Assembly (NCBI GenBank): GCA_944393725.1 | Contig: CALYBC010000009.1 | Coordinates: forward strand, 210,099 to 274,098 | Direction: 5' to 3' | Source: an uncultured Alphaproteobacteria bacterium | GTDB lineage: Bacteria; Pseudomonadota; Alphaproteobacteria; RF32; CAG-239 | Length of the DNA: 64,000 bases | Part shown: positions 1-64,000 of the stretch, piece by piece | Layout: each line of letters opens with the position of its first letter | Numbering within the stretch: position 1 is the stretch's first letter | The notes under the pieces: model-generated | Database searches by the model: none | The model's input: only the letters and a program-made list of their open reading frames with translations | What the model was told of the DNA's origin: nothing | Translations under genes and position numbers: made by a program

Positions 1-53
1 AAATATTCGTCGAAAAGATTAAGAAACTGGCGGAAGATTACAAAAAATCAGAC

Positions 54-683
54 TTGTGCATGAAGTGTGCAGAAAAGAAATCTGCATGGAATAAAAAAAT
101 AAACTCTTGGGGAAAAGAGTTGGTAAAAAATAATGTTAACGCCAATATGGTTAGCATATTCGGCTTTATTGTCGGAATGATAGCCGTTAATTTTCTGGCA
201 ATGAACCTGTATTTTGAGGCGTTAATTTGTATCCTTATTAACCGCTTTTGTGATGTAATGGACGGCGCAGTCGCCAGAGCCGAAGGGGTTACCAAGTTCG
301 GCATATTTCTTGATGCTACTTTGGACTTTATTTTCTATGCCGGTGTTATTTTCGGATTTGCTTTAGCTAATCCTGATGAAAATGCTCTATCTGCTTGCTT
401 TTTGTTATTTGGCTTTACTGCTTCGGCCTCGGCAATGCTTACATACGGAATCGTTGCCTATGCCGATGATAAAAAAGCCAAAGATTTGTCAGAATCGCCT
501 TTTTATCTGGGAGGAATCGCTCAAGGTTTTGAAACTATTGCCGCGTTTATCCTCTTGTGCCTGATGCCTTTTGCTTTCTTACCGATAGCAATTGCTTTGG
601 GTTGCTGGTGTTTAATCAAAGCGTTGGTAATTATTTCGTCGGCTTACTATAAATTGGTTATTCTGCAAAAAAACGGTAAATAA
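54..683 (+). CDS. CDP-alcohol phosphatidyltransferase family membrane protein
   Basis: Multi-pass membrane ORF with motif region DVMDGAVAR...G...LDATLDFIFYAG. The frame stays open to the left window edge, so the true start may lie upstream. Its stop overlaps the next ATG by 1 nt. Confidence 0.7.
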   Translation: MCMKCAEKKSAWNKKINSWGKELVKNNVNANMVSIFGFIVGMIAVNFLAMNLYFEALICILINRFCDVMDGAVARAEGVTKFGIFLDATLDFIFYAGVIFGFALANPDENALSACFLLFGFTASASAMLTYGIVAYADDKKAKDLSESPFYLGGIAQGFETIAAFILLCLMPFAFLPIAIALGCWCLIKALVIISSAYYKLVILQKNGK

Positions 684-2230
684 TGCGTATTATCCGAAGT
701 TTGTTCCTTTTTCTTGTCTTGTTTGCTTCTGCCGCTTTTGCTGCAGAAAGTCATCTAAAAATCGTGCCTTATGTTAAGCACGATGCCGATAACAACTTGA
801 ATGTGCTGATTGAGATGACGGTTAAAGATGGGTGGCATGTTTTTGCTCCTTATGAACAAACTTTCGGAGGTCCGCTTACCGTAAAATGGCAACTTCCTAA
901 AGATGCTGCTATCTTAGAAGAAAATTTCAGTAAGCCGGTACATTTCGCACAAGAGATGTTTTCTTTTGACGGTTATAATAAAAAAATATTTTATAAAGCA
1001 AAATTGAAATCAGCGAAATATTTACCCGAATTGCCGGTTAAAATATCATGGCAAGCCTGCAAAGACGAATGTATTCCCGAGGAAAGAAATCTTGTTATCC
1101 AACCTTTTGATAATGTAAATTATGATATAAAACTTACCGAGAGTGAAGATTATTTTGCTTTAGGAGCTAAAAAAGAAACATCTTTTGATGCTGCTGCAGA
1201 AACAACAAATTGGTTTATGATTTTGTCTTTGGCCTTTTTTGGGGGTGTTATATTAAACTTGATGCCGTGCATATTCCCTGTTTTGAGCATCAAAATGCTT
1301 TCTTTAATGCAAATGAGAGCCGAGACCAGAAAACAAGAAGCCCTGTTCTACTCTATGGGCGTGATTGTTTCGATGTTGGTAATTGCTTCAGCTTTGTTTG
1401 TTATCAGAAACTTTAATAACGCGGCAATCTGGGGATTCCAGCTACAATCACCGTGGTTTGTCGGCTTTATGCTCCTGTTGTTTACAATTCTTACTCTGAT
1501 GATGGCTGATGTTATTAATATAAACAGCGGAGCTTTCAACAAATTAGCGGTATTGAGCTTTAAAAACCACAAAGTTAATGCCTTTATGACCGGATTGTTG
1601 GCGGTATTGATTGCTACGCCGTGCAGTGCACCGTTTATGGGGACAGCAGTCGGTTTGGCATTGATTTCTTCGGGCGAAATATATTTTCCGGTTTTCATTG
1701 CTTTGGGTGTAGGCTACGCCCTGCCCTTTGCTTTGTTGGCTTGGTATCCTCAAGTAATGAAAAAAATTCTGCCTAAGCCAGGAAAGTGGATGACAATCCT
1801 AAAGAAATTTCTAGCAATCCCACTAGCCCTCACCGCAATTTGGTTGGCTTGGGTATTGTCAGCGCAGCTTGGATGGTGGCAGGCTAAATCTTCGCCGGTA
1901 TGGCAAGAATACTCACCTCAGAAATTGGAAGAAGCGTTGCAAAACGAACAACCGGTATTCATTGATTTTACGGCAAAGTGGTGTGTTACTTGCTTGGTTA
2001 ATCAAAAAACGACCCTGCAATCAAAAACAATGCAACGGTTAGTTAAAGAAAAAAATATTCTCTTGCTTAAAGCTGACTTCACCAATCAAGATAAAAAAAT
2101 TGCAAAATTGCTCAAAAAATATGGCCGAGCCGGCGTTCCGCTTTATGTGTATTATAACGGAAAATCAAATAAGTATGTCATATTACCGCAGTTGTTGACC
2201 ACGGGAATTTTGGAAGAATATTTAAAATAA
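683..2230 (+). CDS. dsbD: Thiol:disulfide interchange protein DsbD-like (signal peptide, CcdA-type membrane core, C-terminal thioredoxin fold)
   Basis: N-terminal signal sequence ending AAFA, a central multi-TM region with LMPCIFPVL and ATPCSAPF motifs, and a C-terminal WCVTC thioredoxin motif. Confidence 0.8.
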   Translation: MRIIRSLFLFLVLFASAAFAAESHLKIVPYVKHDADNNLNVLIEMTVKDGWHVFAPYEQTFGGPLTVKWQLPKDAAILEENFSKPVHFAQEMFSFDGYNKKIFYKAKLKSAKYLPELPVKISWQACKDECIPEERNLVIQPFDNVNYDIKLTESEDYFALGAKKETSFDAAAETTNWFMILSLAFFGGVILNLMPCIFPVLSIKMLSLMQMRAETRKQEALFYSMGVIVSMLVIASALFVIRNFNNAAIWGFQLQSPWFVGFMLLLFTILTLMMADVININSGAFNKLAVLSFKNHKVNAFMTGLLAVLIATPCSAPFMGTAVGLALISSGEIYFPVFIALGVGYALPFALLAWYPQVMKKILPKPGKWMTILKKFLAIPLALTAIWLAWVLSAQLGWWQAKSSPVWQEYSPQKLEEALQNEQPVFIDFTAKWCVTCLVNQKTTLQSKTMQRLVKEKNILLLKADFTNQDKKIAKLLKKYGRAGVPLYVYYNGKSNKYVILPQLLTTGILEEYLK

Positions 2231-2305
2231 CAGAATTTGCCTCTTTATATTTTTGCCGCAATGACTATATCTCACTCCCGAAAGGTGAAAATTGAGGGTG
2301 TCTGT

Positions 2306-2983
2306 ATGTCAAATCAAAATAGATTTAAGCTATTTAAACGCAACAATACTAACTTAAAAAAAATGATAACGGCAATCTGGGAGTTTTGGATTAGTAAAAC
2401 CGGAGCTTTTCTGTTGGCAGTTTCGGCCATTGTTATCGGATGGTATCAGTTTTATATTAATCGTCCGATTTTAAAATATGATACCGAAACAATGCCTTTT
2501 ATATCTTCGCTAAATGAAAATGATTATAAAGTTACAGTTCACGGCAAAGAATATAAGGATCTATACCAAACCCGCGTTACCCTGCAAAATAAAGGTGCTT
2601 CCGCTTTGTCGGGAAAAGATGTTTCCAAAATAGGTCACAACCCGATAAGAATTGTTATTCCTCAAGACGCAAAAATGGTACATTATACTTTAGATAAAAC
2701 CATAACAACTCCCGATATAACCTCGAATCTGATAAACGCCGACGGTGATTTGGTAATCGAATTTGATTTTCTTAACTCCGATTATCAAATCGGAGCTTCA
2801 ATCCTGCACGAAAATCCAAATGCCAAATTTAAAGTGGAAGGAAGTGCACTTAATGTTAACTCCATTGGTAGAGAATGGAGTGATAAGCAAATTAAGTATT
2901 GGACCTTTTGGATTATGGGCGGACTTTATCTGATTTTAATGGCGTTATATCTGTTTAACCATTGGCATCCAAAAAAGAATTAA
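2306..2983 (+). CDS. Hypothetical membrane protein (one N-terminal and one C-terminal TM segment)
   Basis: The ORF track starts at TTG 2237. ATG 2306 is preceded by GAGGGTG and gives MSNQNRF. No recognisable family. The 3' end overlaps the convergent lysozyme-domain gene by 4 nt. Confidence 0.45.
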   Translation: MSNQNRFKLFKRNNTNLKKMITAIWEFWISKTGAFLLAVSAIVIGWYQFYINRPILKYDTETMPFISSLNENDYKVTVHGKEYKDLYQTRVTLQNKGASALSGKDVSKIGHNPIRIVIPQDAKMVHYTLDKTITTPDITSNLINADGDLVIEFDFLNSDYQIGASILHENPNAKFKVEGSALNVNSIGREWSDKQIKYWTFWIMGGLYLILMALYLFNHWHPKKN

Positions 2984-4602
2984 CTTTTGGCATTATTTGC
3001 GGCCATTTTCATAGCTTGATAAAAAGTTATCGTCTTATTGGCTTGGGTTTGGTTTTGGTTGCCCAAGTTCTTGGTCGCTGTTAATTTACCATCGACAACT
3101 TCATAACCATATTCCCGAATCAAGTCGGTTTTTATTGCTTCTGGCATCTGACCAAGAATACTTTCTTCTATTGATGAGGCAATAAACTTATCGGCTTTGG
3201 CTTTTACATCTGCCGATGAAAGCGTTTTGAAGGTTCCATCCGGATTTTCCACGGGATCCCTTCCGCCTTCGTAATATTTCATATCCGGACTGCCGACAAT
3301 ACTCCTCTTTAGTGTAAGGAGATACGGTATATCCTCGGAAAGGACAAAACCTTCAAAACCATGACGGTCAATCAGACCATAACTGCGCTCGCCTCCTACA
3401 CTGCGATATAATGATAATGCTTCTCTGATTTTTTCGGCGGGAGCTTGGGAATTAACCTGTTTGAAAAATTCGGTGTTTTTGGCATTTCCCTCATCAGTAT
3501 TGTATACAAACATGCAAACCGCAGCAATTTTGCTCGGAGAAAGGTCGCAATTTATATGTTTAAACTGCGGATATACATATTTTTCTAAATGGGCAACAAC
3601 ATCTTCATATGCTTTTTCTTTGGTGGTTGTATCACCATTTTTAACTTTGCGGCCGTCAGCATAGCGTCTGGAACCGTAACCGATGGTCAGCTCTCCGGCT
3701 TGACACTTATAGGCAGTACTTCTATAACTCTCAAACGCAGCAATCAGACATACTATTTCTTTTTCGTGCTCTTTGGCTGTGCTGTAATTGTTGAAATAGG
3801 CTTGGTTTTGAGTTTCGCGTTCGGCAAAAAAATTCTGCATTTCTTGTTTTTCTTGCGCAATAGCTTCTTTTTGTGCCTTCATTATTTTTGAAGCTTCGGC
3901 AATACGCGGAGTTACTTTGACCGCGCCTAAAGTCGAAGCTACGATAAGAGCCTTAAGAGCGCCTTTGCGAATGTAGGGTATTGCTTTATCTTGTATAAAT
4001 CCGTGAACCCGATTTTTGGCAAAATGATATTTTTTATTAAGCAGATGATATGTTGCCGCCGGCAAGGCTCCTAAAGCTCCGCTCAAAACATGCGCTGTTT
4101 GTTTTGCGGTAAATTTAACTCCTTTACCAACGGCTTTAGAAGTTTCTTTCAAACAATGAAGATAATGAAGCTTATCAAGTTTTGATAAATAATCTTTATT
4201 CATGCTTATGGCAAAGTTCTTGTCGGGATGTTCTTTTCTTGCCCGTAGAGCCTTTTTTACAGCCTTTGAATAAACAATCTTAATACTGTCTTTAGTACTA
4301 TTTATGATAGCTTCATCAGACAAGCCCTTTTGGGTCTGTTCAAAAGACGGTATTATATATACATTTCCTGATTTAATTTCTCTTGGATAACAAGGGGCAT
4401 CCGGATGTTTGGCATTGTAATCTTCATATTTTTTAAAACGTTTATCCATAAAATGCAACAAATCATCAACGAATATATCGCTGTTACCTTTGTATTTTAC
4501 CGGAATTGGCAGTCTAAGTCCCAAAACATCGCAATATTTGGGAGTGGAATAGCCATATTCGTCAATTACCTGCTTTTGATATTCTTTGAAGTTCATTACC
4601 AA
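2980..4602 (-). CDS. Large protein with a GH24 (phage T4-type) lysozyme domain
   Basis: AAFESYRSTAYKCQAGELTIGYG aligns position for position with T4 lysozyme E11...D20...T26 (here E-x8-C-x5-T). About 290 aa lie N-terminal to it, with no obvious signal peptide but internal hydrophobic stretches. About 150 aa lie C-terminal. Confidence 0.7.
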   Translation of the reverse strand: MVMNFKEYQKQVIDEYGYSTPKYCDVLGLRLPIPVKYKGNSDIFVDDLLHFMDKRFKKYEDYNAKHPDAPCYPREIKSGNVYIIPSFEQTQKGLSDEAIINSTKDSIKIVYSKAVKKALRARKEHPDKNFAISMNKDYLSKLDKLHYLHCLKETSKAVGKGVKFTAKQTAHVLSGALGALPAATYHLLNKKYHFAKNRVHGFIQDKAIPYIRKGALKALIVASTLGAVKVTPRIAEASKIMKAQKEAIAQEKQEMQNFFAERETQNQAYFNNYSTAKEHEKEIVCLIAAFESYRSTAYKCQAGELTIGYGSRRYADGRKVKNGDTTTKEKAYEDVVAHLEKYVYPQFKHINCDLSPSKIAAVCMFVYNTDEGNAKNTEFFKQVNSQAPAEKIREALSLYRSVGGERSYGLIDRHGFEGFVLSEDIPYLLTLKRSIVGSPDMKYYEGGRDPVENPDGTFKTLSSADVKAKADKFIASSIEESILGQMPEAIKTDLIREYGYEVVDGKLTATKNLGNQNQTQANKTITFYQAMKMAANNAKS

Positions 4603-4674
4603 ACCCTTGTTTAACTGTTAGTTATACTTATATTTTATATTAGCATAATCTTAAAATATTGCAAACAGTTTTTA

Positions 4675-4699
4675 GACAAAATAATCATTTTATTTTGTC
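4675..4699. promoter_or_regulatory. Perfect 10-bp inverted repeat GACAAAATAA-N5-TTATTTTGTC in the divergent promoter region upstream of the fab cluster
   Basis: Read directly from the sequence. It lies in a 327-bp AT-rich intergenic region. Function is unknown (operator or hairpin). Confidence 0.2.
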
Positions 4700-4959
4700 A
4701 ATGTGATTTTAGTCTATTTATACACTGGTTTAGCATATTGTTTTTACTATATTTTATTTATCATATAATTATACATTCAATCAACTGATTGACTTTTGTT
4801 TTTTTGAGTGTATTATCCCCAGAAGTGTCTGTTTAAAAGTCATGGTTTCTGCTAAGAAACTATGCGGCTTGTGGGTGCGTACTTTACAAATCTCACAAAA
4901 TATTGTTTATTTTTTGTAACTGTTGATGTATGTTAACCGATAACGAAAGGATTTATGTC

Positions 4960-5409
4960 ATGGAAGAAAATGTTATCAAGGAGCTGAATATTAAAGATAT
5001 ATTGTCTTTGTTGCCACATCGTTACCCGTTTTTGTTGGTGGATAAAGTTAAAATTATCAGAGCCGGAGAAGAAGGTATCGGCATCAAAAACATTACCGTG
5101 AACGAACCGCAATTTACCGGACACTTCCCCGAAAATCCGATTATGCCCGGTGTTTTGATTATGGAAGCCATGGCTCAAACTTGCGGTATTGTTGTTAAAG
5201 ATGTTATCGGAGGAGATAACACAAAGGCTGTTTTGTTTATGGGTATTGATGAAGCAAAGTTCCGTAAGCCTTTCTTGCCCGGTGATGTTATGGAAATGCA
5301 TGTGGTTAAAGAAAAAGAATGCCGCGGAGTTTATCGCTTCAGATGTCAGGCAAAATGCAACGGTGTAATTCATGCCGAAGCTTTGCTTACCGCTATGATG
5401 GGCAGATAA
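4960..5409 (+). CDS. fabZ: 3-hydroxyacyl-ACP dehydratase FabZ
   Basis: LLPHRYPFLLVDKV and GHFP..PIMPGVL motifs. ATG 4960 follows AAGGA and gives a typical N-terminal length. The ORF track offers ATG 4930 as an alternative. Confidence 0.9.
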   Translation: MEENVIKELNIKDILSLLPHRYPFLLVDKVKIIRAGEEGIGIKNITVNEPQFTGHFPENPIMPGVLIMEAMAQTCGIVVKDVIGGDNTKAVLFMGIDEAKFRKPFLPGDVMEMHVVKEKECRGVYRFRCQAKCNGVIHAEALLTAMMGR

Positions 5410-5431
5410 AATTTTTAAGGATATTTAACAG

Positions 5432-6394
5432 ATGGCTGACAAAACTATTTATTTGGATTTTGAAGAGCCGATTTATAAGCTTGATACCAAAATTCAAGAA
5501 CTTAAGTCTTGTTGCGACGATAAGTTGGCAAAAGATTTTAATAAAGAAATCGCCAATTTGGAAAAGAAAACTAAAAAACTATTGGAAGAAACTTATACTA
5601 AACTGTCCCCGTGGCAGAAAGTTTGCGTCGCAAGACACGCTAATCGTCCCCACAGCATTGATTATATTAATGCCTTAATTGAAAATTTTACACCTTTGGC
5701 CGGTGATAAATTGTTCGGGGAAGATGAAGCTATCATCGGAGGATTGGGATTTTTTAACGGTCAAGCCGTGATGGTTATTGGACAAGAAAAAGGCCACGAT
5801 CTGGAAAGCAGAATCCGTCATGGTTTTGGTATGCCCAAGCCAGAGGGTTATCGTAAAGCCAAAAGATTGATGGAATTGGCAAATCATTTTAATATCCCGA
5901 TTATATCCTTGGTCGATACTGCCGGTGCATTTCCCGGAATCGAAGGCGAAGAAAGAGGACAAGCGGAGGCTATTGCTTCTTGCATCATGGAAGGATTTAA
6001 AATGGAAGTGCCTTATATTGCCGTGGTTATCGGCGAAGGCGGTTCCGGCGGGGCGATTGCCTTAGCTACCGCTAATCGCATTTTGATGCTTGAGCATTCC
6101 ATATATTCTGTTATCTCTCCGGAGGGATGTGCTTCAATCTTGTGGCGTGACGGGGCAGCCGTTAAAAAGGCCGCTACAGCCTTGCATTTAACCGCTCAGG
6201 ATTTATATAAGTTCGGTGTAATAGATGAAATTATTCGGGAGCCGTTGGGCGGTGCTCACCGCTTTAGGGATGAGACGATTAAGCATACCGGTGATATAAT
6301 TTGGAAACATTTGGTCGAACTTAAAAAACTATCTCCTGCCGACTTGGCCAAAGATCGTGAAGAAAAATTCTTGGCTATGTCGAGAATTGCTTAA
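5432..6394 (+). CDS. accA: Acetyl-CoA carboxylase carboxyltransferase alpha subunit
   Basis: Full-length AccA-like sequence (ARHANRP, DTAGAFPGIEGEERGQ, GEGGSGGALA). Confidence 0.95.
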   Translation: MADKTIYLDFEEPIYKLDTKIQELKSCCDDKLAKDFNKEIANLEKKTKKLLEETYTKLSPWQKVCVARHANRPHSIDYINALIENFTPLAGDKLFGEDEAIIGGLGFFNGQAVMVIGQEKGHDLESRIRHGFGMPKPEGYRKAKRLMELANHFNIPIISLVDTAGAFPGIEGEERGQAEAIASCIMEGFKMEVPYIAVVIGEGGSGGAIALATANRILMLEHSIYSVISPEGCASILWRDGAAVKKAATALHLTAQDLYKFGVIDEIIREPLGGAHRFRDETIKHTGDIIWKHLVELKKLSPADLAKDREEKFLAMSRIA

Positions 6395-6409
6395 TTTAGA
6401 GGTGTTGCT

Positions 6410-7273
6410 ATGAATTGGTTGCTTGATTATGTTAGACCTAAGTTGTCCGTGGCTAAGACCGAAAAAGATGTGCCTGATAATTTATGGGATAAATGTCCAC
6501 AGTGTGATGCCATGATATACGGACAAGAATTGGCTAAAAATCTATATGTCTGCCCGCATTGCGGATATCATATGTATTTGCGTCCGCGTAAAAGATTTAG
6601 AATGTTGTTTGACGATGAGGAATATTCTTATTTGGAAGCCCCGAAAGTTAAAGAAGATCCTTTGAACTTTAAGGATACCAAAGATTATCGTTCAAAACTG
6701 AAATCAGCTCGTGAAAAGACTAAATTTGACGATGCTTTTGTTTCGGCTTTTGGTAAAATGGGCGGTCATGGTGTGGTTATAGGCGTAATGAACTTTAACT
6801 TTATCGGAGGCTCAATGGGGTTAGCCGTCGGAGAAGGAATCGTGCAAGCAGCACAATTTGCCGTAGAGCATAAGGTTCCTTTAATTTTGGTTACGGCTTC
6901 CGGTGGTGCTCGTATGCAGGAAGGTATTTTGTCTTTGATGCAAATGGCCAGAACTACTCTTGCCGTAAAGCAGCTCAAAGATAATCACCTGCCCTATATC
7001 GCCGTGCTTACCAATCCCACAACCGGCGGTGTTTCGGCTTCGTTTGCAATGCTTGGCGATATTACTATCGCCGAACCGGACGCTTTGATTGCTTTTGCCG
7101 GTGCAAGAGTTATCAAAGAAACAATTAAAGCCGACCTGCCCGCAGGATTCCAAAAAGCCGAATATTTGAAAAAACACGGCATGGTCGACATGATTGTTAA
7201 TCGTCACGATTTGCGTGAAAAACTGATTACTGTGCTTAATTTGCTAAGTAATACCTATACTAAAGGAGAATAA
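6410..7273 (+). CDS. accD: Acetyl-CoA carboxylase carboxyltransferase beta subunit
   Basis: N-terminal Zn ribbon CPQC...CPHCGYH followed by the carboxyltransferase core (GGSMG, SGGARMQEG). Confidence 0.95.
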   Translation: MNWLLDYVRPKLSVAKTEKDVPDNLWDKCPQCDAMIYGQELAKNLYVCPHCGYHMYLRPRKRFRMLFDDEEYSYLEAPKVKEDPLNFKDTKDYRSKLKSAREKTKFDDAFVSAFGKMGGHGVVIGVMNFNFIGGSMGLAVGEGIVQAAQFAVEHKVPLILVTASGGARMQEGILSLMQMARTTLAVKQLKDNHLPYIAVLTNPTTGGVSASFAMLGDITIAEPDALIAFAGARVIKETIKADLPAGFQKAEYLKKHGMVDMIVNRHDLREKLITVLNLLSNTYTKGE

Positions 7274-7277
7274 TTAA

Positions 7278-8672
7278 ATGAAAGAGCTTAAACCTTTGGA
7301 CTTGTGCGGTAAAAACGTATTTCCGCTTTTTGAAGGCGGTCGCGGCGTTAATGTGAGCAACGGACATACCGCCGGTGCTTGGGCTAAAGAAAATTGTATC
7401 GGTACTTTTTCGGCCGTATTTCCGGATATCAGAGATAAAGACGGTAATTTGCAGGTGGAAAACATTACTGCCAAGTCCAGAATTGAAAGACATAAACAAA
7501 TGATGGATCAAGCAGTGGAAGGATGTGTATCTCAGGCTCAAATTGCTCATGAAATATCAAACGGCAACGGTTTGATTAATATGAATGTTTTATGGGAATT
7601 GGCTGACAGCCAATATCTGATTAAAAATGTGTTGGAAAGAGCCAAAGGTGTTATAAACGGTGTGGTTTCCGGTGCCGGTTTGCCAATTAAATTGGCCGAG
7701 CTTACCTCACAGTTTAAGGTGTTTTATTATCCGATTGTTTCATCAGGCAGAGCTTTGCAAATATTAATCAAACGCGGCTATGATAAATACAAAGAATTTA
7801 TGGGCGGCGTTATTTATGAAGACCCTTGGTTTGCAGGTGGACACTGCGGATTCTCCAATACCGATGAAGTTGGAAAACCTCAAAGCCCATATGATAAGGT
7901 AATTGAGTTGCGTAAAGTGTTAAACGCCAACGGTTTGCATGATATTCCGATTATCATTGCCGGCGGTGTTTGGTCCTTGAGCGATTGGCAGGATTATATT
8001 GATAATCCGGAAATAGGCAATGTCGGTTTCCAATTTGGAACCAGACCCATGCTTACTAAAGAAAGCCCTATCTCGCAGGCTTGGAAAAAGTTGATGTTGC
8101 ACCTTAATCTTGATGATGTGGTCATTCAAGACTTCAGCCCGACCGGTTTTCTCTCGTCAGCAATTAAGAATTCTTTTATCATGAAATTGTTTGATCGCAA
8201 AAATAGTGAAATTCCTTTTTCTAAAGAAAAAACCGAAGAATTTTCCGAACCGGTGGTTTATTCTAAGAACACTACTTATTTTGTGAGAAAAGAAGATTTG
8301 CATATTGTTGATGAGCAAGCAAAAAAAGGTAAAACCTGCTTATCAATCACGCCTGACAATACACTGATTTTTTTGACAAAAGATGAGAAAATGCAAGATA
8401 TGGAAGATATAAAGGATTGTTGCGGCTGTTTGTCGGCTTGCAAGTTTTCTTCTTGGTCAAGCCATAACGGAACTACAGGAAAAGTGCCTGATTTACGTTC
8501 GTTTTGTATCAGAAAATCTTTAATTGAAGTAGGTCACAAAAGTGGGAACATTCTGGATAATATTTTGTTCTCGGGGAAAAATGCTTTTAAATTTAAAACC
8601 GACCCGCTGTTTAACACGGGAAACTGGCCCTCTATCAAAGAACTTATTGAAGCTATTAAGAGCGGTCGTTAA
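7278..8672 (+). CDS. Nitronate monooxygenase / FabK-family flavin oxidoreductase, long form with a Cys-rich C-terminal extension
   Basis: TIM-barrel NMO-like core (VSGAGLP, IIIAGGVW, FQFGTRPM) plus about 150 extra residues containing DCCGCLSACKF. It sits between accD and fabI. Confidence 0.65.
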   Translation: MKELKPLDLCGKNVFPLFEGGRGVNVSNGHTAGAWAKENCIGTFSAVFPDIRDKDGNLQVENITAKSRIERHKQMMDQAVEGCVSQAQIAHEISNGNGLINMNVLWELADSQYLIKNVLERAKGVINGVVSGAGLPIKLAELTSQFKVFYYPIVSSGRALQILIKRGYDKYKEFMGGVIYEDPWFAGGHCGFSNTDEVGKPQSPYDKVIELRKVLNANGLHDIPIIIAGGVWSLSDWQDYIDNPEIGNVGFQFGTRPMLTKESPISQAWKKLMLHLNLDDVVIQDFSPTGFLSSAIKNSFIMKLFDRKNSEIPFSKEKTEEFSEPVVYSKNTTYFVRKEDLHIVDEQAKKGKTCLSITPDNTLIFLTKDEKMQDMEDIKDCCGCLSACKFSSWSSHNGTTGKVPDLRSFCIRKSLIEVGHKSGNILDNILFSGKNAFKFKTDPLFNTGNWPSIKELIEAIKSGR

Positions 8673-8701
8673 TTTTGTTTAATTTTCAAGGAGATATTTA
8701 A

Positions 8702-9541
8702 GTGAAAGATATTATGAAAGATAAAAAAGGTATTGTGTTTGGTTTAGCTAACGATCACTCTATCGCTTGGGGTATTGCAAAAGCTTTGCATGAACAAGGT
8801 GCTGAAATGGCCTTTACCTACCAAGGTGAGGCTTTGGAAAAACGCGTTCGTACTTTGGCCGAAAGCTTGGGCTCAAACATTATTATGCCATGCAATGTTA
8901 CAGACAGCGCCGATTTGGACAATTTGTTTGCCGAAATTGAAAAGAAATGGGGTAAAATAGACTTTGTCGTTCATGCCGTTGCCTTCTCTGATAAAAATGA
9001 ACTCAAAGGCAGATACTGCGATACCACATTAGCTAACTTCTTGAATACAATGCACATTTCTTGCTACTCATTTACCGACATTTGCGCAAGAGCTGCTAAA
9101 ATCGCTAATGACGGTGCAAGCTTTGTAACCCTATCTTACCTTGGGGCGGAAAGAGTTATCCCGAACTATAATGTTATGGGTATTGCCAAATCGGCTTTGG
9201 AAACTTCGGTTATGTATTTGGCCAGGGATTTGGGTGAACAAAATATCAGAGTTAATGCCATTTCTGCGGGACCGATAAGAACTTTGGCTGCTGCCGGTAT
9301 CGGTGATTTTCGCAATATCTTGGGCTGGAATAAAGCTAACTGCTTGCTCGGTCGCAATATGAGCATTGATGATATCGGAAGATCGGCTCTCTATATCTTG
9401 AGCGATCTGGCCAGTGGTGTAACCGGCGAAGTTTTGCATGTCGACGGCGGTTATAACAAACAAGGTATGTGCAACATTAATAAAGCTCAGGAAGTTTCTG
9501 AATTGTTGGGCGAATTTGCTAAAATGAAGGAAGGTAACTAA
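8702..9541 (+). CDS. fabI: Enoyl-ACP reductase (NADH) FabI
   Basis: FabI-type SDR (GLANDHSIAWGIAK, Y-x6-K region SYLGAERVIPNYNVMGIAKSALE). GTG 8702 lies 8 nt after AAGGAG. ATG 8714 is an alternative start. Confidence 0.9.
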   Translation: MKDIMKDKKGIVFGLANDHSIAWGIAKALHEQGAEMAFTYQGEALEKRVRTLAESLGSNIIMPCNVTDSADLDNLFAEIEKKWGKIDFVVHAVAFSDKNELKGRYCDTTLANFLNTMHISCYSFTDICARAAKIANDGASFVTLSYLGAERVIPNYNVMGIAKSALETSVMYLARDLGEQNIRVNAISAGPIRTLAAAGIGDFRNILGWNKANCLLGRNMSIDDIGRSALYILSDLASGVTGEVLHVDGGYNKQGMCNINKAQEVSELLGEFAKMKEGN

Positions 9542-10011
9542 TGGCTCAGGACGATATTGCTTGTATTGAATCCATTGCCAAAATCGTAAGTGATTTGGAC
9601 TTGGAATCGGTCGATTATAACAAAGACGGCTTACATATCATTGTTACAAATCGTTCTAAAGAAATTGCGGCTCAACCGGTTATCGCATCGGCTCCGGTTT
9701 TGCAACCGGCAGCTCCGATTGCTCAAGCTCAAACCTCTGCTCCGGCTCCGGCAGCAGAAACTTCGGTTGCAGCTAAAGGAGAAACAATCAAATCTCCCAT
9801 GGTCGGCGTACTCTACCTTTCGGCCAGCCCGAATGACCCAGATTATGTCAAAGTCGGGGATACGGTTAAGGAAGGTGATGTTATTTGCTTGATTGAAGCT
9901 ATGAAAACATTTAACCAAATTAAAGCTCCAAGAGGCGGTATTATCAGAGAAATATTGGTATCCTCCGGTTCTGCCGTTGAATTTGACGAACCTTTGTTTG
10001 TAATTGAGTAA
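9541..10011 (+). CDS. accB: Biotin carboxyl carrier protein
   Basis: Pro/Ala-rich linker and a C-terminal biotinyl domain with EAMKT. The start overlaps the fabI stop by 1 nt. Confidence 0.9.
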   Translation: MAQDDIACIESIAKIVSDLDLESVDYNKDGLHIIVTNRSKEIAAQPVIASAPVLQPAAPIAQAQTSAPAPAAETSVAAKGETIKSPMVGVLYLSASPNDPDYVKVGDTVKEGDVICLIEAMKTFNQIKAPRGGIIREILVSSGSAVEFDEPLFVIE

Positions 10012-10023
10012 GAGAAAACCGTT

Positions 10024-11382
10024 ATGTTTGAAAAAGTACTGATTGCCAACCGCGGCGAAGTAGCATTGAGGATTAATCGTGCTTGCCATGAGATGGGAAT
10101 TAAGACCGTGGCCGTACATTCTACCGCCGACAGAGATGCCATGCATGTTCGCTTGGCTGATGAGGCGGTTTGTATCGGCGGACCACAATCTAAAGATTCT
10201 TATCTTAATAAGACAGCTATTATCTCTGCCGCTATAGTTACCGGTGCTAATGCTATTCACCCCGGATACGGCTTTTTATCTGAAAATGCCGATTTTGCCG
10301 AAATGGTCATAAAGCATGGCCTTACTTTTATCGGACCTACTCCGGAGCAGATGCGTTTGATGGGTGATAAAATTGCCTCTAAAAAAGCTGCCATTGAAGC
10401 CGGTCTACCGGTCACTAAAGGTTCTCCGGCGTTAGAATCGGTTGAAGATGCCAAAAAATGGGCTAAGGAAATCGGTTATCCGGTTATTATCAAAGCCAAA
10501 GACGGCGGCGGCGGAAAGGGAATGAAAACGGCCTTTAACGAAGAAGAAGTCGAAACCGCTTACACTATGGCTAAAGCCGAGGCAAAATCTTCATTTACCA
10601 GCGATGTGGTATTTATGGAAAAATATCTGCAAAAGCCTCGTCACATAGAAATTCAGATTTTGGCGGATATGCACGGTAATGTTATCCATCTGGGAGAACG
10701 CGACTGCTCAATTCAACGCAAACACCAAAAACTGATTGAAGAAACCCCTTCTCCGGCTCTAAACCAAGAAAAAAGAAACGAGATTTTTGCCATAGTCTGC
10801 TCGGCTATCAAAAAAATCGGTTATTTTGGGGCCGGTACTTTGGAATTTTTGTTTGAAGACGGTGAATTTTATTTTTTAGAGATGAACACCCGTTTGCAAG
10901 TCGAACATCCGATTACCGAGGCAGTTACCGATATTGATATCGTACGCGAACAAATAAGAATCGCTAACGGTGCTAAATTGGGATATACCCAAGATGATGT
11001 AAAGTTTAATGGTGCAGCCATTGAATGTCGAATCAATGCCGAGGATCCGTTTACTTTTGTGCCTTGCCCAGGTAAAATTGCCGAATGGCATGTGCCGGGC
11101 GGACTTGGGGTCAGAGTAGATTCTGAGGCTTACTCCGGTTACAGAATTCCTCCGTTTTATGATAGTATGATTGCAAAACTTATTGTCAGGGGTTCGACCA
11201 GAAGTGCGGCACTCTTAAGATTAAAAAGAGCTTTGCGTGAATTCGTTATCGGCGGCGTAACCACTACTTTGCCCTTGCATGAGGAAATTATTTCTTCACA
11301 AGAGTTTGTGGATGGTCTTTACAATATTCACTGGTTGGAAAAGTTTTTAGAAAAAAGACAGGAAAAAAAGAATGACAAATAA
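10024..11382 (+). CDS. accC: Biotin carboxylase
   Basis: Full-length ATP-grasp biotin carboxylase (KVLIANRGE, GGGGKGM, EMNTRLQVEHP). Confidence 0.95.
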   Translation: MFEKVLIANRGEVALRINRACHEMGIKTVAVHSTADRDAMHVRLADEAVCIGGPQSKDSYLNKTAIISAAIVTGANAIHPGYGFLSENADFAEMVIKHGLTFIGPTPEQMRLMGDKIASKKAAIEAGLPVTKGSPALESVEDAKKWAKEIGYPVIIKAKDGGGGKGMKTAFNEEEVETAYTMAKAEAKSSFTSDVVFMEKYLQKPRHIEIQILADMHGNVIHLGERDCSIQRKHQKLIEETPSPALNQEKRNEIFAIVCSAIKKIGYFGAGTLEFLFEDGEFYFLEMNTRLQVEHPITEAVTDIDIVREQIRIANGAKLGYTQDDVKFNGAAIECRINAEDPFTFVPCPGKIAEWHVPGGLGVRVDSEAYSGYRIPPFYDSMIAKLIVRGSTRSAALLRLKRALREFVIGGVTTTLPLHEEIISSQEFVDGLYNIHWLEKFLEKRQEKKNDK

Positions 11383-12388
11383 TTTACCGATGATTACCGG
11401 TATTGGCTATGCAATACCGTCAAAAGTCGTAACTAATAATGATTTAACCTCGCTATATGATACTTCGGATGAGTGGATTTATTCTCGTACAGGTATCAAA
11501 GAAAGACACTTGTTCAAAAGTGATGCTGAAGCATTGGAACTTTTGGAAAAAGCTGCCAGACAGGCTATAAATAATGCTAAAATAAGTGCTGAAGATATTG
11601 ACATTATTATTGCGGCGACCTCTATGCCGGTGCAAATGATGCCGACAATGTCGTGTACAGTCCAAAAACTTTTGAATATAAAACGCAATATCCCGGCTTT
11701 TGATTTCTCGGTTGCTTGTTCCGGTTTTATATACGGATTGGATATTGCAAATGCTTATATAAAAGCCGGAATTTATAAAAATATCTTGCTTATTACTTTT
11801 GATAACTGCTCGCGTTATCTGGATTGGACCGACCGCCGTACTTCAATTTTGTTTGGTGATGGTATCGGAGCTGCGGTTGTTTCTGCCGGTGAAGAAAACG
11901 ATATTTTGGCTATTGATATTAAGGCTGACGGACATGTCGGTGACTATATAACTTTGCCGGTACCGCATGGTAACTGTCCATTTGTTGAAACCAATGATGA
12001 TAAACAAATTTTAGCCATGAAAGGGCAAGATGTTTATAAATTTGTGGCCAATATTATCCCTAATTATATCACCGATACCATATTGGCACAAAACAACATT
12101 AATAGTGATAGTGTTGATTATTTGATATTACATCAGGCAAATCAAAGAATTATCAAAGCAGTACAAGACAGGTTGAATTATACTGACGATAAAGTAATAT
12201 CCAATATTGAACATTTGGGTAATACTTCGGCTTCATCCATATTGATTGCCATGGGGGAAGCAATTAAACAAGGTAGAGTGAAAACACCTTCTAAAGCAAT
12301 AATTTGCGGCTTTGGAGCCGGTATGTGCTGGGGCGGCGGTGTCATCCGTTTGCGAGAAGGAGTTTTTAGAAAAGAAAATATTTTTTAA
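11372..12388 (+). CDS. fabH: 3-oxoacyl-ACP synthase III
   Basis: KAS III features (AFDFSVACSGFIYGL active-site Cys, HQANQRI, GNTSASS). It overlaps accC by 11 nt. Confidence 0.9.
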   Translation: MTNNLPMITGIGYAIPSKVVTNNDLTSLYDTSDEWIYSRTGIKERHLFKSDAEALELLEKAARQAINNAKISAEDIDIIIAATSMPVQMMPTMSCTVQKLLNIKRNIPAFDFSVACSGFIYGLDIANAYIKAGIYKNILLITFDNCSRYLDWTDRRTSILFGDGIGAAVVSAGEENDILAIDIKADGHVGDYITLPVPHGNCPFVETNDDKQILAMKGQDVYKFVANIIPNYITDTILAQNNINSDSVDYLILHQANQRIIKAVQDRLNYTDDKVISNIEHLGNTSASSILIAMGEAIKQGRVKTPSKAIICGFGAGMCWGGGVIRLREGVFRKENIF

Positions 12389-12407
12389 ATAAAAGAGGAA
12401 ACAGACT

Positions 12408-13664
12408 ATGAAGAGAGTTGTTGTTACTGGATTGGGAGCTTTGACTCCTTTCGGAATGGGTGTTAAAACCGCTTGGGATGCTATTATTGCCGGAAAATCT
12501 GCCATCCATAATATCACAAAATTTGATACCGAAAATTTTGGCGTTAAAGTTGCCGGTGAGGTAATTAAAGGTTCCGAGCCCGGGCAATTTAATCCGGACG
12601 AATTTATGGAACCCAAAGAACAAAAAAGAGTTGATGACTTTATTTTGTTTGGTATTGCTGCGGCAGAAGAAGCAATCAAAGATGCTAACTGGATGCCCGA
12701 GGACGAAAAAGAAAAAGCTCGTACCGGCGTTATAATCGGCTCTGGTATAGGAGGCCTGAAGACCATTTATGATAATGCAAAAATCTTGGCCGATGCCGGT
12801 CCGCGTCGTATAAGCCCGTTTTTTATTCCGGCCACAATCATTAATATGACTTCAGGACATGTGTCGATAAGACACGGATTTACCGGCCCGAATTTGGCTT
12901 GCGTTACGGCTTGTGCTACCGGTTCTCATGCCGTGGCTCATGCTTATCAAGCCATTGTTATGGATGATGCCGATGTTATGATCGTAGGCGGTGCCGAAGC
13001 TGCCGTTTGTGCTCTTTCGGTTGCCGGATTTATGCAAGCAAAAGCTTTGTCTCACAGCTATAATGACACTCCAGAAAAAGCATCTCGTCCTTGGGATAAG
13101 GGTCATGACGGCTTTGTAATGGGTGAAGGTGCCGGTGTGTTGGTATTGGAAGAATATGAACATGCCAAGGCCAGAGGTGCAAAAATTTATGCCGAATTAT
13201 CCGGTTATGGTACATCGGGTGATGCTTACCATATTACCTCTCCTTCTCCGGACGGATCAGGTGCGAAAAAAGCTATGAGTGAAGCTTTGCGTAAATCAAA
13301 CATTAAACCTGAAGAGGTTACCTATATCAACGCTCATGGTACTTCGACCATGATCGGCGATGCTATGGAAGCAAAAGCCGTTTCTGAATTGTTTGCCGGC
13401 TGCAAGGATTTGAAAATGTCTTCAACAAAATCGGCCATCGGTCACTTGCTAGGTGCTGCCGGTGCCGTTGAAGCCGTATTCTGTGTTAAGGCTATTGAAA
13501 CCGGAATTTTGCCGCCTACCCTCAATCTTGAAGACCCGATTGATGAGGTTGCCGGAATGGACTTGGTACCTAATCAGGCTCGCAAGTGCGATGTAAAAGT
13601 TGCAATGTCGAACTCTTTTGGCTTTGGCGGAACCAATGCTTCTTTGGTATTTAGGAAAATTTAA
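12408..13664 (+). CDS. fabF: 3-oxoacyl-ACP synthase II
   Basis: KAS II features (ACATGSHA active-site Cys, NAHGTST, SNSFGFGGTNASL). Confidence 0.9.
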   Translation: MKRVVVTGLGALTPFGMGVKTAWDAIIAGKSAIHNITKFDTENFGVKVAGEVIKGSEPGQFNPDEFMEPKEQKRVDDFILFGIAAAEEAIKDANWMPEDEKEKARTGVIIGSGIGGLKTIYDNAKILADAGPRRISPFFIPATIINMTSGHVSIRHGFTGPNLACVTACATGSHAVAHAYQAIVMDDADVMIVGGAEAAVCALSVAGFMQAKALSHSYNDTPEKASRPWDKGHDGFVMGEGAGVLVLEEYEHAKARGAKIYAELSGYGTSGDAYHITSPSPDGSGAKKAMSEALRKSNIKPEEVTYINAHGTSTMIGDAMEAKAVSELFAGCKDLKMSSTKSAIGHLLGAAGAVEAVFCVKAIETGILPPTLNLEDPIDEVAGMDLVPNQARKCDVKVAMSNSFGFGGTNASLVFRKI

Positions 13665-13674
13665 GGAAAATAAG

Positions 13675-14604
13675 ATGCAGGTAATATCTGATGTTTTGGT
13701 CTTCCCCGGACAAGGGTCGCAAAAAATCGGCATGGGTAAAGATTTGGCCGAAAATTTTGCCGTGGCCAAAGATGTCTTTAATAAGGTTGATGATGCCCTA
13801 AACTTCAAATTAAGTGCTTTAATGTTTGACGGTGAGATTGAAGAATTGAACAAAACTTCTAATGCTCAGCCGGCAATTATGGCTGCCTCGATAGCTTATT
13901 TCGAGGTTTTGAAGAGCTTAGGCTTAATCAATATCAATAATATCAAATTCATGGCCGGACACTCTTTGGGTGAGTATTCGGCTTTGTGTGCAGCTGAGAG
14001 TTTGTCGTTGGAAGATACCGCAAAATTACTCAAAGCTCGCGGCTCTTATATGATGCAGGCTTGTATTGATAATCCGGGGGCAATGGCCGCTCTTATAGGC
14101 TTTGACTACAACAAAGCAATGATAATAGCCGATGAGGCCGGATGTTTCGTCGGAAACTCAAACTCTCCGGCACAAATTGTATTAAGCGGGTCTACCCAAT
14201 CAGTTGAAAAAGCTTGTGAAGAAGCCAAAGCTCAAGGTGTTAAGCGAGCTATTATGTTGCCGGTTTCCGGAGCATTTCATTCACCTTTGATGCAATCTGC
14301 CGCCGATAAAATGGCAGAAGTTATTGCCAATACCAAATTTGCCGAGCCAAAAGTTAAAGTAGTAAGCAACCTTTCGGCAAAACCTTACGAAAATACCGTC
14401 GAAATTAAAGATTTGTTGGTTAAACAAATTACCAACACGGTTAAGTGGCAAGAAAGTGTCGTCTATATGGCTGATAACGGAGCTAAAAGATTTGTAGAAA
14501 CAGGCTTTGGTAATGTCCTGTCCGGTTTGGTTAAGAAAATTTTGCCGGAGGCGGAAGTTTTGTCGGCCGAAGATTTGCTCAAATCTTACGCTCAAGCAAT
14601 TTAA
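13675..14604 (+). CDS. fabD: Malonyl-CoA:ACP transacylase
   Basis: FPGQGSQ and GHSLGEYSAL motifs. ATG 13675 follows AAGGAAAATAAG. The track's 13600 start overlaps fabF and looks like an artefactual extension. Confidence 0.9.
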   Translation: MQVISDVLVFPGQGSQKIGMGKDLAENFAVAKDVFNKVDDALNFKLSALMFDGEIEELNKTSNAQPAIMAASIAYFEVLKSLGLININNIKFMAGHSLGEYSALCAAESLSLEDTAKLLKARGSYMMQACIDNPGAMAALIGFDYNKAMIIADEAGCFVGNSNSPAQIVLSGSTQSVEKACEEAKAQGVKRAIMLPVSGAFHSPLMQSAADKMAEVIANTKFAEPKVKVVSNLSAKPYENTVEIKDLLVKQITNTVKWQESVVYMADNGAKRFVETGFGNVLSGLVKKILPEAEVLSAEDLLKSYAQAI

Positions 14605-14615
14605 GGAGATTTTCC

Positions 14616-15359
14616 ATGCTTGATTTTCACGGTAAAACCGTGTTGATTACCGGAGCTACGGGGGGAATCGGACGCGGAATTTGCAAATTGTTTCAACAAC
14701 AAGGAGCTCAGCTAGCCATTGTCGGTCGTGATGAAGCTAAACTGGAAGAATTTCGCAAAACCGAACTGCCAAACGGAGATGTCAAGATCTATGCCGCTGA
14801 TTTGAGTGATGAAAATAATATCTCCTCTTTGGTTGACAAAGTGGAACAAGATTGCGGTAAAATTGATGTGCTTATCAATAATGCCGGTATTACCAAAGAT
14901 AATTTATCGCTTAAAATATCAACCGAAGCTTGGCATAAGGTATTGGATACCAATCTAACCTCAAGCTTCTTGTTATCAAAGGCAGTTTTACCTTGCATGC
15001 TTAAACATCGTTTTGGACGAATTATCAATATGACTTCTATTGTGGGGGTTATAGGAAATGCCGGCCAAAGTAACTATGCCGCCAGTAAAGCCGGTCTTAT
15101 CGGAATGTCTAAATCAATGGCTTTGGAAGTTGCTTCCAGAGGAATTACCATTAATTGCTTGGCTCCCGGATTTATAAAAACTCCTATGACTGATGTATTG
15201 ACCGAAAAAGCTAAAGAAAAGTTGTTGGAAAATATTCCGATGGCCAAAATGGGGACCCCTGATGATGTGGCTAACGCAGCACTGTTTTTGGCCAGCGACG
15301 AAGCCGGATATATTACCGGACAAACTATCCATGTCAACGGTGGAATGGCTATGATTTAA
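14616..15359 (+). CDS. fabG: 3-oxoacyl-ACP reductase
   Basis: Classical SDR (TGATGGIG, NNAG, YAASKAG). Confidence 0.9.
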   Translation: MLDFHGKTVLITGATGGIGRGICKLFQQQGAQLAIVGRDEAKLEEFRKTELPNGDVKIYAADLSDENNISSLVDKVEQDCGKIDVLINNAGITKDNLSLKISTEAWHKVLDTNLTSSFLLSKAVLPCMLKHRFGRIINMTSIVGVIGNAGQSNYAASKAGLIGMSKSMALEVASRGITINCLAPGFIKTPMTDVLTEKAKEKLLENIPMAKMGTPDDVANAALFLASDEAGYITGQTIHVNGGMAMI

Positions 15360-15369
15360 GAGGCTGATT

Positions 15370-16545
15370 ATGAACAAACTCTATCTTAATAAAGCTCAAC
15401 TTGACGCCGAAATAGCCAAATGCTTAAATTGTGTGTCTAAGCCTTGTATGACTGCTTGTCCGGTTAACTGTTCGCCGCAAGAATTTATCCAGCACGCCAA
15501 AGCCGGAGAATTTACCGAGGCCGTGCAATCCATTTGCAAAAATAATCCCATGGGACATACATGCGGATTGATTTGTCCGGATAAATTTTGCATGAAGGCA
15601 TGTCTGAGAGCAAAAATAGACCACCCGATTAACATTCCTTTGGTGCAAGCAACCCTTATCAGCAAATATCGCCAAGATTTGACCGATACGGACAGATTAC
15701 CCGATAATAACAAAAAAATAGCCATTGTCGGTGCCGGTCCGGCCGGAATGGCGGCAGCATGGAAATTAGTTAAGTTGGGATACTCCGTCAAATTGTTTGA
15801 AAAGTCTGACAAAGTCGGCGGTGCTCTTAATTTAATTCCCGATTATCGTCTGCCTTATGAGGTGATTGAAGATGATTGGAACTATATCAAACGCATAGGT
15901 AAAGCCGAAGTTGAGTTTAAGATGCAAATTGATAATCCGACCGAGCTGCTTGATAAGGGTTTTGACGGCGTTATCATGGCCATAGGTGAGCAAAATGTCA
16001 TTGACCTTGGGGTTGAAGGTGAAGAAAATGTAGTAGCTTATGCCGATTATCTAAAAACTCCGTCTGTTTACAAAGGAGCCAAAAAAGTAGGTATTATCGG
16101 CGGCGGTAATGTAGCTGCAGATTGTGCCATGACTGCCAAACAGCAAGGTGCCGACAATATATCGGTATTTGTCAGACGCAAGATTTTTGATATGAAAGTT
16201 ACCAAAAAAGAAATGCAAGAACTTTTGGATAACCAAATAGATCTGGTTACCACGACAAGAGTTTGCAAAGTTGAAAAAAATGCCGATAAACTTGATATAT
16301 ATACCTGCTCTACTCAACCGGGTGAACATGGTTATGTTGATATTGAAAATTCAGTTGTAAAAAGAACCGGATTTGATTTAATTATTAAAGCTATCGGCAG
16401 TCGAGCCGAAAAACCGCTCGACCACTCGAAAATAATTTATGCCGGAGATTGCAAAATCGGAGGTTCTACCATTGTCGAAGCGGTCGCTTCCGGTCTTGAT
16501 TCGGCAAAATTATTACATTCTAAACTATCGGGAGAAGAAAAATGA
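15370..16545 (+). CDS. GltD/PreT-like NAD(P)H-dependent FAD oxidoreductase with an N-terminal Fe-S Cys cluster
   Basis: N-terminal CLNCVSKPCMTACP... Cys motifs, then IAIVGAGPAGMAAA and IIGGGNVAADCA dinucleotide-binding motifs. Confidence 0.6.
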   Translation: MNKLYLNKAQLDAEIAKCLNCVSKPCMTACPVNCSPQEFIQHAKAGEFTEAVQSICKNNPMGHTCGLICPDKFCMKACLRAKIDHPINIPLVQATLISKYRQDLTDTDRLPDNNKKIAIVGAGPAGMAAAWKLVKLGYSVKLFEKSDKVGGALNLIPDYRLPYEVIEDDWNYIKRIGKAEVEFKMQIDNPTELLDKGFDGVIMAIGEQNVIDLGVEGEENVVAYADYLKTPSVYKGAKKVGIIGGGNVAADCAMTAKQQGADNISVFVRRKIFDMKVTKKEMQELLDNQIDLVTTTRVCKVEKNADKLDIYTCSTQPGEHGYVDIENSVVKRTGFDLIIKAIGSRAEKPLDHSKIIYAGDCKIGGSTIVEAVASGLDSAKLLHSKLSGEEK

Positions 16546-17180
16546 AAAAACTTATTATTGCCGGAATGATGGCGGTTATGTTGAGTGCCTGTGCGACCGA
16601 TCCTTATACCGGGGAAAGCAAGGTCGCCAAAACTGCCTGGGGTGCAGGAATCGGAACTGCACTTGGTGCCGGAATCGGTGCCTTGGTTGATGGTGAAAAA
16701 GGAGCGTTAATCGGAGCCGGAATCGGTGCTGCCAGCGGTGCTGCTGCCGGCGGATATATGGATTATCAGGCCGCTAAACTACGCAAAGAGTTGGTCGGAA
16801 CCGGTGTACAGGTTAAGGAAATTGATGGCAAAATTTATTTGGTGATGCCCGGTAATATAACCTTTGATACCAATCAAGCCTTTATTAAATCTTCCTTCCA
16901 ACCAGTTGTAGTTTCTATTGCTAAGGTTTTGAAAGAATATGATAAAACTCTGGTTCAGGTTAACGGATATACAGATAACACCGGTTCTGATGCCATAAAT
17001 ATGCCGCTTTCGCAAAGAAGAGCCAATGCCGTGGCCGATTTCTTAAAATTGCAAGGTGTGGCTGCAAGTCGTATTATTGCAACCGGTTATGGCTCGGCAA
17101 ATCCGATTGCCTCGAATGCAACGGCTGCCGGACGCGAGCAAAACCGCAGAGTTGAGATTGTACTTATTAATCAGCAATAA
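16542..17180 (+). CDS. OmpA-family lipoprotein with a glycine-zipper region
   Basis: Lipobox MLSAC, a GxxxG-rich segment, and an OmpA C-terminal domain (NTGSDAINMPLSQRRANAV, NRRVEIV). ATGA overlap with the upstream gene. Confidence 0.8.
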   Translation: MKKLIIAGMMAVMLSACATDPYTGESKVAKTAWGAGIGTALGAGIGALVDGEKGALIGAGIGAASGAAAGGYMDYQAAKLRKELVGTGVQVKEIDGKIYLVMPGNITFDTNQAFIKSSFQPVVVSIAKVLKEYDKTLVQVNGYTDNTGSDAINMPLSQRRANAVADFLKLQGVAASRIIATGYGSANPIASNATAAGREQNRRVEIVLINQQ

Positions 17181-17204
17181 TCTTTTAACTTAGTTTTTTT
17201 ATCT

Positions 17205-17232
17205 GAGGAGGATTTATGCCTCCTCTTTTTTT
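17205..17232 (+). terminator. Rho-independent terminator
   Basis: GAGGAGG-ATTTATG-CCTCCTC followed by T7. Confidence 0.8.
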
Positions 17233-17334
17233 GACAAAAATCATCTTTTTTGTCGTTTTATGGTTGACGGATAATAAAAATGGTGCTAGCGTCATTGCGT
17301 TAACATATTTTTAATTCTTAATTTTTATTTAATT

Positions 17335-17655
17335 ATGGCAAAAAAGATTTTTGAGGTGGCCCAGATTCTCGATATGAGACCGCATAATTGGGCAGTTACG
17401 ACTGAAAACTATTTGAAAACGGAACGAGTTCCGTACTTAAGACAGTTCGTAAACTACTGCAAGCTAATCGGCTTTTCAAAAGAAGAGTTGATTGAAGCGT
17501 GGGCTGAAATGATGGAAATCAAATCCGAAGGAAAAGATTTTGCGGAATCTTCCGAGGATTTAACCTTAGGTGAAGCTTTGTCAGTATTTTTTGGCTTGCT
17601 GAACTACAGCGAGGCAAAAAAACACTACCTTGCTTTTTTGGAGCTTTGTAACTAA
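17335..17655 (+). CDS. Hypothetical protein sharing a C-terminal module with the next gene
   Basis: No known family. About 75 aa are homologous to the C-terminus of the 17716-18474 product (EAW...LNYSE..KHYLA). Confidence 0.5.
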   Translation: MAKKIFEVAQILDMRPHNWAVTTENYLKTERVPYLRQFVNYCKLIGFSKEELIEAWAEMMEIKSEGKDFAESSEDLTLGEALSVFFGLLNYSEAKKHYLAFLELCN

Positions 17656-17715
17656 AATGTCTAATCAGCCGTTTTTCTTTCTAAAGAAGGAAAGACGGCT
17701 TAAAAATGTATTATT

Positions 17716-18474
17716 ATGATAAAAAAATTTGCATCTATGGTCGTAAGTTACCAAAATTTTGGTGATTATTATGACTGCAAAAAAGAAATTGACAATGTTA
17801 TCCTTGACACGCTCGAGGATAATATGGTGGCAATGTTTGAAGTAATATCTTCGGATGCCGATAAATCCTTCTATATGGCGGCTTTTTCAAAATTTTGGGA
17901 TGAAGCTGAAGAGTTGGCAGTAACAAACGGACTGGCTCTCCATAAAAAAAGGATTGAGTACCGGAAGGAGCTGTATCGTCTTGCAAATGCCGAAGGTTTT
18001 TGGCAAAAGCTTAAAGCCAAAATTGAGGTCTTCTTGATGCCGCCAATTCATCTGAAAGAATTTCTTGCATGTTATATGTGGGAAAATCCCCAAGAAGATG
18101 AAAAGACCAGAGAGAAAATTATGAAAACTCTGGATAAGGTATGGAGGTCATATTCTGATCTTAAGCCAAATTTTATGGCTGAAGATGTCAGAAGATACAG
18201 ACCGCTTGCGGCTCCGTCATCCGAAGCATTCTATTTTGATGCCGAAGATGCTCCTTATCTAAAAATCTTGTTGCAGGATGCCAAAAAGAAAGGCTATACA
18301 CAACAAGATATTTTGGAGGCTTGGAACGCTTGTCGCCATATGAAGTCGATGAGTATATCAACGGCTTCGTGGACAGAGATTGGGCTTGACAAGGCACTTT
18401 ATGTGCTGTTTGAAAACCTAAACTACAGCGATACGAGACGACACTATATGGCAATAATTTCGTTATCTGAATGA
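17716..18474 (+). CDS. Hypothetical protein; C-terminal module paralogous to the 17335-17655 product
   Basis: APYLKILL...ILEAWNAC...LNYSDTRRHYMAI aligns with VPYLRQFV...LIEAWAEM...LNYSEAKKHYLAF. Confidence 0.5.
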   Translation: MIKKFASMVVSYQNFGDYYDCKKEIDNVILDTLEDNMVAMFEVISSDADKSFYMAAFSKFWDEAEELAVTNGLALHKKRIEYRKELYRLANAEGFWQKLKAKIEVFLMPPIHLKEFLACYMWENPQEDEKTREKIMKTLDKVWRSYSDLKPNFMAEDVRRYRPLAAPSSEAFYFDAEDAPYLKILLQDAKKKGYTQQDILEAWNACRHMKSMSISTASWTEIGLDKALYVLFENLNYSDTRRHYMAIISLSE

Positions 18475-18475
18475 T

Positions 18476-18501
18476 AAAAAGGAGCCTTTTAGGCTCCTTT
18501 T
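18476..18501. terminator. Bidirectional terminator between convergent genes
   Basis: A5-GGAGCCT-TTT-AGGCTCC-T4. Confidence 0.75.
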
Positions 18502-18502
18502 G

Positions 18503-19168
18503 TTATATAATATCTGAGGAAAGTGACAAACCGTAGCTTCTTAGAGCTTCTATCAAATCGGCTAAATACATTCGCTCATAATATTCTAAATAGCCGTCGG
18601 ATAAACAAAGCTTTATGCCGTTACGCAACAGCTCTTCAGCCTGCTTTGGCATTTTGCTTTTAAGATTGCTTACAGCCTCATAAAACTCTTTGCTGTCCGG
18701 AGTTATGCTATTTATGTATTCATCCAAGTATCTGTCACTCAATTTTTGTGCCGATTTTACTGTACTCCTTATATATTCTCTGATTATCTTGTCTTTGATA
18801 TCTTTTTTATTTTTTAAGACTTCAGATAAAAATCGCAATATAATTAAATCATCTTTAATTGAAGAAAAAATGGCATTGTCACTGTTTGGGCTTTGTGTAG
18901 GTACGGATGTTGTTTGACATATGGCATAAAAATCACTAACAAACTTGCCTACATCTTTATAATATTTCTCGCGGGAATTGTCGGTAATATCATGAATAAA
19001 TCCGGAATCAAAAACATATGATTTATTTAACCGATACAAATAAATATCCAAAAAAGTATTGTTATCTTTTTGCCAAACATTGCGGATTGCCGCCCTCTCG
19101 GCATAAATCTTGCCGTTTTTAATAAGATTTACCTGCATATTATAAAATTTGCATTCTTTAATCGTCAT
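18503..19168 (-). CDS. Hypothetical protein (helical C-terminal half, faintly TerB/DjlA-N-like)
   Basis: The ORF fills the gap between two terminators. Family assignment is very tentative. Confidence 0.45.
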   Translation of the reverse strand: MTIKECKFYNMQVNLIKNGKIYAERAAIRNVWQKDNNTFLDIYLYRLNKSYVFDSGFIHDITDNSREKYYKDVGKFVSDFYAICQTTSVPTQSPNSDNAIFSSIKDDLIILRFLSEVLKNKKDIKDKIIREYIRSTVKSAQKLSDRYLDEYINSITPDSKEFYEAVSNLKSKMPKQAEELLRNGIKLCLSDGYLEYYERMYLADLIEALRSYGLSLSSDII

Positions 19169-19293
19169 ACTTAAAGTCCCTATTCTTTTTCGTGATACTA
19201 CAATATTTTATGCTTTAAGTAAATATTTTATTGCTTATTTAAGTAATTCATTATAGCTTGTAACACAATGTTTAATTATTTAACTCTTATTTT

Positions 19294-19797
19294 ATGAAAC
19301 ATAAAGTTTACTATTATTTTATTTATCAAATCTTCCGTGAAAGTAAAAAGTTTAATTGTATTGAAGTCTTCCGACAAATCGCCGATTTAATTGCAAAAGA
19401 TTATCTTTTGGAAATCCATAGTCAAAATTTTGATACATATGACTATATAAATTCAACCGAAATTATAATCTTTAATGAAAAAGCAAATGAAATATATGCC
19501 AAATGTTGTTTGCTTTTGGAAAAAGCTAAATGCTCAGAGAGAATGCTTTGGAAAATAGATAATATTTTGAATATGATTGAAATTTGCACGGAAGATTTTA
19601 AATCTTTGCCCAAATTTGCTTTTTGGCGAAGATTTAAATTGTGGCGAGAGTTGCAAATTTTGCGACACTACTCGGTTTCTTTGGAATATCTGTTGGCCTA
19701 TTTTAAGAATAAAGCCAAAGAACAAGGAGTTTTTGAAGAAGAATTAATTGCAGCATGTCAAGAATATGTCGCAAATTCTACAAAAAAAGGCAGTTAA
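19294..19797 (+). CDS. Hypothetical protein
   Basis: 167-aa ORF with no recognisable motifs; followed by a terminator. Confidence 0.4.
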   Translation: MKHKVYYYFIYQIFRESKKFNCIEVFRQIADLIAKDYLLEIHSQNFDTYDYINSTEIIIFNEKANEIYAKCCLLLEKAKCSERMLWKIDNILNMIEICTEDFKSLPKFAFWRRFKLWRELQILRHYSVSLEYLLAYFKNKAKEQGVFEEELIAACQEYVANSTKKGS

Positions 19798-19816
19798 CAC
19801 AAACTGCCTTTTTTTT
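19782..19816. terminator. Bidirectional terminator shared by the hypothetical gene and mfd
   Basis: A7-GGCAGTT-AACACA-AACTGCC-T8. It overlaps both stop codons. Confidence 0.75.
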
Positions 19817-22800
19817 AATCTTTAAGAGCCGATATTTTGCTGATGTATTGTTTGATGGTGGCTATTCTGGCGGCATAAGATGAGAGATCTTTTTCAATAA
19901 ACAATCTTTGATCAGGTCTTACTTTTATGGCACCGAAAGAGGATATTATCAAATCCATCAACTTTTCTGGATTGGCGAAGGTATTATTCTTAAAGCCTAT
20001 AAGTACACCTTTGGCACCGGCATCGACACGGTCAATACCGGCTTTTTTGCACATGGTTTTTATTTCCACCGTGGTGAGTAAGTTTTCAACTTTGGGCGGT
20101 AAGTCGCCAAAGCGGTCAATCAGTTCTTCTCTGATATCGGCCAAGCCCTCTTTATCTTTAATATCACCAATGCGTTTATAAAGCCCTAACCTGATGCCTA
20201 AATCTCTGACATAGCTTTCGGGTATCATAATCGGTATGCCGGTTGAGATTTGCGGAGTCCAATCATTAGCGGTGGTATTATCTTCGCCGACCACGGCTCC
20301 GGAACGCAGACGCATAATTTCTTCTTCAAGCATATGTTGATAAAGCGAAATACCAACATCTTTAATATGTCCGGATTGTTCTTCGCCCAAAATATTACCG
20401 GCACCTCTGATATCCATATCATGACTGGCCAAAGAAAATCCGGCACCTAGGCTATCCATAGCCTGTAATATGCTCAAGCGACGTTCGGCTATCGGTTTTA
20501 GCTTGCGTTTGGGCGGAATAGTAAAATAAGCATAGCCGCGAACCTTGCTACGCCCTATCCTGCCTTTGAGCTGGTATAATTGTGCCAAACCGAACATATC
20601 GGCACGGTAAACAATCATGGTGTTTACTCTGGGCATATCAATGCCGGATTCAATTATGGTGGTTGAAAGCAACATATCGGCCTGCCCGTCGGCAAACTCA
20701 TTCATTACCTCTTCCAACTGCTTAACCGGCATTTGTCCGTGGGCTACCAATATCTTGATATCGGGCAACAAATCGTGCAACTCTTTTTCAACTTCGTGAA
20801 TATCAGAAACACGAGGGCAAACAAAGAAAGTCTGTCCGCCACGATATTTTTCACGATAAACCGCTTCTTTTATCATAACCTTATCAAACGGCATGACAAA
20901 CGAACGAGCTGCCAAGCGATCAACCGGCGGGGTGGCAATAACGCTCAAACTCTTTACTCCGGTTAGGGACAATTGCAAGGTTCTCGGTATCGGAGTAGCG
21001 GTTAAGGTTAGGACATGAACATCGGACTTGATTTGTTTTAATTTTTCTTTGTGAGCTACGCCAAAATGTTGCTCTTCATCAATAATCAACAAACCCAAAT
21101 TGCAAAATTCTATTTTTTCAGATAGCAAAGCGTGCGTACCGATAACAATCTCTACGGCTCCGTCTTTCAGTCCTTGCTTGGTTTCGCGAGCTTCTTTCGG
21201 TGTTACCAAACGCGAAAGCATTTTCACCTTAATCGGAAAACCTTCTAAACGAGACTTAAAATTTTGATAGTGTTGACGGGCTAATAAGGTTGTCGGCACA
21301 ATTACCGCGACTTGAGCTCCGGAAGCCGCAACGGCAAAAGCCGCCCGCAGAGCAACTTCGGTCTTGCCAAAACCGACATCTCCGCAGACTAATCTATCCA
21401 TGGGAATAGCAGCATTCAAATCGGCCAAAACATCGGAAATGGCATTTAGTTGGTCATCGGTTTCATTATATGGAAATCTGGCACAAAAATCGTCAAACAT
21501 TCCTTGCGGCGGAGTAAAGCAATCGGCTTTTTTAAGGTGTCTTTCGGCGGCAATTTTAATTAATTTTTCGGCTATATCACGAATTTTGGCCTTAACTTTG
21601 GCTTTTTTGGCCGCCCAAGCCGCTCCGCCTAACGAATCAAGCTCGATATTATCGTCATCGACGCCATAGCGTGATAAAACATCAATATTTTCTACCGGAA
21701 CAAATAGTTTGGCATCATTGGCATACATTATTTTAAGGCAATCGTGCGGAGCTCCGCCGACGGTGATATTTTCAAGCCCCATAAATCTGCCGATACCATG
21801 TTCTATATGAACCACCAACTCGCCGACATTGAGAGATGAAACATCGGCAATAAAGTCTTTGGAGGTAAATTTCTTTTGTTTGCGACGGTTTTGCTTTTCG
21901 CCCAAAATATCTTGCTCGGAAATCAGGCAATATCCCTCGCCCTTAAAGCCGTGTTCCAAAGGCATTACGGTCAACACGACCTTATCTTTGGATTTTTGCA
22001 AGGCTTCGGCCCAGTTTTCGGCAAAGGTCAAATCCGGTATTTCAAATTCGTTCATCAACGAAAATATGCGTTCACGGCTGCCGGCAGAATAACAGGCAAT
22101 AATGCGTTTTAACTTTTTATTTTCACTCAAATAATTTTTAAGTTCGACATAAACCTCTCCGGCGGCAATATTTTTGGCAGACGAGAAATTACGAACCGGC
22201 AAAACTTGACAGTTGATGACATTGGTAGTTTGCGGAATACTTAAAGATGTTAGTGTAACACAATGTTTTTCTTTTATTATTTTTACAAATTCTTTTTCAC
22301 TGAGATACAACAGTTCCGGCTTTATCGGGCGATAACATTCCTCTTCGGCAGCCGATTTTATGCTCAAGGCATCTAATCTGGCCTGATAATAGTCGGCAAT
22401 GCTGTCGGCCTTGGATAATGCCGCCTCTTCAACTTTATCGGAAACCACAATCCCTGGTTGCGGCAAGTAATCAAACAAAGTCGGCAGTGCATCTTCGTAG
22501 AAAAACGGCAGCCAGTTTTCAACACCAATATATTTTCTGCCGTTGGAAACAGCCTCATATATCTCATCGCCGTTAAAATCGGCTCCGAAAGCTTCGCGAT
22601 ATTTGGAACGGAAAGTCTTTATGGTGTTGGCGTCAAGCACAACCTCGCTCATTATTTTGAACTGATAAGATTTTAGCTCGCCGGTGGTGCGTTGGCTCAT
22701 AACATCGAATTTGCGAATGCGCTCTACTTCGTCATCAAACAAATCTATTCTCAGAGGCTCGTCGGTTCCAACCGGAAAAATATCGATAATATCGCCTCTG

Positions 22801-23288
22801 ACGGCGTATTCTCCGGGCTCATAAACTTGAGCCACACGATTATAGCCATTAATAGAAGCATAATGGAGAAAATCATCAAAATTCAACTTACTACCAACCG
22901 AAACTTCACGCATTGAGTTAAGAAAAATTTTGCGGGGTGGCAGCTTTTGCAACACCGCACCGACCGAAGTTACTATAACTCTCGGTTGTTTGGCGTGAGG
23001 ATTTTGGGCCAGCTCAGACAAGCAATCAATTCTTTGGGAAATTATGGCAGGACTGGGAGAAACCCTGTCATAAGGAACAGTATCCCAGGCCGGAAACCGC
23101 AAAACCTTAAATTCGGGGCGTAAATACTCAAGAATTGACGCAACATTGGATAATTCGACACCGTCGGGAGCAATGTAGATAATATCTGTTGAAGAATTGA
23201 GGGCAAAATTTTCAAGTAAAAACGCCTCAAATCCTCTGGCTACCGAAGAAAATGTCGTGTCTTGAAAGCGCAAAATGTCGTATTTCAT
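19815..23288 (-). CDS. mfd: Transcription-repair coupling factor
   Basis: 1157 aa with superfamily-2 helicase motifs (GDVGFGKTEVA, DEEQHFG, TATPIPRT) and an Mfd-type N-terminus and C-terminus. Confidence 0.95.
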   Translation of the reverse strand: MKYDILRFQDTTFSSVARGFEAFLLENFALNSSTDIIYIAPDGVELSNVASILEYLRPEFKVLRFPAWDTVPYDRVSPSPAIISQRIDCLSELAQNPHAKQPRVIVTSVGAVLQKLPPRKIFLNSMREVSVGSKLNFDDFLHYASINGYNRVAQVYEPGEYAVRGDIIDIFPVGTDEPLRIDLFDDEVERIRKFDVMSQRTTGELKSYQFKIMSEVVLDANTIKTFRSKYREAFGADFNGDEIYEAVSNGRKYIGVENWLPFFYEDALPTLFDYLPQPGIVVSDKVEEAALSKADSIADYYQARLDALSIKSAAEEECYRPIKPELLYLSEKEFVKIIKEKHCVTLTSLSIPQTTNVINCQVLPVRNFSSAKNIAAGEVYVELKNYLSENKKLKRIIACYSAGSRERIFSLMNEFEIPDLTFAENWAEALQKSKDKVVLTVMPLEHGFKGEGYCLISEQDILGEKQNRRKQKKFTSKDFIADVSSLNVGELVVHIEHGIGRFMGLENITVGGAPHDCLKIMYANDAKLFVPVENIDVLSRYGVDDDNIELDSLGGAAWAAKKAKVKAKIRDIAEKLIKIAAERHLKKADCFTPPQGMFDDFCARFPYNETDDQLNAISDVLADLNAAIPMDRLVCGDVGFGKTEVALRAAFAVAASGAQVAVIVPTTLLARQHYQNFKSRLEGFPIKVKMLSRLVTPKEARETKQGLKDGAVEIVIGTHALLSEKIEFCNLGLLIIDEEQHFGVAHKEKLKQIKSDVHVLTLTATPIPRTLQLSLTGVKSLSVIATPPVDRLAARSFVMPFDKVMIKEAVYREKYRGGQTFFVCPRVSDIHEVEKELHDLLPDIKILVAHGQMPVKQLEEVMNEFADGQADMLLSTTIIESGIDMPRVNTMIVYRADMFGLAQLYQLKGRIGRSKVRGYAYFTIPPKRKLKPIAERRLSILQAMDSLGAGFSLASHDMDIRGAGNILGEEQSGHIKDVGISLYQHMLEEEIMRLRSGAVVGEDNTTANDWTPQISTGIPIMIPESYVRDLGIRLGLYKRIGDIKDKEGLADIREELIDRFGDLPPKVENLLTTVEIKTMCKKAGIDRVDAGAKGVLIGFKNNTFANPEKLMDLIISSFGAIKVRPDQRLFIEKDLSSYAARIATIKQYISKISALKD

Positions 23289-23384
23289 ATTTTTTAGTTT
23301 CTTTATTGTTTACTTGCTTTTTGTTTATATATACAATACATAAAAGTTTATGCAAGTCATATTTAACGATTGGGAACCTCTTTA

Positions 23385-25466
23385 ATGCGTCCGGAAATAC
23401 TATATCCTGTTTTTGCCGAGATATCTTCTCTTAAAGGAATAGGAACAAAAACCGTAAAACTACTAAATAACCTTTTGGGCGGCAATAAAATAATTGATCT
23501 CTTATTACACCTGCCCAGCAATGTGGTTGACCGCTCTTATCGCCCCAAACTAAAAGATGCAATTCCGGGGAGAATTTGCACCATAAAAGCGACGGTAGTT
23601 GAACATATTCCGCCAAAGTCGCGTAATCAGCCCTACAAAGTTGTTCTTGATGACGGAACTGAGCAAATCACTCTGATATTTTTTAAGATTTATGCCGATT
23701 CAATTGCTAAAAATCTGCCGCTTGGGGCAACTCGTATCATCAGCGGTAAAATTGATGTATTTAACGGCCGCTTACAAATGACACATCCGGATTATATTGT
23801 CGCCGAAACAGATGCTTATAAAATTCCTTCATTTGAAACCATCTATCCCCTAACTGCCGGAATTTCCACCAAAATGCTCAACAAATACATGGAACAAGCT
23901 CTTGCTTTACTCCCTAACCTTCCGGAATGGTTAGATGAAAAATTTGTAAAACAGCACGAATGGGATAATTTCAAATCTGCGCTTACTAAAGCCCATAATC
24001 CAAAATATAAATCGGACTTAGAGCCTTACTCCAAGCATATTTCACGCTTGGCATATGACGAATTGCTGGCTAATCAACTCGCTTTAGCCATTGTCAGAGA
24101 AAGAGTGCGTAAACAGGCCGGATTAGTTATTAAAGGGAATGGACTGCTTAGAAAAAAACTTTTGGAAAAGCTTCCGTTTACCCTTACTAATGCGCAAAAA
24201 AATGTTTTGGCCGAAATTTATACCGATCAGGCCGATGCTTTCCGTATGCTTCGCTTGGTACAAGGTGATGTCGGCTCGGGCAAAACCATCGTTGCCTTGT
24301 TTGCCATGCTCAACGCTATAGAAGCCGGAATGCAGGCCGCGATTATGGCTCCTACCGAAATCTTAGCCAAACAACATTTTGAAACTATTGCGCCTTTATG
24401 TGAAGATATAGGAGTTAAAACCGCACTTCTTACCGGAAAAACCAAGACCAAAGAACGCAGACAGATATTAGAAGATTTATCTCTCGGCAAAATTAACATA
24501 CTTATCGGAACCCACGCCCTATTTCAAGATGATGTTACATACAAAAACTTGGGCTTGGCCGTGGTTGATGAGCAACATCGCTTTGGGGTTCATCAAAGAC
24601 TTAGTCTTTCTAACAAAGGAAATAAATCCGATGTATTGGTAATGACGGCAACCCCTATTCCCAGAACTTTACTTTTGACGGCATACGGCGATATGGAATA
24701 TTCTAAAATCGACCAGCTGCCGGAAGGTCGCAAGCCGGTTGATACCAGAGTTTTGCCGGTTACAAAACTAAATGAAATCGTGGCCGCACTTAAACGAAAA
24801 TTAGATGAAGGTACTCGAGCCTACTGGGTTTGCCCGTTGGTTGAGGAATCCGAAAAATCAGACTTAGCCGCCGCCGAAGCCAGATTTGCCGATTTGCAAA
24901 AAATATTCGGTGACAAAGTCGGCTTGGTACACGGTAAAATGAAGGAAAAAGAAAAAGATGCCGTTATGGAGAAATTTAAGAACGGCGAGCTCAATCTCTT
25001 GGTGGCAACAACCGTAATTGAAGTCGGGGTTAATGTGCCGGAGGCAACCATTATGGTGATTGAACATGCCGAAAGATTTGGTCTGTCGCAACTGCACCAA
25101 TTACGCGGGCGGGTTAAAAGAGGTATTAATCCGGCAACCTGTCTGTTGCTTTATTCTTACCCGTTGAGCGAAACAGCCAGAGAAAGACTTAATATTATGA
25201 AGCAAACCGAAGACGGCTTTATTATAGCCGAGAAAGATTTGGAATTACGCGGCGGCGGTGAAATTTTGGGAACCAAACAAAGCGGATTTGCTAATTTTAA
25301 AATCGCTGATATGGAGTATCACAAAAATCTTTTGGTCATTGCCAATCAAGATGCCAAGCTCATACTCAACAAAGATCCTAACCTCCAATCTCCTCGCGGA
25401 CAGGCCTTGCGGGTTTTGCTTTATTTGTTTGAAAAAGATGATGGTGTGAGAACCTATAAAGCCTAA
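23385..25466 (+). CDS. recG: ATP-dependent DNA helicase RecG
   Basis: Wedge domain plus helicase motifs (GDVGSGKT, DEQHRFG, TATPIPRT). ATG 23385 (MRPEILYP) matches typical RecG N-termini. The track's TTG 23370 is less likely. Confidence 0.93.
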   Translation: MRPEILYPVFAEISSLKGIGTKTVKLLNNLLGGNKIIDLLLHLPSNVVDRSYRPKLKDAIPGRICTIKATVVEHIPPKSRNQPYKVVLDDGTEQITLIFFKIYADSIAKNLPLGATRIISGKIDVFNGRLQMTHPDYIVAETDAYKIPSFETIYPLTAGISTKMLNKYMEQALALLPNLPEWLDEKFVKQHEWDNFKSALTKAHNPKYKSDLEPYSKHISRLAYDELLANQLALAIVRERVRKQAGLVIKGNGLLRKKLLEKLPFTLTNAQKNVLAEIYTDQADAFRMLRLVQGDVGSGKTIVALFAMLNAIEAGMQAAIMAPTEILAKQHFETIAPLCEDIGVKTALLTGKTKTKERRQILEDLSLGKINILIGTHALFQDDVTYKNLGLAVVDEQHRFGVHQRLSLSNKGNKSDVLVMTATPIPRTLLLTAYGDMEYSKIDQLPEGRKPVDTRVLPVTKLNEIVAALKRKLDEGTRAYWVCPLVEESEKSDLAAAEARFADLQKIFGDKVGLVHGKMKEKEKDAVMEKFKNGELNLLVATTVIEVGVNVPEATIMVIEHAERFGLSQLHQLRGRVKRGINPATCLLLYSYPLSETARERLNIMKQTEDGFIIAEKDLELRGGGEILGTKQSGFANFKIADMEYHKNLLVIANQDAKLILNKDPNLQSPRGQALRVLLYLFEKDDGVRTYKA

Positions 25467-25849
25467 ATTTCTTCGAGTTTACGAGAGATGTATTCCAACT
25501 TTTCGGCGGATAATTTGCGGCCGGAAATGACTTCATTAAAAACTTCTCTTATCTGCGGAGCATATTTTTTACGCGATTTAGCTATTAGAGTTAAATGATT
25601 GGCCGCGGCCTTAAATATTTGCTCTTCATCAGCTAACAACTGAGCGGCAAGCTCTAAATAAGGCGGAGTATAAGTATTGTGACGAAGATTCTTGATATGG
25701 CGATAGGCTTCGTCTTGAATATCGGCGGCGGCAAAGGCCGATACATTTTCGTCTTTAACCTTGCCGTGCCAAGAAAAACGCCGTTTGGTCTTGGCCACGA
25801 TGCTCTTCAATTTATTTAAAATCGATTTTTTATTCTCATACCCGCTCAT
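25463..25849 (-). CDS. Hypothetical protein
   Basis: 128-aa helical ORF convergent with recG (4-nt overlap). No family recognised. Confidence 0.4.
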   Translation of the reverse strand: MSGYENKKSILNKLKSIVAKTKRRFSWHGKVKDENVSAFAAADIQDEAYRHIKNLRHNTYTPPYLELAAQLLADEEQIFKAAANHLTLIAKSRKKYAPQIREVFNEVISGRKLSAEKLEYISRKLEEI

Positions 25850-25969
25850 GGTTCCTCCACTATGTTTGCTTCTTGATTATGTAAGTATAAATATTATTTT
25901 ACAAGTTAAATATTAAACTTGATTTAAGAAAAATATTTGGCAATACTAATCTAGAGTTTTAACTTCGGG

Positions 25970-26920
25970 GTGTTTTTCATGATATTATATAAACGCAGCA
26001 AAAAAGGTAATTTACGCGAAATTACCATCTTGGGTCATACTTTTTCTTATAATAAAAAGCCTAAAATGCCGCCGCATATTGATAAAGGTAAAGTTTTGCA
26101 AAAAATTATCAATTTTGATGCCATCGGAATAAATGCAGACAAAAGACCGACCAAGGTTGTTGTGTCGCTGACTTCTTTTCCCGAAAGAATATACGAAATT
26201 CATTATACATTATATTCCCTGTTGACCCAGAGTTTTAAGCCTGATGAAGTGGTTTTGTGGCTGGCAGAAGAGCAGTTTCCAAATAAAGAACAAGATTTGC
26301 CGCCTGCAGTGCTTAACCTGCAAAAAAACGGGCTGACTATTAAATGGTGCAATGATTTGCGTTCGTATAAAAAATTAATCCCGACACTGCAAGAATTTCC
26401 CAATGATATTATCGTTATTGTTGATGATGATGTATATTATCCCGAAAATTGGCTGGAAAAACTTTATAAACAGCACCTCAAAACTCCAAACTGCGTTATC
26501 GGACATCGGTGCCATCAAATAACTTTGGATAAAAACGGATACCCTAAGCCATATAAACAATGGAAGAAAAACTACACCCTCACCAAACCGTCATTTAGAA
26601 ACTTTTTAACCGGTTGCGGTGGTGTCTTGTATCCGCCACATTCGTTATATAGAGATGTTGCCGATGTAAAAAAATTCAAGGAGCTTGCTCCTTATGCAGA
26701 TGATATCTGGTTTTGGGCTATGAGCGTATTAAATAATGTTAAGATTAGAACTTTTTGGGGACGTATGCGTAAAGTGCTTTTGGTTAACCCTGAACGCGAG
26801 ATGCGGACAACCGAAGAGCTGACCCTTACCAAGCTTAATATTGAACAAGACGGAAACAACAAACAAATGGCCGCGGTTATTGCCGCTTATCCGCAAATAT
26901 TGGAAAAATTGAAGGATTAA
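25970..26920 (+). CDS. Putative glycosyltransferase
   Basis: VVVSLTSFPERI and IVIVDDDVYYP (DxD-like) motifs typical of capsule/LPS glycosyltransferases. Start is GTG 25970 or ATG 25979. Confidence 0.5.
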   Translation: MFFMILYKRSKKGNLREITILGHTFSYNKKPKMPPHIDKGKVLQKIINFDAIGINADKRPTKVVVSLTSFPERIYEIHYTLYSLLTQSFKPDEVVLWLAEEQFPNKEQDLPPAVLNLQKNGLTIKWCNDLRSYKKLIPTLQEFPNDIIVIVDDDVYYPENWLEKLYKQHLKTPNCVIGHRCHQITLDKNGYPKPYKQWKKNYTLTKPSFRNFLTGCGGVLYPPHSLYRDVADVKKFKELAPYADDIWFWAMSVLNNVKIRTFWGRMRKVLLVNPEREMRTTEELTLTKLNIEQDGNNKQMAAVIAAYPQILEKLKD

Positions 26921-26923
26921 AAA

Positions 26924-27880
26924 ATGTCGAAAATTACTATCGCCTACGCTCCGGACAAAAACTTTGTTCCGCTTACTTTGGTTTCTATGGCCTCGGTACT
27001 CAGTAATGCTCGCAAAAATGACGAGATTGAGTTTGTTATTATGTACGCAGATTTAGAAGATAAATATCTGCAAACATTTGACAACCTGCAATCAATAAAA
27101 ACATACTCGCTTAAAACCCTCAAGGTCGATACCAAAATTTTTGATGGTTTTCCCTGCCCTAACTGGGTAACTATGGAAGCTTGGTTTCGTTGTTTGCTGG
27201 CCGATTTATTGCCAGATAACGAAAGAGTTTTGTATCTGGACTGCGACACTATAGTCAGAGCTTCGTTACATCCGCTGTTTGAGCTTGATTTAGGAGATAA
27301 TCTGGCCGGCGTTATTGAAGACTCCTCACTATCAAAACAAAAAGCTCAAAATATTGCTTTGGAAGATAACTTTTATTTTAATTCCGGTGTTATGCTGATA
27401 AACCTGAAAGCTTGGAGAAAATGCGACTTTTTTGCCAGACTTAAAGATATCGTAATGAAAGACAGCAAAATCAGTAACGATCAAGATGCCCTAAACAAAG
27501 CTTGTGACGGACTTAAGTATCGCTTATCGCCCAAATATGACTACATGCATGTTTGGTGGAGAAAAAATGTTTCGCAATATGATGAAAGTTATCAAAAAGA
27601 GTTTATAAAAGCTGAAGAAAATCCGGTGATTGTCCACTTTACCGGTATAAAACCCAATAATCCGGCCTGTAAAAATAAATTCACTCCTGAATTTAGGCAA
27701 TATGCCGCTATGGTTCCGGCTTATGATGTCTTGCAAAAAGAAATCGGACTAAAAGATGCCGGAAAAGGACGAGAAAAGCTTCCCTTAATCAAAAGAATAT
27801 TCTCTATCGAAACCTCTACCGACCGCAAAAGGAAGTATATAAACATCCTTGGTTTTACTTTTAAAATAAAAGTTAATTAG
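26924..27880 (+). CDS. Glycosyltransferase family 8 (LPS alpha-glycosyltransferase-like)
   Basis: YLDCDTIV (DxD), FNSGVMLINL, DQDALN and HFTGIKP motifs. Confidence 0.8.
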   Translation: MSKITIAYAPDKNFVPLTLVSMASVLSNARKNDEIEFVIMYADLEDKYLQTFDNLQSIKTYSLKTLKVDTKIFDGFPCPNWVTMEAWFRCLLADLLPDNERVLYLDCDTIVRASLHPLFELDLGDNLAGVIEDSSLSKQKAQNIALEDNFYFNSGVMLINLKAWRKCDFFARLKDIVMKDSKISNDQDALNKACDGLKYRLSPKYDYMHVWWRKNVSQYDESYQKEFIKAEENPVIVHFTGIKPNNPACKNKFTPEFRQYAAMVPAYDVLQKEIGLKDAGKGREKLPLIKRIFSIETSTDRKRKYINILGFTFKIKVN

Positions 27881-27897
27881 CAATAATACGGCTGAAG

Positions 27898-28860
27898 TTA
27901 AAATTTCATCCTTATTCCCAAAATGGTTAGCTCATATACTTTGCCGTTATACCCCAAAGAAAACAACTGTCTTAAAAAGGTTTTTTCTTTGGTGTAAGAT
28001 GCAAATTTTTTATATATATCTGCGGGCATAATTGATTTACATTTTGCTTTATATTCATCAATATTTTCTTTGGGTAATTTACGATAATGAATGGTTAACA
28101 ATCCCAATGCGCAATTCCAAAAATCGTCTTCTACTGTCGGGTATATATTTTCTGTTTGTAAAAATCTCAAGGTATCATTGATAAAATCGGGAACCGCTAA
28201 ATTAACTGATGATTTTTTATGTGTTATGGAGCTTTTGCGATGAAGATAGTTATATAACGGCTGGTTAATATATATTATTTTTTTGGCATGATATCTTACC
28301 GAAACCGAAAAAATTAAATCTTCACAACAATAGCCTTCCGAAAATAATATATTATTATTTTTGAGCAGCTGAGCCGAGCAAAATTTATTCCACGCCGCAG
28401 AAACACCTCTGAATATTATGGGGAAATTTTGAGATATATCTGTTATTTCCTGCTCATAAAAATTATTTTTCAACTGTTTTTTATTGCGCCCCTCTTCGTG
28501 TACCATGATAGCATATTCTACTAAAGTGGCTCCCGTTTCTTTTGCCTTGTTGTAAAGAATTTCACAGGCATTGGGCGCCAACCAATCATCAGGATCACAA
28601 AAAGCAATATATTCCCCTTTTGCTGCCTTAATACCATTATTTCTGGCAACTCCGGGACCTGAATTTTGTTGATTAATTATTTTGATTCTGTCATCTTTTG
28701 CCGCATAATTTTCCAATATTTGCAGAGAATTATCTGAACTTTCATCATTTACGCAAATAACCTCAATATCTTGCAGAGTTTGTGCGAGCAGAACATCCAA
28801 GCATTTGGGTAAATATTTTTCTACATTATAAATCGGCAATATCACTGATACTTTAGTCAT
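27898..28860 (-). CDS. Glycosyltransferase family 2
   Basis: VSVILPIYNVEKYL...VICVNDESSDNS and CDPDDW motifs. Confidence 0.8.
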   Translation of the reverse strand: MTKVSVILPIYNVEKYLPKCLDVLLAQTLQDIEVICVNDESSDNSLQILENYAAKDDRIKIINQQNSGPGVARNNGIKAAKGEYIAFCDPDDWLAPNACEILYNKAKETGATLVEYAIMVHEEGRNKKQLKNNFYEQEITDISQNFPIIFRGVSAAWNKFCSAQLLKNNNILFSEGYCCEDLIFSVSVRYHAKKIIYINQPLYNYLHRKSSITHKKSSVNLAVPDFINDTLRFLQTENIYPTVEDDFWNCALGLLTIHYRKLPKENIDEYKAKCKSIMPADIYKKFASYTKEKTFLRQLFSLGYNGKVYELTILGIRMKF

Positions 28861-29025
28861 AAAACACCATTATATTTCTTATACGACCTTGCTTGTAATC
28901 CTATAGTAATACACTTATTTTTTCAACATGATTATTTATTTTGTTATTGCTTTTATTTTATCGTTTGATTTACATGTTTTAATGTATACTATTGTATTGT
29001 TTTTAATCATTTTACGAGATTTGTT

Positions 29026-30024
29026 ATGATGCCAGATATATCCATTATCGTTCCGGTATACAAAGTTGAAAAATTTTTATTACCTTGTCTTAACTCCATA
29101 AAAAATCAATCATTTCATAATTTTGAAGTTATTTGTGTCGATGACGGAAGCCCGGATAACTGCGGAACAATATTAGATAATTATGCTAAAACAGATGCTC
29201 GTTTTAAGGTTATACATAAAGTAAACGGCGGACTTTCTTCGGCTCGTAATACTGCTGTACCATTTTTAAATGCACCATATACCTTGTTTTTAGATTCTGA
29301 TGATGCTTTGCACCCGCAAGCCCTTGAAATTATGTTGCACTATATTAATAAAATAAATGCTGATGTCTTTTGGTTCGACAGCATAACATTTTCTACAAAT
29401 TTTCCATCATATGAAATTATTGATACAACCAGACTAAAAGATATAGAAACTTTTAATAATCCATTTGAACTATATGTTCTTAAGAAAAAAACAAATAACC
29501 GCAAAAAATTAAAAATAAACGGAGTGGTATGGAACAAAATATATAAAACCGAATATATACAAAATACTCCTTTTGAAGAAGGTCTTTCTCCCGGAGAGGA
29601 TAATCTGTTTACTTTTGATATTATGACACAAATAAGTCGTATTGCTCATATTCCATATGGTTTGTATTTTTATCGCATAAACCCTTCATCAATTATGAAC
29701 ACTTTCAACCAAGAAAAATATAAAATAAATATCCGAAAAGAAGTTAACGGATATGTTAAACTGCAAAATAAATACTTGAATTCCGATATATCTGATAAAA
29801 AGAAAGAAGCTATAAAACGGTTTACAGCAACTTTTTTCTTCAAAAATGTCATAAGGTTTTACGGAAAACATCTTGGCAATATGACCAAAGAAGAAGCTGC
29901 TTATATAAAAGAAGCCATTGCCTCAGGTCAGTTCAACTTTAAAAAGATGAAGTTATCTCACCGCTTGCAAATGTTCTACTACCTAAAAATAAAACCAATA
30001 CTTTTAGGCAAGAAATTTTTCTAA
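29026..30024 (+). CDS. Glycosyltransferase family 2
   Basis: ISIIVPVYKVEKFL...VICVDDGSPDNC and LDSDD motifs. Confidence 0.8.
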   Translation: MMPDISIIVPVYKVEKFLLPCLNSIKNQSFHNFEVICVDDGSPDNCGTILDNYAKTDARFKVIHKVNGGLSSARNTAVPFLNAPYTLFLDSDDALHPQALEIMLHYINKINADVFWFDSITFSTNFPSYEIIDTTRLKDIETFNNPFELYVLKKKTNNRKKLKINGVVWNKIYKTEYIQNTPFEEGLSPGEDNLFTFDIMTQISRIAHIPYGLYFYRINPSSIMNTFNQEKYKINIRKEVNGYVKLQNKYLNSDISDKKKEAIKRFTATFFFKNVIRFYGKHLGNMTKEEAAYIKEAIASGQFNFKKMKLSHRLQMFYYLKIKPILLGKKFF

Positions 30025-30040
30025 GAGCATTATAATTTAG

Positions 30041-31339
30041 CTATTTACCGATACCGCGATAATTGAAGCCGTATGATTTAGCTTGTTTAGCATCTAAAAG
30101 ATTGCGACAATCAACAATATTTTTGTGCTTCATAAGATATGATGCTCTTTCCAAATCCAATTTTTTGAATTCTTCCCATTCGGTTAGAATCGCCAATACA
30201 TCGGCATCTTTTAATACTTGGTACATATCATCTGCATAACTTATTTTGTTGCCGAATATATTGCAGGCTGTTCCCATGGCTTTGGGGTCATATGCCGTTA
30301 TGTTTAGACCATATTCCAACAATTTATTTATTATCTCGACAGCTGGACTCTCACGACAGTCATCAGTACCATTCTTAAATGCCAGTCCAAGAACTGCAAT
30401 CTTAGGATTTTCAATACCTTTGACGGCGTCTTTAATTCTTTGTGCCATTTGCTCTTTGCGGAGCTTATTGCCAATTATTGCAGCCTCCACCAAGCTCATC
30501 TTAACTCCGTTTTGCTTGGCCATATAATTCATAGCCATTGTATCTTTAGGAAAACAGCTGCCGCCGTATCCGGGGCCCGGATTTAAAAATTTGTTACCGA
30601 TGCGACTGTCTGCCCCCATGCCTTTGGCCACTTCTGTTATATCGGCTCCCGAAGCTTCGCAAAAGTCTGCCATTTCGTTGATGTAGTGTATCTTCATCGC
30701 CAGAAAAGCATTTGATGCGTATTTTATGGTTTCGGCGGAGCGTCTTTTTACAAATAACATATTGGTCTTGTCGGCAAAAGGACTGTATAGCTCTTTTATC
30801 AGATTAAAAGCCCTTTCGCTCTCTGCACCGACAATTACTCTGTCAGGATGGAAAAAGTCATGAACCGCAAACCCTTCCCTTAAAAATTCCGGCAATGATA
30901 TAACATCAAAATTGGCAAACGGATTTTTTTTGCTGATTAAGGTTTCTATATCGTCTCCGGTACCTACAGGCACTGTCGATTTGGTTGCAACCACGGTATA
31001 ACCGCTCAAATGCTCTGCCAACTCAGTTGCGGCAGCATGAATATATTTCATATCTGCTTCTTTGGTAACAGGATGCGGAGGAGTGCCGACTGCTATTATT
31101 ACCAAATCAGCACTTGGTATTCCTTCTTTCATTGAGGTCGTAAATTTTAAGTTTCCGCTCTGTATATTTTTATGAAATAAATCTTCAAGACCTTCTTCAT
31201 AAAGAATAATTTTTCCCTCACTTAAGGCTTCTATTTTACGAATATCTCTGTCAATGCAAGTTACTTCATTGCCAAGCTCTGCGAAACCGACACCGGTTGG
31301 CAATCCGACATATCCTGTTCCTATTATGCTTATTTTCAT
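30041..31339 (-). CDS. ugd: UDP-glucose 6-dehydrogenase
   Basis: MKISIIGTGYVGL Rossmann start, GGSCFPKD catalytic Cys motif, full length. Confidence 0.9.
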   Translation of the reverse strand: MKISIIGTGYVGLPTGVGFAELGNEVTCIDRDIRKIEALSEGKIILYEEGLEDLFHKNIQSGNLKFTTSMKEGIPSADLVIIAVGTPPHPVTKEADMKYIHAAATELAEHLSGYTVVATKSTVPVGTGDDIETLISKKNPFANFDVISLPEFLREGFAVHDFFHPDRVIVGAESERAFNLIKELYSPFADKTNMLFVKRRSAETIKYASNAFLAMKIHYINEMADFCEASGADITEVAKGMGADSRIGNKFLNPGPGYGGSCFPKDTMAMNYMAKQNGVKMSLVEAAIIGNKLRKEQMAQRIKDAVKGIENPKIAVLGLAFKNGTDDCRESPAVEIINKLLEYGLNITAYDPKAMGTACNIFGNKISYADDMYQVLKDADVLAILTEWEEFKKLDLERASYLMKHKNIVDCRNLLDAKQAKSYGFNYRGIGK

Positions 31340-31431
31340 AATTTTACCTTTTGTTGTATATACATAACAACATTGTTAAACTAAATGTTTTGGATTTTCT
31401 AGCAATTTTACAAAATATCAGCATGATTTTA

Positions 31432-31484
31432 CCATACCAAAAAAAACTACCCTTCCGGGTGGCTTTTAATTGGTGGGCACTGAA
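31432..31484. repeat. Direct repeat copy 1: terminator plus tRNA-like 3' end
   Basis: CCATACC-A8-CTACCCTTCCGGGTGGCTTTTAATTGGTGGGCACTGA matches 31713-31764 with 1 indel and 2 substitutions. Confidence 0.9.
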
Positions 31485-31714
31485 CCGGTGACTCAAGCCA
31501 AACTGGCTTGAGTTGCACTGGCGGAGTTTTGCCGTACCCGGCAAACCAGCGATACTCCCGTCTCGCCTACTCCTTGTAGTGCACACCCGCTTCGCACTGT
31601 GTGTCCTCTCTGCGTTCGGATCGTTTCACTGCGTTCAACTTCCAACTGCGTCCCACTTATCGCGGGACTTGTTAGTCGAACTCCCTTCCTCGGAAGTTCA
31701 AACCTCAAGCCCCC
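31471..31714 (-). ncRNA. Unassigned GC-rich structured RNA candidate with tRNA-like ends (5' GGGGGCU, 3' AGUGCCCACCA)
   Basis: About 55% G+C by hand count in visibly AT-rich DNA. Several strong hairpins, followed by its own copy of the tRNA-Val terminator. The overlapping ORFs look spurious. Identity is unknown. Confidence 0.35.
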
Positions 31715-31764
31715 ATACCAAAAAAACCACCCTTCCGGGTGGCTTTTAATTGGTGGGCGCTGAG
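31713..31764. repeat. Direct repeat copy 2: tRNA-Val 3' end plus its terminator
   Basis: Partner of 31432-31484. Confidence 0.9.
31720..31743 (-). terminator. Rho-independent terminator of tRNA-Val
   Basis: Minus strand reads CCACCC-GGAA-GGGTGG followed by T7. Confidence 0.8.
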
Positions 31765-31826
31765 AGGTTCGAACTCCCGACCCTCTCGGTGTAAACGAGA
31801 TGCTCTTCCAGCTGAGCTAAGCGCCC
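31751..31826 (-). tRNA. tRNA-Val (anticodon UAC), CCA encoded
   Basis: Hand-folded cloverleaf: GGGCGCT/AGCGCCC acceptor, anticodon loop TTTACAC, T-arm GGGAG-TTCGAAC-CTCTC. 76 nt. Confidence 0.95.
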
Positions 31827-31896
31827 TCGTTCCTTACAGGAAAGTCTTATACACTCTTCAAATAAATTAATCAAGTGTTTTTTTTATTTTTTTTCA

Positions 31897-31928
31897 CAAA
31901 AAAACGAGGCACCTTATAAATGCCTCGT
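31897..31928 (-). terminator. Rho-independent terminator of hupB
   Basis: Minus strand reads ACGAGGCA-loop-TGCCTCGT followed by T7. Confidence 0.75.
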
Positions 31929-31981
31929 TTCGCTTATAAACTTTGTGCGAAAATCAATATATAATCAATCTTCGTAATATA

Positions 31982-32254
31982 TTAGTTTACAGAGTCTTGC
32001 AAAGCTTTACCAGCTTTGAATTTAGCTTGCTTACGAGCAGGAATTTTGATCGTAGCACCAGTGCGCGGATTGCGACCGGTTGTAGCAGCTCTTTTTGATA
32101 CGGCAAATGTACCAAAACCAACCAAACGAACTTCGTCACCTTTTTTCAAAGCAGAAGTTACAGAAGATACAAATGCATCCAAAGCCTTAGCAGAATCAGT
32201 CTTGGTAAGGCCGGTTGAACTAGCAATGCTAGAAATCAATTCATTTTTATTCAC
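31982..32254 (-). CDS. hupB: DNA-binding protein HU
   Basis: 90 aa; MNKNELI..., GFGTF, RNPRTG, and a beta-arm. Confidence 0.92.
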   Translation of the reverse strand: MNKNELISSIASSTGLTKTDSAKALDAFVSSVTSALKKGDEVRLVGFGTFAVSKRAATTGRNPRTGATIKIPARKQAKFKAGKALQDSVN

Positions 32255-32539
32255 GGTGAGGACTCCCTCTAATATAAGTTATAAACAAATGATACAAGGC
32301 GTTACGCCCCGTTCACAACAAAATTTGAACACCTATTTATATTGCTGTCAAATGAAAATTCTTTATTTATCAACATTTTTGAGCTTTTTTAAGCTTTATC
32401 CACAGATATTTAACCATATAAACGCGATTTATTTTTTGTTTTTCTATATTTACAAGAAAAACTAAAGCAAACCTTTATAAAATAAGAAACACCTCCGAAT
32501 CTGCAAAGACTCGGAGGTGATGAAATCGGATGATAAAAA

Positions 32540-34867
32540 TTATTTACCTATTTTCTTGGTTAAGGCTATTTTCAATACCTCTTTAACTTCCGAAACAGGT
32601 ATGATTTTTAGTCCGGTTTTTACATTATCCGGAATTTCGGCTAAATCCTTTTCGTTATCCTTGGGAATTATTACCGTTTTAATTCCGCCCCTTAATGCTG
32701 ATAACAACTTCTCTTTCAAGCCGCCTATCGGTAAAACTCGACCTTGAAGTGTTATCTCTCCGGTCATGGCGACATCTTTTCTTACCGGTATCTTGGTTAA
32801 TACCGATACAAGAGTCGTATACATGGCAATACCTGCCGAAGGTCCATCCTTTGGGGTGGCTCCCTCAGGTACATGGACATGGATATCGGTTTTTTCAAAT
32901 ATCTCAGGAGATATTCCCAACTCTTTGGAATGTGAGCGGACAACCGAATAAGCGGTATCTATCGACTCCTTCATCACATCGCCGAGTTTTCCGGTTTGTT
33001 TGACAACTCCCTTACCCGGCATATCAACGGCCTCAATAAATAATATATCTCCGCCAACCTCTGTCCAGGCCAAGCCGGTTGTTACTCCGATTTGATCTTT
33101 TTCTTCGGCTTCGCCATAGCGATATTTTATAACGCCTAAATATTGTTCCAAGTTCTTGGCATTTACTTTCAAAGGTAGCTTCTTTGCATCTTTTGCCAAC
33201 AGAATTTCTTTAATTGACTTACGAGCTATGGTCGATAATTCGCGTTCAAGATTTCTGACACCGGCCTCGCGAGTATAGTATCTGACAATATCACGAATCG
33301 CCTCGTCTTCTATTTTTAGCTCTTTATCTTTTAGTCCGTTTTCCTTAAAAATTTTAGGCAACAAATGTCTTTTGGCAATTTCTACCTTTTCGTCCTCGGT
33401 ATATCCGGACAGACGGATTATTTCCATTCTATCCAATAAAGGACGAGGCATATCGAGAGAATTAGCCGTGGTAACAAACATTACATCAGACAAATCATAA
33501 TCTACCTCCAGATAATGATCGTTAAAGGCTGAGTTTTGTTCGGGGTCTAAAACTTCCAACAGTGCCGATGACGGATCACCGCGGTAGTCATTGCCCAGCT
33601 TGTCAATCTCGTCTAACAAAAACAGCGGATTGGAGGTTCCGGCTTTTTTCATACCTTTGATAATTTTACCGGGCATAGAACCGATATAAGTACGACGGTG
33701 TCCTCTTATCTCGGCTTCATCTCTCATACCACCCAGAGAAGTTCGAACAAATTTGCGGCCGGTTGCTCTGGCAATAGACTTACCCAGCGAGGTTTTACCA
33801 ACTCCCGGAGGTCCTACCAAGCAAAGAATCGGACCTCTTACTTTGTCTGAGCGAGCTTGAACTGCCAAATATTCGACAATTCTTTCTTTTACTTTATCCA
33901 ATCCATAGTGATCTGCATTTAAAACATCAATGGCATATTGCAAATCTTTATTTATTTTGGAACGCTTTTTCCATGGAATGTCCAATAACCAATCAAGATA
34001 ATTGCGTACAACCGTTGCCTCTGCCGAATTGGGCCCCATGGTCCTTAATTTTTTGACTTCAGCCAAGGCTTTTTCTTTGGCTTCTTTAGATAATTTTACT
34101 TTTTTAATTTTCTTCATGTATGAGGAAATTTCATCTTCGCCGTCCTCATCGCCTAATTCTTTTTGAATGGCTTTCATCTGCTCATTCAAATAGTATTCTT
34201 TTTGGCTTTTTTCCATTTGTTTGCGAACGCGGGTGCGAATGCGGTTTTCGACCTCTAACATGGTAATTTCGGCATCCATAAAGCCAAGCAATTTTTCAAA
34301 TCTTTCAGTCAGAGAATGTCCTTCTAAAAGAGCCTGCTTGTCTGCTATTTTGAGCGATAAGTGCGATGCAATGGTATCTGCCAACTTGGTCGGGTCTTCT
34401 ATCTGATTAACCGCTGTTAAAACCTCCGGCGGGGTCTTTTTAGATAGTTTTACATACTCTTCAAACTGTGATAAAACCGCTCTCATTACTCCTTCAATCT
34501 CCGGATTGTTTTCCTCTTTATCCGGAAGTAAGGTAATTTCGGCTTTAAGCATATCATCTTCGGTTTCTACTCTATCAAGCCTTATTCTCTCTACTCCCTC
34601 AATAAGTACCTTTACCGTACCATCCGGAAGCTTCAAAAGTTGTAATATGCGACCTAAAGTACCAACGGTGAATATATCTTCCGCCGTCGGATCTTCAATG
34701 CTTTGGTCACGCTGTGTCACAAGAACAATCTCTTGCTCTCCTTCGCTGACTTCCTGCAAAGCATTTATTGATTTTCTTCGCCCGACAAAAAGCGGAACTA
34801 TCATCTTGGGATATACAACTATATCTCTTAACGGTAAGACCGGATACTTATTTTTTTTGCTAAACAT
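32540..34867 (-). CDS. lon: ATP-dependent Lon protease
   Basis: 775 aa with a LON N-domain, AAA+ Walker A GPPGVGKTS, and the protease motif DGPSAG. Confidence 0.96.
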   Translation of the reverse strand: MFSKKNKYPVLPLRDIVVYPKMIVPLFVGRRKSINALQEVSEGEQEIVLVTQRDQSIEDPTAEDIFTVGTLGRILQLLKLPDGTVKVLIEGVERIRLDRVETEDDMLKAEITLLPDKEENNPEIEGVMRAVLSQFEEYVKLSKKTPPEVLTAVNQIEDPTKLADTIASHLSLKIADKQALLEGHSLTERFEKLLGFMDAEITMLEVENRIRTRVRKQMEKSQKEYYLNEQMKAIQKELGDEDGEDEISSYMKKIKKVKLSKEAKEKALAEVKKLRTMGPNSAEATVVRNYLDWLLDIPWKKRSKINKDLQYAIDVLNADHYGLDKVKERIVEYLAVQARSDKVRGPILCLVGPPGVGKTSLGKSIARATGRKFVRTSLGGMRDEAEIRGHRRTYIGSMPGKIIKGMKKAGTSNPLFLLDEIDKLGNDYRGDPSSALLEVLDPEQNSAFNDHYLEVDYDLSDVMFVTTANSLDMPRPLLDRMEIIRLSGYTEDEKVEIAKRHLLPKIFKENGLKDKELKIEDEAIRDIVRYYTREAGVRNLERELSTIARKSIKEILLAKDAKKLPLKVNAKNLEQYLGVIKYRYGEAEEKDQIGVTTGLAWTEVGGDILFIEAVDMPGKGVVKQTGKLGDVMKESIDTAYSVVRSHSKELGISPEIFEKTDIHVHVPEGATPKDGPSAGIAMYTTLVSVLTKIPVRKDVAMTGEITLQGRVLPIGGLKEKLLSALRGGIKTVIIPKDNEKDLAEIPDNVKTGLKIIPVSEVKEVLKIALTKKIGK

Positions 34868-35094
34868 TACCTAATATACCTCAACTTTTATCATAACAAC
34901 ATATAATATAGGAATCGTTTTGCCATTGTGCAATATTGATGGTATTTTTTTGCCACAGCTCCCCTTTTTCATCAATCAGGCAAAATTTTAATCCACAAAA
35001 AAAATCTGTGTAATACTTGTTATTTGTGATTTTGCTTGATATTTTTTGACTGTATGCTGTATATAAATTGTCAGAATAATAACGGAGAATCAAA

Positions 35095-35343
35095 ATGGCG
35101 GTGAAAAACAGACCTGCCTACTCAAGTGATGATATTGATGTCGATGTTTCAATCACATTGGGAACCGCAGATTTGAGAGTATATCAGTTGTTGCGTCTCG
35201 GACGTGGTGCCGTGGTCGAATTAGATCGAAATGTTGATGATAATGTCGACATTTATGTCAATGATGTACTTATCGGTCACGGCGAAGTCGTGGTTACCGA
35301 GGATGAAACGATTGGTATCAGTGTCACCGATACAACACCTTAA
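35095..35343 (+). CDS. Stand-alone FliN/SpoA-domain protein
   Basis: 82 aa. VDVSITLGTADLRVYQLLRLGRGAVVELD...IYVNDVLIGHGEVVV matches the surface-presentation-of-antigens (FliN C-terminal) pattern. Confidence 0.65.
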   Translation: MAVKNRPAYSSDDIDVDVSITLGTADLRVYQLLRLGRGAVVELDRNVDDNVDIYVNDVLIGHGEVVVTEDETIGISVTDTTP

Positions 35344-35351
35344 GAATTAAA

Positions 35352-36095
35352 ATGAAAATAATGCTAAAAAAAATTACCAAAAATTTCTTGAAATCTGCAC
35401 TCGGCATCAACTTGTTGGCGTTTTTGATGTTTGTATATTCAAAATTGGTAGGAAAAACTTCTTCTTGGGAATTTTTAGGTTTGCAAGAAGCCAAAAGTGC
35501 CGTTTCGGATACAAATGCTATATGGATTGCTTGGCATGCCAGAGCAACCATGATGCCGTTCTTCTGGCAAAAACTTTTTAATCGTAAAATGGCCGCCCTG
35601 GTTTCTCCGCATCATGACGGTCAGCTGGTGGCAAATTTCCTAAAGCACTATCATATTACTCCAGTGTGCGGGTCAAGTAACGAAAACCCGCGTCAAAGTG
35701 CTTTGGAGCTTATGCGTTGTCTGCAAGACGGATATGACTTGTTTATCTCTCCGGATGGCCCCAGAGGCCCGAGAATGAGAATGAAAAAGTCTCCGATTTA
35801 TTATGCTCAAAAAACCGGGAAACCCATCATTTGTGCTTGTTTTAGTTCAAATAAAGCATTGGTTATAAACAAAGCTTGGGATAAAACCATGGTCGCTCTG
35901 CCTTTCAGCAAAGGTAAATTCTATCTTAGCCAACCATTATATATTCCAGATGAGCTAACCGAAGAGGAAGAAAAGGCCTACTGCCAAAAACTGGAAAATA
36001 TCGCTAACAGCCTTTATTTTAAATGCGATACTGATGCCGGCAGAGAACCGGTATTACCTGCAGATATCAACGATATTAAAAAGAGAAGCATCTAA
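35352..36095 (+). CDS. DUF374 / lysophospholipid acyltransferase-like protein
   Basis: N-terminal TM, SPHHDG and SPDGPRGP motifs. Positioned immediately upstream of waaA with a 1-nt overlap. Confidence 0.55.
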   Translation: MKIMLKKITKNFLKSALGINLLAFLMFVYSKLVGKTSSWEFLGLQEAKSAVSDTNAIWIAWHARATMMPFFWQKLFNRKMAALVSPHHDGQLVANFLKHYHITPVCGSSNENPRQSALELMRCLQDGYDLFISPDGPRGPRMRMKKSPIYYAQKTGKPIICACFSSNKALVINKAWDKTMVALPFSKGKFYLSQPLYIPDELTEEEEKAYCQKLENIANSLYFKCDTDAGREPVLPADINDIKKRSI

Positions 36096-37354
36096 TGTTT
36101 ATTAAAATATACAATACTCTCATAACCATCTTATATCCTTTGGTTATTCAAAGATATGTCGAAAAACGCAAACAAAAAGGCAAAGAAGATATTGCAAGAT
36201 TTAATGAAAGAATCGGCAGACCTAAATTGCCGCGTCCCGAGGGCAAGCTTTTTTGGTTGCACGGTGCCTCTGTCGGCGAATCTATATCAATGCTTCCGTT
36301 GATTAATAAAATCTTAGAAACCTATCCGGACTCTCATGTTATGGTAACTACCGGAACCGTTACCTCGGCTGATGTCATGCAAAAAAGACTTCCTGAAAGA
36401 GCTTTCCATCAGTTCATCCCGATTGATAACCCGATCTTTACAACCAGATTTGTTAAGCATTGGCACCCTGATGTGGCTTTGTGGTTTGAGTCTGAATTCT
36501 GGCCGGCCGTGCTGTCTTCTATTAAACGCAAAAATATTCCGCTGATTTTAATCAACGGTAGAATCTCAAATAAAACTTTTAAAAGATGGCAGCAATTTGA
36601 TTTTATTTGCAAGGAACTGCTAGGATGCTTCAATCTATGTCTGGGGCAATCGGAGGAAGATGCTTATCGTCTTAAAGTTTTAGGAGCTAAAGAAACTTTA
36701 TGTTTGGGAAATATCAAATATGCAGGTCTTCCTTTGCCGATTGATGAAGAAGCAAAAAAAGTTATCTTAAAACAAATCGGTAACCGCAAGTTTTGGTTGG
36801 CAAGCTCTACTCACGAAGATGAAGAAGTCAGAATTGCCAAAGTTCATAAACGATTGATGGAAAAATTTCCGGATCTGTTGACAATAATCGCGCCAAGGCA
36901 CCCAAATCGCGGCGAAGAAATTGCCAACGAAATCCAAAAATTGGATCTTAACACCGCCTTGCGTTCAAAAGGCGAAAAAATCACATCTGAAACCAATATA
37001 TATATCGCCGATACCATAGGCGAAATGGGGTTGTGGTATGATATCGCCAATATAGTATTCATCGGCGGCTCATTGATTCCGCATGGCGGGCAAAACTTTA
37101 TTGAGCCTTCGCGTGTCAGAGATGCCGTAATTGTCGGACCGCACATGCACAACTTTACTGATGCGATGTCTAGGGCTAAAAAAGCCGATGCGGTTATGCA
37201 AGTTACAGATACTCTGGAATTGCAAGAAATCGTTACCCAACTTCTGGAAAACGAAAATTTGCTTGAAGCTAAGCGCTCTTTGGCCTATAACTGGGCAGTA
37301 AGCGAGACCAAGGTCTTGGATGGAATAATGGATAAAATTAAGGTATATTTCTAA
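36095..37354 (+). CDS. waaA: 3-deoxy-D-manno-octulosonic acid (Kdo) transferase
   Basis: WLHGASVGE and GGSL.PHGGQN.IEP motifs; typical length. Confidence 0.9.
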   Translation: MFIKIYNTLITILYPLVIQRYVEKRKQKGKEDIARFNERIGRPKLPRPEGKLFWLHGASVGESISMLPLINKILETYPDSHVMVTTGTVTSADVMQKRLPERAFHQFIPIDNPIFTTRFVKHWHPDVALWFESEFWPAVLSSIKRKNIPLILINGRISNKTFKRWQQFDFICKELLGCFNLCLGQSEEDAYRLKVLGAKETLCLGNIKYAGLPLPIDEEAKKVILKQIGNRKFWLASSTHEDEEVRIAKVHKRLMEKFPDLLTIIAPRHPNRGEEIANEIQKLDLNTALRSKGEKITSETNIYIADTIGEMGLWYDIANIVFIGGSLIPHGGQNFIEPSRVRDAVIVGPHMHNFTDAMSRAKKADAVMQVTDTLELQEIVTQLLENENLLEAKRSLAYNWAVSETKVLDGIMDKIKVYF

Positions 37355-37355
37355 A

Positions 37356-38303
37356 ATGAAAACTCCTAAACATTGGCAAAAAATGAATTTGACGGCGGCA
37401 TTATTATTCTTGCCATCTTGTCTTTATGCTTTGGCTACTTGGGCCAGAATAAAACTACACAAGCCGCAAAGAGTAAATGTGCCGGTTATTTGTATCGGTA
37501 ATCTTACGGCCGGCGGCAGCGGCAAAACACCAACGGCTGCAAGTGTGGCACAAATTTTCAAGCAAAACGGCAAAAATCCTTTTTTTGTATCGCGTGGTTA
37601 TGGCGGTTCTCTTACAAATGTTTTGGTTGATATAAATATTTATTCTCCGCAGGAAGTAGGTGACGAACCGCTTCTGTTGGCTCATAAAGCACCTGTGGTG
37701 ATTAATCCTGACCGTTTTGAAGCGGCAAAGCTTGCTTGCGAAAATGGTGCCGACATCATAATTATGGATGATGGTTTTCAAAATCCTACCCTTTATAAAG
37801 ACAAGTCTTTGTTGGTGATTGACGGTGGGGTCGGTTTGGGAAATATGTTACCTATTCCGGCTGGACCAATGCGGGAGTTTTTTAATCAAGGAATAAAAAG
37901 AGCCGATGCGGTAGTTATTTTGGGCGAAGATAAACACAACATCAAAGAAAAATTGGTAAATTTACCGATATTTTATGGTGAAGTGGTACCAATAAAACCG
38001 GAAGACACAAGATCTCAAGCGATTGCCTTTGCCGGAATCGGTAGACCAGAAAAATTTTATCAATCACTTAAAGATTGCGGTGTTAATATCGTAAAGACAT
38101 TTGATTTTCCGGATCATCACTTCTATACCAGAAATGAGCTTAATGAGCTGGTAAAAGAAGCTCTAGCACTTGATGCCGATTTGTTTACCACAGCAAAAGA
38201 CATCGTTAAAATTCCAGCAGACTTGAAATCTAAGTTCAAAGTATTGAATATTGAAGTCAAGTGGCAGGATGAGGAAGCTCTCAAACAATTTTTACTTAAG
38301 TAA
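37356..38303 (+). CDS. lpxK: Tetraacyldisaccharide 4'-kinase
   Basis: VPVICIGNLTAGGSGKTP P-loop, SRGYGG, GDEP and DDGFQN motifs. Confidence 0.9.
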   Translation: MKTPKHWQKMNLTAALLFLPSCLYALATWARIKLHKPQRVNVPVICIGNLTAGGSGKTPTAASVAQIFKQNGKNPFFVSRGYGGSLTNVLVDINIYSPQEVGDEPLLLAHKAPVVINPDRFEAAKLACENGADIIIMDDGFQNPTLYKDKSLLVIDGGVGLGNMLPIPAGPMREFFNQGIKRADAVVILGEDKHNIKEKLVNLPIFYGEVVPIKPEDTRSQAIAFAGIGRPEKFYQSLKDCGVNIVKTFDFPDHHFYTRNELNELVKEALALDADLFTTAKDIVKIPADLKSKFKVLNIEVKWQDEEALKQFLLK

Positions 38304-38334
38304 AAAAATCCCGCCTTTTATAAGACGGGATTTT
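38302..38334. terminator. Bidirectional terminator between lpxK and the convergent reductase gene
   Basis: A7-AATCCCG...CGGGATT-T tract. Confidence 0.65.
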
Positions 38335-38337
38335 CTA

Positions 38338-39255
38338 TTAAAATATCTTGTTATAGCCTTTGGCCGGATTTTCAAAGGCCGAACCGTCAAAAAAGCGTAA
38401 ATTTTTATTCAAGCCTTCGAGCTTTTGCATATCTGCCGCATCTAGGCTTATGGACTGTGATCCGGCATTCTCTTTTATTCTGGCCTCGTGAACCGATTTG
38501 GGTATTACTATTATTCCGCGTTGCATCTGCCAGGCCAGCAATATCTGCGCCGGTGTTGCATTGTTGCGTGCTGCTATGTCTTTTACAACTTCGTTATCAA
38601 GCACACTACCGTCGCTTCTTTGTGCACCTAGCGGAGAATATGCCGTAACTGCTATGTTGTCTTTGCGGCAAAACTCAATTAATCTGTTCTGATTTAAAAA
38701 CGGATGACATTCTACCTGATTAACCGCCGGAACTACTTGAGTCTTGGATATTAAGTTGCTTATATTTGCTTCATTAAAATTAGAAACGCCAATCGCCCTT
38801 ACCTTACCTGCATTATAAAGCTTTTCCATCTCGCTCCAAGTTTCCCATAACGGGATTTCTGTCAGAGGAATCCAATCTTCGTCGTTTTTGGGCATGCCAC
38901 TGCCTTTTCTTTGAGCAACCGGCCAATGCATCAAATATAAATCCAAATATTCCAAGCCTAGTTCTTGCAATGTTTTTTCACAAGCCGGTATAACATCGGA
39001 AACGGCATGGCTGTCGTTCCATAATTTTGATGTAATAAATATTTCTTCTCTTTTGATATCACCCTCGGCAAATGCATCATGCAAGGCTTGTCCCACTTCA
39101 CTTTGATTGCCATATGCCGCCGCACAGTCAATATGCTTGTAGCCCAATTTTATTGCCCAGCGAACAGCCTGATATACTTCTCCGGGAGAAGACAAAAATG
39201 TTCCAAGTCCAAAAATCGGCATCTCGGCACCAGTATTTAATTTTATACTTTTCAT
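38338..39255 (-). CDS. Aldo/keto reductase family oxidoreductase
   Basis: GYKHIDCAAAYGN, ITSKLWN and LDLYLMHWP motifs. Confidence 0.85.
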   Translation of the reverse strand: MKSIKLNTGAEMPIFGLGTFLSSPGEVYQAVRWAIKLGYKHIDCAAAYGNQSEVGQALHDAFAEGDIKREEIFITSKLWNDSHAVSDVIPACEKTLQELGLEYLDLYLMHWPVAQRKGSGMPKNDEDWIPLTEIPLWETWSEMEKLYNAGKVRAIGVSNFNEANISNLISKTQVVPAVNQVECHPFLNQNRLIEFCRKDNIAVTAYSPLGAQRSDGSVLDNEVVKDIAARNNATPAQILLAWQMQRGIIVIPKSVHEARIKENAGSQSISLDAADMQKLEGLNKNLRFFDGSAFENPAKGYNKIF

Positions 39256-39278
39256 GATTTTCTCCTTAAAGAATATGG

Positions 39279-40142
39279 TTATTTTTGCACAAACTCGTCT
39301 GCAACACTCTTATCAAGTAATGTTTCCAACTCTTTTTTGCGCCAGTCAAGCAAAACATTTTTATCAAAAATATCGGGCAAGTATTCGCGGTCTATTTTCG
39401 GACTTCCGGGATGTATCCCTATTTCTACCGTATCGTAGCCTTGCGGAATTTTGACCTGATTAAACTTATCGCGTGATAGTTTGCAAGTGTGAATAATACT
39501 GTAAAAATACACATTACTTTTGTATTTCCATAAAAGCTTATTTATAACGGCACAAGTTCCCAATACCAAATTTTTTATCAAGCCGCCATCTTTTAACCAT
39601 TCTTTATCCTTGGCTTGGCGAATGGTATAATAAGGATTTTCGTTTACAAATCTTATCCGCGGTATCTTATATTCCTCTTGCAGTTCTAGCAAAACCTTAA
39701 ACACCGTTGGTATCATGTGAACATGGCGATGAGAATCAAGATGACTAATCTTTATTCCGGCAGATAAAGCTTTTTCAATTTGAGCTTGCACCTCAATCTT
39801 TACCTGCCTTTTAAATTCTACGGGATTGGTTATTGATAATATCAACAAATTAACAAAGCCATGGCAAAATTTGCCATCTTTGCCTACCAATAAAGGTATG
39901 CGGTGTCTGGATAGTACCGGATATTCATTAGTCAAATTGACATGTAATCCGACTGCCAAATCCGGCATTTTTTTAGACATTTCTACTGCCTCATCGGCAT
40001 ATTTCAGATTTATCATTATGCTGGTAGAATTTAATACTCCTTTGGTGTGAGCTAAGGCAATAGCTTGGTTTACTCCGGGAGATATTCCAAAATCATCGGC
40101 ATTAAATATCTTTTTTAGCATCTTTTGCTTCCTTGGTTTCAT
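39279..40142 (-). CDS. YdjC/ChbG-family carbohydrate deacetylase
   Basis: N-terminal NADDFGISPGVNQAI and later HLDSHRHVH motifs typical of the YdjC superfamily. It overlaps the upstream GT2 gene. Confidence 0.8.
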   Translation of the reverse strand: MKPRKQKMLKKIFNADDFGISPGVNQAIALAHTKGVLNSTSIMINLKYADEAVEMSKKMPDLAVGLHVNLTNEYPVLSRHRIPLLVGKDGKFCHGFVNLLILSITNPVEFKRQVKIEVQAQIEKALSAGIKISHLDSHRHVHMIPTVFKVLLELQEEYKIPRIRFVNENPYYTIRQAKDKEWLKDGGLIKNLVLGTCAVINKLLWKYKSNVYFYSIIHTCKLSRDKFNQVKIPQGYDTVEIGIHPGSPKIDREYLPDIFDKNVLLDWRKKELETLLDKSVADEFVQK

Positions 40143-41064
40143 ATTCTGCTATATATAGCGGGCGTTTTTTTACTTCCATATGTATCTTACCGATATATTC
40201 ACCGATAATTCCTAAAACAATTAACTGTACCGAACCGATAAAAATTACCGTGGTCATGATAGTAGCATATCCGGGGGTCGGATGTCTTAAAATGAAATGT
40301 TCAATTATAACATATAGTCCTAAAATGCCGGATATAAAGGCAGTTATCAGCCCTAAATATATCGACAAACGCAACGGCTTGGTTGAAAATTGCACAATGC
40401 TGTTTAAAGCCAGAGCCAAAGATTTGCGAAAGTTGTATTTGGAAGTACCGGCAAATCTCTCGGGAGCTACAAAATCTATGACTTTTACTTTGTCATTCGG
40501 CATAGCCCAAGATAAAAGCCCTCGAAATAGACGATCATGTTCGTTAAATTTTTTCAATACTTCAATATAGCTACGGTCAATAAGGCGAAAATCCGGTGTC
40601 TTGGCCGGTATTTTGGTATCGGATAAAAAGTTCAAAATTTTGTAAAAGCTGGCCGCACAAAAATCATAGAACTTTGAAGTATCTTGATTTTCTACTCTCT
40701 TGGTTAAGACAATTTCACAGCCCTCTTGCCAATATTTCACCATATCTTTGATATAAAACGGCGGATGTTGCAAATCGGCATCCATAAAAATTACCGCGTC
40801 GCCTTTGGCATAATCCATGCCTGCCGTCATGGCTATCTCGTGACCGAAGTTGCGTTTTAGGTGGACAATCTTGACATGGGAATCTTTGGCTTGCAACTTT
40901 TGGCACTTGGTATAAGTGTCATCTGATGAACCGTCATCAACAAATATAAGCTCATATTCTTTTAGCGGTAATTCTTTAATTACCTTGTTTAGCTCTTTGT
41001 AAAGTTCATTTATACTCTCGCCTTCGTTATAGGCCGATATAACAACGCTTACGCTGTCTTTCAT
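40102..41064 (-). CDS. Polyprenyl-phosphate glycosyltransferase (GT2, ArnC/GtrB-like)
   Basis: VSVVISAYNE...FVDDGSSD...MDADLQHPP plus two C-terminal TM helices. Confidence 0.8.
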   Translation of the reverse strand: MKDSVSVVISAYNEGESINELYKELNKVIKELPLKEYELIFVDDGSSDDTYTKCQKLQAKDSHVKIVHLKRNFGHEIAMTAGMDYAKGDAVIFMDADLQHPPFYIKDMVKYWQEGCEIVLTKRVENQDTSKFYDFCAASFYKILNFLSDTKIPAKTPDFRLIDRSYIEVLKKFNEHDRLFRGLLSWAMPNDKVKVIDFVAPERFAGTSKYNFRKSLALALNSIVQFSTKPLRLSIYLGLITAFISGILGLYVIIEHFILRHPTPGYATIMTTVIFIGSVQLIVLGIIGEYIGKIHMEVKKRPLYIAEYETKEAKDAKKDI

Positions 41065-42485
41065 TTGTTTTCTCCTGCGATTGTACCATAATAAAGCGGA
41101 TATTCTTTTACTTTGCCGGTCGGTGTTTCAACCTTGAGCAAATATATATCAGGTTCCGGCAAATTAGTAAAGTTTTTTTGATATTGGCGATAGGTCCATA
41201 AATTTTCTTCAACCACCAAAATTCCTTGTTTTTTGACATCTGCCATATCAATCCACGGATTGGTTTGCGGCGTCATCATAAATAACACCGAGGGATGGTT
41301 GTCGGCATAACTTCCGATTGTCGACGCCAACCACACACTTCCTCCGACATATGCATAATTATTGCCTTTTACCGCAGAGGTAAAGTCTTTGGCATCTAAA
41401 TTAAATTTTGCACTGTCGGTAAATAAACACTGCAAACAAAAAGCAAGAGCAAAAGCCAATAATGCTCCGTAACATGATCTTATTAAAGCTTGATATTGTG
41501 GTTTAATATCAAACGGCAACCAAGTGAAAAAGCATATGCCGAGCATGTACATAACCGGAGATCCCCACATGCTGCGCAACTTTATTCCCAGCACCAAAGA
41601 TATTGCTGCCATTAGCAAAACCGGCAAAACTCCGGCAAAGAAAATCAACTTTCTGTCGCTACTTTTTACGAATATTTCTTCTTTGGGTGATTTCTTGTAG
41701 GCAACAAACAAAATTATGAGAGCTAAAGCAGAAGTCATAATTTGCGAGCCGATAAACTTGATGGGATATACAATATGAGCTAAGCCATACGGCATAACTT
41801 TGCCGTCGCCGGAACGGCTTAAGAAATAATCTATTACAAACCAATCGTGCTCATAAAGCCACCAAATATGCGGGGCTATCAGCAAAGCCGCCACCATGGC
41901 TGCAAAATATAACTTCCAAGATTTTAGTGCTGCTCTGCCCTCTTTGGTGCAAATGATATAAGCTCCCAAGCAAATAAATAATATACCTGAAACATATTTA
42001 TTTATCATGTTTAGTCCGGCAAAAACACCAAACATAAACCAGAAATAAAGTTTGTCTTCTCTCATAGCTCTGGCGAAATAATAAGTGGCGGCGGGCCACA
42101 ACATCAGAGCAATGATATTTACATTATATTCGGGAGTTACCAAACTGTAATAAGCAACGGCCTCCAACACAAGCGCCGAAACAAGAGCTTTTTCTTCACT
42201 CAAAAATAGCTTGCCCAGCTTGTATACATAAAACAGACCGCCGATAATAAACAACTGGCTCAAAACATATAATGATGCTGGATGAGCAAAAATATCGTAA
42301 AAAATGGCTGCAAACCAACCAGACAACGGGGGATGCTTATTGGTTCCCCATTCGCCGATAAAACCCCAAATAAGAGCCTCAGCAGAATCCATGGGCAAGT
42401 TTGGTCTTAGTACAATCGGCAAAATTGACCAGATAATTAAGTGGCATAATAAAAAAACAGCCAAAGTCTTATTTGTTTTCATCAT
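41061..42485 (-). CDS. ArnT/PMT-like polyprenyl-phosphate-sugar-dependent glycosyltransferase (GT39/GT83-like)
   Basis: 474 aa with roughly 11-12 TM helices and N-terminal loop motif DSAEAL.WG...KHPPLSGW. ATGA overlap with the ArnC-like gene. Confidence 0.7.
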   Translation of the reverse strand: MMKTNKTLAVFLLCHLIIWSILPIVLRPNLPMDSAEALIWGFIGEWGTNKHPPLSGWFAAIFYDIFAHPASLYVLSQLFIIGGLFYVYKLGKLFLSEEKALVSALVLEAVAYYSLVTPEYNVNIIALMLWPAATYYFARAMREDKLYFWFMFGVFAGLNMINKYVSGILFICLGAYIICTKEGRAALKSWKLYFAAMVAALLIAPHIWWLYEHDWFVIDYFLSRSGDGKVMPYGLAHIVYPIKFIGSQIMTSALALIILFVAYKKSPKEEIFVKSSDRKLIFFAGVLPVLLMAAISLVLGIKLRSMWGSPVMYMLGICFFTWLPFDIKPQYQALIRSCYGALLAFALAFCLQCLFTDSAKFNLDAKDFTSAVKGNNYAYVGGSVWLASTIGSYADNHPSVLFMMTPQTNPWIDMADVKKQGILVVEENLWTYRQYQKNFTNLPEPDIYLLKVETPTGKVKEYPLYYGTIAGENK

Positions 42486-42539
42486 AAAGCCTCCCTTTTA
42501 TTAGCTGATATCTTATTATTTTGCCGCTTAAAAGCAAGA

Positions 42540-42577
42540 AAAAAGGCGTTCTTTTCAAATTAAAAAGAACGCCTTTT
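42540..42577 (-). terminator. Rho-independent terminator downstream of the porin-like gene
   Basis: AAGGCGTTCTTT-loop-AAAGAACGCCTT flanked by A and T tracts. Confidence 0.75.
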
Positions 42578-42600
42578 AATGTTTAAATATTATTCAGAAA

Positions 42601-43380
42601 TTAGAACAATACTTTAGCATTCAAACCAAAGGTGTAACCATAGTCTACATCTTTATGGCCTTCACCACCGAGATAGTAGTCACCGAATGCACCAACGGTT
42701 ACATTGTCGCTTACAAAGTAGTTAGCAGCTAATTCAACATACCAAGCTTCATCGTATTCACTAGATCCGAAGTCATAACGGAAGCCGGCATCAGCAGACA
42801 TCTTCATCCATGCTTTGTGAGCACCTAAGAACCAAGAATATTCTTGATCTCTGTCGGCTTGGTCAATATTACCATTCATAGTGAATGATGTATAGGGAGT
42901 AAAGTCGCAACCCATGTCATAACCCAACTTTACTTCACCAGACAAAATCTTTTCCCAACGGTTGGTATTGTATTCATGACCTTCACCGCTCTTGCCATAC
43001 CAAGAACGAGGATCAAAAGTATTGTAAGAGAAACCAACTTGAGTCAAAACTCTACCAAAGTTGTGGTTGTATTTAACACCCAAACCATAGTAGAAGTTAT
43101 GGTCGTTGTTATAGTCTTCATTTACATCGAATTCGTTACCAATAGTACCGACAACAGCGAGGTTATCCATCAAACCAACGGTAACTTGTTCAGTTGCTTT
43201 CAAGCTCTTCTCAACATCTTCAAAGCCATCGTCAATTTTCAAACGAGACATTTCAACAGAAGTGTCAGACAATACTTTACCTGTTGTCGGCAAGAAGAAC
43301 GGATTGGTGATATCAGCAGCAAAAGCTGATGAAGTAAACATAACAGCTGCAGAAGCAAGCAACATTGTTCTAAATTTCAT
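42601..43380 (-). CDS. Outer-membrane beta-barrel (porin-like) protein
   Basis: Signal peptide ending SSAFA, alternating aromatic/Gly-rich beta-strand pattern, C-terminal Phe. Confidence 0.6.
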   Translation of the reverse strand: MKFRTMLLASAAVMFTSSAFAADITNPFFLPTTGKVLSDTSVEMSRLKIDDGFEDVEKSLKATEQVTVGLMDNLAVVGTIGNEFDVNEDYNNDHNFYYGLGVKYNHNFGRVLTQVGFSYNTFDPRSWYGKSGEGHEYNTNRWEKILSGEVKLGYDMGCDFTPYTSFTMNGNIDQADRDQEYSWFLGAHKAWMKMSADAGFRYDFGSSEYDEAWYVELAANYFVSDNVTVGAFGDYYLGGEGHKDVDYGYTFGLNAKVLF

Positions 43381-43591
43381 AAAAACTCTCCTTAAATTTG
43401 TTAAAATTTTAACATATAGCCTCTACGGACTATGTGATGAGCGTATTGTAGTTTTTTACAAAAGCCAAATCACAAAATGTTTCAAACTATATCAAAAGTA
43501 TATTTCGGTATGTTTATATCCGTATTTGGCTGTTGTAAGAGTATAGTATTTAGGTTAACATATGGTAAATTTATATGAAAGGACTATAAAA

Positions 43592-44038
43592 ATGAAACTA
43601 AAAGTTAAGTACCTAAGCCCTGATATTCTGCCACTTTGCTCCAAATTTGACGATAGCGGATATGACTTGAGAGCTTACTTAAAAGAATCCGTTATCATCC
43701 CTCCTAAAAGTATTGCAACAATCCCTACAGGTATTTGTTTGGAGCTTGTGGATTATCCCAAAGATGAATTTACTTCCGCCGAACTGCAAATTCGTCCGCG
43801 TTCCGGGCTTACTAAAGCCGGAATTATTGCTCAGCTCGGAACGGTTGATGTGTCATACCGAGGGGAAATCAAAGTAAATCTTATGAATTTCAGCAATAAT
43901 GACTATGAAGTTAAACCAGGAGAGCGAATCGCTCAAATTGTAATTTGTCCGGTATACAAACCATTAATAGAATCGGCAATGGAATTATCCAATACAGAAC
44001 GCGGCGAAAAAGGGTTTGGTTCAAGCGGTAAAGCCTAA
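43592..44038 (+). CDS. dut: dUTP diphosphatase
   Basis: SGYDLRA, RSGL, GTVDVSYRGEI, GERIAQ and a C-terminal RGEKGFGSSG. ATG 43592 follows AAAGGA. The track's ATG 43562 is an alternative. Confidence 0.9.
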   Translation: MKLKVKYLSPDILPLCSKFDDSGYDLRAYLKESVIIPPKSIATIPTGICLELVDYPKDEFTSAELQIRPRSGLTKAGIIAQLGTVDVSYRGEIKVNLMNFSNNDYEVKPGERIAQIVICPVYKPLIESAMELSNTERGEKGFGSSGKA

Positions 44039-44060
44039 AAGGTTGCAGAATCGACTTAGT

Positions 44061-44095
44061 AAAAGCCTCATAAAACTCAATTTTATGAGGTTTTT
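44061..44095. terminator. Bidirectional terminator
   Basis: CCTCATAAAA-CTCAA-TTTTATGAGG followed by T5. Confidence 0.75.
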
Positions 44096-44118
44096 GTATA
44101 TCGAATTTTATTCGATTT

Positions 44119-45105
44119 CTATACTTTAATTGATATATCTTTGCCGGATTTTTTTTGTCTTATCAGCTTTCTATAGGTCAAATATCTGTTGAGCTTGTGT
44201 CCTCTCCAAGATATAAGGCCTTTGTTATCTAAATCGACCAATTCTTTTGCAAATTCTTCAAACATCATGGGCTTTTGCTCTGCAGAGGCGTTTTTACATC
44301 TGGCCAGCTGCTGTCTTAAGGCAATCGGAATAAATTTTTGTTTTATAAAATTAAGTTCTTTTTTGAATTGCGGAGCTTTATATAACTCGTAAACATAGTT
44401 TAATCCGACAGAATAGTCTTTTATTTGCTTAGGATTGCCATCGGCGTTGGAAATTGAGCCGTCATTGTTTACATAATAATACAGCTTTTCTTGCGTTATT
44501 ACCGTTTTGGGATGTCTTTTCAAAACCTCAAAAAGATGGGGATAATCCTCAAACTGTATATGAGGTATAAACTCAATCCCGTCCAATATTCCTTTTTTAT
44601 ATAGTTTGGTCCAGGTGTTGATATGTATTCGATTTTTCTCATGGTGATAACCTAAAAATAATGGAGCTGTAGTTATTTTTGCTTCAACCTTAGTTATATC
44701 AATAACCGGAGTTTCGAACTTTTCTTTTTTCTCGTTATAGCATTCAAAATTGACTAAATCCGCATCATATTTTTGGGCCAGATAATATGATACTTCCAAT
44801 AGTTGCGGATGAATATAGTCATCGGAATCAAGAAAATATATGTACTCCCCGCGAGCAAGCTTTTTGCCATTATTGCGAGCCATGGACAATCCCTGATTTT
44901 CTTGTTCCACGACACAAAACCTGTTATCTCTGCTTGCATATTCATTTAGGATATCAATACTGTTGTCGGGACTGCCATCATTTACACAAATGACCTCAAA
45001 ATCATCAAATGTCTGGGACAAAATACTATCCAAGCACCGCCTTAGGTATTTTTCGACTTTATAAACCGGAACTATAATAGATACTTTTGGCTGTTCTTTG
45101 CTCAT
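44119..45105 (-). CDS. Glycosyltransferase family 2
   Basis: VSIIVPVYKVEKYL...VICVNDGSPDNS and LDSDD motifs. Confidence 0.8.
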   Translation of the reverse strand: MSKEQPKVSIIVPVYKVEKYLRRCLDSILSQTFDDFEVICVNDGSPDNSIDILNEYASRDNRFCVVEQENQGLSMARNNGKKLARGEYIYFLDSDDYIHPQLLEVSYYLAQKYDADLVNFECYNEKKEKFETPVIDITKVEAKITTAPLFLGYHHEKNRIHINTWTKLYKKGILDGIEFIPHIQFEDYPHLFEVLKRHPKTVITQEKLYYYVNNDGSISNADGNPKQIKDYSVGLNYVYELYKAPQFKKELNFIKQKFIPIALRQQLARCKNASAEQKPMMFEEFAKELVDLDNKGLISWRGHKLNRYLTYRKLIRQKKSGKDISIKV

Positions 45106-45162
45106 AGATGAATTTCCTTTATCATAAAATAAACTCTTTTGTTTTGATATGCAAAAAACGAC

Positions 45163-46092
45163 TTAGTTTATTTTCTCTTTGTAGTAACTTATCATATCGG
45201 TAATTGTTTGATTTATATTCTTCTTCTGTTGCCACCCGAGGGATTTAAGCTTACTGTTATCTCCGGATATTAACATGGTATCATTGGGGCGAATACGGCT
45301 TTTATCAATAACTATTTCACATTTTATTTCCAAAATATCTTCGGCTATTTGGATAATATCTTTTAACTGATAAGCCTGTCCGGAGCATACATTATAAATT
45401 TCGCCAGTTTGGCCTTTGATTAATATTTTGTAATATGCACTGACGACATCTCGAACATCCAAAAAATCTCTGGAAATATCTATATTTCCGACTTCCAACT
45501 TGTCCTGGTAGCCTTTACTGATTTTTACCAACTGATTTATAAATGACGGAATAACAAATCGTTCACTCTGGCGTGGGCCAATATGATTAAACGATCTTGT
45601 CATAACTACATCGCATCCATAGGCTATCGTAAAAAACCGACAAATTACCTCTTGTGATATTTTGGCTATTGCATATGGATTGCTTGCATTTAAGGACGCA
45701 TTTTCCCTAATCGGTAAGTTATCACATTTTCCGTATTCCTCTGATGATCCGATAGACAATATGCGACATTTAATATCATTGTTACTGACAGCCCGCAATA
45801 TATTATATATGGCGGCATTGTTATTCTCAAAACAATCTTGGGGATTTTCCCAACTCTGGGCTACAGAACTCATAGATGCTAAATGTATAATATAATCAGG
45901 ACAAAAATTTGCAATGACTTTCTCGGTAGTTTCTCCATCACAAAGATTTAATTGCTTATAGTCAATATCAATGTAACATCCTGAAGCTATATCAACCCCA
46001 ACAATTTTAGCGTCTGCGTCTTGTGAAAGTATATATTCGACAAGGTACCTGCCCACAAATCCTGCAACACCTGTAATTAAATATTTTGCCAT
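45163..46092 (-). CDS. rmd: GDP-4-dehydro-6-deoxy-D-mannose reductase (Rmd-like extended SDR)
   Basis: ITGVAGFVG, NPYAIAK, SFNHIGPRQ..FVIPS and LEVGNIDISRDFLDVRDV...YNVCSG closely follow my recollection of Pseudomonas Rmd. Adjacent to gmd. Confidence 0.75.
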   Translation of the reverse strand: MAKYLITGVAGFVGRYLVEYILSQDADAKIVGVDIASGCYIDIDYKQLNLCDGETTEKVIANFCPDYIIHLASMSSVAQSWENPQDCFENNNAAIYNILRAVSNNDIKCRILSIGSSEEYGKCDNLPIRENASLNASNPYAIAKISQEVICRFFTIAYGCDVVMTRSFNHIGPRQSERFVIPSFINQLVKISKGYQDKLEVGNIDISRDFLDVRDVVSAYYKILIKGQTGEIYNVCSGQAYQLKDIIQIAEDILEIKCEIVIDKSRIRPNDTMLISGDNSKLKSLGWQQKKNINQTITDMISYYKEKIN

Positions 46093-46106
46093 AAAGTTTC
46101 CTTTGC

Positions 46107-47180
46107 TTAATCCGGATACTTGGTATTTACTTCAAATCCGTTCTCTCTTAAAAGTTTTTCCTTTTGTGCCAGTTTAAGATCTTCTGCAACCATTTCTTTT
46201 GTCAGAGCCTGAAGGTCATATTGCGGTTTCCAACCGAGCTTTGTTCTTGCTTTGGTACTATCTCCCAGTAATAGTTCAACTTCGGCCGGACGGAAAAATT
46301 TGGGATTAACTGCCACAACCGTCTTGCCGGTAGCTTTGTCGATAGCCTTTTCACTAACCCCTTCTCCGCTCCATTCAAGCTCTATATCTAATTCCGCAAA
46401 TACCATCTTGACAAAATCACGGATAGAGGTGGTGGTACCGGTTGCCAAGACAAAATCATCGGGCTTGTCGGCTTGGAGCATGCGCCACATACCTTCGACA
46501 TAATCCTTGGCATGACCCCAATCGCGTTTGGCATCCATATTACCAAGATATAGGCAATCTTGCAATCCTTCTTTAATTCTGGTTGCGGCCAATGTTATTT
46601 TGCGAGTAACAAAATTTTCTCCTCGTCTCGGACTTTCGTGGTTGAACAATATGCCGTTGCAAGCAAACATATCATAGCTTTCTCGGTAATTTACCGTAAT
46701 CCAATAACCATAGAGCTTAGCCACACCGTATGGCGAACGAGGATAAAAAGGCGTTTTTTCTGATTGTATCGGTTCTTGAATGAGGCCAAAAAGCTCTGAT
46801 GTCGAGGCTTGGTAAAAACGTGTTTTTTTAGTTAAACCATTTACCTTGATTGCCTCCAACAAGCGTAGTGTACCTAAAGCATCACTTTCGGCCGTAAATT
46901 CCGGACAATCCCACGAAATCTTAACATGTGATTGGGCACCTAAATTGTAAATTTCATCTGGTTCCAGTTCCTTTACCAAACGAATTATGTTTATTGAATC
47001 GGTTAAATCTCCGTAATGAAGACGAAGATTAGAATTGTTTAACAAATGCTCTATTCTTTGAGTGTTATACGATGAGCTGCGGCGCACAAGCCCATGTACT
47101 TCATAGCCTTTATTTAATAACAATTCTGCCAAATAAGATCCGTCCTGTCCGGTGATGCCTGTAATCAAAGCTATTTTCAT
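46107..47180 (-). CDS. gmd: GDP-mannose 4,6-dehydratase
   Basis: [33 protein letters not shown] and NHESPRRG motifs. Confidence 0.95.
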
Positions 47181-47182
47181 AA

Positions 47183-48397
47183 TCAGTTATCCTTATTGCA
47201 TTGTTGTGTTATTGTACTTATTAAAATTTCTGCTGTTTTATCCCAACTAAAATCTTTGGCTCTAGCCAGGCTTTTAGCAGATAATTCTGCCCTTAACTCT
47301 TTATTTTGGTATACCTTTGCCAGTATTGAGGCCGTTTCTTTTTCATTGTGGCCGGATATATATAAAACCGCATCACCCCCAACTTCCGGTAAGGAACTGT
47401 TGTTTGCGGAGATTACCGGCGTACCGCATTGCATAGCCTCAAGTATTGGCAAACCAAACCCTTCATAGAGGCTGGGATAAATAAACGCCAAGGCTCCGTT
47501 GTAAAGCGGTGCAAGGTCATCTTCATCCACATAACCAGTTTGTATTATTTTTTCTTTATACTTATCAAGATTTGCCACTTGTTTGGTAACATCTTCATAG
47601 CCTTTGCGTATAGGTCCGACCAAAACCAAATAAATATCCTCTGCCTTTGTTTCTTCTAAAAACTTAACAAATGATTTTAGCAAATGCACAAAATTTTTAC
47701 GCGGGTTAAGTTCCGATACACCAAGGAAATATTTATCAGCCTTTATCTTGTACTTATCTTTGACATCTTTGATAACTTTGGGATTTTTTATCGGTCTAAA
47801 ACCAGAATCCGCACCCAAGTAAATCTTGTGGATCGGACGATCTGACAAATCGGGCCTAAACTTTAGTAAATCTTTGGTAGTATAGTCGGATATTGAAAAG
47901 AACACATCTGAATCCACGCGTTTCATTTGTTTGCTGAATTTATTAACAAATTTTCTATCATAACCCGTCGGAAAAAATACCGGTATTAAATCTTGCACGA
48001 CCAGAAAGGTTGATATGTTTTTGCAAGTTTCAATAACCGGTGGGACTCTGTTGAAAGTAGACATATATCCGTCATATTTTTGCAACTCCTTATAATATTT
48101 GATTTTGCAAAAAATTCCGAGCATATATGCCATAATTTTTTCAAAAATACCGTTGCATTTGGTTGTGGATTTAAGCTCTTTCATTGATACAACTTTATCT
48201 TGCAACCATTCCAATGAGTGGAGCTTGAGATATTTTATAATATCATTGTTCTTTGAGGTGATAACGGGATATACTTCAACCGTATCTGATTTTGCAAGAT
48301 AACTCAGAAGTATTGTCGTCTCTTTATATATGCCTGTTCCCTTGCCTATGCATGACAACACATAGTCCATATCAAACAACAACTTTATTTTTTTCAT
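47183..48397 (-). CDS. Glycosyltransferase family 4
   Basis: C-terminal [18 protein letters not shown] motif; 4-nt overlap with the upstream gene. Confidence 0.8.
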
Positions 48398-48828
48398 TTG
48401 TTATTCCAGTTGTTTAATATCCAAGATGATGAATTTGCCTTATTATCTCCGCCTACTCCAAATGCTAATTCTACTTTGCATTCTTCACATACCGGACATT
48501 CAGGAATATTGTCTTTGCCTCTGTCGCCGCCGTTAGCAAACACTAAATGATCATCGGGATATTTACTTCTCACTTTGCGAATACCATCAGATGCCGAATT
48601 GTCGCTGTCATCAAACTCTAATACATCTATAACACCCTTAAGATTTTCTAAAATTGCCCTTCTTGTTTTTATTGAATGGAAATTTTTGCCTTTTTTGCGA
48701 CGCAACCAATCATCAGAATTTGCCAGAACAATGACGCCGTCAGATGCTTCTGCCGAAGCTTTTATCATAGCAATATGACCTTCATGTATAGGGTCAAAAC
48801 CTCCTGAAACTATGTAATATGTTGCCAT
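48394..48828 (-). CDS. Cytidylyl/adenylyltransferase-like nucleotidyltransferase
   Basis: SGGFDPIHEGHI (HxGH) motif. ATG 48828 gives MATYYIVSGG. The track's TTG 48879 extension is unlikely. Confidence 0.6.
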   Translation of the reverse strand: MATYYIVSGGFDPIHEGHIAMIKASAEASDGVIVLANSDDWLRRKKGKNFHSIKTRRAILENLKGVIDVLEFDDSDNSASDGIRKVRSKYPDDHLVFANGGDRGKDNIPECPVCEECKVELAFGVGGDNKANSSSWILNNWNNK

Positions 48829-49050
48829 CTTATTTGCCTTCTTTTGTTTTTTGGGAATTATTTTAATATATATCCTCAAATATGACTATATTATTCCTTA
48901 CCACCGCCCATTTAGACCTTAATACGCGGATTGACGGGGATTTTTTGTTAATATGTATATCGCTATACCGCTTCCGTACTTTTCCACGGTTCACTACATT
49001 TTTTATGTAATTTATATCGGCATGACATACCTATAACCCATTTTTATAAA

Positions 49051-49079
49051 TTGCCGTAATAAAACCGGTTTTGTATAAT
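49051..49079 (+). promoter_or_regulatory. Sigma70-like promoter TTGCCG-N17-TATAAT
   Basis: Read directly from the sequence. No ORF lies downstream before the terminator at 49265-49298. AT-rich context makes chance hexamers common. Confidence 0.3.
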
Positions 49080-49228
49080 GTATATATTGCTACTATACTT
49101 ATATGTATTTGTCTACCTTTTTTTCCTTCGTTTGAATAAAAAGATTTGCTTAAAAATTAAATATAACTTAGCAAAACGAATCGAATAAGAAATTTAATAT
49201 TTAACTCTTATCAACTATGGAGGAGGCG

Positions 49229-49349
49229 AAAATATTGAACCCTACGAGCCAGAGCTAGCAACGCAAAAACTCCGAGGATTTGTATCCTCGGAGTTTTTAG
49301 AAATATGGATATTGTTCAATATATATGGTGCCGGTTATGTGACTCGAAC
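49229..49349. repeat. Direct repeat copy 1 (121 bp): region downstream of tRNA-Thr, its terminator, and the tRNA 3' end
   Basis: 3 mismatches versus 49503-49623 (offset 274 bp). Contains the hairpin CTCCGAGGA-TTTGTA-TCCTCGGAG at 49265-49298. Confidence 0.95.
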
Positions 49350-49374
49350 TCTACCCCCTAAGCATTACGAATGC
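49326..49374 (-). pseudogene. tRNA-Thr fragment (3' two-thirds, T-stem disrupted, 5' third missing)
   Basis: The last 23 nt including CCA and the 13-nt anticodon stem-loop core GCATTCGTAATGC are identical to the intact gene. The variable and T-stem 5' strand has diverged. Confidence 0.7.
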
Positions 49375-49502
49375 GGCGAGGATAAAAAAAGCCAAAAGTA
49401 ATTGGCTTTTTTACCGTAGGTTACGCCCTTGTCGGTTTGTTTGGCTTTGCTTTTGCAATGCAAAGCAAACCCTATAAGGGCGGTGACCGAAGCGAGTTGG
49501 CT

Positions 49503-49599
49503 AAAATATTGAGCCCTACGAGCCAGAGCTAGCAACGCAAAAACTCCGAGGATTTGTATCCTCGGAGTTTTTAGAAATATGGATATTATTCAATATACA

Positions 49600-49623
<24 letters not shown>
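49503..49623. repeat. Direct repeat copy 2 (overlaps the intact tRNA-Thr 3' end)
   Basis: Partner of 49229-49349; terminator hairpin at 49539-49572. Confidence 0.95.
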
Positions 49624-49675
<52 letters not shown>

Positions 49676-49695
49676 TCACAACGTTCTACCTTCTA

Positions 49696-51012
49696 TTATA
49701 AATTTTTGTTTTTGGCAAGCGTTTTTACACAATTTATAAAATCTTCTCCGCGTTCCATAAAATTTTTATAATATCCAAAACTCGGAGCCGTAGGTGAAAA
49801 CAATACCAAACTGCCTCCAACCTTTTTTAACTCTTCATATGCTTTATCCACCGCTTGTTGCAAATTTTCGGCTTCAATCAAAACAAAATCTTTTCTTTTG
49901 ACATATTGCCTGATACTTGTCGCAATCTGGTGACCGCATTGAAACAATGTTACCGCAACCTTAACTTTGGGATTAGCCTCAATGAACTTGGCATATTCGG
50001 TATAGTCTTGTTTATTCTCAATACCTCCGGAAATTATGGCCATATTATCGGCAAAACTTTTCATACCGCCGATAGCAGCCTCCGGTGCGGTTGATATGCT
50101 GTCATTTATAAACAATACTCCGCCATAAGTACCTACCTTTTGCAACCGATGCGGTAACGGCTCAAATTCGGGCAATGCTTGTAGCCCTTTTCTCCAATCA
50201 AGTCCTAATATATCCAAAACCGTAACAACACCGGCTAAATTTTCCATATTGTGATTACCGCTGATTTTTAAGCTATCTATATTACAAATCGCCTCTCCTT
50301 TATAATACAGCTCTTTATCTATGGCATAAAAGCCTTCTTTATCCCCATAAAACACTCGATGAGGCAAATTTGCGCTATATTTCATTAACTCGGGATTATT
50401 CACATTTACCACCGCGGTTTGCGCCTTAAATGCCAAATGCACCTTATCGCGACAATAGCCTTCATGACCTCCGTGCCAATCGGTATGCACCGAAAACAGG
50501 TTGGTAAACATTACGATATCGGGAGAATTCTCCAAATCTGATGCCTGATAACTTGATATTTCACATATCACATAATCATTGTCATCATCTGCCAGCTCAA
50601 TCAAAGCTTTACCGATGTTGCCGCCTAGTCCTACTTTCAATCCTAAAGACTTCATCATGTGGTACATCATGCTGACACTAGTCGATTTTCCTTTGGAACC
50701 GGTAACACCTATCACCTTGGTTCGCGGATGATTAGCTTTCATCTCGGATAAAAATAAATTGGTGCTTGAAGTAACCGCTATTTTATTCTTTATCTCTTCA
50801 AACTCCGGCTTGTATATGCTGACACCGGGAGAACGAACCAAGACATCGCCATTTGCTACCAATTCCTGCAACTTGGCTAAACCATCGGCATCATTGTATT
50901 CATATATATTTTTGCCCAAATTGTGCTTGGTTAGATAATCCTTAACGGCTTTACCCTCGGTTCCCATGCCCCAGATTATGATGTTTTTGTCTGCTAAATC
51001 TTTAATCAGCAT
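49696..51012 (-). CDS. murD: MurD-like Mur ligase (UDP-N-acetylmuramoylalanine--glutamate ligase family)
   Basis: N-terminal Rossmann-like IIIWGMGTEG, P-loop GVTGSKGKST, GGNIG and GNHNMEN motifs. ATG 51012 gives a typical N-terminus and overlaps the upstream gene by 11 nt. Confidence 0.7.
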   Translation of the reverse strand: MLIKDLADKNIIIWGMGTEGKAVKDYLTKHNLGKNIYEYNDADGLAKLQELVANGDVLVRSPGVSIYKPEFEEIKNKIAVTSSTNLFLSEMKANHPRTKVIGVTGSKGKSTSVSMMYHMMKSLGLKVGLGGNIGKALIELADDDNDYVICEISSYQASDLENSPDIVMFTNLFSVHTDWHGGHEGYCRDKVHLAFKAQTAVVNVNNPELMKYSANLPHRVFYGDKEGFYAIDKELYYKGEAICNIDSLKISGNHNMENLAGVVTVLDILGLDWRKGLQALPEFEPLPHRLQKVGTYGGVLFINDSISTAPEAAIGGMKSFADNMAIISGGIENKQDYTEYAKFIEANPKVKVAVTLFQCGHQIATSIRQYVKRKDFVLIEAENLQQAVDKAYEELKKVGGSLVLFSPTAPSFGYYKNFMERGEDFINCVKTLAKNKNL

Positions 51013-53425
51013 TTGTGTTGTCCTTCTTTTTTGCATAAAACTGTGTTTCGGTTTCTTGAGCAACCGTACTTCCTTGGTGAATTACCATCTGCTTAAACGG
51101 TATTTCTATGCCCTCCTCTATAAAGCGGCGGTTAATTATGTATCTGATATCACTCGGAGCACTCCATCCATTCCAGATATCGTTGACATAAAACCGCAAT
51201 TCAAAATCCAAGCTGCTCTCGCCAAAATCCTTAAACAAAACATAAGGTGCCGGCTTTTTTACAACTCTGTTGTGAGTTAGAGCACATTCAATCAATAGCT
51301 TTCTGACCAGCTCTACATCGCTACCATAAGCAACACCTATATTTATTGAATACCTTACCCAGTTGTTTTGATGGGTTAAGTTGGTAACCGAATTTGACAA
51401 CACTTTTGAGTTTGGGATAATCACACTGGCTCGATTAAAAGTTTCTATCTCGGTGGAGCGAATGTTAATTTGCTTAATCTGCCCCTCTTCTCCGTTGATA
51501 AAGACCCAATCGCCTACTTTTATCGGACGCTCAAATAACATAACAATTCCGGAAACAAAGTTATTTACGATATCTTGTAGTCCTAAGCCGACACCTACCG
51601 ATAATGCACCGGCGATTAAGGCAATGTTGGTTAAATTTCCTCCCATAATTGCGATTGATAGCAACCCTGATAACACATAGCCAATATAAGCAAATCCTGA
51701 GGCCAGAGAATGTTTGGTCCCGGCGTCTATGTTGGTTTTTTCGAGCAATCTGAACTCTATGCGGTATCTGATAAATTTGATTACCCACAAACAGATTACA
51801 AATGCGACTATTCCCCAGAAAATCGAAATCAGAGAAATCTCCACACCGCCGACCTTAAAGCCTGAAATAGCCCGATATCCTATACTTTGCAGCACATCAA
51901 AAGGAACGCCCCATATGAGTAGCAAAACAACCAGCAACAACAGCATTAATATAGGTTCGGCAATAATTCCAAACCAAAAATCTATTTTGCGTAAAAACAT
52001 ACGACGCATACGAAATGTCTTGACCCATAATCCCATCAATAAAATATGTTGGACGATATCATAAATTAACCGACGCAAAATGCTGTACACCGCAATGACA
52101 ATAGCCGTGATGATGGTATGATCAATAATAAAAGATGCTAATCTGGAGTAGCCAAATAAAGATAAGCCGACTATAAACAGCGAGAACAAACTTATCAACA
52201 TTCCAAGCTTAAAAGTATTGCCGTCATTTTCGTTAATATTATCGTCGCTTTCGTCATCCGTTGTGTCCTCGGTCTGCTCCGGAACAAAATATATATAGGC
52301 AATGAGCAACAAACAAAAGGCTTTTACACTTGATGAGATGGCAAACAAATAAGAAAGCAATTCAAGCGAATAATTTTTGCTTATTACTATGTGTTGCAGA
52401 AAAGAAAACACTCCCACCATAGCAATGGTAAAATAAATTGCACGGATTAATTTTTTTGCCTTATCGGTAGGCATATTTATCAGCCGCCATCTTTCGTTGT
52501 ATGGCGTAAACACAACTCTGAAGCTTGCACGCCCCATAATGATATAAAGAAGGTAATAAAGGGCACTGGACAGAACAACACCGAAAAAGCCTTTGGTTAA
52601 TAAGCTTGCTTCGACTATCCAATACAAGCAAAAGCCTATTATAGCAGTCGGAATGATACCATAGGCACACCAAACGGCAAAGGCAGCCAGAATCTTGCGT
52701 CCCAAACGCGGAGCCTCTACATCGGCACGATAGCCCCAATGACGAATAATAAAACGACGCAAATAATACCCTAATATACTAATCAGAGTGATAATAATGA
52801 ACAAAGTGGATAAATTCTCACCGACATCTTTTTGTTGTGTTTCGGTCAAGTCTGAATACCAAACAAATGGTGATTTTACAACATCGACCATAAAATTCCA
52901 CAAATCTTGATTAGACTTCCAGAAAATTGACGGCTTAATCAATGCTCCTTCAGTGTTAAACAAATTGCCCCATAATTTCTGGTTACGCAAATCAAAAATA
53001 CGCATATTTATTTCTTCTATGCGAGTGCGTAATAAATCAATCTCGGAAATACGCGTTTTTTCATCAGACAGTGTTTGGCGATATTCGGTGCGTTTTTGTG
53101 CTATTATCTTTGCTTCGGGAAGATTGTCGTCAACTTCACCTAAGGCATTTAGCTTCTTTTCGGTGGACTTTACCCGATTGTTAATATTCTTACGACTTTC
53201 GTTTAAGTCATTGAGGGTGTCGTTAAGATACGATATCTTGTCAACCAATTCATTAATGTCAGGATTTTTGACACGGGTGAGTTGCTCGATTTTGTTTAGG
53301 CTTTCGGATATTTCACGATAGCTCAGATTATAACCGATACTATCAATTTGGCTGGCCGCATGGCTTTGGAAAGATGCCAATAAAAGTGTTAAAACAAGCA
53401 CCAACCCAAATATATATTTTTTCAT
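51002..53425 (-). CDS. Mechanosensitive channel, MscS family (MscK/KefA-like long form)
   Basis: Signal peptide, coiled-coil periplasmic N-domain, many TM helices, and the MscS core GLGLQDIVNNFVSGIVMLFERPIKVGDWV. Confidence 0.85.
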   Translation of the reverse strand: MKKYIFGLVLVLTLLLASFQSHAASQIDSIGYNLSYREISESLNKIEQLTRVKNPDINELVDKISYLNDTLNDLNESRKNINNRVKSTEKKLNALGEVDDNLPEAKIIAQKRTEYRQTLSDEKTRISEIDLLRTRIEEINMRIFDLRNQKLWGNLFNTEGALIKPSIFWKSNQDLWNFMVDVVKSPFVWYSDLTETQQKDVGENLSTLFIIITLISILGYYLRRFIIRHWGYRADVEAPRLGRKILAAFAVWCAYGIIPTAIIGFCLYWIVEASLLTKGFFGVVLSSALYYLLYIIMGRASFRVVFTPYNERWRLINMPTDKAKKLIRAIYFTIAMVGVFSFLQHIVISKNYSLELLSYLFAISSSVKAFCLLLIAYIYFVPEQTEDTTDDESDDNINENDGNTFKLGMLISLFSLFIVGLSLFGYSRLASFIIDHTIITAIVIAVYSILRRLIYDIVQHILLMGLWVKTFRMRRMFLRKIDFWFGIIAEPILMLLLLVVLLLIWGVPFDVLQSIGYRAISGFKVGGVEISLISIFWGIVAFVICLWVIKFIRYRIEFRLLEKTNIDAGTKHSLASGFAYIGYVLSGLLSIAIMGGNLTNIALIAGALSVGVGLGLQDIVNNFVSGIVMLFERPIKVGDWVFINGEEGQIKQINIRSTEIETFNRASVIIPNSKVLSNSVTNLTHQNNWVRYSINIGVAYGSDVELVRKLLIECALTHNRVVKKPAPYVLFKDFGESSLDFELRFYVNDIWNGWSAPSDIRYIINRRFIEEGIEIPFKQMVIHQGSTVAQETETQFYAKKKDNTNAD

Positions 53426-53428
53426 ACC

Positions 53429-54427
53429 TTATTTCCTTTTCAAAAACTGTTTTAACACCGCCAAAATATTCTGAGCCGCAACCTGCCAATAATCACCGGC
53501 CAACCACAGACTGATACCGTTTTCTACAGTCATATCTTGTCTGATACGGCTTACAAAAATACTGCTTTCGCCTTGAACATCGGTCAAAGAAGCATAGCCA
53601 CCGTCTTCTTGGCGGTTAATAACCAAAACACCTTTGGTCTTTTTGATATCGTCTTCGGCTTCTCCGGCATCAATATCGGCAAAGGTTTCGATATCGGCAT
53701 AAATTCCGGCACCAACAAAAGACGGAATCATGGCGGCATTGACATGAACTTTGACATCTCCGCCCAAAACTTGTTTGATTTGCGAATTAAACGCCCATTC
53801 GGTAAAGGTTTCTTCGCCGATAAAAGAACTTACCTGCGGAATAATATTAAAGGCTAAGGTCTTGTGAAACAATCCATCAGCATTTCCGGTAATATCATTC
53901 ATCAAAATTCGACGAGTTGAGTTGTATAATTCGCTCATACCGTCTTGTCCCTCAATATCGGCGGCAACCAAAGCAGTGGCTCGTACGGATTTGATTTGAT
54001 ATTTAACCGCCAATTCCGCTACTCCGCCCAAAAGCATGGTAACTAAAGGATTAGGAACATTTACTATCCCTTTAGCGGCTTGTTCCAAAGCATTGTCATT
54101 AACTCCGCCAACTATCATCGGAATGTCTGATTCGCCCTCCAAAGCATTGGTGGCGTTTATCACTTTGGCTCCGGCAGAAGCAAATTTAACGGCATAGCGA
54201 GCGGCTAAATTATCGTGTGAGGTAAAAATCACGGCCTCGGCGGTTGATAAATCTTCGATTGAGCGAACCGTAAGCTCTCCGATTTCGCCGTAGGAAACTT
54301 TGGGTTCACCCTGCACTTTGGCATCAAAAACCGCGACCTCGGCAGCAGCGACACCGCGGGCGGCAAGCAATTTTAATATATTTTTGGCTAAGGTATTTTG
54401 ATAGCCGATGATTGCGTATTTTATCAT
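53429..54427 (-). CDS. Aspartate-semialdehyde dehydrogenase homologue lacking catalytic and cofactor motifs
   Basis: Collinear with Asd (VSRIRQD, AAQN tail). However, GATGxVG reads GYQNTLA, NPNCST reads VPNPLV, and the GHS His region reads FVGAG. ATG 54427 is the start. Confidence 0.65.
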   Translation of the reverse strand: MIKYAIIGYQNTLAKNILKLLAARGVAAAEVAVFDAKVQGEPKVSYGEIGELTVRSIEDLSTAEAVIFTSHDNLAARYAVKFASAGAKVINATNALEGESDIPMIVGGVNDNALEQAAKGIVNVPNPLVTMLLGGVAELAVKYQIKSVRATALVAADIEGQDGMSELYNSTRRILMNDITGNADGLFHKTLAFNIIPQVSSFIGEETFTEWAFNSQIKQVLGGDVKVHVNAAMIPSFVGAGIYADIETFADIDAGEAEDDIKKTKGVLVINRQEDGGYASLTDVQGESSIFVSRIRQDMTVENGISLWLAGDYWQVAAQNILAVLKQFLKRK

Positions 54428-54729
54428 GATAAAATCTTCTGGTTTTGCCTTAAATAATCTATGGAAACAGCTATAACACCTTTTTTTCGTCATACCAAGA
54501 TTTTTTTGCAAGAAATCCGACATTTATATATTGACACATTTGGACAAAAATGGTATAGTATCTTTGTTTTGAAATTATTGTGATTATTAGTTTGAAGGGA
54601 TTTGCTGTCTTTTTGCTTGTATATTAAGCGGGAAAACATCGGGTTTTGACAAATTGAGGTTACGGTAGTTTTGAGGCTCTTGTACGAAAATCGTGCGAGA
54701 TATTTTTAATTTCTTAAATTTTATTTTTT

Positions 54730-56172
54730 ATGAACACAAAAAATTCAATTAAGGAGATTGCTATCTCCATCGTAGCCCCGGTTGTTAAAATGTTTCCAAG
54801 CTGGGCAATGAAACACACCCTCAGAGTGAACGACTATGCCGATTATTTTCAGCTCTCGCATAAAAAAGAGATGGAAATATTAAGCAAGCTTCCCCAGAGC
54901 GAATGGGTGAAGGCTCGGCTTTGGTCGCCGGAGACGAGGATTGCCTGTCTCAAATCACGAGACAAATATCATTATTTTTTAGACGAGATTTTTTCCTCTA
55001 AAGAATTCTGGGCGGCTTATAACAATGAGCTGACTCGCGAAAGAGCCGTTAGGTGCAAAACCTACACGCTGTCTGGCAGCGAAGTTATAAAGGTCTGCAA
55101 CGAAACATGCGGATTTGTAGACTTGTTGTGGTATAAACAACCACACAGCTTTACGGCTGAGGTTGTAAGTAAACTGAGCACAGAGGCAGTTGGGCGTCTT
55201 ATTATTTTTCTCAACGCTGATAAAGCGTATGAGATCGCAGCAAAGCTAGACATGTTGTTGCTGCAAAATATAAAAAAGGCGAAAAGAAACGCTGAGGGAG
55301 CAGCCAAGGTATTGAGTATGCTCCTCATGGATTATACTGCGTATTATCCGTCCATCGAACCGGAGGAGCTGATGAAGCTTGAAGGCTTCAACCAGTGGCT
55401 GGCTAAAGCTGATATTATGGTGGTGACAGATAAATTGTCTACCTACCTAAAAAATTTGGGTAGATATGATTTGTTGCTGCAGTTGCTCGTTAGAGCCTTG
55501 AAGAAAAGGCAATTCGGCATAGAAAAGGATATCTTTTCCTTGCTGCCTAAGAGCTGTAATTGCTATCAAACGGCTGTAACCAAGATGGTCGAAGCCGGGA
55601 TAGCAATGCCTAAAGATTTTGCATTTTTATCTGACGATAAGATAAAAGAGCAAAATTTGAAGCTCTGCCAAATCGATCACCGATTAGATATGATTCCGGA
55701 AATGGATTACAAATATCTATCGGAAAATCAGAAAGAGTGGTTGCTCTATAGCTTGGCTCGAGCAGGGAAACTAAGCCAGCATTTGCTTGATACCGCTTCT
55801 CCAAAAGTCAAGCAAAATTTGCTTGACATTTTGGAGGAAGAAGCACAAGTTGCTTGGTTCAAAGAACTTGTTGTACTGGAACAGAATGGTCGAAAATATG
55901 AAAATATTCAGACCGTCAAAAATCTGGCACATATAAGTGCCAGATTGCAGGCTGCAACGCTGTCTTTTGCCGGTTGGCAGTATGTTTTTGCCGAAAACGG
56001 TTTCTATGACTCCGAGTACTCCTTGGAGTTGTTAAAACGAGGAACCGAAGAGGCGGTAAAGATTTTTGCTGAGAAGCAAGGCTTGACAGCTGAGCAGTAT
56101 GAAGCTCTGCTGATCGGCAATAATAAAGCCTTGGCTCCGGAGCTGAGGAGATATATAAAGAAAAATGTTTAA
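54730..56172 (+). CDS. Hypothetical all-helical protein
   Basis: 480-aa ORF with its own terminator. No motif recognised. Confidence 0.5.
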   Translation: MNTKNSIKEIAISIVAPVVKMFPSWAMKHTLRVNDYADYFQLSHKKEMEILSKLPQSEWVKARLWSPETRIACLKSRDKYHYFLDEIFSSKEFWAAYNNELTRERAVRCKTYTLSGSEVIKVCNETCGFVDLLWYKQPHSFTAEVVSKLSTEAVGRLIIFLNADKAYEIAAKLDMLLLQNIKKAKRNAEGAAKVLSMLLMDYTAYYPSIEPEELMKLEGFNQWLAKADIMVVTDKLSTYLKNLGRYDLLLQLLVRALKKRQFGIEKDIFSLLPKSCNCYQTAVTKMVEAGIAMPKDFAFLSDDKIKEQNLKLCQIDHRLDMIPEMDYKYLSENQKEWLLYSLARAGKLSQHLLDTASPKVKQNLLDILEEEAQVAWFKELVVLEQNGRKYENIQTVKNLAHISARLQAATLSFAGWQYVFAENGFYDSEYSLELLKRGTEEAVKIFAEKQGLTAEQYEALLIGNNKALAPELRRYIKKNV

Positions 56173-56180
56173 CCCTTATA

Positions 56181-56208
56181 CCCTGCCTTTCACGAGGCAG
56201 GGATTTTT
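56181..56208 (+). terminator. Rho-independent terminator
   Basis: CCCTGCC-TTTCACGA-GGCAGGG followed by a T tract. Confidence 0.8.
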
Positions 56209-56315
56209 GTTTTAAAAAGTTAAACTTTTGCCATAAGTTGCTTGACATATAAGCTAAAATAGCTGTAACTTTAGCTTTGTCTAAATTAACTTTTTTAATA
56301 TGGGAGATATCAGCA

Positions 56316-57617
56316 ATGACCGCTCGTACACTGCAAGGATTTATGGAACTGTTACCGCAGGAGCAAATCGTATTTAATCATATGAAGTCAGTCATTGCTC
56401 ATACCTACGAGCTTTTTGGCTTTGCACCGTTGGATACTCCGGTTTTGGAATTGGCCGAAGTTTTGCTCTCAAAATCCGGCGGAGAGACCGAAAAACAAAT
56501 CTATGAATTCAAAAAAGGCGATACCGATATTGCCATGCGTTTTGACTTAACCGTGCCGCTGGCTAAGTATATTGCTCTTTATAACAACGACCTCACCTTC
56601 CCGTTCAAACGCTACCAAATCGGTAAAGTTTATCGCGGTGAACGTCCGCAAAAAGGTCGGTTCAGAGAATTTTACCAATGCGATATCGATATAATCGACC
56701 GCGACGAACTCAATATCGTTTATGATGCCGAAGTGTTGGCGGTTATCTATACCGTGTTCAGCAAACTAAATTTGCCGAAATTCAAAATCTATATCAATAA
56801 CCGCAAGTTGCTCGGCGGCTTTTTGCAGAGCTTGGATATTGCCGATAAGACCGTTGAGGTTTTGCGTCTGGTCGATAAAATCAAAAAAATCCCCGAAGAA
56901 GCTTTCTTGGATGAATTGAGCGATTTGGGGCTTGCCGAAGACAAAAAACAAAAATTGTTAAAATTTATCAAAATCAACGGACTAAACAACGAAATTATCG
57001 CACAACTTGAAAATTTACACATCGAAAACGAAAATTTTGTTGCCGGTCTTGATGAGCTCAAAACAGTTATTGCACAAGCTCAAAACCTTGGCTTGCCGGC
57101 TGAAAATATTCAGATTGATTTGAGCATAACTCGCGGATTGGATTATTATACCGGTACGGTGTATGAAACATTTTTTGATGACTACCCGCAATTTGGTTCG
57201 GTCTGCTCAGGCGGACGCTACGATAATCTATCATCGGTATTTATGGACAAGAAGTTCCCCGGAGTGGGTATTTCCATCGGTCTGACCCGTTTGTTTGACC
57301 AACTTAGGGCTAACAACCTATTGCCCATAAAAGAGCTTACACCAAACAAGGCCCTGATTATTCCGCAAGATGAAGCTTTTGTGAATGAGGCGGTAAATCT
57401 GGCCGGTAAGCTCAGATTACAAAATATCGCCGTTGATGTTATGTATAGACAGTGCAAGTTTAAGAAAAAAATGGAATATGCCAATAAAATCGGCGTGCCG
57501 TTCCTGATTATTATCGGCGAAGAAGAAGCTAAGTCAGGAATGTTTGCTTGCAAAAATATGACCTCGGGCGAGCAAAAAACGCTTAAGCTTGATGAGCTGA
57601 TTGAAACCTTAAAATAA
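56316..57617 (+). CDS. hisS: Histidine--tRNA ligase
   Basis: Class II motifs (RYQIGKVYRGERPQKGRFREF, GGRYD, RGLDYYTG) and a C-terminal anticodon-binding domain. ATG 56316 (MTARTLQGF) is preferred over TTG 56277. Confidence 0.92.
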   Translation: MTARTLQGFMELLPQEQIVFNHMKSVIAHTYELFGFAPLDTPVLELAEVLLSKSGGETEKQIYEFKKGDTDIAMRFDLTVPLAKYIALYNNDLTFPFKRYQIGKVYRGERPQKGRFREFYQCDIDIIDRDELNIVYDAEVLAVIYTVFSKLNLPKFKIYINNRKLLGGFLQSLDIADKTVEVLRLVDKIKKIPEEAFLDELSDLGLAEDKKQKLLKFIKINGLNNEIIAQLENLHIENENFVAGLDELKTVIAQAQNLGLPAENIQIDLSITRGLDYYTGTVYETFFDDYPQFGSVCSGGRYDNLSSVFMDKKFPGVGISIGLTRLFDQLRANNLLPIKELTPNKALIIPQDEAFVNEAVNLAGKLRLQNIAVDVMYRQCKFKKKMEYANKIGVPFLIIIGEEEAKSGMFACKNMTSGEQKTLKLDELIETLK

Positions 57618-57632
57618 TATTATAGTCAGAAC

Positions 57633-57667
57633 AAACCGCCCTTTTTATTTATAAAAGCGGGCGGTTT
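57633..57667. terminator. Bidirectional terminator between hisS and the island
   Basis: AAACCGCCC-loop-GGGCGGTTT followed by T5. Confidence 0.75.
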
Positions 57668-57678
57668 TTGATTATCTG

Positions 57679-58029
57679 TTATATATGCTCAAGCATGTTC
57701 CATAAGGCTATCAACCATGGAGATAATAAAATAAATTTGGCTAGTCTGGGATAATTGCGCATATTGCTCAATGCCAGCAAAAAAATTAGGACTGAAAACT
57801 TAAGATCTATTTTTACTCCCTCAAGATAAAGCTCTTGATTCTGATAATTCCATGCACTCATCGTTGCTTGTGCACCCCAAATTGGATCGTCCTTAGCTGG
57901 CGGATAAAAATATGTTCCCAATAATAACAGAGGCTCCAACATATAAAACGCAACATACCACCTAAAAGGTTTGATAAATGTTTTAATTGCTTGCAGCTTA
58001 TCGCCTAACTTAATCTTATTCATTACCAT
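57679..58029 (-). CDS. Small membrane protein, candidate immunity partner of the upstream toxin domain
   Basis: 116 aa with roughly 3 hydrophobic helices. Its ATG overlaps the TGG-TAA end of the toxin-domain frame (ATGGTAATG). Confidence 0.5.
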   Translation of the reverse strand: MVMNKIKLGDKLQAIKTFIKPFRWYVAFYMLEPLLLLGTYFYPPAKDDPIWGAQATMSAWNYQNQELYLEGVKIDLKFSVLIFLLALSNMRNYPRLAKFILLSPWLIALWNMLEHI

Positions 58030-58802
58030 TTCTCCTTGGTATATTTTACGTAAATCGGAACACTATCTTGGCAATTATCTAGATATTTGCTTAATTTACC
58101 TGTTTGCCATGGTATGTCAATACATCCGGCAGAACCCTTTTCAATACCTCCATGAATTGAAAATCCGTCTCGTCCATAAGTATTGGTATTATTATCAGGT
58201 GTAAGCCAAACTCTTCTTAGTCCCCAAGCAGGGGTAGAACCCCGCCAATTCCCCTGTTTTATAATACCTGCAACTGCATTTATCGGATCAATTGTTTGTC
58301 TCTGGTTCTGTGATGCATAATATGTGCCTTCAGGTATGGGGCCTAAATCTTTTACTGATTGATATTTTTTAGCCTAATAATTTGGATTTCCTGACATTGC
58401 ATCTAATGTATGTTGATAGCTGGAATTTCCTCCATTAAGCTCTAAGTTTTGACCATCAAATGTCATATAACAATTTGCATTATCATTGTTAGGCCTTGAT
58501 AGTGGTTTGGAAAAGCTGTTTTGACTATCCCAATCATTGCTTAGCAACTTGTTTGCCAGTGCATTGGCGGAATTTGAGCTGATATTGGCGACGGAATTTA
58601 CATCCTTACTCAACTCGGCAGATAGACGGTTCATCTCGTCTAAATCAAAACGAGTTTGAAGCTCGTCTCTTAAACTCATATTGCTATAGTCTATCGTATC
58701 CGGTGATTGATATTTTGATTGCAGTGATTGCAATTTTCTCTCTTCCCTTCCCCTCTTTAGTTGCTCAAGCCGTTCTTGAAAAGTTGTGTTGTAGTTTGTC
58801 AT
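58023..58802 (-). pseudogene. Polymorphic-toxin-like gene: conserved N-terminal module plus Tlde1/DUF2778-like (YkuD-fold) domain, interrupted by an in-frame TAG at 58374-58376
   Basis: My own translation gives 142 codons, TAG, then 116 further sense codons with no start codon (GPIPEGTYY...RDGFSIHGGIEKGSAGCID). The stop falls inside the predicted domain. Confidence 0.6.
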
Positions 58803-58950
58803 TTCTTGATGTTTCCTTCCTTATAAAATATTTCTTTACCGATAGTCCGCAATATCATATAGAACATTTTTTGAACTTTGTAAAGTCCTACACTCTACTT
58901 GTCAACAACTTTATTGTGCTTATACTGCTCCTTACACTAAAAAGTTGAAT
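58614..58950. repeat. A-repeat copy 2: promoter, leader and first ~63 codons
   Basis: Direct repeat of 61630-61966 (offset 3016 bp). High identity upstream and over the N-terminal codons, diverging downstream. Confidence 0.85.
58877..58905 (-). promoter_or_regulatory. Sigma70-like promoter TTGACA-N17-TACAAA
   Basis: Read on the minus strand about 70 nt upstream of ATG 58802. Conserved in the paralogous copy at 61893-61921. Confidence 0.45.
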
Positions 58951-58952
58951 CA

Positions 58953-59498
58953 CTATCCTTGTTGAGGGGTTACGGCCCGAATAATCTCGTTTTGATGTGA
59001 CGATACCCAATCTATACCCCAAAGAGCCAGAAAAATACAAACCAATACATAAACATAGGGATACCTTAGCAAAGGACTATGTAAGTCGGCATTTCTATTG
59101 GGCGATGTCGGATAAAAAAACATTAGCAAAACGAGTAATGTATATAGATGAAAAACAATTTTTGATATCGTATCTAAGATACCTATATCATCCAGACCAA
59201 ATGGCTCAAATATCGTGGTAAAAAAGAAGCAAATTGTTGCTAATATTATTATCAATGTGCCTTTGATATTGATGTCGCGACACCTCTTTTGAAATGCTAT
59301 CAACATTATATAGCCATAAATAAAATTTATTATAATGAGTGAAACATCAAATTTTTTCAAAACACTGTCAACAACAGAAGATATTGCCGTAGCAGAAAAA
59401 AATTGTGAACCGTCTATAAACCCTTTGAATGAAAAAAAATATCGCAGAGATAGCTCTTTGGTGCGATTTATTATATGTTGTATGTTTGTGTCTGACAT
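58953..59498 (-). CDS. DUF805-like integral membrane protein (copy B2)
   Basis: FSFKGFIDGSQFF and ...AFQKRCRDINIKG resemble the DUF805 pattern (FSFKGRI...RRLHD.G.SG). It differs from copy B1 at 2 of 181 residues. Confidence 0.6.
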   Translation of the reverse strand: MSDTNIQHIINRTKELSLRYFFSFKGFIDGSQFFSATAISSVVDSVLKKFDVSLIIINFIYGYIMLIAFQKRCRDINIKGTLIIILATICFFFTTIFEPFGLDDIGILDTISKIVFHLYTLLVLLMFFYPTSPNRNADLHSPLLRYPYVYVLVCIFLALWGIDWVSSHQNEIIRAVTPQQG

Positions 59499-59565
59499 TG
59501 ATATTTCCTTTTTTTAGGATTGGGGCAGATATTATTATTTAGATAATACCAACCCCTATCTGCCT
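58953..59565. repeat. B-repeat copy 2 (gene plus ~70-bp leader)
   Basis: Direct repeat of 60472-61082 (offset 1519 bp). Confidence 0.9.
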
Positions 59566-59571
59566 ACTTTA

Positions 59572-59649
59572 TTATTCTATTTTGTAACAGCCGTGTTCTT
59601 TATCCCATTTCCAGCAATCCGCACGGCAACGATGCTCGTTATAATCCCA
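59572..59649. repeat. C-repeat copy 2 (78 bp, 3' end of the gene)
   Basis: 3 mismatches versus 59997-60074. Confidence 0.9.
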
Positions 59650-59970
59650 TACTCCCGAGCCACTGTCAAAGCATCTGTCAATGGCATGTCGTTCAACTAT
59701 AGGCGGATAATAAAAAAACATTAAAAGATAAATAATAAATGATATTGCAAATATTATGTATGACACTTTTCTTATGCTTGCAAAAAATGTAGCAGCAAAA
59801 GAAATTAAACATATTACCATTACAATACCATAAATTATAAAGCTATATTCGGTAATTGAGAATGCTATGAAAAAGTCAACGGCAAAAAAGACTAATAACA
59901 ACAGAAATATTGCTATTTTTAGTGCTGATTTTGTGGCTTTGAATATAATATTTACAATATTTTTATGCAT
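59572..59970 (-). CDS. Small membrane protein with a Cys/Trp-rich C-terminal motif (copy C2)
   Basis: ATG 59970 follows GAAGGT. The protein starts MHKNIVNI, has roughly 3 TM helices, and ends WDYNEHRCRADCWKWDKEHGCYKIE. The track's longer 60054 start overlaps C1 out of frame. Confidence 0.5.
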   Translation of the reverse strand: MHKNIVNIIFKATKSALKIAIFLLLLVFFAVDFFIAFSITEYSFIIYGIVMVICLISFAATFFASIRKVSYIIFAISFIIYLLMFFYYPPIVERHAIDRCFDSGSGVWDYNEHRCRADCWKWDKEHGCYKIE

Positions 59971-59996
59971 ATTAATACCTTCGTGATTGTAAGAAA

Positions 59997-60074
59997 TTAT
60001 TCTATTTTGTAACAGCCGTGTTCTGTATCCCATTTCCAGCAATCCGTCCGGCAACGATGCTCGTTATAATCCCA
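59997..60074. repeat. C-repeat copy 1
   Basis: Partner of 59572-59649. Confidence 0.9.
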
Positions 60075-60410
60075 AACTTTAGAACTATCTATACAATCTG
60101 TATAAGCCATATATTGTTTATATTGCGGAAATATGCCATAGCTTTTCTCAATACATAATAATGATAATATCCAGATTATCATCATAATTTTTTTCTTAAC
60201 AAACAAACTTGACAAACACACCAAGCTTAAAATTACTGACAAACATAACTTAAACTTAAGAATATTTTGCAAACTACTGTCTTTAATTGATGAGATATCA
60301 AACCATAGCCAAAAATTGCCTAATATATAAAGGAAGAATAATATACAAAACATTGCACTTATTCCGATAGAAAAAAACTTGATGGCTTTTTGTAAAATTA
60401 TTTTATGCAT
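59997..60410 (-). CDS. Small membrane protein with a Cys/Trp-rich C-terminal motif (copy C1)
   Basis: ATG 60410 follows AAGGAAG. The protein starts MHKIILQK and ends WDYNEHRCRTDCWKWDTEHGCYKIE. Confidence 0.5.
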   Translation of the reverse strand: MHKIILQKAIKFFSIGISAMFCILFFLYILGNFWLWFDISSIKDSSLQNILKFKLCLSVILSLVCLSSLFVKKKIMMIIWILSLLCIEKSYGIFPQYKQYMAYTDCIDSSKVWDYNEHRCRTDCWKWDTEHGCYKIE

Positions 60411-60471
60411 ACTATCTTCCTTTATATCGTTTTTCATATTTTTTGTGCTGTCTGTTATAATTTTACCAATC

Positions 60472-61017
60472 CTATCCTTGTTGAGGGGTTACGGCCTGAA
60501 TAATCTCGTTTTGATGTGACGATACCCAATCTATACCCCAAAGAGCCAGAAAAATACAAACCAATACATAAACATAGGGATACCTTAGCAAAGGACTATG
60601 TAAATCGGCATTTCTGTTGGGCGATGTCGGATAAAAAAACATTAACAAAACAAGTAATGTATATAAATGGAAAACAATTTTTGATATCGTATCTAAGATA
60701 CCTATATCATCCAGACCAAATGGCTCAAATATTGTGGTAAAAAAGAAGCAAATCGTTGCTAATATTATTATCAATGTACCTTTGATATTGATGTCGCGGC
60801 ACCTCTTTTGAAATGCTATCAGCATTATATAGCCATAAATAAAATTTATTATAATGAGCGAAACATCAAATTTTTTCAAAACACTGTCAACAACAGAAGA
60901 GATTGCCGTAGCCGAAAAAAATTGTGAACCGTCTATAAAGCCTTTGAATGAAAAAAAATATCGCAGAGATAGCTCTTTGGTGCGATTTCTTATATGTTGT
61001 ATGTTTGTGTCTGACAT
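60472..61017 (-). CDS. DUF805-like integral membrane protein (copy B1)
   Basis: See copy B2. Located immediately downstream of the 241-aa family member. Confidence 0.6.
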   Translation of the reverse strand: MSDTNIQHIRNRTKELSLRYFFSFKGFIDGSQFFSATAISSVVDSVLKKFDVSLIIINFIYGYIMLIAFQKRCRDINIKGTLIIILATICFFFTTIFEPFGLDDIGILDTISKIVFHLYTLLVLLMFFYPTSPNRNADLHSPLLRYPYVYVLVCIFLALWGIDWVSSHQNEIIQAVTPQQG

Positions 61018-61082
61018 TGATATTTCCTTTTTTAGGATTGGGGCAGATATTATTTAGATAGTACCCACCCCTATATGCCTAA
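60472..61082. repeat. B-repeat copy 1
   Basis: Partner of 58953-59565. Confidence 0.9.
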
Positions 61083-61092
61083 TATATTATTT

Positions 61093-61818
61093 TCATTTTT
61101 TCAACCAATTTGATAAACCAAATTGATTTAAAAGACCCGAAAAAGCACCTGCTGATTTGGCATCGGCCCAGGCTTTTGCTCCGTATTCTATTACATCATT
61201 AGCTATCTTGTTGGCTCTGCCTAGGCCTGCCGCTTCGGCTTGCCTTTGCATTTGTTGCTTGTTTTTGTTATAATAATCACCCAGATATTTTGAACTTAGT
61301 TTGTCAAAATACCCGTTTGTAGCTCCGTTAACAGCCGTCAACATACCGCTTTCAATTCCTTCACCAAACCCTTGCAATGCTGCTGCGGCTATCTCCCATG
61401 CATGACTTTTGGGTACATAACTTGGCATTGGTTTGCCGGTTACCGTGTAAAAGCTGTTTTGATTATTAGGCTTGTATGCCCTAAGAGAGCTTACAATAGC
61501 TTCATTATCTTTGTCTTCTTGAGATATTGGTTTGTAAAATCCAGTTTGATTGGCAAAAGTATTGGGTTGCAATGTACCAACCATGGTATTATCGGAGTTT
61601 TTTCCAATATTATTGTTTCCAGAGCCTAACTTGGCGGAAAGACGGTTCATCTCGTCTAAATCAAAACGAGTTTGAAGTTCTTCCCTCAAGCTCATGTTGC
61701 CATAATTTATCTTTTCGGGATTTTGATATTTTGCTTGCAGTGATTGCAATTTTCTCTCTTCCCTTCCCCTCTTTAGTTGCTCAAGCCGTTCTTGAAAAGT
61801 TGTGTTGTTGTTTGTCAT
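61093..61818 (-). CDS. Polymorphic-toxin-like protein: same N-terminal module as 58802, unrelated C-terminal domain of unknown function
   Basis: MTNNNTTFQERLEQLKRGREERKLQSLQ... is shared with the 58802 gene. Similarity fades after about residue 105. No signal peptide. Confidence 0.55.
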   Translation of the reverse strand: MTNNNTTFQERLEQLKRGREERKLQSLQAKYQNPEKINYGNMSLREELQTRFDLDEMNRLSAKLGSGNNNIGKNSDNTMVGTLQPNTFANQTGFYKPISQEDKDNEAIVSSLRAYKPNNQNSFYTVTGKPMPSYVPKSHAWEIAAAALQGFGEGIESGMLTAVNGATNGYFDKLSSKYLGDYYNKNKQQMQRQAEAAGLGRANKIANDVIEYGAKAWADAKSAGAFSGLLNQFGLSNWLKK

Positions 61819-61966
61819 TTCTTGATGTTTCCTTCCTTATAAAATATTTCTTTACCGATAGTCCGCAACATTATATAGAACATTTTTTGAACTTTGTAAA
61901 GTCCTACACTCTACTTATCAACAACTTTATTGTGCTTACACCACTACTTGCACTAAAAAGTTGAAC
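61630..61966. repeat. A-repeat copy 1
   Basis: Partner of 58614-58950. Confidence 0.85.
61893..61921 (-). promoter_or_regulatory. Sigma70-like promoter TTGATA-N17-TACAAA
   Basis: Paralogous to the 58877-58905 element at the same 3016-bp offset. Confidence 0.4.
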
Positions 61967-61981
61967 CGCCCTTTATAAATA

Positions 61982-62002
61982 AGCGGGCTATCGCTAGCCC
62001 GC
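61982..62002 (-). terminator. Terminator hairpin downstream of rplS
   Basis: AGCGGGCTA-TCG-CTAGCCCGCT perfect palindrome followed on the minus strand by a T-rich stretch. Confidence 0.6.
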
Positions 62003-62036
62003 TCGGTGTCTAAAAAACATCACAACTTATGCGAAA

Positions 62037-62432
62037 CTACTCGCCTTTGCTCTCGTCTTTGGCTTTGGCTGTAGCTGTCAAATCGTCGGCAATACGAGCC
62101 GAACGACCACGCAATGCACGCAAGAAATACAATTTGGCACGACGAACTTTACCAATACGAGCAACCTCAATCTTGGCTACATTCGGAGAGTATAGAGGAA
62201 ATACTCTTTCTACACCCTCACCAAACGAAATTTTGCGTACGGTGAACGAAGAATTCAAACCATCGTTTTTGCGAGCAATGCAAACGCCTTCGTATACCTG
62301 AATACGTTCTCTGTCGCCTTCTTTTACTTTGGTATGAACTTTAAGAGTATCACCGGGCTTAAAGTCGGGAAGATTTTTACCTTCGAGCAACTTGTCCATC
62401 TGCTCTTTTTCAATGTTTTCAATAATGTTCAT
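62037..62432 (-). CDS. rplS: 50S ribosomal protein L19
   Basis: [11 protein letters not shown]... aligns with the L19 N-terminus. [22 protein letters not shown] and RRAKLYFLR motifs, plus a short acidic/Ala C-terminal extension. Confidence 0.93.
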
Positions 62433-62467
62433 AGTTTTACCCTTTTCCATTACATTTGGTTAGTTTT

Positions 62468-63163
62468 TTACACCTGTTTGTTGCCAGATGCAAGATATTT
62501 TTTCCACAGGTCGGGCCTGCGTTCTTTGGTTATTGCTTCTGATTGTTGATGACGCCATTCCGATATCTTTTTGTGATGACCCGATAATAAAACCTCCGGT
62601 GTCTTGCGTCCTTCCCATTCCGCCGGTTTGGTGTATTGCGGATATTCAAGAAGTCCGGTCTCAAAACTCTCTTCCGAGGTCGATTCATCGTTGCCCAAAA
62701 CTCCGGGCAAAAGTCTTATTATTGCGTCTAACATTAACATTGCGGCTTGTTCGCCACCGGTCAAAATATAGTCTCCGATTGATATGTCCTCGGCACCATA
62801 TGCTTCTAAAACCCGCTCATCTATCCCCTCAAACCGAGAACAAATTATCGTGAGTTCTTCTTCTTTGGCCAGCTCGTGAACTTTGGCCTGCGTTAACGGA
62901 GTTCCGCGGGGCGACATGTTAATCAGCCGGCCGCCTTGGTAGTTGGCTTTTAAGGCTGCTCCCAAAACATCGGCTCGCATTACCATTCCGGCTCCGCCTC
63001 CGGTGGGAGTGTCGTCTACCGACCCATGCTTGTCAAACGCATAATCGCGAATGTTGATTGCGGTGTATGACCATTTGCCTTCGTCTAAGGCCTTGCCGGT
63101 CAGTGATGCTCCCAAAAATCCGGGAAACAGCTCGGGAAATATGGTTAATATCTTAACCTTCAT
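62468..63163 (-). CDS. trmD: tRNA (guanine37-N1)-methyltransferase
   Basis: MKVKILTIFPELFPG start, GGGAGMVM and YILTGGE motifs. It overlaps rimM by 11 nt. Confidence 0.92.
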   Translation of the reverse strand: MKVKILTIFPELFPGFLGASLTGKALDEGKWSYTAINIRDYAFDKHGSVDDTPTGGGAGMVMRADVLGAALKANYQGGRLINMSPRGTPLTQAKVHELAKEEELTIICSRFEGIDERVLEAYGAEDISIGDYILTGGEQAAMLMLDAIIRLLPGVLGNDESTSEESFETGLLEYPQYTKPAEWEGRKTPEVLLSGHHKKISEWRHQQSEAITKERRPDLWKKYLASGNKQV

Positions 63164-63683
63164 TACCCTCACCTTCATCTTCCGCAAATTGCATCATCTC
63201 AACAATAATATAATGTTCTTTGATATTTATGGTCGGAACAAATGTCTTGTTAAAAGGTAACATCTCAAGCGTTTTATCGCTTAATAGCTTTATCTCTATC
63301 AAATCGCCGGCACCGAAATTATACAAAGCATTTACCTCTCCGATAACTTCGCCAGATTTGTTTTTAACCCGGGCGCCGATTAAATCGGTATGATAAAATT
63401 CATCTTCGCCCAAATCCGGCAATAATGATCTTTTAACATATAATCCGGTTCCGATTAAGGTCTCGGCCGTGTTACGGTCGTCAACACCTTTTATCTTGAC
63501 GCGTAAAAGTTCTTTGGAATGCCCGACAATCTTTAATTCGAAAGTTTTGTCGCCGCTTTCGTTGCTCAATAAGCCATAGCTCGTTAGGTGCTTTTCGTCA
63601 TCGGAAAAGCTTTTTACCTTAACTTCGCCCCTGATGCCGTGAACTCCGACAATGGCTCCCAAACAAACTTTATCTTCGCTCAT
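63153..63683 (-). CDS. rimM: 16S rRNA processing protein RimM
   Basis: GAIVGVHGIRGEVKVKSF start and a PRC-barrel C-terminal part; canonical position between rpsP and trmD. Confidence 0.9.
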   Translation of the reverse strand: MSEDKVCLGAIVGVHGIRGEVKVKSFSDDEKHLTSYGLLSNESGDKTFELKIVGHSKELLRVKIKGVDDRNTAETLIGTGLYVKRSLLPDLGEDEFYHTDLIGARVKNKSGEVIGEVNALYNFGAGDLIEIKLLSDKTLEMLPFNKTFVPTINIKEHYIIVEMMQFAEDEGEGNEG

Positions 63684-63712
63684 AAATACAAAAAACCTTT
63701 AATAACCAATAA

Positions 63713-64000
63713 TTATTCGGCAGAAGATTCTTCAGCAGGAGCAGCGGCAGCAGCTTCGGCCTCGGCTTTAGCTTGAGCAGCGGCTTCGGCAGCAGCTCTT
63801 GCTTTTTCTTCTTTTTCTTTAATGCGCTCCAAAGCTTTGGCTTTTGGAGCAGATTTTTTCGGCTGTTCACGCAAAGCAGGAGCTTTTACCAAGCCTAATG
63901 AAGACAACATTTTTGCAAGTCTTTCGGTCGGTTCGGCACCTTGAGACAACCAATATTTTACTCTTTCTTCGTTGATGGTAAATCTGTCGGCATGATCCTT
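63713..64000 (-). CDS. rpsP: 30S ribosomal protein S16 (5' end outside the window)
   Basis: The frame is open to the right edge (...DHADRFTINEERVKYWLSQGAEPTER...) and has a long Ala/Glu/Lys-rich C-terminal tail. Confidence 0.9.
   Translation of the reverse strand, partial: KDHADRFTINEERVKYWLSQGAEPTERLAKMLSSLGLVKAPALREQPKKSAPKAKALERIKEKEEKARAAAEAAAQAKAEAEAAAAAPAEESSAE

Follow-up and report, generated by a model that had tools for sequence, protein, structure and literature searches.

A structured 244-nt segment behind an alphaproteobacterial tRNA-Val gene is probably a unit of a tRNA-linked repeat

Introduction

The window analyzed here, a 64,000-nt stretch of DNA from an uncultured alphaproteobacterium, contains a tRNA-Val gene whose 3′ end and terminator are repeated a short distance downstream, with a G+C-rich segment enclosed between the two copies. 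What is this segment? A first-pass annotation, made from the letters of the window, had offered two answers: a structured RNA derived from tRNA-Val with a foreign interior, or the scar of an element that integrated at the tRNA 3′ end. We consider that the segment is probably one unit of a tRNA-linked repeat (TLR), an RtT-like element, for which we infer steps of read-through, processing, recombination and protein binding. In E. coli, TLRs were first described in 1978 and number 22 copies at ten loci, with 1 to 5 copies per locus. Their hallmark is 18–19 bp of perfect identity with the upstream tRNA or rRNA at its 3′ end (PMC8144298).

Results

Two terminators bracket the segment behind tRNA-Val

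The locus is read on the minus strand and is organized as follows.

31751 to 31826, minus strand: tRNA-Val(UAC), the host gene; the repeat unit contains a copy of its 3′ part (ARAGORN; Rfam tRNA, 64.9 bits)
31720 to 31750, minus strand: terminator 1, consisting of an A-tract, the hairpin CCACCC-GGAA-GGGUGG (31742–31727) and a U7 run (31726–31720) (sequence, terminator scan)
31713 to 31763, minus strand: copy 1 of the direct repeat, comprising the last 13 nt of tRNA-Val, terminator 1 and GGUAUGG (repeat search)
31471 to 31714, minus strand: probable tRNA-linked repeat unit, 244 nt, a long form with two core modules (fold, covariance model, repeat analysis)
31439 to 31470, minus strand: terminator 2, a hairpin (31462–31447) and a U8 run (sequence, terminator scan)
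31432 to 31483, minus strand: copy 2 of the direct repeat (repeat search)

The segment was found where it had been placed before, from 31714 to 31471 after the tRNA-Val terminator. It starts with GGGGGCUUGAGG, 36 nt past the CCA of tRNA-Val on the same strand, and ends with GUGCCCACCA; only GGUAU separates it from the U7 run of terminator 1. Its G+C content, previously estimated at about 55% in AT-rich DNA, is 56.6%, compared with 39.1% for the window and 36–39% for the 2-kb flanks. The direct repeat, earlier described as 47–52 bp with one indel and two substitutions and followed by a second terminator, is about 51 nt long and shows the same differences between its copies. Exact 20-mer direct repeats occur at only three places in the 64-kb window. 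Elsewhere in the window, the gene for tRNA-Thr(CGU) carries a plain tandem duplication of its own 3′ half.

Between the two tRNA-end repeats lie only the 244 nt, and the ORFs there are overlapping artefacts on both strands. No promoter-like site was found between terminator 1 and the unit. In the fold of a co-transcript, the stem of terminator 1 can be extended, with the ACCA of the tRNA end pairing with UGGU at 31720–31717.

Known RNA families do not account for the segment

An Rfam scan of the segment returned no family at the gathering score or at E ≤ 10, and ARAGORN called no tRNA or tmRNA in it, in agreement with the earlier statement that it could not be matched to tmRNA, RNase P, SRP, 6S or 5S RNA. 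Weak Rfam matches to miRNA, SraG and RNAI models overlap the tRNA or the terminator and were set aside as chance. A tRNA or tRNA-pseudogene cloverleaf was rejected, as ARAGORN and Rfam call only tRNA-Val and nothing at 31471–31714. A tmRNA, standard or permuted, was rejected too: ARAGORN was negative in the window and Rfam at E ≤ 10, and the unit has no 3′ T-arm and no tag frame. A genuine permuted tmRNA is present elsewhere in a related genome (L050). We also rejected a ugd riboswitch or leader, since the downstream genes differ between lineages and a terminator intervenes.

The unit consists of tRNA-derived ends around two core modules

The segment is far more stable than expected, with a minimum free energy of −105.4 kcal/mol compared with −78.6 ± 4.7 kcal/mol for 200 shuffles (z = −5.75, no shuffle as good). 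All four strong hairpins listed in the first-pass annotation were located in it. We divided the unit into the following parts.

31692 to 31714, minus strand: 5′ arm GGGGGCUUGAGGUUUGAACUUCC, antisense to the T-arm and acceptor 3′ strand of tRNA-Val (20/24 positions, 1 gap; alignment score 26 vs a maximum of 20 in 500 shuffles)
31676 to 31701, minus strand: hairpin A, UUGAACUUCC-GAGGAA-GGGAGUUCGA, formed by the anti-T-arm strand and a copied T-stem 5′ strand with T-loop (sequence, covariation, model)
31622 to 31703, minus strand: module 1, hairpin A plus a reduced junction (GUCCC-GCGAUAAGU-GGGAC ... GCAGUGAAAC) (covariance model, 44.2 bits)
31511 to 31586, minus strand: module 2, a conserved three-way junction with helices PB, B1 and B2, then GCCAGUGCAAC (covariance model, 38.7 bits; covariation)
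31491 to 31513, minus strand: hairpin C, ACUCAAGCCA-GUU-UGGCUUGAGU (fold, repeat search)
31471 to 31483, minus strand: tail UCAGUGCCCACCA, copied from the end of tRNA-Val (13 nt, 1 mismatch; repeat analysis)

The 3′ strand of hairpin A is the 10-mer that had been noticed as identical to the T-arm of tRNA-Val. It is indeed present, as a copy of the T-stem 5′ strand and T-loop. In module 2, the helices are PB, GGAGU/ACUCC; B1, GGCGA-GACGGGAGUA-UCGCU; and B2, UUUGCCG-GGUA-CGGCAAA. The 5′ strand of hairpin C has an alternative pairing with GGCUUGAG of the 5′ arm. A candidate pairing over a longer range would join GACUAC/GGGYUG, which follow hairpin A, to GUAG/AGUC/CAGCC, which precede the tail; on visual inspection it seems plausible in several lineages.

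The covariance model described below matches the window twice (31703–31622 and 31586–31511), indicating that the 244-nt unit is a fusion of two cores; a search of the whole 64-kb window with the same model gave no further copies.

The two ends of the unit can pair with each other, as had been reported: GGGGGCU pairs with AGUGCCC at 6 of 7 positions, with one G-U pair counted and a G-G mismatch. This acceptor-like closing stem is not kept throughout the family. Several lineages have it in degenerate form or lack it; the Thr-linked units have none and that of the window is imperfect, so it is not universal. The 13-nt tail has one mismatch and 8 nt of exact identity, and its identity with copy 1 of the repeat runs on through the terminator. 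Given the imperfect closing stem and the mismatched tail, the window copy may be decaying.

The ends of each unit follow the tRNA that precedes it

To score the 5′ arm, we aligned it with the reverse-complemented 3′ end of the tRNA. This superseded an automated search for an acceptor-like 5′ strand, in which terminator sequences had interfered. In the window unit, the first 23 nt match the reverse complement of the last 24 nt of tRNA-Val before the discriminator at 20 of 24 positions. The unit thus starts like a tRNA 5′ acceptor strand because its 5′ arm is antisense to the tRNA 3′ end. The 5′ arms of the Ser, Arg and other Val units are antisense likewise; for the Thr and Gln units, the antisense match covers the T-arm half only. 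Antisense scores were above all 500 shuffles in every unit tested except Gln and Thr.

Complete units end with 11–19 nt identical to the 3′ end of their own upstream tRNA, most of them with 16–19 nt. In outline, a unit consists of a 5′ arm antisense to the tRNA, a copied T-stem 5′ strand with T-loop, the core, a variable 3′ domain, a tRNA tail and a terminator repeat. As predicted from these sequences, the 5′ strand, the anti-T-arm, the T-arm copy and the tail are one helix, made of the 3′ portion of the tRNA and an antisense arm, with the core inserted at the position of the T-loop. If tRNA and unit are transcribed together, the arm can also pair with the 3′ part of the real tRNA across the terminator, giving a long imperfect palindrome with arms of about 41 nt.

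The core is conserved and covaries

The core is a three-way junction rich in tandem G-A pairs, with a CGGGAG loop in B1. To describe it, we used alignment A3, which holds 20 diverse cores with a structure written by hand: hairpin A and the three-way junction (closing helix PB, hairpins B1 and B2). In A3, 84.8% of cells are paired, compared with 30–42% when the partners are slid by 1–3 columns. Changes on both sides occur in 14 of 24 pairs, and 0 of 500 shuffles reach the observed values. Across lineages, PB reads GGAGU/ACUCC, GCUCA/UGAGU, AUGAA/UGAAU or GCGAG/UGAGC, the last two with tandem G-A pairs.

From A3 we derived a covariance model, which gave 63 matches in the fetched DNA. Aligning 47 distinct sequences to this model yielded 17 pairs with double changes (0 of 500 shuffles), an alignment that is fitted to the model and hence biased towards the structure. 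Conservation and covariation in relatives, proposed earlier as a check, were thus found (14–17 double-change pairs, no shuffle of 500 reaching them). We counted 62 G-U pairs compared with 15 A-C, as well as 112 G-A cells. The excess of G-U over A-C implies that the fold belongs to the tRNA-sense strand and is RNA-like, and single-stranded DNA folded from that strand would be compatible with the covariation as well. These results show that the core is under selection for a strand-specific fold.

Units vary in number between strains and recur behind five tRNA species

At the same site, beside an identical HU protein, we observed three states: no insert (L002 and L003), 147 nt (L001) and 244 nt (the window). 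The empty site consists of tRNA-Val and one terminator, followed by the ugd leader. The 147-nt allele, from a MAG labelled 'uncultured proteobacterium', lacks module 1 and carries only the second core (alignment A1); the extra 97 nt of the window are flanked by short ACUA/CAAG repeats. A second species is polymorphic as well, filled in L050 and L052 and empty in L051, L053 and L054. The block inserted in L050 has its own diverged terminator.

The loci of relatives were chosen by HU proteins 83–94% identical, and all are from uncultured Alphaproteobacteria. In most of these lineages, related units stand directly after the tRNA-Val terminator, some of them in tandem. Truncation is common, in places down to the hairpin alone (L033, L039–44, L045, L051). 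In a relative (L028/L109), phage-like genes (D12 methylase, YopX, HNH) begin at tRNA-Val right after CCAATT and extend over more than 8 kb; in L028 the contig stops before this prophage ends.

In more distant uncultured Alphaproteobacteria and in metagenome contigs, the number of tandem units is 0–4, each of 160–185 nt. Scanning metagenome contigs with the hairpin-A pattern gave 44 loci, about 26 of them true members. A tRNA on the same strand lies at most 230 nt upstream in 24 of the 44 (Val 14, Thr 7, Ser 2, Arg 1), and 22 of these 24 tRNAs end 49–59 nt upstream of hairpin A. Tandem arrays of 2–4 units with a period of 165–183 nt were found (L075, L081, L082, L086, L089), and the units within one array are nearly identical. 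The same pattern in viral contigs returned one member (L061), near the end of an IMG/VR contig. It stands behind a 3′ fragment of tRNA-Thr(UGU), and its tail is the end of that tRNA. An exact 25-mer from the core matched only the window's own species when one genome per GTDB species was searched, and had no match in viral contigs.

When the 3′ end of each tRNA in the fetched loci was searched for further copies downstream, one more host emerged, tRNA-Gln(CUG), with a unit whose hairpin, GAGAACCAAG-AU-UUGGUUCGG, follows the Gln T-arm CUUGGUUCG. The host tRNAs are therefore Val, Thr, Ser, Arg and Gln. No genes were found inside units in any locus examined, and no integrase lies between the repeats. 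The downstream gene differs by lineage (ugd, glycosyltransferase, RNase H, rpsL), with the upstream tRNA constant, which shows that the unit is linked to the tRNA and that the gene downstream of it varies.

Discussion

How the unit may work

Of the two earlier answers, that of a structured RNA derived from tRNA-Val stands for the ends of the unit, which are tRNA-derived, and for its RNA-like character. The interior turned out to be no one-off foreign insert; it is a conserved core found in dozens of units from many lineages. Our preferred reading, a tRNA-linked repeat unit, leads to the following proposal. The unit would have no promoter of its own and would be transcribed when RNA polymerase passes the tRNA-Val terminator. 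Terminator 1 looks strong (a 6-bp G+C-rich stem and U7), so read-through may be rare. Once transcribed, the unit may fold on itself, its 5′ arm pairing with its own T-arm copy and tail to form an acceptor-like helix that ends in ACCA. Its release would be the work of tRNA-processing enzymes, with RNase P acting on the 5′ side and RNase E and exonucleases at the tail, as has been proposed likewise for RrB of E. coli. Since the Thr-linked units lack the acceptor-like 5′ strand, such tRNA-like processing cannot be general. By analogy with rrB, the conserved junction would most likely serve as a platform for protein binding.

At the DNA level, the repeats of about 50 bp, each made of a tRNA end and a terminator, would undergo unequal homologous recombination, by which units are added, dropped or fused. 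The 244-nt unit of the window, with its two cores, would be a product of such a fusion.

Other explanations

The most interesting alternative works at the DNA level, since some process must re-template three segments for each host tRNA. In this explanation, the unit would be a selfish DNA repeat at tRNA 3′ ends, spread by fold-back or template-switch or by a recombinase acting in trans, and its hairpins would be single-stranded DNA structures or recombinase sites. Several of our observations would suit it: the imperfect palindrome that the tRNA 3′ part, terminator and 5′ arm form with arms of about 41 nt, the 10-6-10 inverted repeat of hairpin A, which resembles the core site of a tyrosine recombinase, the near identity of units inside an array, the variation of copy number between strains, and the re-templating of all three tRNA-derived segments on each new host. 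However, no associated enzyme gene was found, and the three-way junction has no obvious DNA role. The surplus of G-U over A-C and the many G-A pairs best fit RNA, even if same-strand single-stranded DNA is still compatible with them, and rrA/B/F of E. coli, which belong to the same class, are expressed RNAs (PMC8144298). We therefore regard a purely selfish DNA repeat as unlikely.

Still less probable, in our estimate, is the integration scar named in the first-pass annotation. Here an element would have integrated site-specifically at the tRNA-Val 3′ end, with the two tRNA-end copies as its attL and attR and the 244 nt as the remainder after an internal deletion. Direct repeats of a tRNA 3′ end around an insert are the classic signature of integration, and the insert does vary among close strains. 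The L050 block arrives with its own diverged terminator, tRNA-Val takes more than 8 kb of phage-like genes in a relative (L028/L109), and a family member sits near the end of a viral contig in IMG/VR beside a tRNA-Thr 3′ fragment. Yet a scar accounts neither for the covariation, with compensatory changes in three helices of a 160–185-nt unit conserved over many lineages, nor for tandem arrays of up to 4 units. It also does not explain why the unit recurs behind five tRNA species and, in the same design, behind E. coli tyrT. Integration does not produce antisense and T-arm copies of the host tRNA, and none of the loci has an integrase or another gene of such an element between the repeats.

A functionless, decaying tandem duplicate of tRNA-Val with an insertion, its structure inherited from the tRNA and from G+C-rich filler, would fit the three tRNA-derived segments in tRNA order, the imperfect closing stem and tail of the window, the common truncated units and hairpin-only remnants and the plainly duplicated 3′ half of tRNA-Thr(CGU), but it is very improbable, because the non-tRNA core is the best conserved part and covaries, the 5′ arm is antisense to the tRNA 3′ part with no copy of the D and anticodon arms, and independent pseudogenization cannot yield homologous cores behind four tRNA species.

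What the family offers

Returning to the reading as a tRNA-linked repeat, the architecture of this class is now seen outside enterobacteria, in uncultured and partly gut-derived Alphaproteobacteria, and its three-way-junction core, supported by covariation, is new to Rfam. Two rules hold from these bacteria to E. coli tyrT: the 5′ arm is antisense to the cognate T-arm, mostly to the acceptor 3′ strand too, and hairpin A tracks the T-arm. The tail repeat together with the antisense arm provides a recipe to search for the class. The diverse alignment is usable for structure–function work, and the natural presence/absence and copy-number variation between strains can be used to seek a phenotype.

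Homologous cores stand behind Val, Thr, Ser and Arg tRNAs, and the same design with different cores stands behind tRNA-Gln and E. coli tRNA-Tyr. We speculated that TLRs could be cross-phylum 'tRNA-templated' modules, in which the antisense arm, the T-arm half and the tail are rebuilt from whichever tRNA precedes; this is a tentative idea, and we think it rather doubtful. If true, it would mean either an unrecognized copying mechanism at tRNA 3′ ends or an RNA that controls cognate read-through precursors. The copying could be fold-back or template-switch around the terminator palindrome, or the work of a trans-acting recombinase, and the unit would then be a new tRNA-parasitic miniature mobile element. 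Alternatively, the unit would be a dedicated RNA and use its antisense arm to sense or control how read-through precursors of the cognate tRNA mature.

Comparison with known systems

Among known RNAs, the unit recalls tmRNA-like molecules (tmRNA, YrlA, viral tRNA-like structures), as it starts with GGGG, ends with CCCACCA and has ends that can pair. The GGUUUGAAC that follows its 5′ strand is also reminiscent of the tmRNA sequence GGAUUCGAC. With attL/attR remnants it shares a duplicated tRNA 3′ end around a variably present insert; it differs from them in the lack of an integrase, the tiny covarying insert, the arrays and the antisense and T-arm copies.

A closer likeness is found in rrA, rrB and rrF of E. 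coli, which lie between T1 and T2 of rrnA, rrnB and rrnD and arise when transcription runs past T1 (Stenum et al. 2021, PMC8144298). They bind Hfq and CsrA in vitro, via GGA motifs, and their repeated tail was proposed to direct processing by RNase E; the remaining E. coli TLRs have no known function (PMC8144298). As in the window, where terminators 1 and 2 flank the unit, the element is placed between two terminators behind a stable-RNA gene. We checked the rrnB T1–T2 interval and found an 18-nt tail that equals the 5S 3′ end, and rrB has a hairpin loop, CGGGAG, as in helix B1 of the alphaproteobacterial unit. Unlike the family described here, these elements have 5S rRNA as the upstream gene, and no antisense arm is evident there. 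No significant sequence or model match was obtained between rrA/rrB/rrF and the alphaproteobacterial family.

The E. coli tRNA-linked repeats, RtT RNA included, are a close analogue that the first-pass annotation had not named. Reading the tyrT-tyrV-rttR locus of K-12 directly, we observed 178-bp units with 19-nt tails identical to the tRNA end. Their 5′ arm, GGGGAAGG-GUGA-GAACCUUC (also GGGGAAGG..GAGAACCUUC), is antisense to the tRNA-Tyr 3′ end, and they have a hairpin of an anti-T-arm strand and a T-arm copy. The consensus of Rfam RtT (RF00391) has a closing stem from arm to tail, GgGaaGG with CCuuCcC. In the RtT class, the unit is thus closed by its 5′ arm, which is antisense to the T-arm and to the acceptor 3′ strand and so pairs with the tail.

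Sequence comparison between the two gave little. The Rfam RtT model (gathering score, 45 bits) had no match at E ≤ 10 in the window region and none at E ≤ 1 in nine related loci, whereas the four E. coli RtT units, a control in the same run, scored 133–138 bits. Our own covariance model aligned all four of these units in register at 11–16 bits. We did not accept these scores as evidence of homology, as the model also gave a spurious 14.6-bit match inside 5S rRNA, which sets the noise level. The RtT matches were therefore not counted, and common descent with E. coli TLRs is unproven.

The inner cores are unlike, and in the Alphaproteobacteria a CGGGAG loop and tandem G-A pairs mark the three-way junction; the hosts are the Val, Thr, Ser, Arg and Gln tRNAs of uncultured Alphaproteobacteria, and each unit has its own terminator copy. 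In anatomy the two agree. Both lie directly downstream of a tRNA on the same strand, as the window unit does, and both form tandem copies, of 178 bp in E. coli and of 160–185 nt here (none, one or a fused two-core unit in the window's species, 2–4 elsewhere). The 3′ end repeats that of the upstream tRNA, over 19 nt in E. coli and 11–19 nt in the alphaproteobacterial units (13 nt with one mismatch in the window). An antisense 5′ arm, a closing stem between arm and tail (6 of 7 positions in the window), the T-arm hairpin and the short motif GUGAGAAC occur in both. Taken together, by its predicted anatomy, with sequence homology not demonstrated and the Rfam RtT model negative, this is a new alphaproteobacterial family of the known, little-studied TLR/RtT class. 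The element is not categorically new; it extends the class well beyond enterobacteria.

Other units at tRNA genes in relatives

Contigs of related strains, lineages or metagenomes hold further types of tRNA-linked unit. A second type linked to tRNA-Val, found in L046 / L048 4049-4500, shares hairpin A, GGUUCGAACUCCC-UC-GGGAGUUCGG, with the first and carries a tail of 15 nt; its body differs, being A+T-rich with a terminator-like hairpin inside. At least three copies lie in tandem in L048, and in L046 the unit is followed by a gene for an IS200/IS605-type Y1 transposase. About 1 kb downstream of tRNA-Val, L033 / L037 5213-6000 carry a tRNA-Thr(UGU) with units of its own, one or two copies of about 250 nt each. 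In these units the tail is 21 nt long, the acceptor-like 5' strand (GCCGGCA) is perfect, and the hairpin CGACCC...GGGUCG follows the variable-loop/T-stem junction, not the T-loop.

The L029 contig breaks off within its second tandem unit (3773-3792), passing into Illumina adapter sequence (AGATCGGAAGAGCACACGTC). Since assemblies break at tandem units, unit copy numbers from short-read contigs are lower bounds.

Rearrangement and insertion near tRNA-Val

The tRNA-linked repeat region is a local rearrangement hotspot. In L020, a 1.4-kb block (3710-5105) with a pair of small lipoprotein-like ORFs separates the CCA end of one unit from the truncated next unit (GGUUGAGGUUUGAACUG); at this site L017 and L018 have only a terminator.

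In one relative (L028 / L109 10500-18899), the usual terminator and repeat unit are replaced by phage-like genes (D12 methyltransferase, YopX, HNH and SocA_Panacea), which start directly after tRNA-Val ...CCAATT and span more than 8 kb. The contig stops short of the far junction. Strains without the repeat unit have an additional 207-aa ORF between hupB and tRNA-Val (L002 / L003 6344-6967), which gave no Pfam match and is absent from the window and from L001, a locus with a 147-nt unit.

tmRNA in a related genome

A tmRNA gene adjoining sspB was found in L050:
1397-1965, minus strand, alphaproteobacterial tmRNA gene of the permuted, two-piece kind, scoring 219 bits with Rfam alpha_tmRNA
This gene confirms that the lineage possesses a normal tmRNA elsewhere.

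Other direct repeats in the window

Long direct repeats spaced 3016, 1519 and 425 nt apart occupy 58600-62000 and take in two ORFs and those adjoining them, none of which matched Pfam:
58953-59498, minus strand, first 181-aa ORF
60472-61017, minus strand, second 181-aa ORF

Within 49225-49675, exact 20-mers are repeated 274 nt apart. The features there are:
49675-49600, minus strand, tRNA-Thr(CGU)
49374-49326, minus strand, decayed copy of the 3' 49 nt of this tRNA (anticodon arm to CCA)
The tRNA is followed by a terminator and then by about 130 nt of different sequence. The final 24 nt of the copy are exact, and beyond it about 100 nt of the tRNA-downstream sequence are present again. The anti-T-arm hairpin is absent from this region. 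Possible readings of the repeat are a simple tandem duplication, an att-type scar and a "proto" form of the tRNA-linked repeat.

Follow-up and report, generated by a model that had tools for sequence, protein, structure and literature searches.

Genes and repeats between hisS and rplS

Within the window, the whole 64-kb stretch of DNA that was analysed, hisS (56277-57617, plus strand) and rplS (62037-62450, minus strand) flank seven ORFs, all on the minus strand as an earlier note made from the sequence had described. The GC content of this island is 29-36%, compared with about 40-42% in the flanks. The three pairs of direct repeats reported in that note were recovered with the same spacings: repeat A (338 bp, 91.7% identity, 61965-61628 vs 58949-58612, spacing 3016), repeat B (637 bp, 95.4% identity, 61099-60468 vs 59583-58948, spacing about 1516-1519), and repeat C (83 bp, 95% identity, 60078-59996 vs 59653-59571, spacing 425). 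The two copies of repeat A (minus strand, 61628-61965 and 58612-58949) hold the promoter, 5'UTR and first 64 codons of the genes A1 and A2, respectively. Between the last gene, D, and hisS, a GC-rich hairpin (AAACCGCCC...GGGCGGTTT, 57633-57667), read from the sequence and missed by a simple terminator scan, likely acts as a bidirectional terminator closing the island. No secretion-system components were recognized among the ORFs of the window, judged by length and N-terminal sequence, in line with the earlier description; profile searches in the window covered the island ORFs and a 480-aa ORF.

A shared N-terminal module with exchangeable C-termini

The A1 ORF (61093-61818, minus strand; 241 aa) begins with an N-terminal module (N-module, aa 1 to ~65) that forms a helical hairpin; a linker of low complexity, bearing QNSF junction motifs, connects it to a helical, Gly/Ala-rich C-terminal domain (aa ~136-241). 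An AF2 model reached a pLDDT of ~80 at aa 8-63 and stayed below 50 elsewhere. A1 has homologues (P0001-P0006); its C-terminal domain gave no match in Pfam, NCBIfam or PDB, with no recognisable fold or family. As had been stated for the module, neither A1 nor A2 carries a signal peptide, nor does either have a hydrophobic segment. The two proteins had been said to share their first ~105 aa; promoter and head are indeed common to both, but near-identity stops at about aa 64, the point at which the DNA repeat ends, and over 108 aa the two are 65% identical.

Searched exhaustively with a HMMER profile, 1.84 billion representatives yielded 44 clusters with the ~65-aa N-module, all from a narrow lineage. 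Nearly all of these carry it N-terminally, and none of the proteins exceeds 387 aa. Clustering of the C-termini showed fusions to at least 6-8 unrelated families, among them Tlde1, SAA (PF00277, E 6.5e-20), endolysin-like (phrog_7, E 1.8e-4) and several unknowns; in one widespread allele, P0051, the partner is a truncated lipoprotein without signal peptide. The polymorphic-toxin organisation proposed from A1 and A2 is thus borne out in relatives, where the module is joined to many C-termini and not to a single constant one, and the profile searches did not place the island proteins in well-characterised non-toxin families. As suspected earlier, Pfam, NCBIfam and HMMER profile searches matched the N-module to no known delivery domain, and it appears to be a previously undescribed shared toxin head.

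The SLRDELQTRFDLDE helix of the module weakly matches EAD7 (PF19960; E 0.0021-0.08, 13-18 bits, profile positions 1-26 or 1-40 of 62). Effector-associated domains (EADs) are small helical domains found on varied effectors, including peptidoglycan-targeting ones (PMC7159879), so the N-module might be an EAD7-like adaptor that links effectors, through homotypic contacts, to an NTPase-based system for conflict or abortive infection inside the cell, with the proteins acting in the producer and not on competitors. We give this hardly any credence: every match lies below the 32-bit gathering score and covers less than two thirds of the profile, PADLOC gave no hits, and the defining second copy on a core component (VMAP, iSTAND, GAP1) did not appear in the exhaustive profile search, which returned small toxin-like proteins only. 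Interbacterial antagonism is instead the better fit for the membrane proteins encoded downstream, whose Cys-rich domains face outward, for the orphan immunity genes and for the periplasm-only toxins described below.

A2 is a Tlde1 pseudogene followed by an intact candidate partner gene

A2 (58023-58802, minus strand) joins the N-module to a Tlde1 (L,D-transpeptidase-like) domain (PF10908, 41.8 bits vs a cut-off of 30.1). Three-frame translation revealed an in-frame TAG at 58374-58376 (codon 143), which cuts the product from 259 aa to a predicted 142 aa; it falls inside the Pfam Tlde1_dom match (aa 132-230) and before the catalytic HGG...SAGC region. The codon is CAG in seven related loci, and the truncated allele recurs in other metagenome contigs (P0010, with N for Y at residue 4), indicating that the TAG is a real nonsense mutation. 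Because the stop precedes the catalytic motif, A2, previously listed as an intact 259-aa gene, is a nonsense pseudogene, which leaves A1 as the only intact toxin gene in the window. Intact Tlde1 orthologues exist in four related loci (L005, L009, L011, L027), and in a fifth, L001, the Tlde1 gene carries a frameshift independent of the TAG. The product foreseen for a crossover between A1 and A2 exists in the closest MAG (L005), in which an A1-type head and linker are in frame with an intact Tlde1 domain.

The start of D (57679-58029, minus strand; 116 aa) overlaps the A2 stop. D follows Tlde1 directly in five loci (L001, L005, L009, L011, L027), has been seen only beside Tlde1 genes of this lineage, and has no profile-family match. 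It is weakly hydrophobic and not clearly a multi-pass membrane protein, contrary to its first description as a small membrane gene. From this synteny, D would be the immunity partner of Tlde1. It is intact in the window despite the dead A2, and decay of the toxin with immunity retained was observed both here, by the TAG, and in L001, by the independent frameshift.

This arrangement only partly resembles the Tlde1/Tldi1 T6SS pair of Salmonella. In common with that pair, A2 ends in a domain that Pfam assigns to Tlde1 and that includes the HGG...SxGC region, and its stop is overlapped by a small immunity-like gene. A2 differs by a 108-aa N-terminal extension absent from Salmonella Tlde1; no T6SS genes lie near the island, D has turned up only beside Tlde1 genes of this lineage and has no match among profile families, and the Tlde1 gene of the window is a nonsense pseudogene.

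Candidate immunity genes of the B and C families

B1 (60472-61017, minus strand; 181 aa) encodes a membrane protein of about four TM segments (four hydrophobic segments) with weak, below-cut-off similarity to DUF805. A B homologue comes after an A1-type toxin in L009. In L007, a diverged B-like ORF comes next after an A1-like toxin, with a B homologue behind it. L001 has no A1-type toxin, and its B is frameshifted. B1 is thus a candidate immunity partner of the A1-type C-terminus. B2 (58953-59498, minus strand), a second intact copy, is the counterpart of the single, disrupted B of L001. The 17 nucleotide differences between B1 and B2 amount to 15 synonymous and two non-synonymous codon changes; both copies are under purifying selection.

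C1 (59997-60410, minus strand) encodes 137 aa from the ATG at 60410, or 146 aa from an upstream ATG at 60437, with three TM helices and a C-terminal domain of four invariant Cys. C2 (59572-59970, minus strand; 132 aa) was modelled by AF2 (pLDDT 88.9) with three TM helices, a helix at 89-103 and four strands. Described before as a paralogous pair, C1 and C2 do belong to one family, but share just ~40% protein identity and are repeat-like only in their last 83 bp. C1 is 97% identical to the gene right after the SAA-like toxin P0011 in L001, and C-family genes lie right behind N-module-SAA toxins in L001, L012, L017, L028 and L032; as no SAA-like toxin is present in the window, C1 and C2 would be orphan immunity genes. 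Both the C2 model and the invariance of the four Cys are consistent with the SAA/Min-Wnt type of immunity protein published for prokaryotic SAA Lipocone systems (Burroughs et al., bioRxiv 10.1101/2025.01.14.632903), in which the helix, four strands and four Cys recur, and the location of C1/C2 orthologues directly behind N-module-SAA toxins agrees with such systems. On the other hand, the window differs in having C1 and C2 orphaned, and the N-module of this lineage is absent from the trafficking domains listed there.

Taken as immunity-like genes, as first proposed, the small membrane genes gain support from the syntenic pairings, with the reservation that the partner toxin of C1 and C2 is missing from the window and that B2 is a spare copy of A1's partner. 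On the inferred toxicity and immunity, A1 and B1 would form the live pair, C1, C2 and B2 would be orphan or spare immunity genes, and D would survive next to the dead A2.

Cassette variation at the hisS-rplS junction

At least nine related rplS-hisS loci carry cassettes that vary in order and content, so the junction does differ among relatives, and three pairings recur by synteny: Tlde1 with D, the A1 C-terminus with B, and the SAA-like toxin with C. Relative to L001, the SAA-like C-terminus is replaced in the window by the A1 C-terminus plus B, and the remainder is colinear at 94%. The concentric A-B-C-C'-B'-A' pattern, taken at first for an organised nesting, is most plausibly what a single cassette replacement in an L001-like arrangement left behind, and does not look like a designed structure.

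The A2 pseudogene, the frameshifted Tlde1 and B genes of L001, and the widespread lipoprotein fusion P0051 could also be seen as signs of a decaying remnant without current function, whose repeats are past duplications and whose ORFs are heading to pseudogenes. This is very unlikely, considering that A1, B1, B2, C1, C2 and D are intact, that 15 of the 17 changes between B1 and B2 are synonymous, that several relatives have an intact Tlde1, and that promoter and operator are kept across diverged lineages (see below). Gene anatomy, modularity, cassette variation and the pairings observed by synteny indicate that the locus is very probably a chromosomal hotspot with an array of interbacterial toxin and immunity cassettes.

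A conserved operator in the A promoters

The predicted promoter and operator of A1 (61870-61900, minus strand) comprise a -35 TTTACA (61900-61895), the box GTTCAAAAAATGTTC (61892-61878) and a -10 TATATAAT (61877-61870); those of A2 (58854-58884, minus strand) comprise a -35 (58884-58879), a GTTC-N7-GTTC box (58876-58862) and a -10 TATATGAT (58861-58854). GTTC-N7-GTTC occurs at two sites in the 64-kb window, both in the A promoters between -35 and -10. As one such site per 64 kb is expected by chance, only position and conservation carry weight. Across 10 diverged promoters, the half-sites, the -35 and the start of the -10 are invariant, and the N7 varies (AAAAAAT, AACAAAT, GACAAAT, GATTTTC, TTTTTTT). 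In 334 kb of related DNA, 16 of 22 sites lie upstream of N-module genes, 15 of them at 65-77 nt from the ATG and one (L032) at 172 nt. Every A-type promoter at the hisS-rplS locus has the box. N-module genes without it are the second ones of L009 and L013 and the entire MDFETYKRK paralogue group, which has an XRE-type HTH gene upstream in its place. GTTC-N7-GTTC is the LexA operator motif of Alphaproteobacteria; the SOS box of Caulobacter is GTTCN7GTTC (PMC9578287), and on motif identity to this reference, which comes from another alphaproteobacterium, together with the observed conservation, the A promoters are probably under LexA-type control. This operator in the repeated promoter went unmentioned in the earlier note.

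Possible modes of delivery

Several T6SS effector classes, such as those with MIX, FIX or RIX markers, combine a short constant N-terminal domain with many different toxin tips. By analogy, the N-module might serve to load the toxins into a contact-dependent machine encoded elsewhere in the genome, or to have them recognised by it (T6SS likeliest; T1SS, T4SS or an extracellular contractile injection system possible), with the island as an auxiliary cluster of effector and immunity genes. The lack of signal peptides in A1 and A2 would agree with this, the identifiable tips are envelope-acting, matching T6SS periplasmic delivery, and those Tlde1 proteins that have been characterised reach the periplasm as T6SS effectors (PMC9638812). 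Still, we consider it rather unlikely. For T6SS, T4SS, T1SS and CDI genes outside the window, the search covered ±10 kb around about 30 related loci from many MAGs and returned no secretion genes, including Hcp, VgrG, PAAR and adaptors; Pfam and NCBIfam gave no match to T6SS, T7SS or T4SS marker domains; a conserved LexA-type operator is typical of bacteriocins and atypical of T6SS cargo; and a long disordered linker rich in P/Q/S/N is closer to what colicins have.

The conserved operator of the repeated promoter tilts the reading toward bacteriocins induced by damage, and its presence in both A promoters would make a bacteriocin of the colicin M/pesticin kind, derepressed through SOS (LexA), the most likely mode. 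Each toxin would combine the constant ~65-aa helical N-module, a disordered linker ending in a QNSF-type junction, and a C-terminal killing domain that can be exchanged. Those killing domains that can be identified would attack the envelope from the periplasm: Tlde1 would target peptidoglycan, the SAA-like Lipocone lipid head groups or lipid II, and the endolysin-like domain would act there too. The toxin would be made without signal peptide in a damaged subpopulation and then released, with N-module and linker serving as a trafficking module for uptake or export. Tlde1 has to reach the periplasm to be toxic (PMC9638812), so the producer would come to no harm from a leaderless precursor in its cytoplasm. 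Killing domain and own immunity gene would move together (Tlde1/D, A1-type/B, SAA-like/C), and cassettes would be exchanged by recombination in the conserved parts (head, promoter and junction), leaving displaced orphan immunity genes behind. Our confidence in this overall explanation, a cassette array of SOS-induced colicin-like bacteriocins, is slightly better than even; the preference for a colicin-like route of release and uptake over a contact-dependent machine, which we infer, is tentative and somewhat short of even.

Colicin M cleaves lipid II and pesticin is a lysozyme, and both kill from the periplasm. The island toxins differ from colicins and pyocins in having no sequence or profile similarity to any of their domains, in that no TonB or Tol box, receptor-binding domain or lysis gene was identifiable, in the N-module being modelled as a folded helical hairpin, and in being chromosomal genes of uncultured Alphaproteobacteria. 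Like colicin M, pesticin and the M-type and S-type pyocins, they are modular proteins without a leader, a few hundred residues long, with a putative N-terminal trafficking region that includes a disordered stretch, a C-terminal domain predicted to kill from the periplasm, a putative membrane-anchored immunity protein, an SOS-type operator overlapping the promoter (LexA control being read here from the motif), and domain swapping among relatives.

Compared with the CdiA-CT/CdiI and Rhs-CT/RhsI arrays (Zhang/Aravind definition), the island toxins are tiny (about 180-310 aa in complete forms), the island has no filamentous or Rhs shell, recognised secretion domain or linked transporter, and each cassette has its own promoter and head instead of being a promoterless orphan tip. 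In both, nevertheless, the N-terminal region is constant and a short conserved junction (QNSF here vs VENN or PxxxxDPxGL) leads into the hypervariable tip, the cognate immunity gene (here putative) lies directly downstream of the toxin, orphan immunity genes and toxin fragments persist, and close relatives exchange cassettes at one chromosomal site.

Organization of the island between hisS and rplS

Seven minus-strand genes had been proposed in the earlier note to separate hisS from rplS, and seven ORFs were indeed found between hisS (56277-57617, plus strand) and rplS (62037-62450, minus strand). In order of transcription these are A1 (61093-61818; 241 aa), B1 (60472-61017; 181 aa), C1 (59997-60410; 137 aa), C2 (59572-59970; 132 aa), B2 (58953-59498; 181 aa), A2 (58023-58802) and D (57679-58029; 116 aa). 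Hairpins read from the sequence bound the island, one after rplS and the other after the last island gene, and its GC content is 29-36% compared to about 40-42% in the flanks. The three pairs of direct repeats described for the island were all recovered by self-comparison: repeat A (61965-61628 and 58949-58612; 338 bp, 91.7% identity), repeat B (61099-60468 and 59583-58948; 637 bp, 95.4% identity) and repeat C (60078-59996 and 59653-59571; 83 bp, 95% identity). The products of A1 and A2 are near-identical only up to about residue 64, with 65% identity across 108 aa, and neither contains a hydrophobic segment. No Rfam families or tRNAs were detected within the island, and no lysis gene is present among its ORFs.

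Searches of the island proteins against Pfam, NCBIfam, PADLOC and PHROGs returned a Tlde1 domain on A2 as the sole real match, the other hits, for example OXA beta-lactamase "exception" models that scored 20 bits where the cut-offs exceed 560, being noise, and tblastn of A1 against phage and plasmid collections gave no match. From its gene content and synteny, on which the toxicity and immunity attributed to its products are inferred, the island is very probably an array of toxin/immunity cassettes for interbacterial competition.

A constant N-terminal module carries unrelated C-terminal domains

To find relatives of the approximately 65-aa constant N-terminal region of A1 and A2 (the N-module, or head), a word-indexed search of 5.8 billion proteins was performed, which yielded only 16 clusters related to A1, followed by a second search with a paralogue as query, which yielded 91. 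An exhaustive HMMER search of 1.84 billion representatives with a profile of 66 positions detected the module in 44 clusters. In nearly all of these the module begins at the first residues, apart from a fusion to a truncated lipoprotein (P0060) and a few forms in which the motif is duplicated, and the longest module-bearing protein has no more than 387 aa.

When the C-terminal 95 residues of 133 proteins with the module were clustered, at least 6-8 unrelated C-terminal families, or tips, were separated, which bears out the proposal that one N-module is combined with different C-termini. They comprise Tlde1 (identified with Pfam), a serum-amyloid-A-like domain corresponding to the prok-SAA Lipocone (PF00277, E 6.5e-20), an endolysin-like protein (phrog_7, E 1.8e-4), a 262-289-aa type with a weak match to phrog_5880, a phage protein family without known function, and, defined by clustering, the A1 type, a "GDCS" type and singletons. 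Judging from these matches, every identifiable tip domain is predicted to act on the envelope. A short motif, QNSF[SY], marks the boundary between linker and tip in most tips (STWDN in the paralogues), much as demarcation motifs do in CDI and Rhs toxins. For the C-termini of the A1 type and the L021 type (named after a related contig), profile searches against the PDB found nothing, nor did an hhalign comparison of these two families with each other. The commonest tip in the family is the 289-aa type (L021:417-1286 and relatives, P0017-P0039), which aligns to the N-terminal ~165 of the 661 positions of phrog_5880 (E 9.6e-9); genes of this type are followed by one or two tandem genes for 98-aa membrane proteins.

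In the AF2 model of A1, confidence is limited to an N-terminal helical hairpin (aa 8-30 and 44-63, pLDDT about 80), and the linker is predicted to be disordered (pLDDT <50 for aa 66-135). Foldseek comparison of this model with the PDB found nothing (best E 0.6), and no profile match to a TonB/Tol box or to a receptor or translocation domain was obtained in the N-terminal region. The only recurring signal of the module was to EAD7 (PF19960), which would point to a role as an intracellular adaptor of the EAD type. Such a role is unlikely, as the match stays below threshold (13-18 bits vs 32, with partial coverage) and the exhaustive profile search placed the module on small toxin-like proteins only and on no core component; membership of EAD7 was rejected on the same grounds. 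The N-module is a new element, a narrow lineage-specific family outside all the profile libraries searched. In the distant family members P0125-P0128 (e.g. L028:152-904) the helix motif PDYSKMSLREELE occurs twice in tandem at the N-terminus, and because of this doubling the core of the module's function may lie in the conserved second helix.

A2 is a Tlde1 pseudogene

A2 had been described as an intact gene of 259 aa, a reading that failed because of an in-frame TAG at 58374-58376 (codon 143). The Tlde1 domain (PF10908; 41.8 bits against a cut-off of 30.1) covers aa 132-230 and hence spans the stop, with the FSIHGG...GSAGC region located downstream of it and the catalytic-region sequence FSIHGGIEKGSAGCID found in frame. 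In Tlde1a the catalytic cysteine comes after S-x-G (PMC9638812), and GSAGC is the counterpart in A2 of this S-x-G-C motif. A2 therefore has the Tlde1 profile match and the HGG...SxGC region and lacks an intact reading frame. A phmmer search with the Tlde1 part against PDB sequences gave no match. The position of codon 143 is CAG in seven related loci, and a 142-aa truncated product differing by one residue is found in other metagenome contigs (P0010), so the TAG is a genuine C-to-T nonsense allele. The Tlde1 gene of the related locus L001 has been inactivated independently by a frameshift, with D kept. As the two lesions are independent, recurrent loss of the Tlde1 toxin with retention of its putative immunity gene is suggested, and in the window A2, one of its two toxins, is dead and D is retained.

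Putative immunity genes co-vary with the tips

Across loci, three pairings co-vary, Tlde1 with D, the A1 C-terminus with B, and SAA with C, by which D, B and C are putative cognate immunity genes. D lies immediately after Tlde1 in five loci, B immediately after an A1-type tip in L009, and a C-family gene immediately after an N-module-SAA toxin in L001, L012, L017, L028 and L032; in L007 a diverged B-like ORF separates an A1-like toxin from a B homologue further downstream. The C family shares the consensus C-x5-VWD-x5-CRxDC-x2-W-x4-GC, whose four cysteines (C106, C120, C124 and C133) are invariant in 11 of 11 sequences. The AF2 model of C2 (pLDDT 88.9) consists of three TM helices, a helix at 89-103 and four short strands. 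The 4-Cys immunity proteins of prok-SAA/Min-Wnt Lipocone toxins are membrane-anchored, with an alpha-helix and four beta-strands (bioRxiv 10.1101/2025.01.14.632903), an architecture that C2 shows, its placement being based on the published family description and the model. Foldseek comparison of the C2 model with the PDB produced generic helical-membrane matches only.

As no SAA-like toxin is encoded in the window, C1 and C2 are orphan putative immunity genes, and B2 belongs with them as a spare or orphan. Similar remnants are seen at other loci, with fragments of C and D in L009 and a frameshifted B in L001, a locus that lacks the A1-type toxin. Between B1 and B2 there are 17 nucleotide differences, and only two of the 17 changed codons are non-synonymous, so both copies are maintained by selection and do not derive from a fresh duplication in place. 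We infer that A1 and B1 form the live pair of the window. The C1 and C2 proteins are ~40% identical, and the final 83 bp of their genes (59996-60078 and 59571-59653) are 95% identical, suggesting gene conversion or a very strong constraint on the 3' end encoding the putative 4-Cys domain.

Cassette variation at the hisS-rplS junction

The expectation that this junction would vary was confirmed in related MAG and metagenome contigs, labeled as uncultured Alphaproteobacteria, proteobacterium or Azospirillaceae, which hold different arrays at the same site. Reading from rplS to hisS, L001, L002 and L006 carry N-SAA-like (P0011), C1, C2, a frameshifted B, N-Tlde1 (frameshifted in L001) and D; L009 carries N-Tlde1, D, N-A1-type and B, then the C and D fragments; L011 begins with N-Tlde1, D, B and N-SAA; L012 carries B, N-SAA-like and C1; and L027 carries an intact N-Tlde1, D and three more genes, including an N-module toxin and a B-like protein.

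The DNA of the window and that of L001 are colinear at about 94-96% except for one segment. Where L001 has its SAA-like tip (about 390 bp), the window instead has the linker and tip of A1 (61601-61099) and a B cassette (61099-60468). One such difference in cassette content, lying upstream of an existing C1-C2-B-A2-D array, is thus enough to give the nested A-B-C-C'-B'-A' arrangement emphasized in the earlier note. The architecture has a mundane explanation: its concentric symmetry is best read as a historical accident and seems not to be designed for a function, although recombination can still act on the repeats. The product predicted for an exchange between A1 and A2, an A1-type head and linker fused to an intact Tlde1, does exist. 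In the MAG closest to the window, contig L008 breaks off within the head downstream of rplS, and another contig, L005, begins within the head and runs on through an A1-type linker, the QNSF junction, an intact Tlde1, D and hisS. Both contigs overlap exactly over 126 bp. Given this assembly break, the strain may have one A gene or more. As the junction lies outside the long repeat, the L005 chimera is unlikely to be an assembly artefact. The site offers a clean natural series of cassette replacement, retention of orphan immunity genes and toxin loss at one fixed position, useful for studying the within-species turnover of toxin/immunity repertoires.

Directly upstream of hisS, a 480-aa ORF (54730-56172, plus strand) without matches in Pfam, NCBIfam or PADLOC shows 78-83% amino acid identity to its counterparts in L001 and L005, vs 99% for hisS, and about 36-39% in more distant MAGs, vs 84-91%. 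Being far more variable than hisS, it may indicate that the fast-evolving zone reaches beyond the island.

A conserved putative operator in the promoters of A genes

A1 and A2 are preceded by the sequence TTTACA-AA-GTTCAAAAAATGTTC-TATATAAT. The GTTC-N7-GTTC box that it contains occurs in the 64-kb window at two sites only, upstream of A1 and A2, a count that proves nothing by itself because one independent occurrence equals the chance expectation. The related DNA (334 kb) contains 22 such sites, of which 16 lie upstream of N-module genes; 15 of these are 65-77 nt from the ATG, and the one in the distant L032 is 172 nt away. When ten diverged promoters were aligned, no variation was seen in the -35 (TT.AC), in either GTTC half-site or at the start of the -10, and the N7 spacer differed among them (AAAAAAT, AACAAAT, GACAAAT, GATTTTC, TTTTTTT). 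A simple promoter scan passed over TTTACA-17-TATATA owing to its scoring rules and gave no more matches than shuffled sequences, so the promoter call is based on conservation across loci.

The box is located between the -35 and the -10; in colicin genes, classically, a repressor site occupies the promoter spacer. Alphaproteobacteria other than Caulobacter also use GTTCN7GTTC as their SOS box. In Caulobacter crescentus it has been identified as such (PMC9578287), and by its match to this Caulobacter consensus the promoter box is a putative LexA-type operator. No recA, lexA, uvrA, uvrB or ssb motifs were found in the related DNA retrieved.

The box is missing from some second-position A genes and from the MDFETYKRK paralogue group (L016:9223-9942, L017:9264-9944, L023:9211-9930). 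Immediately upstream of the toxins with the MDFETYKRK head lies a gene for an XRE-type HTH protein of ~239 aa, which may regulate these loci instead and is perhaps CI/PrtR-like. A few kb upstream of the same loci, genes for an alpha/beta-hydrolase lipoprotein and a large autotransporter are found repeatedly. An additional conserved GTTC-N7-GTTC (L007:314 and L021:8346; GTTCCAACAATGTTC / GTTCAAACAATGTTC) is found within a larger ORF shared by two MAGs, 30-40 nt before what may be an internal start, and may be no more than conserved coding sequence.

Possible routes of delivery

Neither a recognizable trafficking domain nor a linked secretion system of the kind expected for polymorphic toxins was found: the N-module matched no family in Pfam or NCBIfam, and no secretion gene lies within ±10 kb of about 30 related loci, the contigs of more distant family members being only 1-2.5 kb long. 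The main alternative, that the toxins are delivered by a T6SS or some other machine whose genes lie elsewhere in the genome, is in our view a little less likely than the bacteriocin route set out below; T6SS genes were found neither in the window nor in the flanks of related loci. We tentatively favor bacteriocins of the colicin M/pesticin type that lack a leader and are induced by damage, because of the conserved putative operator in the A promoters, the missing secretion genes, the small and modular proteins, the exclusively envelope-directed tips and the harmlessness of Tlde1 in the cytoplasm (PMC9638812). The head and the disordered linker would mediate trafficking, and kin would be guarded by immunity proteins that are anchored in the membrane and face outward. 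More tentatively still, the N-module and the QNSF-type linker might constitute an unrecognized trafficking route by which leaderless SOS-induced bacteriocins of uncultured, probably host-associated Alphaproteobacteria reach the periplasm of competitors without a T6SS, a route that would carry Tlde1, the SAA-like Lipocone, the endolysin-like domain and several uncharacterized killing domains. On this reading, Tlde1-type and SAA-like toxins would for the first time be seen to serve as diffusible bacteriocins under LexA control.

Polymorphic toxin loci, orphan immunity genes, Tlde1, SAA-like Lipocone toxins and 4-Cys immunity proteins are already known, and the island is not a new kind of system. 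What is new, besides the N-module, is its use with these tips, the fixed hotspot between housekeeping genes and the conserved putative LexA-type operator. The polymorphic-toxin catalogue gains a constant head that is restricted to an uncultured, poorly known lineage of Alphaproteobacteria and joined to envelope-targeting toxins familiar so far from T6SS or other settings. If the box does bind LexA, Tlde1 and SAA-like Lipocone toxins could be deployed as damage-induced bacteriocins, and the N-module would provide a handle for finding the export or uptake machinery.

Lipoprotein-toxin fusions (P0044, P0051) were considered as a sign of Sec/Lol export, which was rejected, the fused ORF having no signal peptide. 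P0051 (L025:10001-11164; also P0044, P0060 and others) is a widespread allele, present in 81 blocks of the collection, in which the first ~120 aa come from a conserved lipoprotein of the alpha/beta-hydrolase type and are followed by the N-module's second helix and a toxin of the 289-aa type. As its ORF begins after a stop codon and the lipoprotein signal peptide is lost, the fusion looks like a deletion remnant.

Follow-up and report, generated by a model that had tools for sequence, protein, structure and literature searches.

Between rplS and hisS, the window (the whole 64-kb stretch of DNA that was analysed) carries a polymorphic-toxin island, and a dead toxin gene makes up one of its cassettes. 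The gene is read on the minus strand from 58802 to 58023 and is followed by a small, intact gene that is its candidate immunity gene. A second, intact toxin gene and four genes for membrane proteins lie upstream. The features are as follows.

57631-57668, minus strand: terminator-like hairpin (CCGCCC/GGGCGG stem, T-rich tail) that separates the immunity gene from hisS, which runs convergently
57679-58023, minus strand: candidate immunity gene, intact, for a small hydrophobic membrane protein of 114 aa; ATG at 58021-58023, Shine-Dalgarno sequence AAGGAG at 58032-58037
58023-58025, minus strand: original stop TAA of the toxin gene, overlapping the immunity start codon (TAATG)
58026-58487, minus strand: Tlde1/DUF2778 toxin domain of predicted L,D-transpeptidase fold, residues 106-259, with the TAG at codon 143; from PF10908, Foldseek and a PDB profile
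58093-58120, minus strand: sigma-70-like promoter match TTGACA-16-TAAATT (10/12) in the 3' end of the dead toxin gene, about 70 nt 5' of the immunity start
58122-58124, minus strand: codon of Cys227, the predicted catalytic Cys (C131 of Tlde1a), in S-A-G-C-I; past the TAG, untranslated
58152-58154, minus strand: codon of His217, the predicted catalytic His (H121 of Tlde1a); past the TAG, untranslated; from the sequence, the Tlde1a alignment and the motif in PMC9638812
58374-58376, minus strand: premature stop TAG, which stems from CAG (Gln143) by one C-to-T transition
58377-58802, minus strand: truncated ORF of 142 codons, from the N-terminal module through the linker to ~35 residues into the Tlde1 domain
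58488-58592, minus strand: variable linker, predicted disordered, residues 71-105 (pLDDT <50 over 72-79 and 88-107 in the model of an ortholog)
58593-58802, minus strand: helical N-terminal module (residues 1-70) that toxin A also has, at 61609-61818, with 80% identity
58612-58911, minus strand: repeat D2 (5' region and coding sequence of the N-terminal module), with a copy at 61628-61927 that is 92% identical
58953-61017, minus strand: four membrane-protein genes between the two toxin genes, from ORFs, repeats and hydrophobicity
58953-59498 and 60472-61017, minus strand: two near-identical 181-aa four-TM proteins, within the four-gene cassette
59572-60054 and 59997-60437, minus strand: two Cys-tailed three-TM proteins, within the same cassette
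61093-61818, minus strand: toxin A, a paralog of 241 aa, intact; the N-terminal module is the same, and the helix-rich C-terminal module is unrelated and of unknown fold

The interrupted frame and the immunity gene

Retranslation of 58023-58802 gave exactly the arrangement described in the first-pass annotation, i.e., 142 codons, a TAG, 116 sense codons and a TAA, and the amino-acid string given there for the downstream frame was correct. The 116 codons past the TAG hold no in-frame ATG, GTG or TTG, as had been claimed, and offer ATT and ATA only. This is why nothing is found there in the list of ORFs. By the ORF reading, translation of the toxin gene is now limited to the truncated ORF of 142 codons, whose exact 142-aa product is found on 3-4 contigs in public collections. 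At the base composition of the window (39% GC), 6.6% of codons should be stops, and a given run of 116 codons is free of stops with a probability of about 4e-4. Thus, the open downstream frame is not due to chance, in agreement with the first-pass annotation. The stop also lies inside a single domain, though it does not cut this domain in half as first described: it separates the first ~35 residues, which form three short beta strands N-terminal to the stop at 143, from the remaining ~115.

The adjoining 114-aa protein has hydrophobic segments and belongs to no Pfam or NCBIfam family, nor does it have homology to DUF2195/Tldi1a. An intact ortholog of 114-116 aa adjoins every allele of the toxin gene, dead or alive, and by its dN/dS (0.12-0.33) the gene is under purifying selection. 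The exact product is present in public collections, within a 19-member cluster. We presume from position and conservation that it is the cognate immunity protein. The promoter match in the 3' end of the toxin gene may be an internal promoter for this gene; it is a match to the consensus, with a regional frequency not above that in shuffled sequence. On the far side of the gene, a pattern-based scan for terminators was empty, and direct folding revealed the strong, long-loop hairpin (-18.8 kcal/mol, z = -4.4; none of 200 shuffles folds as well). An Rfam match to snoR83 over this hairpin (28.7 bits against a cutoff of 40) is sub-threshold and concerns a eukaryotic snoRNA, and it was dismissed as chance.

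Identity of the toxin domain

The repaired 259-aa product matches PF10908 (Tlde1_dom) with 42.0 bits, above the Pfam gathering cutoff of 30.1. The match covers residues 132-230 and so spans the TAG. The downstream 116 aa alone score 39.1 bits against the same cutoff, and all close homologs have a precomputed PF10908 match. In a PDB sequence-profile search, Salmonella Tlde1a is the sole match (E-value 0.014), with TFDGQ, the Q of the stop site, IPEGxY, WGxxR, R-GF-IH and GCI all aligned. For the structure, we used an AF2 model built from the intact ortholog P0001, which is 88% identical and stands in for the window sequence. The pLDDT of this model is ~90 across the Tlde1 domain, which starts at about residue 106-111 and ends at 259. 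Its best Foldseek matches are the Tlde1a structures 7uo8, 7uma and 7uo3 (E 4e-9 to 4e-8, probability 1.0), followed by LdtMt1 and LdtMt2, which are canonical L,D-transpeptidases. The profile and structure searches therefore bear out the assignment to Tlde1/DUF2778 in the first-pass annotation, and, as judged by profile and predicted fold, the repaired product is a genuine member of this L,D-transpeptidase-fold toxin family.

The catalytic motif of L,D-transpeptidases is H-x(n)-(S/T)-x-G-C-h, with the His and Cys being catalytic (PMC9638812). The repaired product has it as I-H217-GGIEKG-S224-A-G-C227-I, which aligns with I-H121-DSTKGY-S-H-G-C131-I of Tlde1a. R211 likewise aligns with R115 and G226 with G130, and both H217 and C227 are invariant in 39 homologs. 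However, R211, H217, G226 and C227 are all encoded 3' of the TAG. A product that lacks these residues and ~75% of the catalytic domain can have no enzymatic activity. Because the TAG falls ~35 residues into a domain that should be uninterrupted, the copy in the window counts as a pseudogene and not as a functional member of the family.

Tlde1a (STM14_0336, formerly Tae5) is a T6SS L,D-carboxypeptidase/transpeptidase effector of Salmonella Typhimurium (PDB 7UMA, 7UO3, 7UO8; PF10908). The two proteins share the Pfam family and the fold (TM-score on target ~0.6 for the ortholog model), and R115/H121/G130/C131 of Tlde1a correspond to R211/H217/G226/C227 with the same 10-residue spacing of His and Cys. 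In both, a small immunity gene directly adjoins the toxin gene, that in the window being a candidate. The differences are nevertheless considerable. The identity is only ~25%, S-A-G-C-I replaces S-H-G-C-I, and there is an N-terminal extension of ~105 aa that is absent from the 174-residue Tlde1a chain. The immunity candidate is encoded downstream and is a membrane protein, whereas Tldi1a is encoded upstream and is a periplasmic DUF2195 protein (bioRxiv 10.1101/2020.02.18.954545). Finally, no T6SS genes are nearby and the window copy is a pseudogene. The YkuD L,D-transpeptidases LdtMt1 and LdtMt2 of M. tuberculosis (4JMN, 5D7H) share the fold and the His/Cys chemistry (Foldseek E 5e-4 to 1e-2), though at 10-16% identity and a TM-score of ~0.3. 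Unlike them, the window protein lacks a signal peptide as well as accessory domains of the PG-binding or Ig-like type, and its context is a presumed toxin-immunity pair, not that of a housekeeping cell-wall gene.

The toxin island

The N-terminal module consists of two long helices (residues 7-30 and 44-64, pLDDT 80-90 in the ortholog model). Between the two toxins of the window, the identity is 80% over residues 1-70 and the sequences diverge beyond; between alleles, the linker is the most divergent part. The module is joined to at least five different C-terminal modules, including Tlde1, prok-SAA and at least three of unknown kind. It is rare, with 37 representative clusters among 1.84e9 proteins, and is restricted to this group of gut Alphaproteobacteria. 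The Pfam domains on the 37 module-bearing representatives include SAA, Tlde1_dom and YkuD. We presume that the module is the trafficking or secretion module of the toxins at this locus, which it probably is. No Pfam match to a trafficking domain (Rhs, PAAR, MIX, LXG, filamentous haemagglutinin or similar) is found in these toxins, and no genes for T6SS or other secretion systems are present in the 64-kb window or within 10 kb of the relatives. In other genomes, DUF2778 genes are also near T1SS, T2SS, T4SS and T5SS genes (bioRxiv 10.1101/2020.02.18.954545). Two distant relatives lie in phage-like modules, a setting unlike that of this locus.

Small membrane proteins follow each toxin of the window, and the number of membrane-protein genes in the cassette varies between strains; the four found here are probable immunity or accessory genes. 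Repeat D2 is a likely substrate for cassette recombination. Pfam gave no match for toxin A, for the membrane proteins of 181, 146 and 160 aa or for a 480-aa neighbour at 54730-56172, and a search of NCBIfam with the toxin, the immunity protein and the cassette proteins was without any meaningful match. An AF2 model was also made for toxin A and is unusable (mean pLDDT 39, from a 7-sequence alignment).

The locus thus has the constant N-terminal module, the variable C-terminal modules and the immunity genes by which polymorphic toxins are recognised. As far as such systems are set out in the part of the literature drawn on here (Zhang et al. 2012 Biol Direct; CDI/Rhs-type orphan modules), several features are alike: a constant N-terminal module with interchangeable toxin tips, immunity-like genes after each module, and a number and order of cassettes that vary between strains. 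Repeats placed so that they could mediate swaps, mosaic alleles and the many C-terminal fragments in relatives are also shared. In contrast, the proteins here are very small (200-260 aa) and the N-terminal module is rare. DUF2778 domains have been described as C-terminal tips of larger polymorphic toxins, i.e., as Rhs fusions (bioRxiv 10.1101/2020.02.18.954545). The carrier here is a small helical module, not Rhs. The module marks a compact family of polymorphic toxins, and its secretion route is what is most worth following up.

Origin of the stop and decay of the toxin

The codon in question is Gln143, which is invariant in 39 of 39 homologs. It reads TAT-TAG-GCT with its neighbours in the window and in L002, L065, L066 and L067, and TAT-CAG-GCT in L001 and L003-L007; the latter are near-identical copies from other metagenomes, and they supply the sense codon at 58374-58376 that orthologous loci would be expected to hold. 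On this comparison of alleles, the TAG is a derived nonsense mutation, CAG to TAG. The TAG allele is present in at least four other assemblies, one of them (L066) with a second stop, so that at least five assemblies carry it, in three different cassette arrangements. Both CAG and TAG alleles occur within the sampling project ONAT22-1, in different samples. The first-pass annotation had called such a mutation very recent. The lesion does appear young, but it is not private to this genome: since the allele is common to several assemblies from two projects, with different cassette arrangements, it is a segregating one.

The gene is decaying by other routes as well. L001 has Q49 changed to TAA, L004 has a frameshifting deletion of 44 bp at codons ~177-191, and L066 has, in addition to the TAG, S215 changed to TGA just before the catalytic His (this contig, the only TAG allele with a second stop, has a coverage of 2.7x). 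Altogether, 3-4 independent lesions have inactivated seven of the ten near-identical alleles, and about one quarter of the Tlde1 matches in related genomes are fragments or bear stops. The best relatives from the contig search are 87-88% identical at the protein level. Recombination is also evident: L066 and L067 are recombinant alleles, L066 differing downstream of the TAG for this reason, and L005 is a mosaic with a Tlde1 tip on a toxin-A-like N-terminus. The TAG alleles of the window, L065 and L067 are 100% identical over the whole toxin gene, both upstream and downstream of the stop. The clean 116 codons downstream in these three fit both a young pseudogene and a gene that is still selected.

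Besides a nonsense mutation, readthrough or recoding had been proposed in the first-pass annotation. Under programmed or maintained readthrough, the TAG would be read at low frequency, most plausibly as Gln, and the allele would be dimmed rather than dead. UAG is near-cognate for tRNA-Gln, and some natural misreading at a low level may take place. As the residue lost is an invariant Gln, every misreading as Gln would restore the ancestral sequence exactly, and the presence of the allele in at least five assemblies and three cassette arrangements, with a mostly undamaged downstream frame, is what such an allele would look like. If this were true, a low dose could maintain a trickle of toxin, and with it the selection on the immunity gene, and spare the lineage the cost of full expression; the spread across samples and the undamaged frame would reflect selection and not youth. 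However, the TAG copies are identical over the whole toxin gene, so the intact downstream frame probably reflects youth and gives no signal of selection. The RNA 3' of the stop is less structured than its shuffles (MFE z +1.26; 186 of 200 shuffles fold at least as well), and a scan of 57400-62100 gave no relevant Rfam match at E up to 1. TAG is moreover a normal stop in this genome, ending ordinary complete genes. It closes three of the 43 long ORFs of the window, including the 432-aa Ugd, a complete three-domain UDP-glucose dehydrogenase. The stop is restricted to one sub-lineage and is not conserved across orthologs; the unrelated sister lesions (TAA at codon 49, the 44-bp frameshift) are beyond rescue by readthrough, and the L066 allele has its further TGA before the catalytic His. 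We thus consider a maintained low-dose toxin allele very unlikely, and nothing at the locus bears on recoding biology. The evidence of the CAG orthologs and the invariant Gln instead favours the nonsense mutation. Reassignment of TAG was rejected on the same stop-codon usage in the window. The tRNAs in the window are Val-TAC and Thr-CGT only, and no suppressor tRNA was found among them.

The two pieces could also be functional separately, with the 142-aa product having a role of its own (as an occupier of the secretion apparatus or an adaptor) and the downstream piece being a free Tlde1 core made from a non-canonical start. The 142-aa ORF does keep its promoter region, its start codon and a well-folded two-helix module, and the family includes some short proteins (145-200 aa) that consist of a single domain. 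Yet the 116 downstream codons hold no canonical start, no Shine-Dalgarno-like sequence is seen after the TAG, and the downstream piece would lack beta strands 1-3 of the fold, and with them the invariant C111, F115, G117, L122, S137 and G138. The lesions of L001 (codon 49) and L004 lie elsewhere, which is not the pattern of a selected split, and we regard this explanation as hardly credible. The remaining alternative, a sequencing or assembly artefact, is the least probable of all. In this case, the real genome would have CAG, and the TAG would have arisen in the MAG through an error in the consensus or by chimeric joining of population variants. The window is evidently a metagenome assembly, the exact proteins are found only in ENA/NCBI metagenome-derived contigs, and both alleles are known from ONAT22-1. 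Against this, the same TAG was assembled independently in at least four other contigs that stem from different samples (BRZ_QD, BRZ_QK, and SAMEA6814483 and SAMEA6814484 of ONAT22-1), some of which differ from the window nearby (Y4N in L002, an immunity gene ~6% divergent in L067, another downstream haplotype in L066). Since a recurrent identical one-base error is implausible, an artefact is rejected.

We are therefore highly confident that the locus is a pseudogenised polymorphic antibacterial toxin with a retained orphan immunity gene, and not a case of recoding. The ancestral gene would have encoded a 259-aa protein in which a disordered linker joined a two-helix N-terminal module of ~65 aa to a Tlde1/DUF2778 domain at the C-terminus. 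The homology to Salmonella Tlde1a suggests that this domain was an L,D-carboxypeptidase/transpeptidase acting in the periplasm, with a His/Cys active site for trimming peptidoglycan stem peptides at their fourth residue or exchanging that residue. In this genome, a single C-to-T transition then turned the CAG of the invariant Gln143 into TAG, and because of this change translation stops at residue 142. That the frame beyond is still open would be due to the youth of the lesion, set against the local rate of substitution, and not to translation. The immunity gene, with its own Shine-Dalgarno sequence and possibly an internal promoter, would persist as an orphan and may guard against kin or neighbours that are still armed with the toxin.

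The loss of a toxin by a single base while the antidote is kept is an ordinary route of decay for such weapons, and the toxin belongs to a family that is already known. The relevance of the locus is thus mainly to annotation and ecology. Since one base change truncates the gene, the peptidoglycan toxin domain is invisible to ORF callers, and the locus should be annotated as a toxin pseudogene with an orphan immunity gene. For ecology, it is a clean natural example, in uncultured gut Alphaproteobacteria, of dynamics that disarm but keep the shield. Transmembrane immunity proteins such as the candidate here have a precedent in the Tai7-type immunity proteins of the DUF2778 family, and orphan immunity genes have already been described for this family, with Tai6 of Salmonella persisting without its toxin (bioRxiv 10.1101/2020.02.18.954545). 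Whereas the toxin is absent there, its remnant is present and almost intact here.

Identity of the interrupted reading frame

Translated directly, minus-strand positions 58802 to 58023 read ATG, 141 further sense codons, TAG (58374-58376), 116 sense codons and TAA (58023-58025); the translation reproduces exactly the amino-acid string of the first-pass annotation. A codon scan agrees with that annotation that the 116 codons beyond the TAG hold no in-frame ATG, GTG or TTG. This is why the ORF list ends with a 142-aa ORF (58374-58802). The G+C content of the window is 39%, with stops expected at about 6.6% of random codons, and the chance of 116 stop-free codons in a given frame is about 4e-4 from window composition. 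The open frame across the TAG is real and beyond chance, as had been claimed.

With the TAG replaced by Gln, the conceptual 259-aa product (the repaired product) scores 42.0 bits against Pfam PF10908 (Tlde1_dom, formerly DUF2778; gathering cutoff 30.1 bits), and the match, residues 132-230, spans the stop; the downstream 116 aa by itself scores 39.1 bits. Among 5.8 billion proteins searched, 224 are homologs, and almost all of these carry a precomputed PF10908 match. P0001 (259 aa, 88% identity) and P0002 (260 aa, 70%) are intact full-length homologs. The sole PDB match of the 39-member family profile is Salmonella Tlde1a (7UMA/7UO3/7UO8), with a marginal E-value of 0.014, and in the alignment TFDGQ, the Gln at the stop position, IPEGxY, WGxxR, R-GF-IH and GCI are all matched up. 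A structure model was made for the ortholog P0001, standing in for the repaired window sequence, and has a pLDDT of about 90 over the domain (residues 110-178 and 190-259). Searched against the PDB with Foldseek, this model finds the three Tlde1a structures first (E 4e-9 to 4e-8, probability 1.0, TM-score on target about 0.6) and then L,D-transpeptidases of M. tuberculosis, A. baumannii and others. Profile search and Foldseek, both named as checks in the first-pass annotation, thus point to Tlde1, the latter through the ortholog model, and together with the PDB profile match they support the Tlde1/DUF2778-like, YkuD-type domain proposed there. As judged by profile, motif and modelled fold, the ancestral gene belongs to the Tlde1/DUF2778 family.

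The Tlde1a structure paper (PMC9638812) takes the L,D-transpeptidase motif HXX14-17-(S/T)HGCh as the defining feature of this family; C131 of Tlde1a is its catalytic cysteine, and R115 and G130 are conserved residues. In the profile alignment, R211, H217, G226 and C227 of the repaired product correspond to R115, H121, G130 and C131 of Tlde1a. H217 and C227, invariant throughout the family in the alignment of 39 homologs, are the catalytic His and Cys that had been expected. All four residues are encoded beyond the TAG; the 142 aa that can still be translated therefore lack the active site. The stop had been thought to bisect the domain; instead, roughly the last three quarters are removed, the domain starting at about C111 with strands at 112-115, 119-123 and 132-134 in the P0001 model. 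Since its reading frame is not intact, the window copy is a pseudogene of the Tlde1/DUF2778 family.

Origin of the stop codon

We retrieved and aligned the DNA encoding the nearest relatives of the toxin gene, the comparison of orthologous loci that had been proposed for this site. The window reads TAT-TAG-GCT, as do four further assemblies (L065 from BRZ_QD, L066 from BRZ_QK, and L002 and L067 from two ONAT22-1 samples), and six other alleles (L001, L003, L004, L005, L006 and L007) have the sense codon, TAT-CAG-GCT. Gln occupies the stop position in 39 of 39 aligned homologs and likewise in Salmonella Tlde1a. Given the six CAG alleles and the invariant Gln, the TAG is the derived state, from a single C-to-T transition. 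An assembly error was considered and rejected: the same TAG is present in independent assemblies, some differing nearby (Y4N in L002; an immunity gene about 6% divergent in L067; a different downstream haplotype in L066). This recurrence makes the TAG a real allele. The toxin gene is 100% identical on both sides of the stop among the TAG copies of the window, L065 and L067, and the frame beyond the TAG is still open because the TAG copies are too young for further change. Downstream of the TAG, the window differs from L003 by 5 synonymous and 2 non-synonymous changes, and dN/dS against intact alleles is 0.11-0.28. This signature of purifying selection is inherited from the functional ancestor.

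Sister alleles carry lesions of their own. L001 has CAA changed to TAA at codon 49, and L004 has a 44-bp deletion causing a frameshift within the domain. L066 has, besides the TAG, a second stop (S215 to TGA) directly ahead of the catalytic His, on a contig with a coverage of only 2.7x; some of its lesions, possibly including S215*, could be sequencing errors. On this contig (L066 1-4434; ERZ24773508), trmD is also split, into ORFs of 67 and 149 aa. Altogether, 7 of 10 alleles (at least 93% DNA identity) are inactivated, through three or four independent events, and three are apparently intact (L003, L006 and L005, the last with its 5' end cut by the contig end). About 15 of 60 Tlde1 matches in related uncultured Alphaproteobacteria genomes are C-terminal fragments or have stops or frameshifts. 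This population pattern suggests that strains tolerate losing the toxin, or gain from it, with immunity kept.

The first-pass annotation had offered either a nonsense mutation or recoding. The CAG alleles and the invariant Gln favour the former, a single-base event. Recoding is disfavoured because TAG is a normal stop here, terminating 3 of 43 long ORFs of the window, one of them UDP-glucose dehydrogenase with its three Pfam domains complete at 432 aa, and because signals at the site are missing: an Rfam scan near the TAG matched no family, and a 150-nt stretch around the stop and beyond it folds worse than shuffled controls (z = +1.26). The only tRNAs in the window are tRNA-Val and tRNA-Thr. 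Near-cognate misreading of the TAG as Gln, keeping a low dose of wild-type toxin, strikes us as very improbable: none of the results speak for it, and damage of other kinds in the sister alleles speaks against it. We therefore favor the nonsense mutation.

The toxin island and its candidate immunity gene

Between rplS and hisS lies a small polymorphic-toxin island, in which the Tlde1 gene forms one cassette. The minus-strand order is rplS, toxin A, a 181-aa four-TM protein, two Cys-tailed three-TM proteins, a second 181-aa copy, the Tlde1 pseudogene and the immunity gene. Fewer cassettes are present in L067 (rplS, Tlde1 pseudogene, immunity gene) and L066 (rplS, toxin A, 181-aa gene, pseudogene).

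Features of the island
57679-58023 (-): 114-aa candidate immunity ORF; its ATG overlaps the toxin TAA (TAATG)
58593-58802 and 61609-61818 (-): N-module copies, about 65 aa, two helices, in both island toxins
58953-59498 and 60472-61017 (-): 181-aa protein, two near-identical copies, four hydrophobic segments
59572-60054 and 59997-60437 (-): Cys-tailed paralogous membrane proteins, about three TM segments; the listed ORFs share 58 nt
61093-61818 (-): toxin A, intact 241-aa paralog sharing the N-module

The 114-aa ORF has an AAGGAG Shine-Dalgarno sequence 8 nt upstream of its ATG and is followed, ahead of the convergent hisS, by a strong hairpin (-18.8 kcal/mol, z = -4.4). A sigma-70-like sequence, TTGACA-16-TAAATT, a consensus match only, lies within the 3' end of the toxin gene, some 70 nt ahead of the start. 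The protein is hydrophobic, probably with two or three membrane segments, and matched no family in Pfam or NCBIfam searches. Its gene is present and intact beside every allele, dead or alive, with a dN/dS of 0.12-0.33. From position and conservation, we infer that it encodes the cognate immunity protein, neutralising the toxin, and is now orphaned. The study in which the DUF2778 superfamily was defined reports transmembrane immunity proteins in one of its three branches, and orphan immunity genes after toxin loss in Salmonella (bioRxiv 10.1101/2020.02.18.954545). Thus the pattern of lost toxin and kept immunity is already known and well documented.

Toxin A and the Tlde1 gene are 80% identical over the first 70 residues and divergent thereafter, and their 5' regions are repeated in DNA (92% over 300 nt). 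The shared N-module is modelled as two long helices in P0001. It is rare, with only 37 clusters among 1.84 billion representatives in an exhaustive HMMER search, and in relatives it precedes at least five unrelated C-terminal modules. Pfam assigns SAA to five of the 37 representatives, Tlde1_dom to one and YkuD to one. Module swapping is directly shown by L005, where a toxin-A-like N-terminus is joined to a Tlde1 tip. The SAA (serum amyloid A) C-terminal module was also seen in L004 619-1215 (P0130), as in five of the 37 N-module proteins of alignment A7 (best E 2e-19); such proteins fit the published view of prokaryotic SAA domains as polymorphic-toxin effector modules (PMC12419801). Position and conservation suggest that the N-module mediates export, and none of the known trafficking-domain families matched it. 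The module may be the hallmark of a compact polymorphic-toxin family of gut Alphaproteobacteria.

Toxin A ends in ~100 residues that are rich in helix and in Gly and Ala (LQGFGEGIESGMLTAVNGATNGYF...AEAAGLGRANKIAN...). The protein matches no family in Pfam or NCBIfam, and its AF2 model reaches a pLDDT of only 39. Its sequence is possibly that of a membrane-active toxin. The 181-aa gene copies are 97% identical in DNA and 1519 bp apart. Copy number differs among strains, with one in L066 and two in L065, a pattern that suggests unequal recombination at these repeats. The Cys-tailed proteins share the tail VWDYNEHRCRxDCWKWDxEHGCYKIE and belong to no known family.

Proposed mechanism and relation to Tlde1a

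Homology to Tlde1a suggests that the ancestral protein was an L,D-carboxypeptidase or a D-amino-acid-exchanging transpeptidase acting on peptidoglycan stem peptides in the target-cell periplasm. The C-to-T transition produced the premature TAG and with it a 142-aa product devoid of the active site, and the immunity gene stays intact under purifying selection beside the dead toxin gene.

Identity to Tlde1a is low (about 25%), and the motif is SAGC rather than SHGC. Unlike Tlde1a, the window toxin has an N-terminal carrier module and no visible T6SS, and its immunity candidate is a downstream membrane protein, whereas that of Tlde1a is an upstream periplasmic DUF2195 protein. These differences are all within expectation for polymorphic toxins. 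Secretion-system genes are found neither in the 64-kb window nor within 10 kb of the relatives' loci, and Tlde1a's label as a 'T6SS effector' is not transferable to the window toxin. Other large ORFs of the window encode Mfd, RecG, Lon, DsbD, AccC, FabF, a Mur ligase and glycosyltransferases.

Related MAGs come from the guts of human, ruminant, horse and other animals. Some Tlde1 family members may be carried as cargo by phages or act as cell-wall enzymes associated with the virion. Two distant relatives from gut Alphaproteobacteria, L068 10001-11092 (P0039) and L070 6099-6683 (P0108), lie in phage-like structural modules, the former upstream of genes for a capsid and a lysozyme and the latter directly behind a large terminase. 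Between asd and hisS, the window has a 480-aa ORF (54730-56172, +) with no Pfam family, and L004 and L065 have a 470-480-aa gene, likewise without a Pfam match, at the same position. A 540-aa window protein (2980-4602, -) with a Phage_lysozyme domain at residues 289-414 (E 2e-19), preceded by a long N-terminal part to which no family is assigned, lies amid ordinary chromosomal genes.
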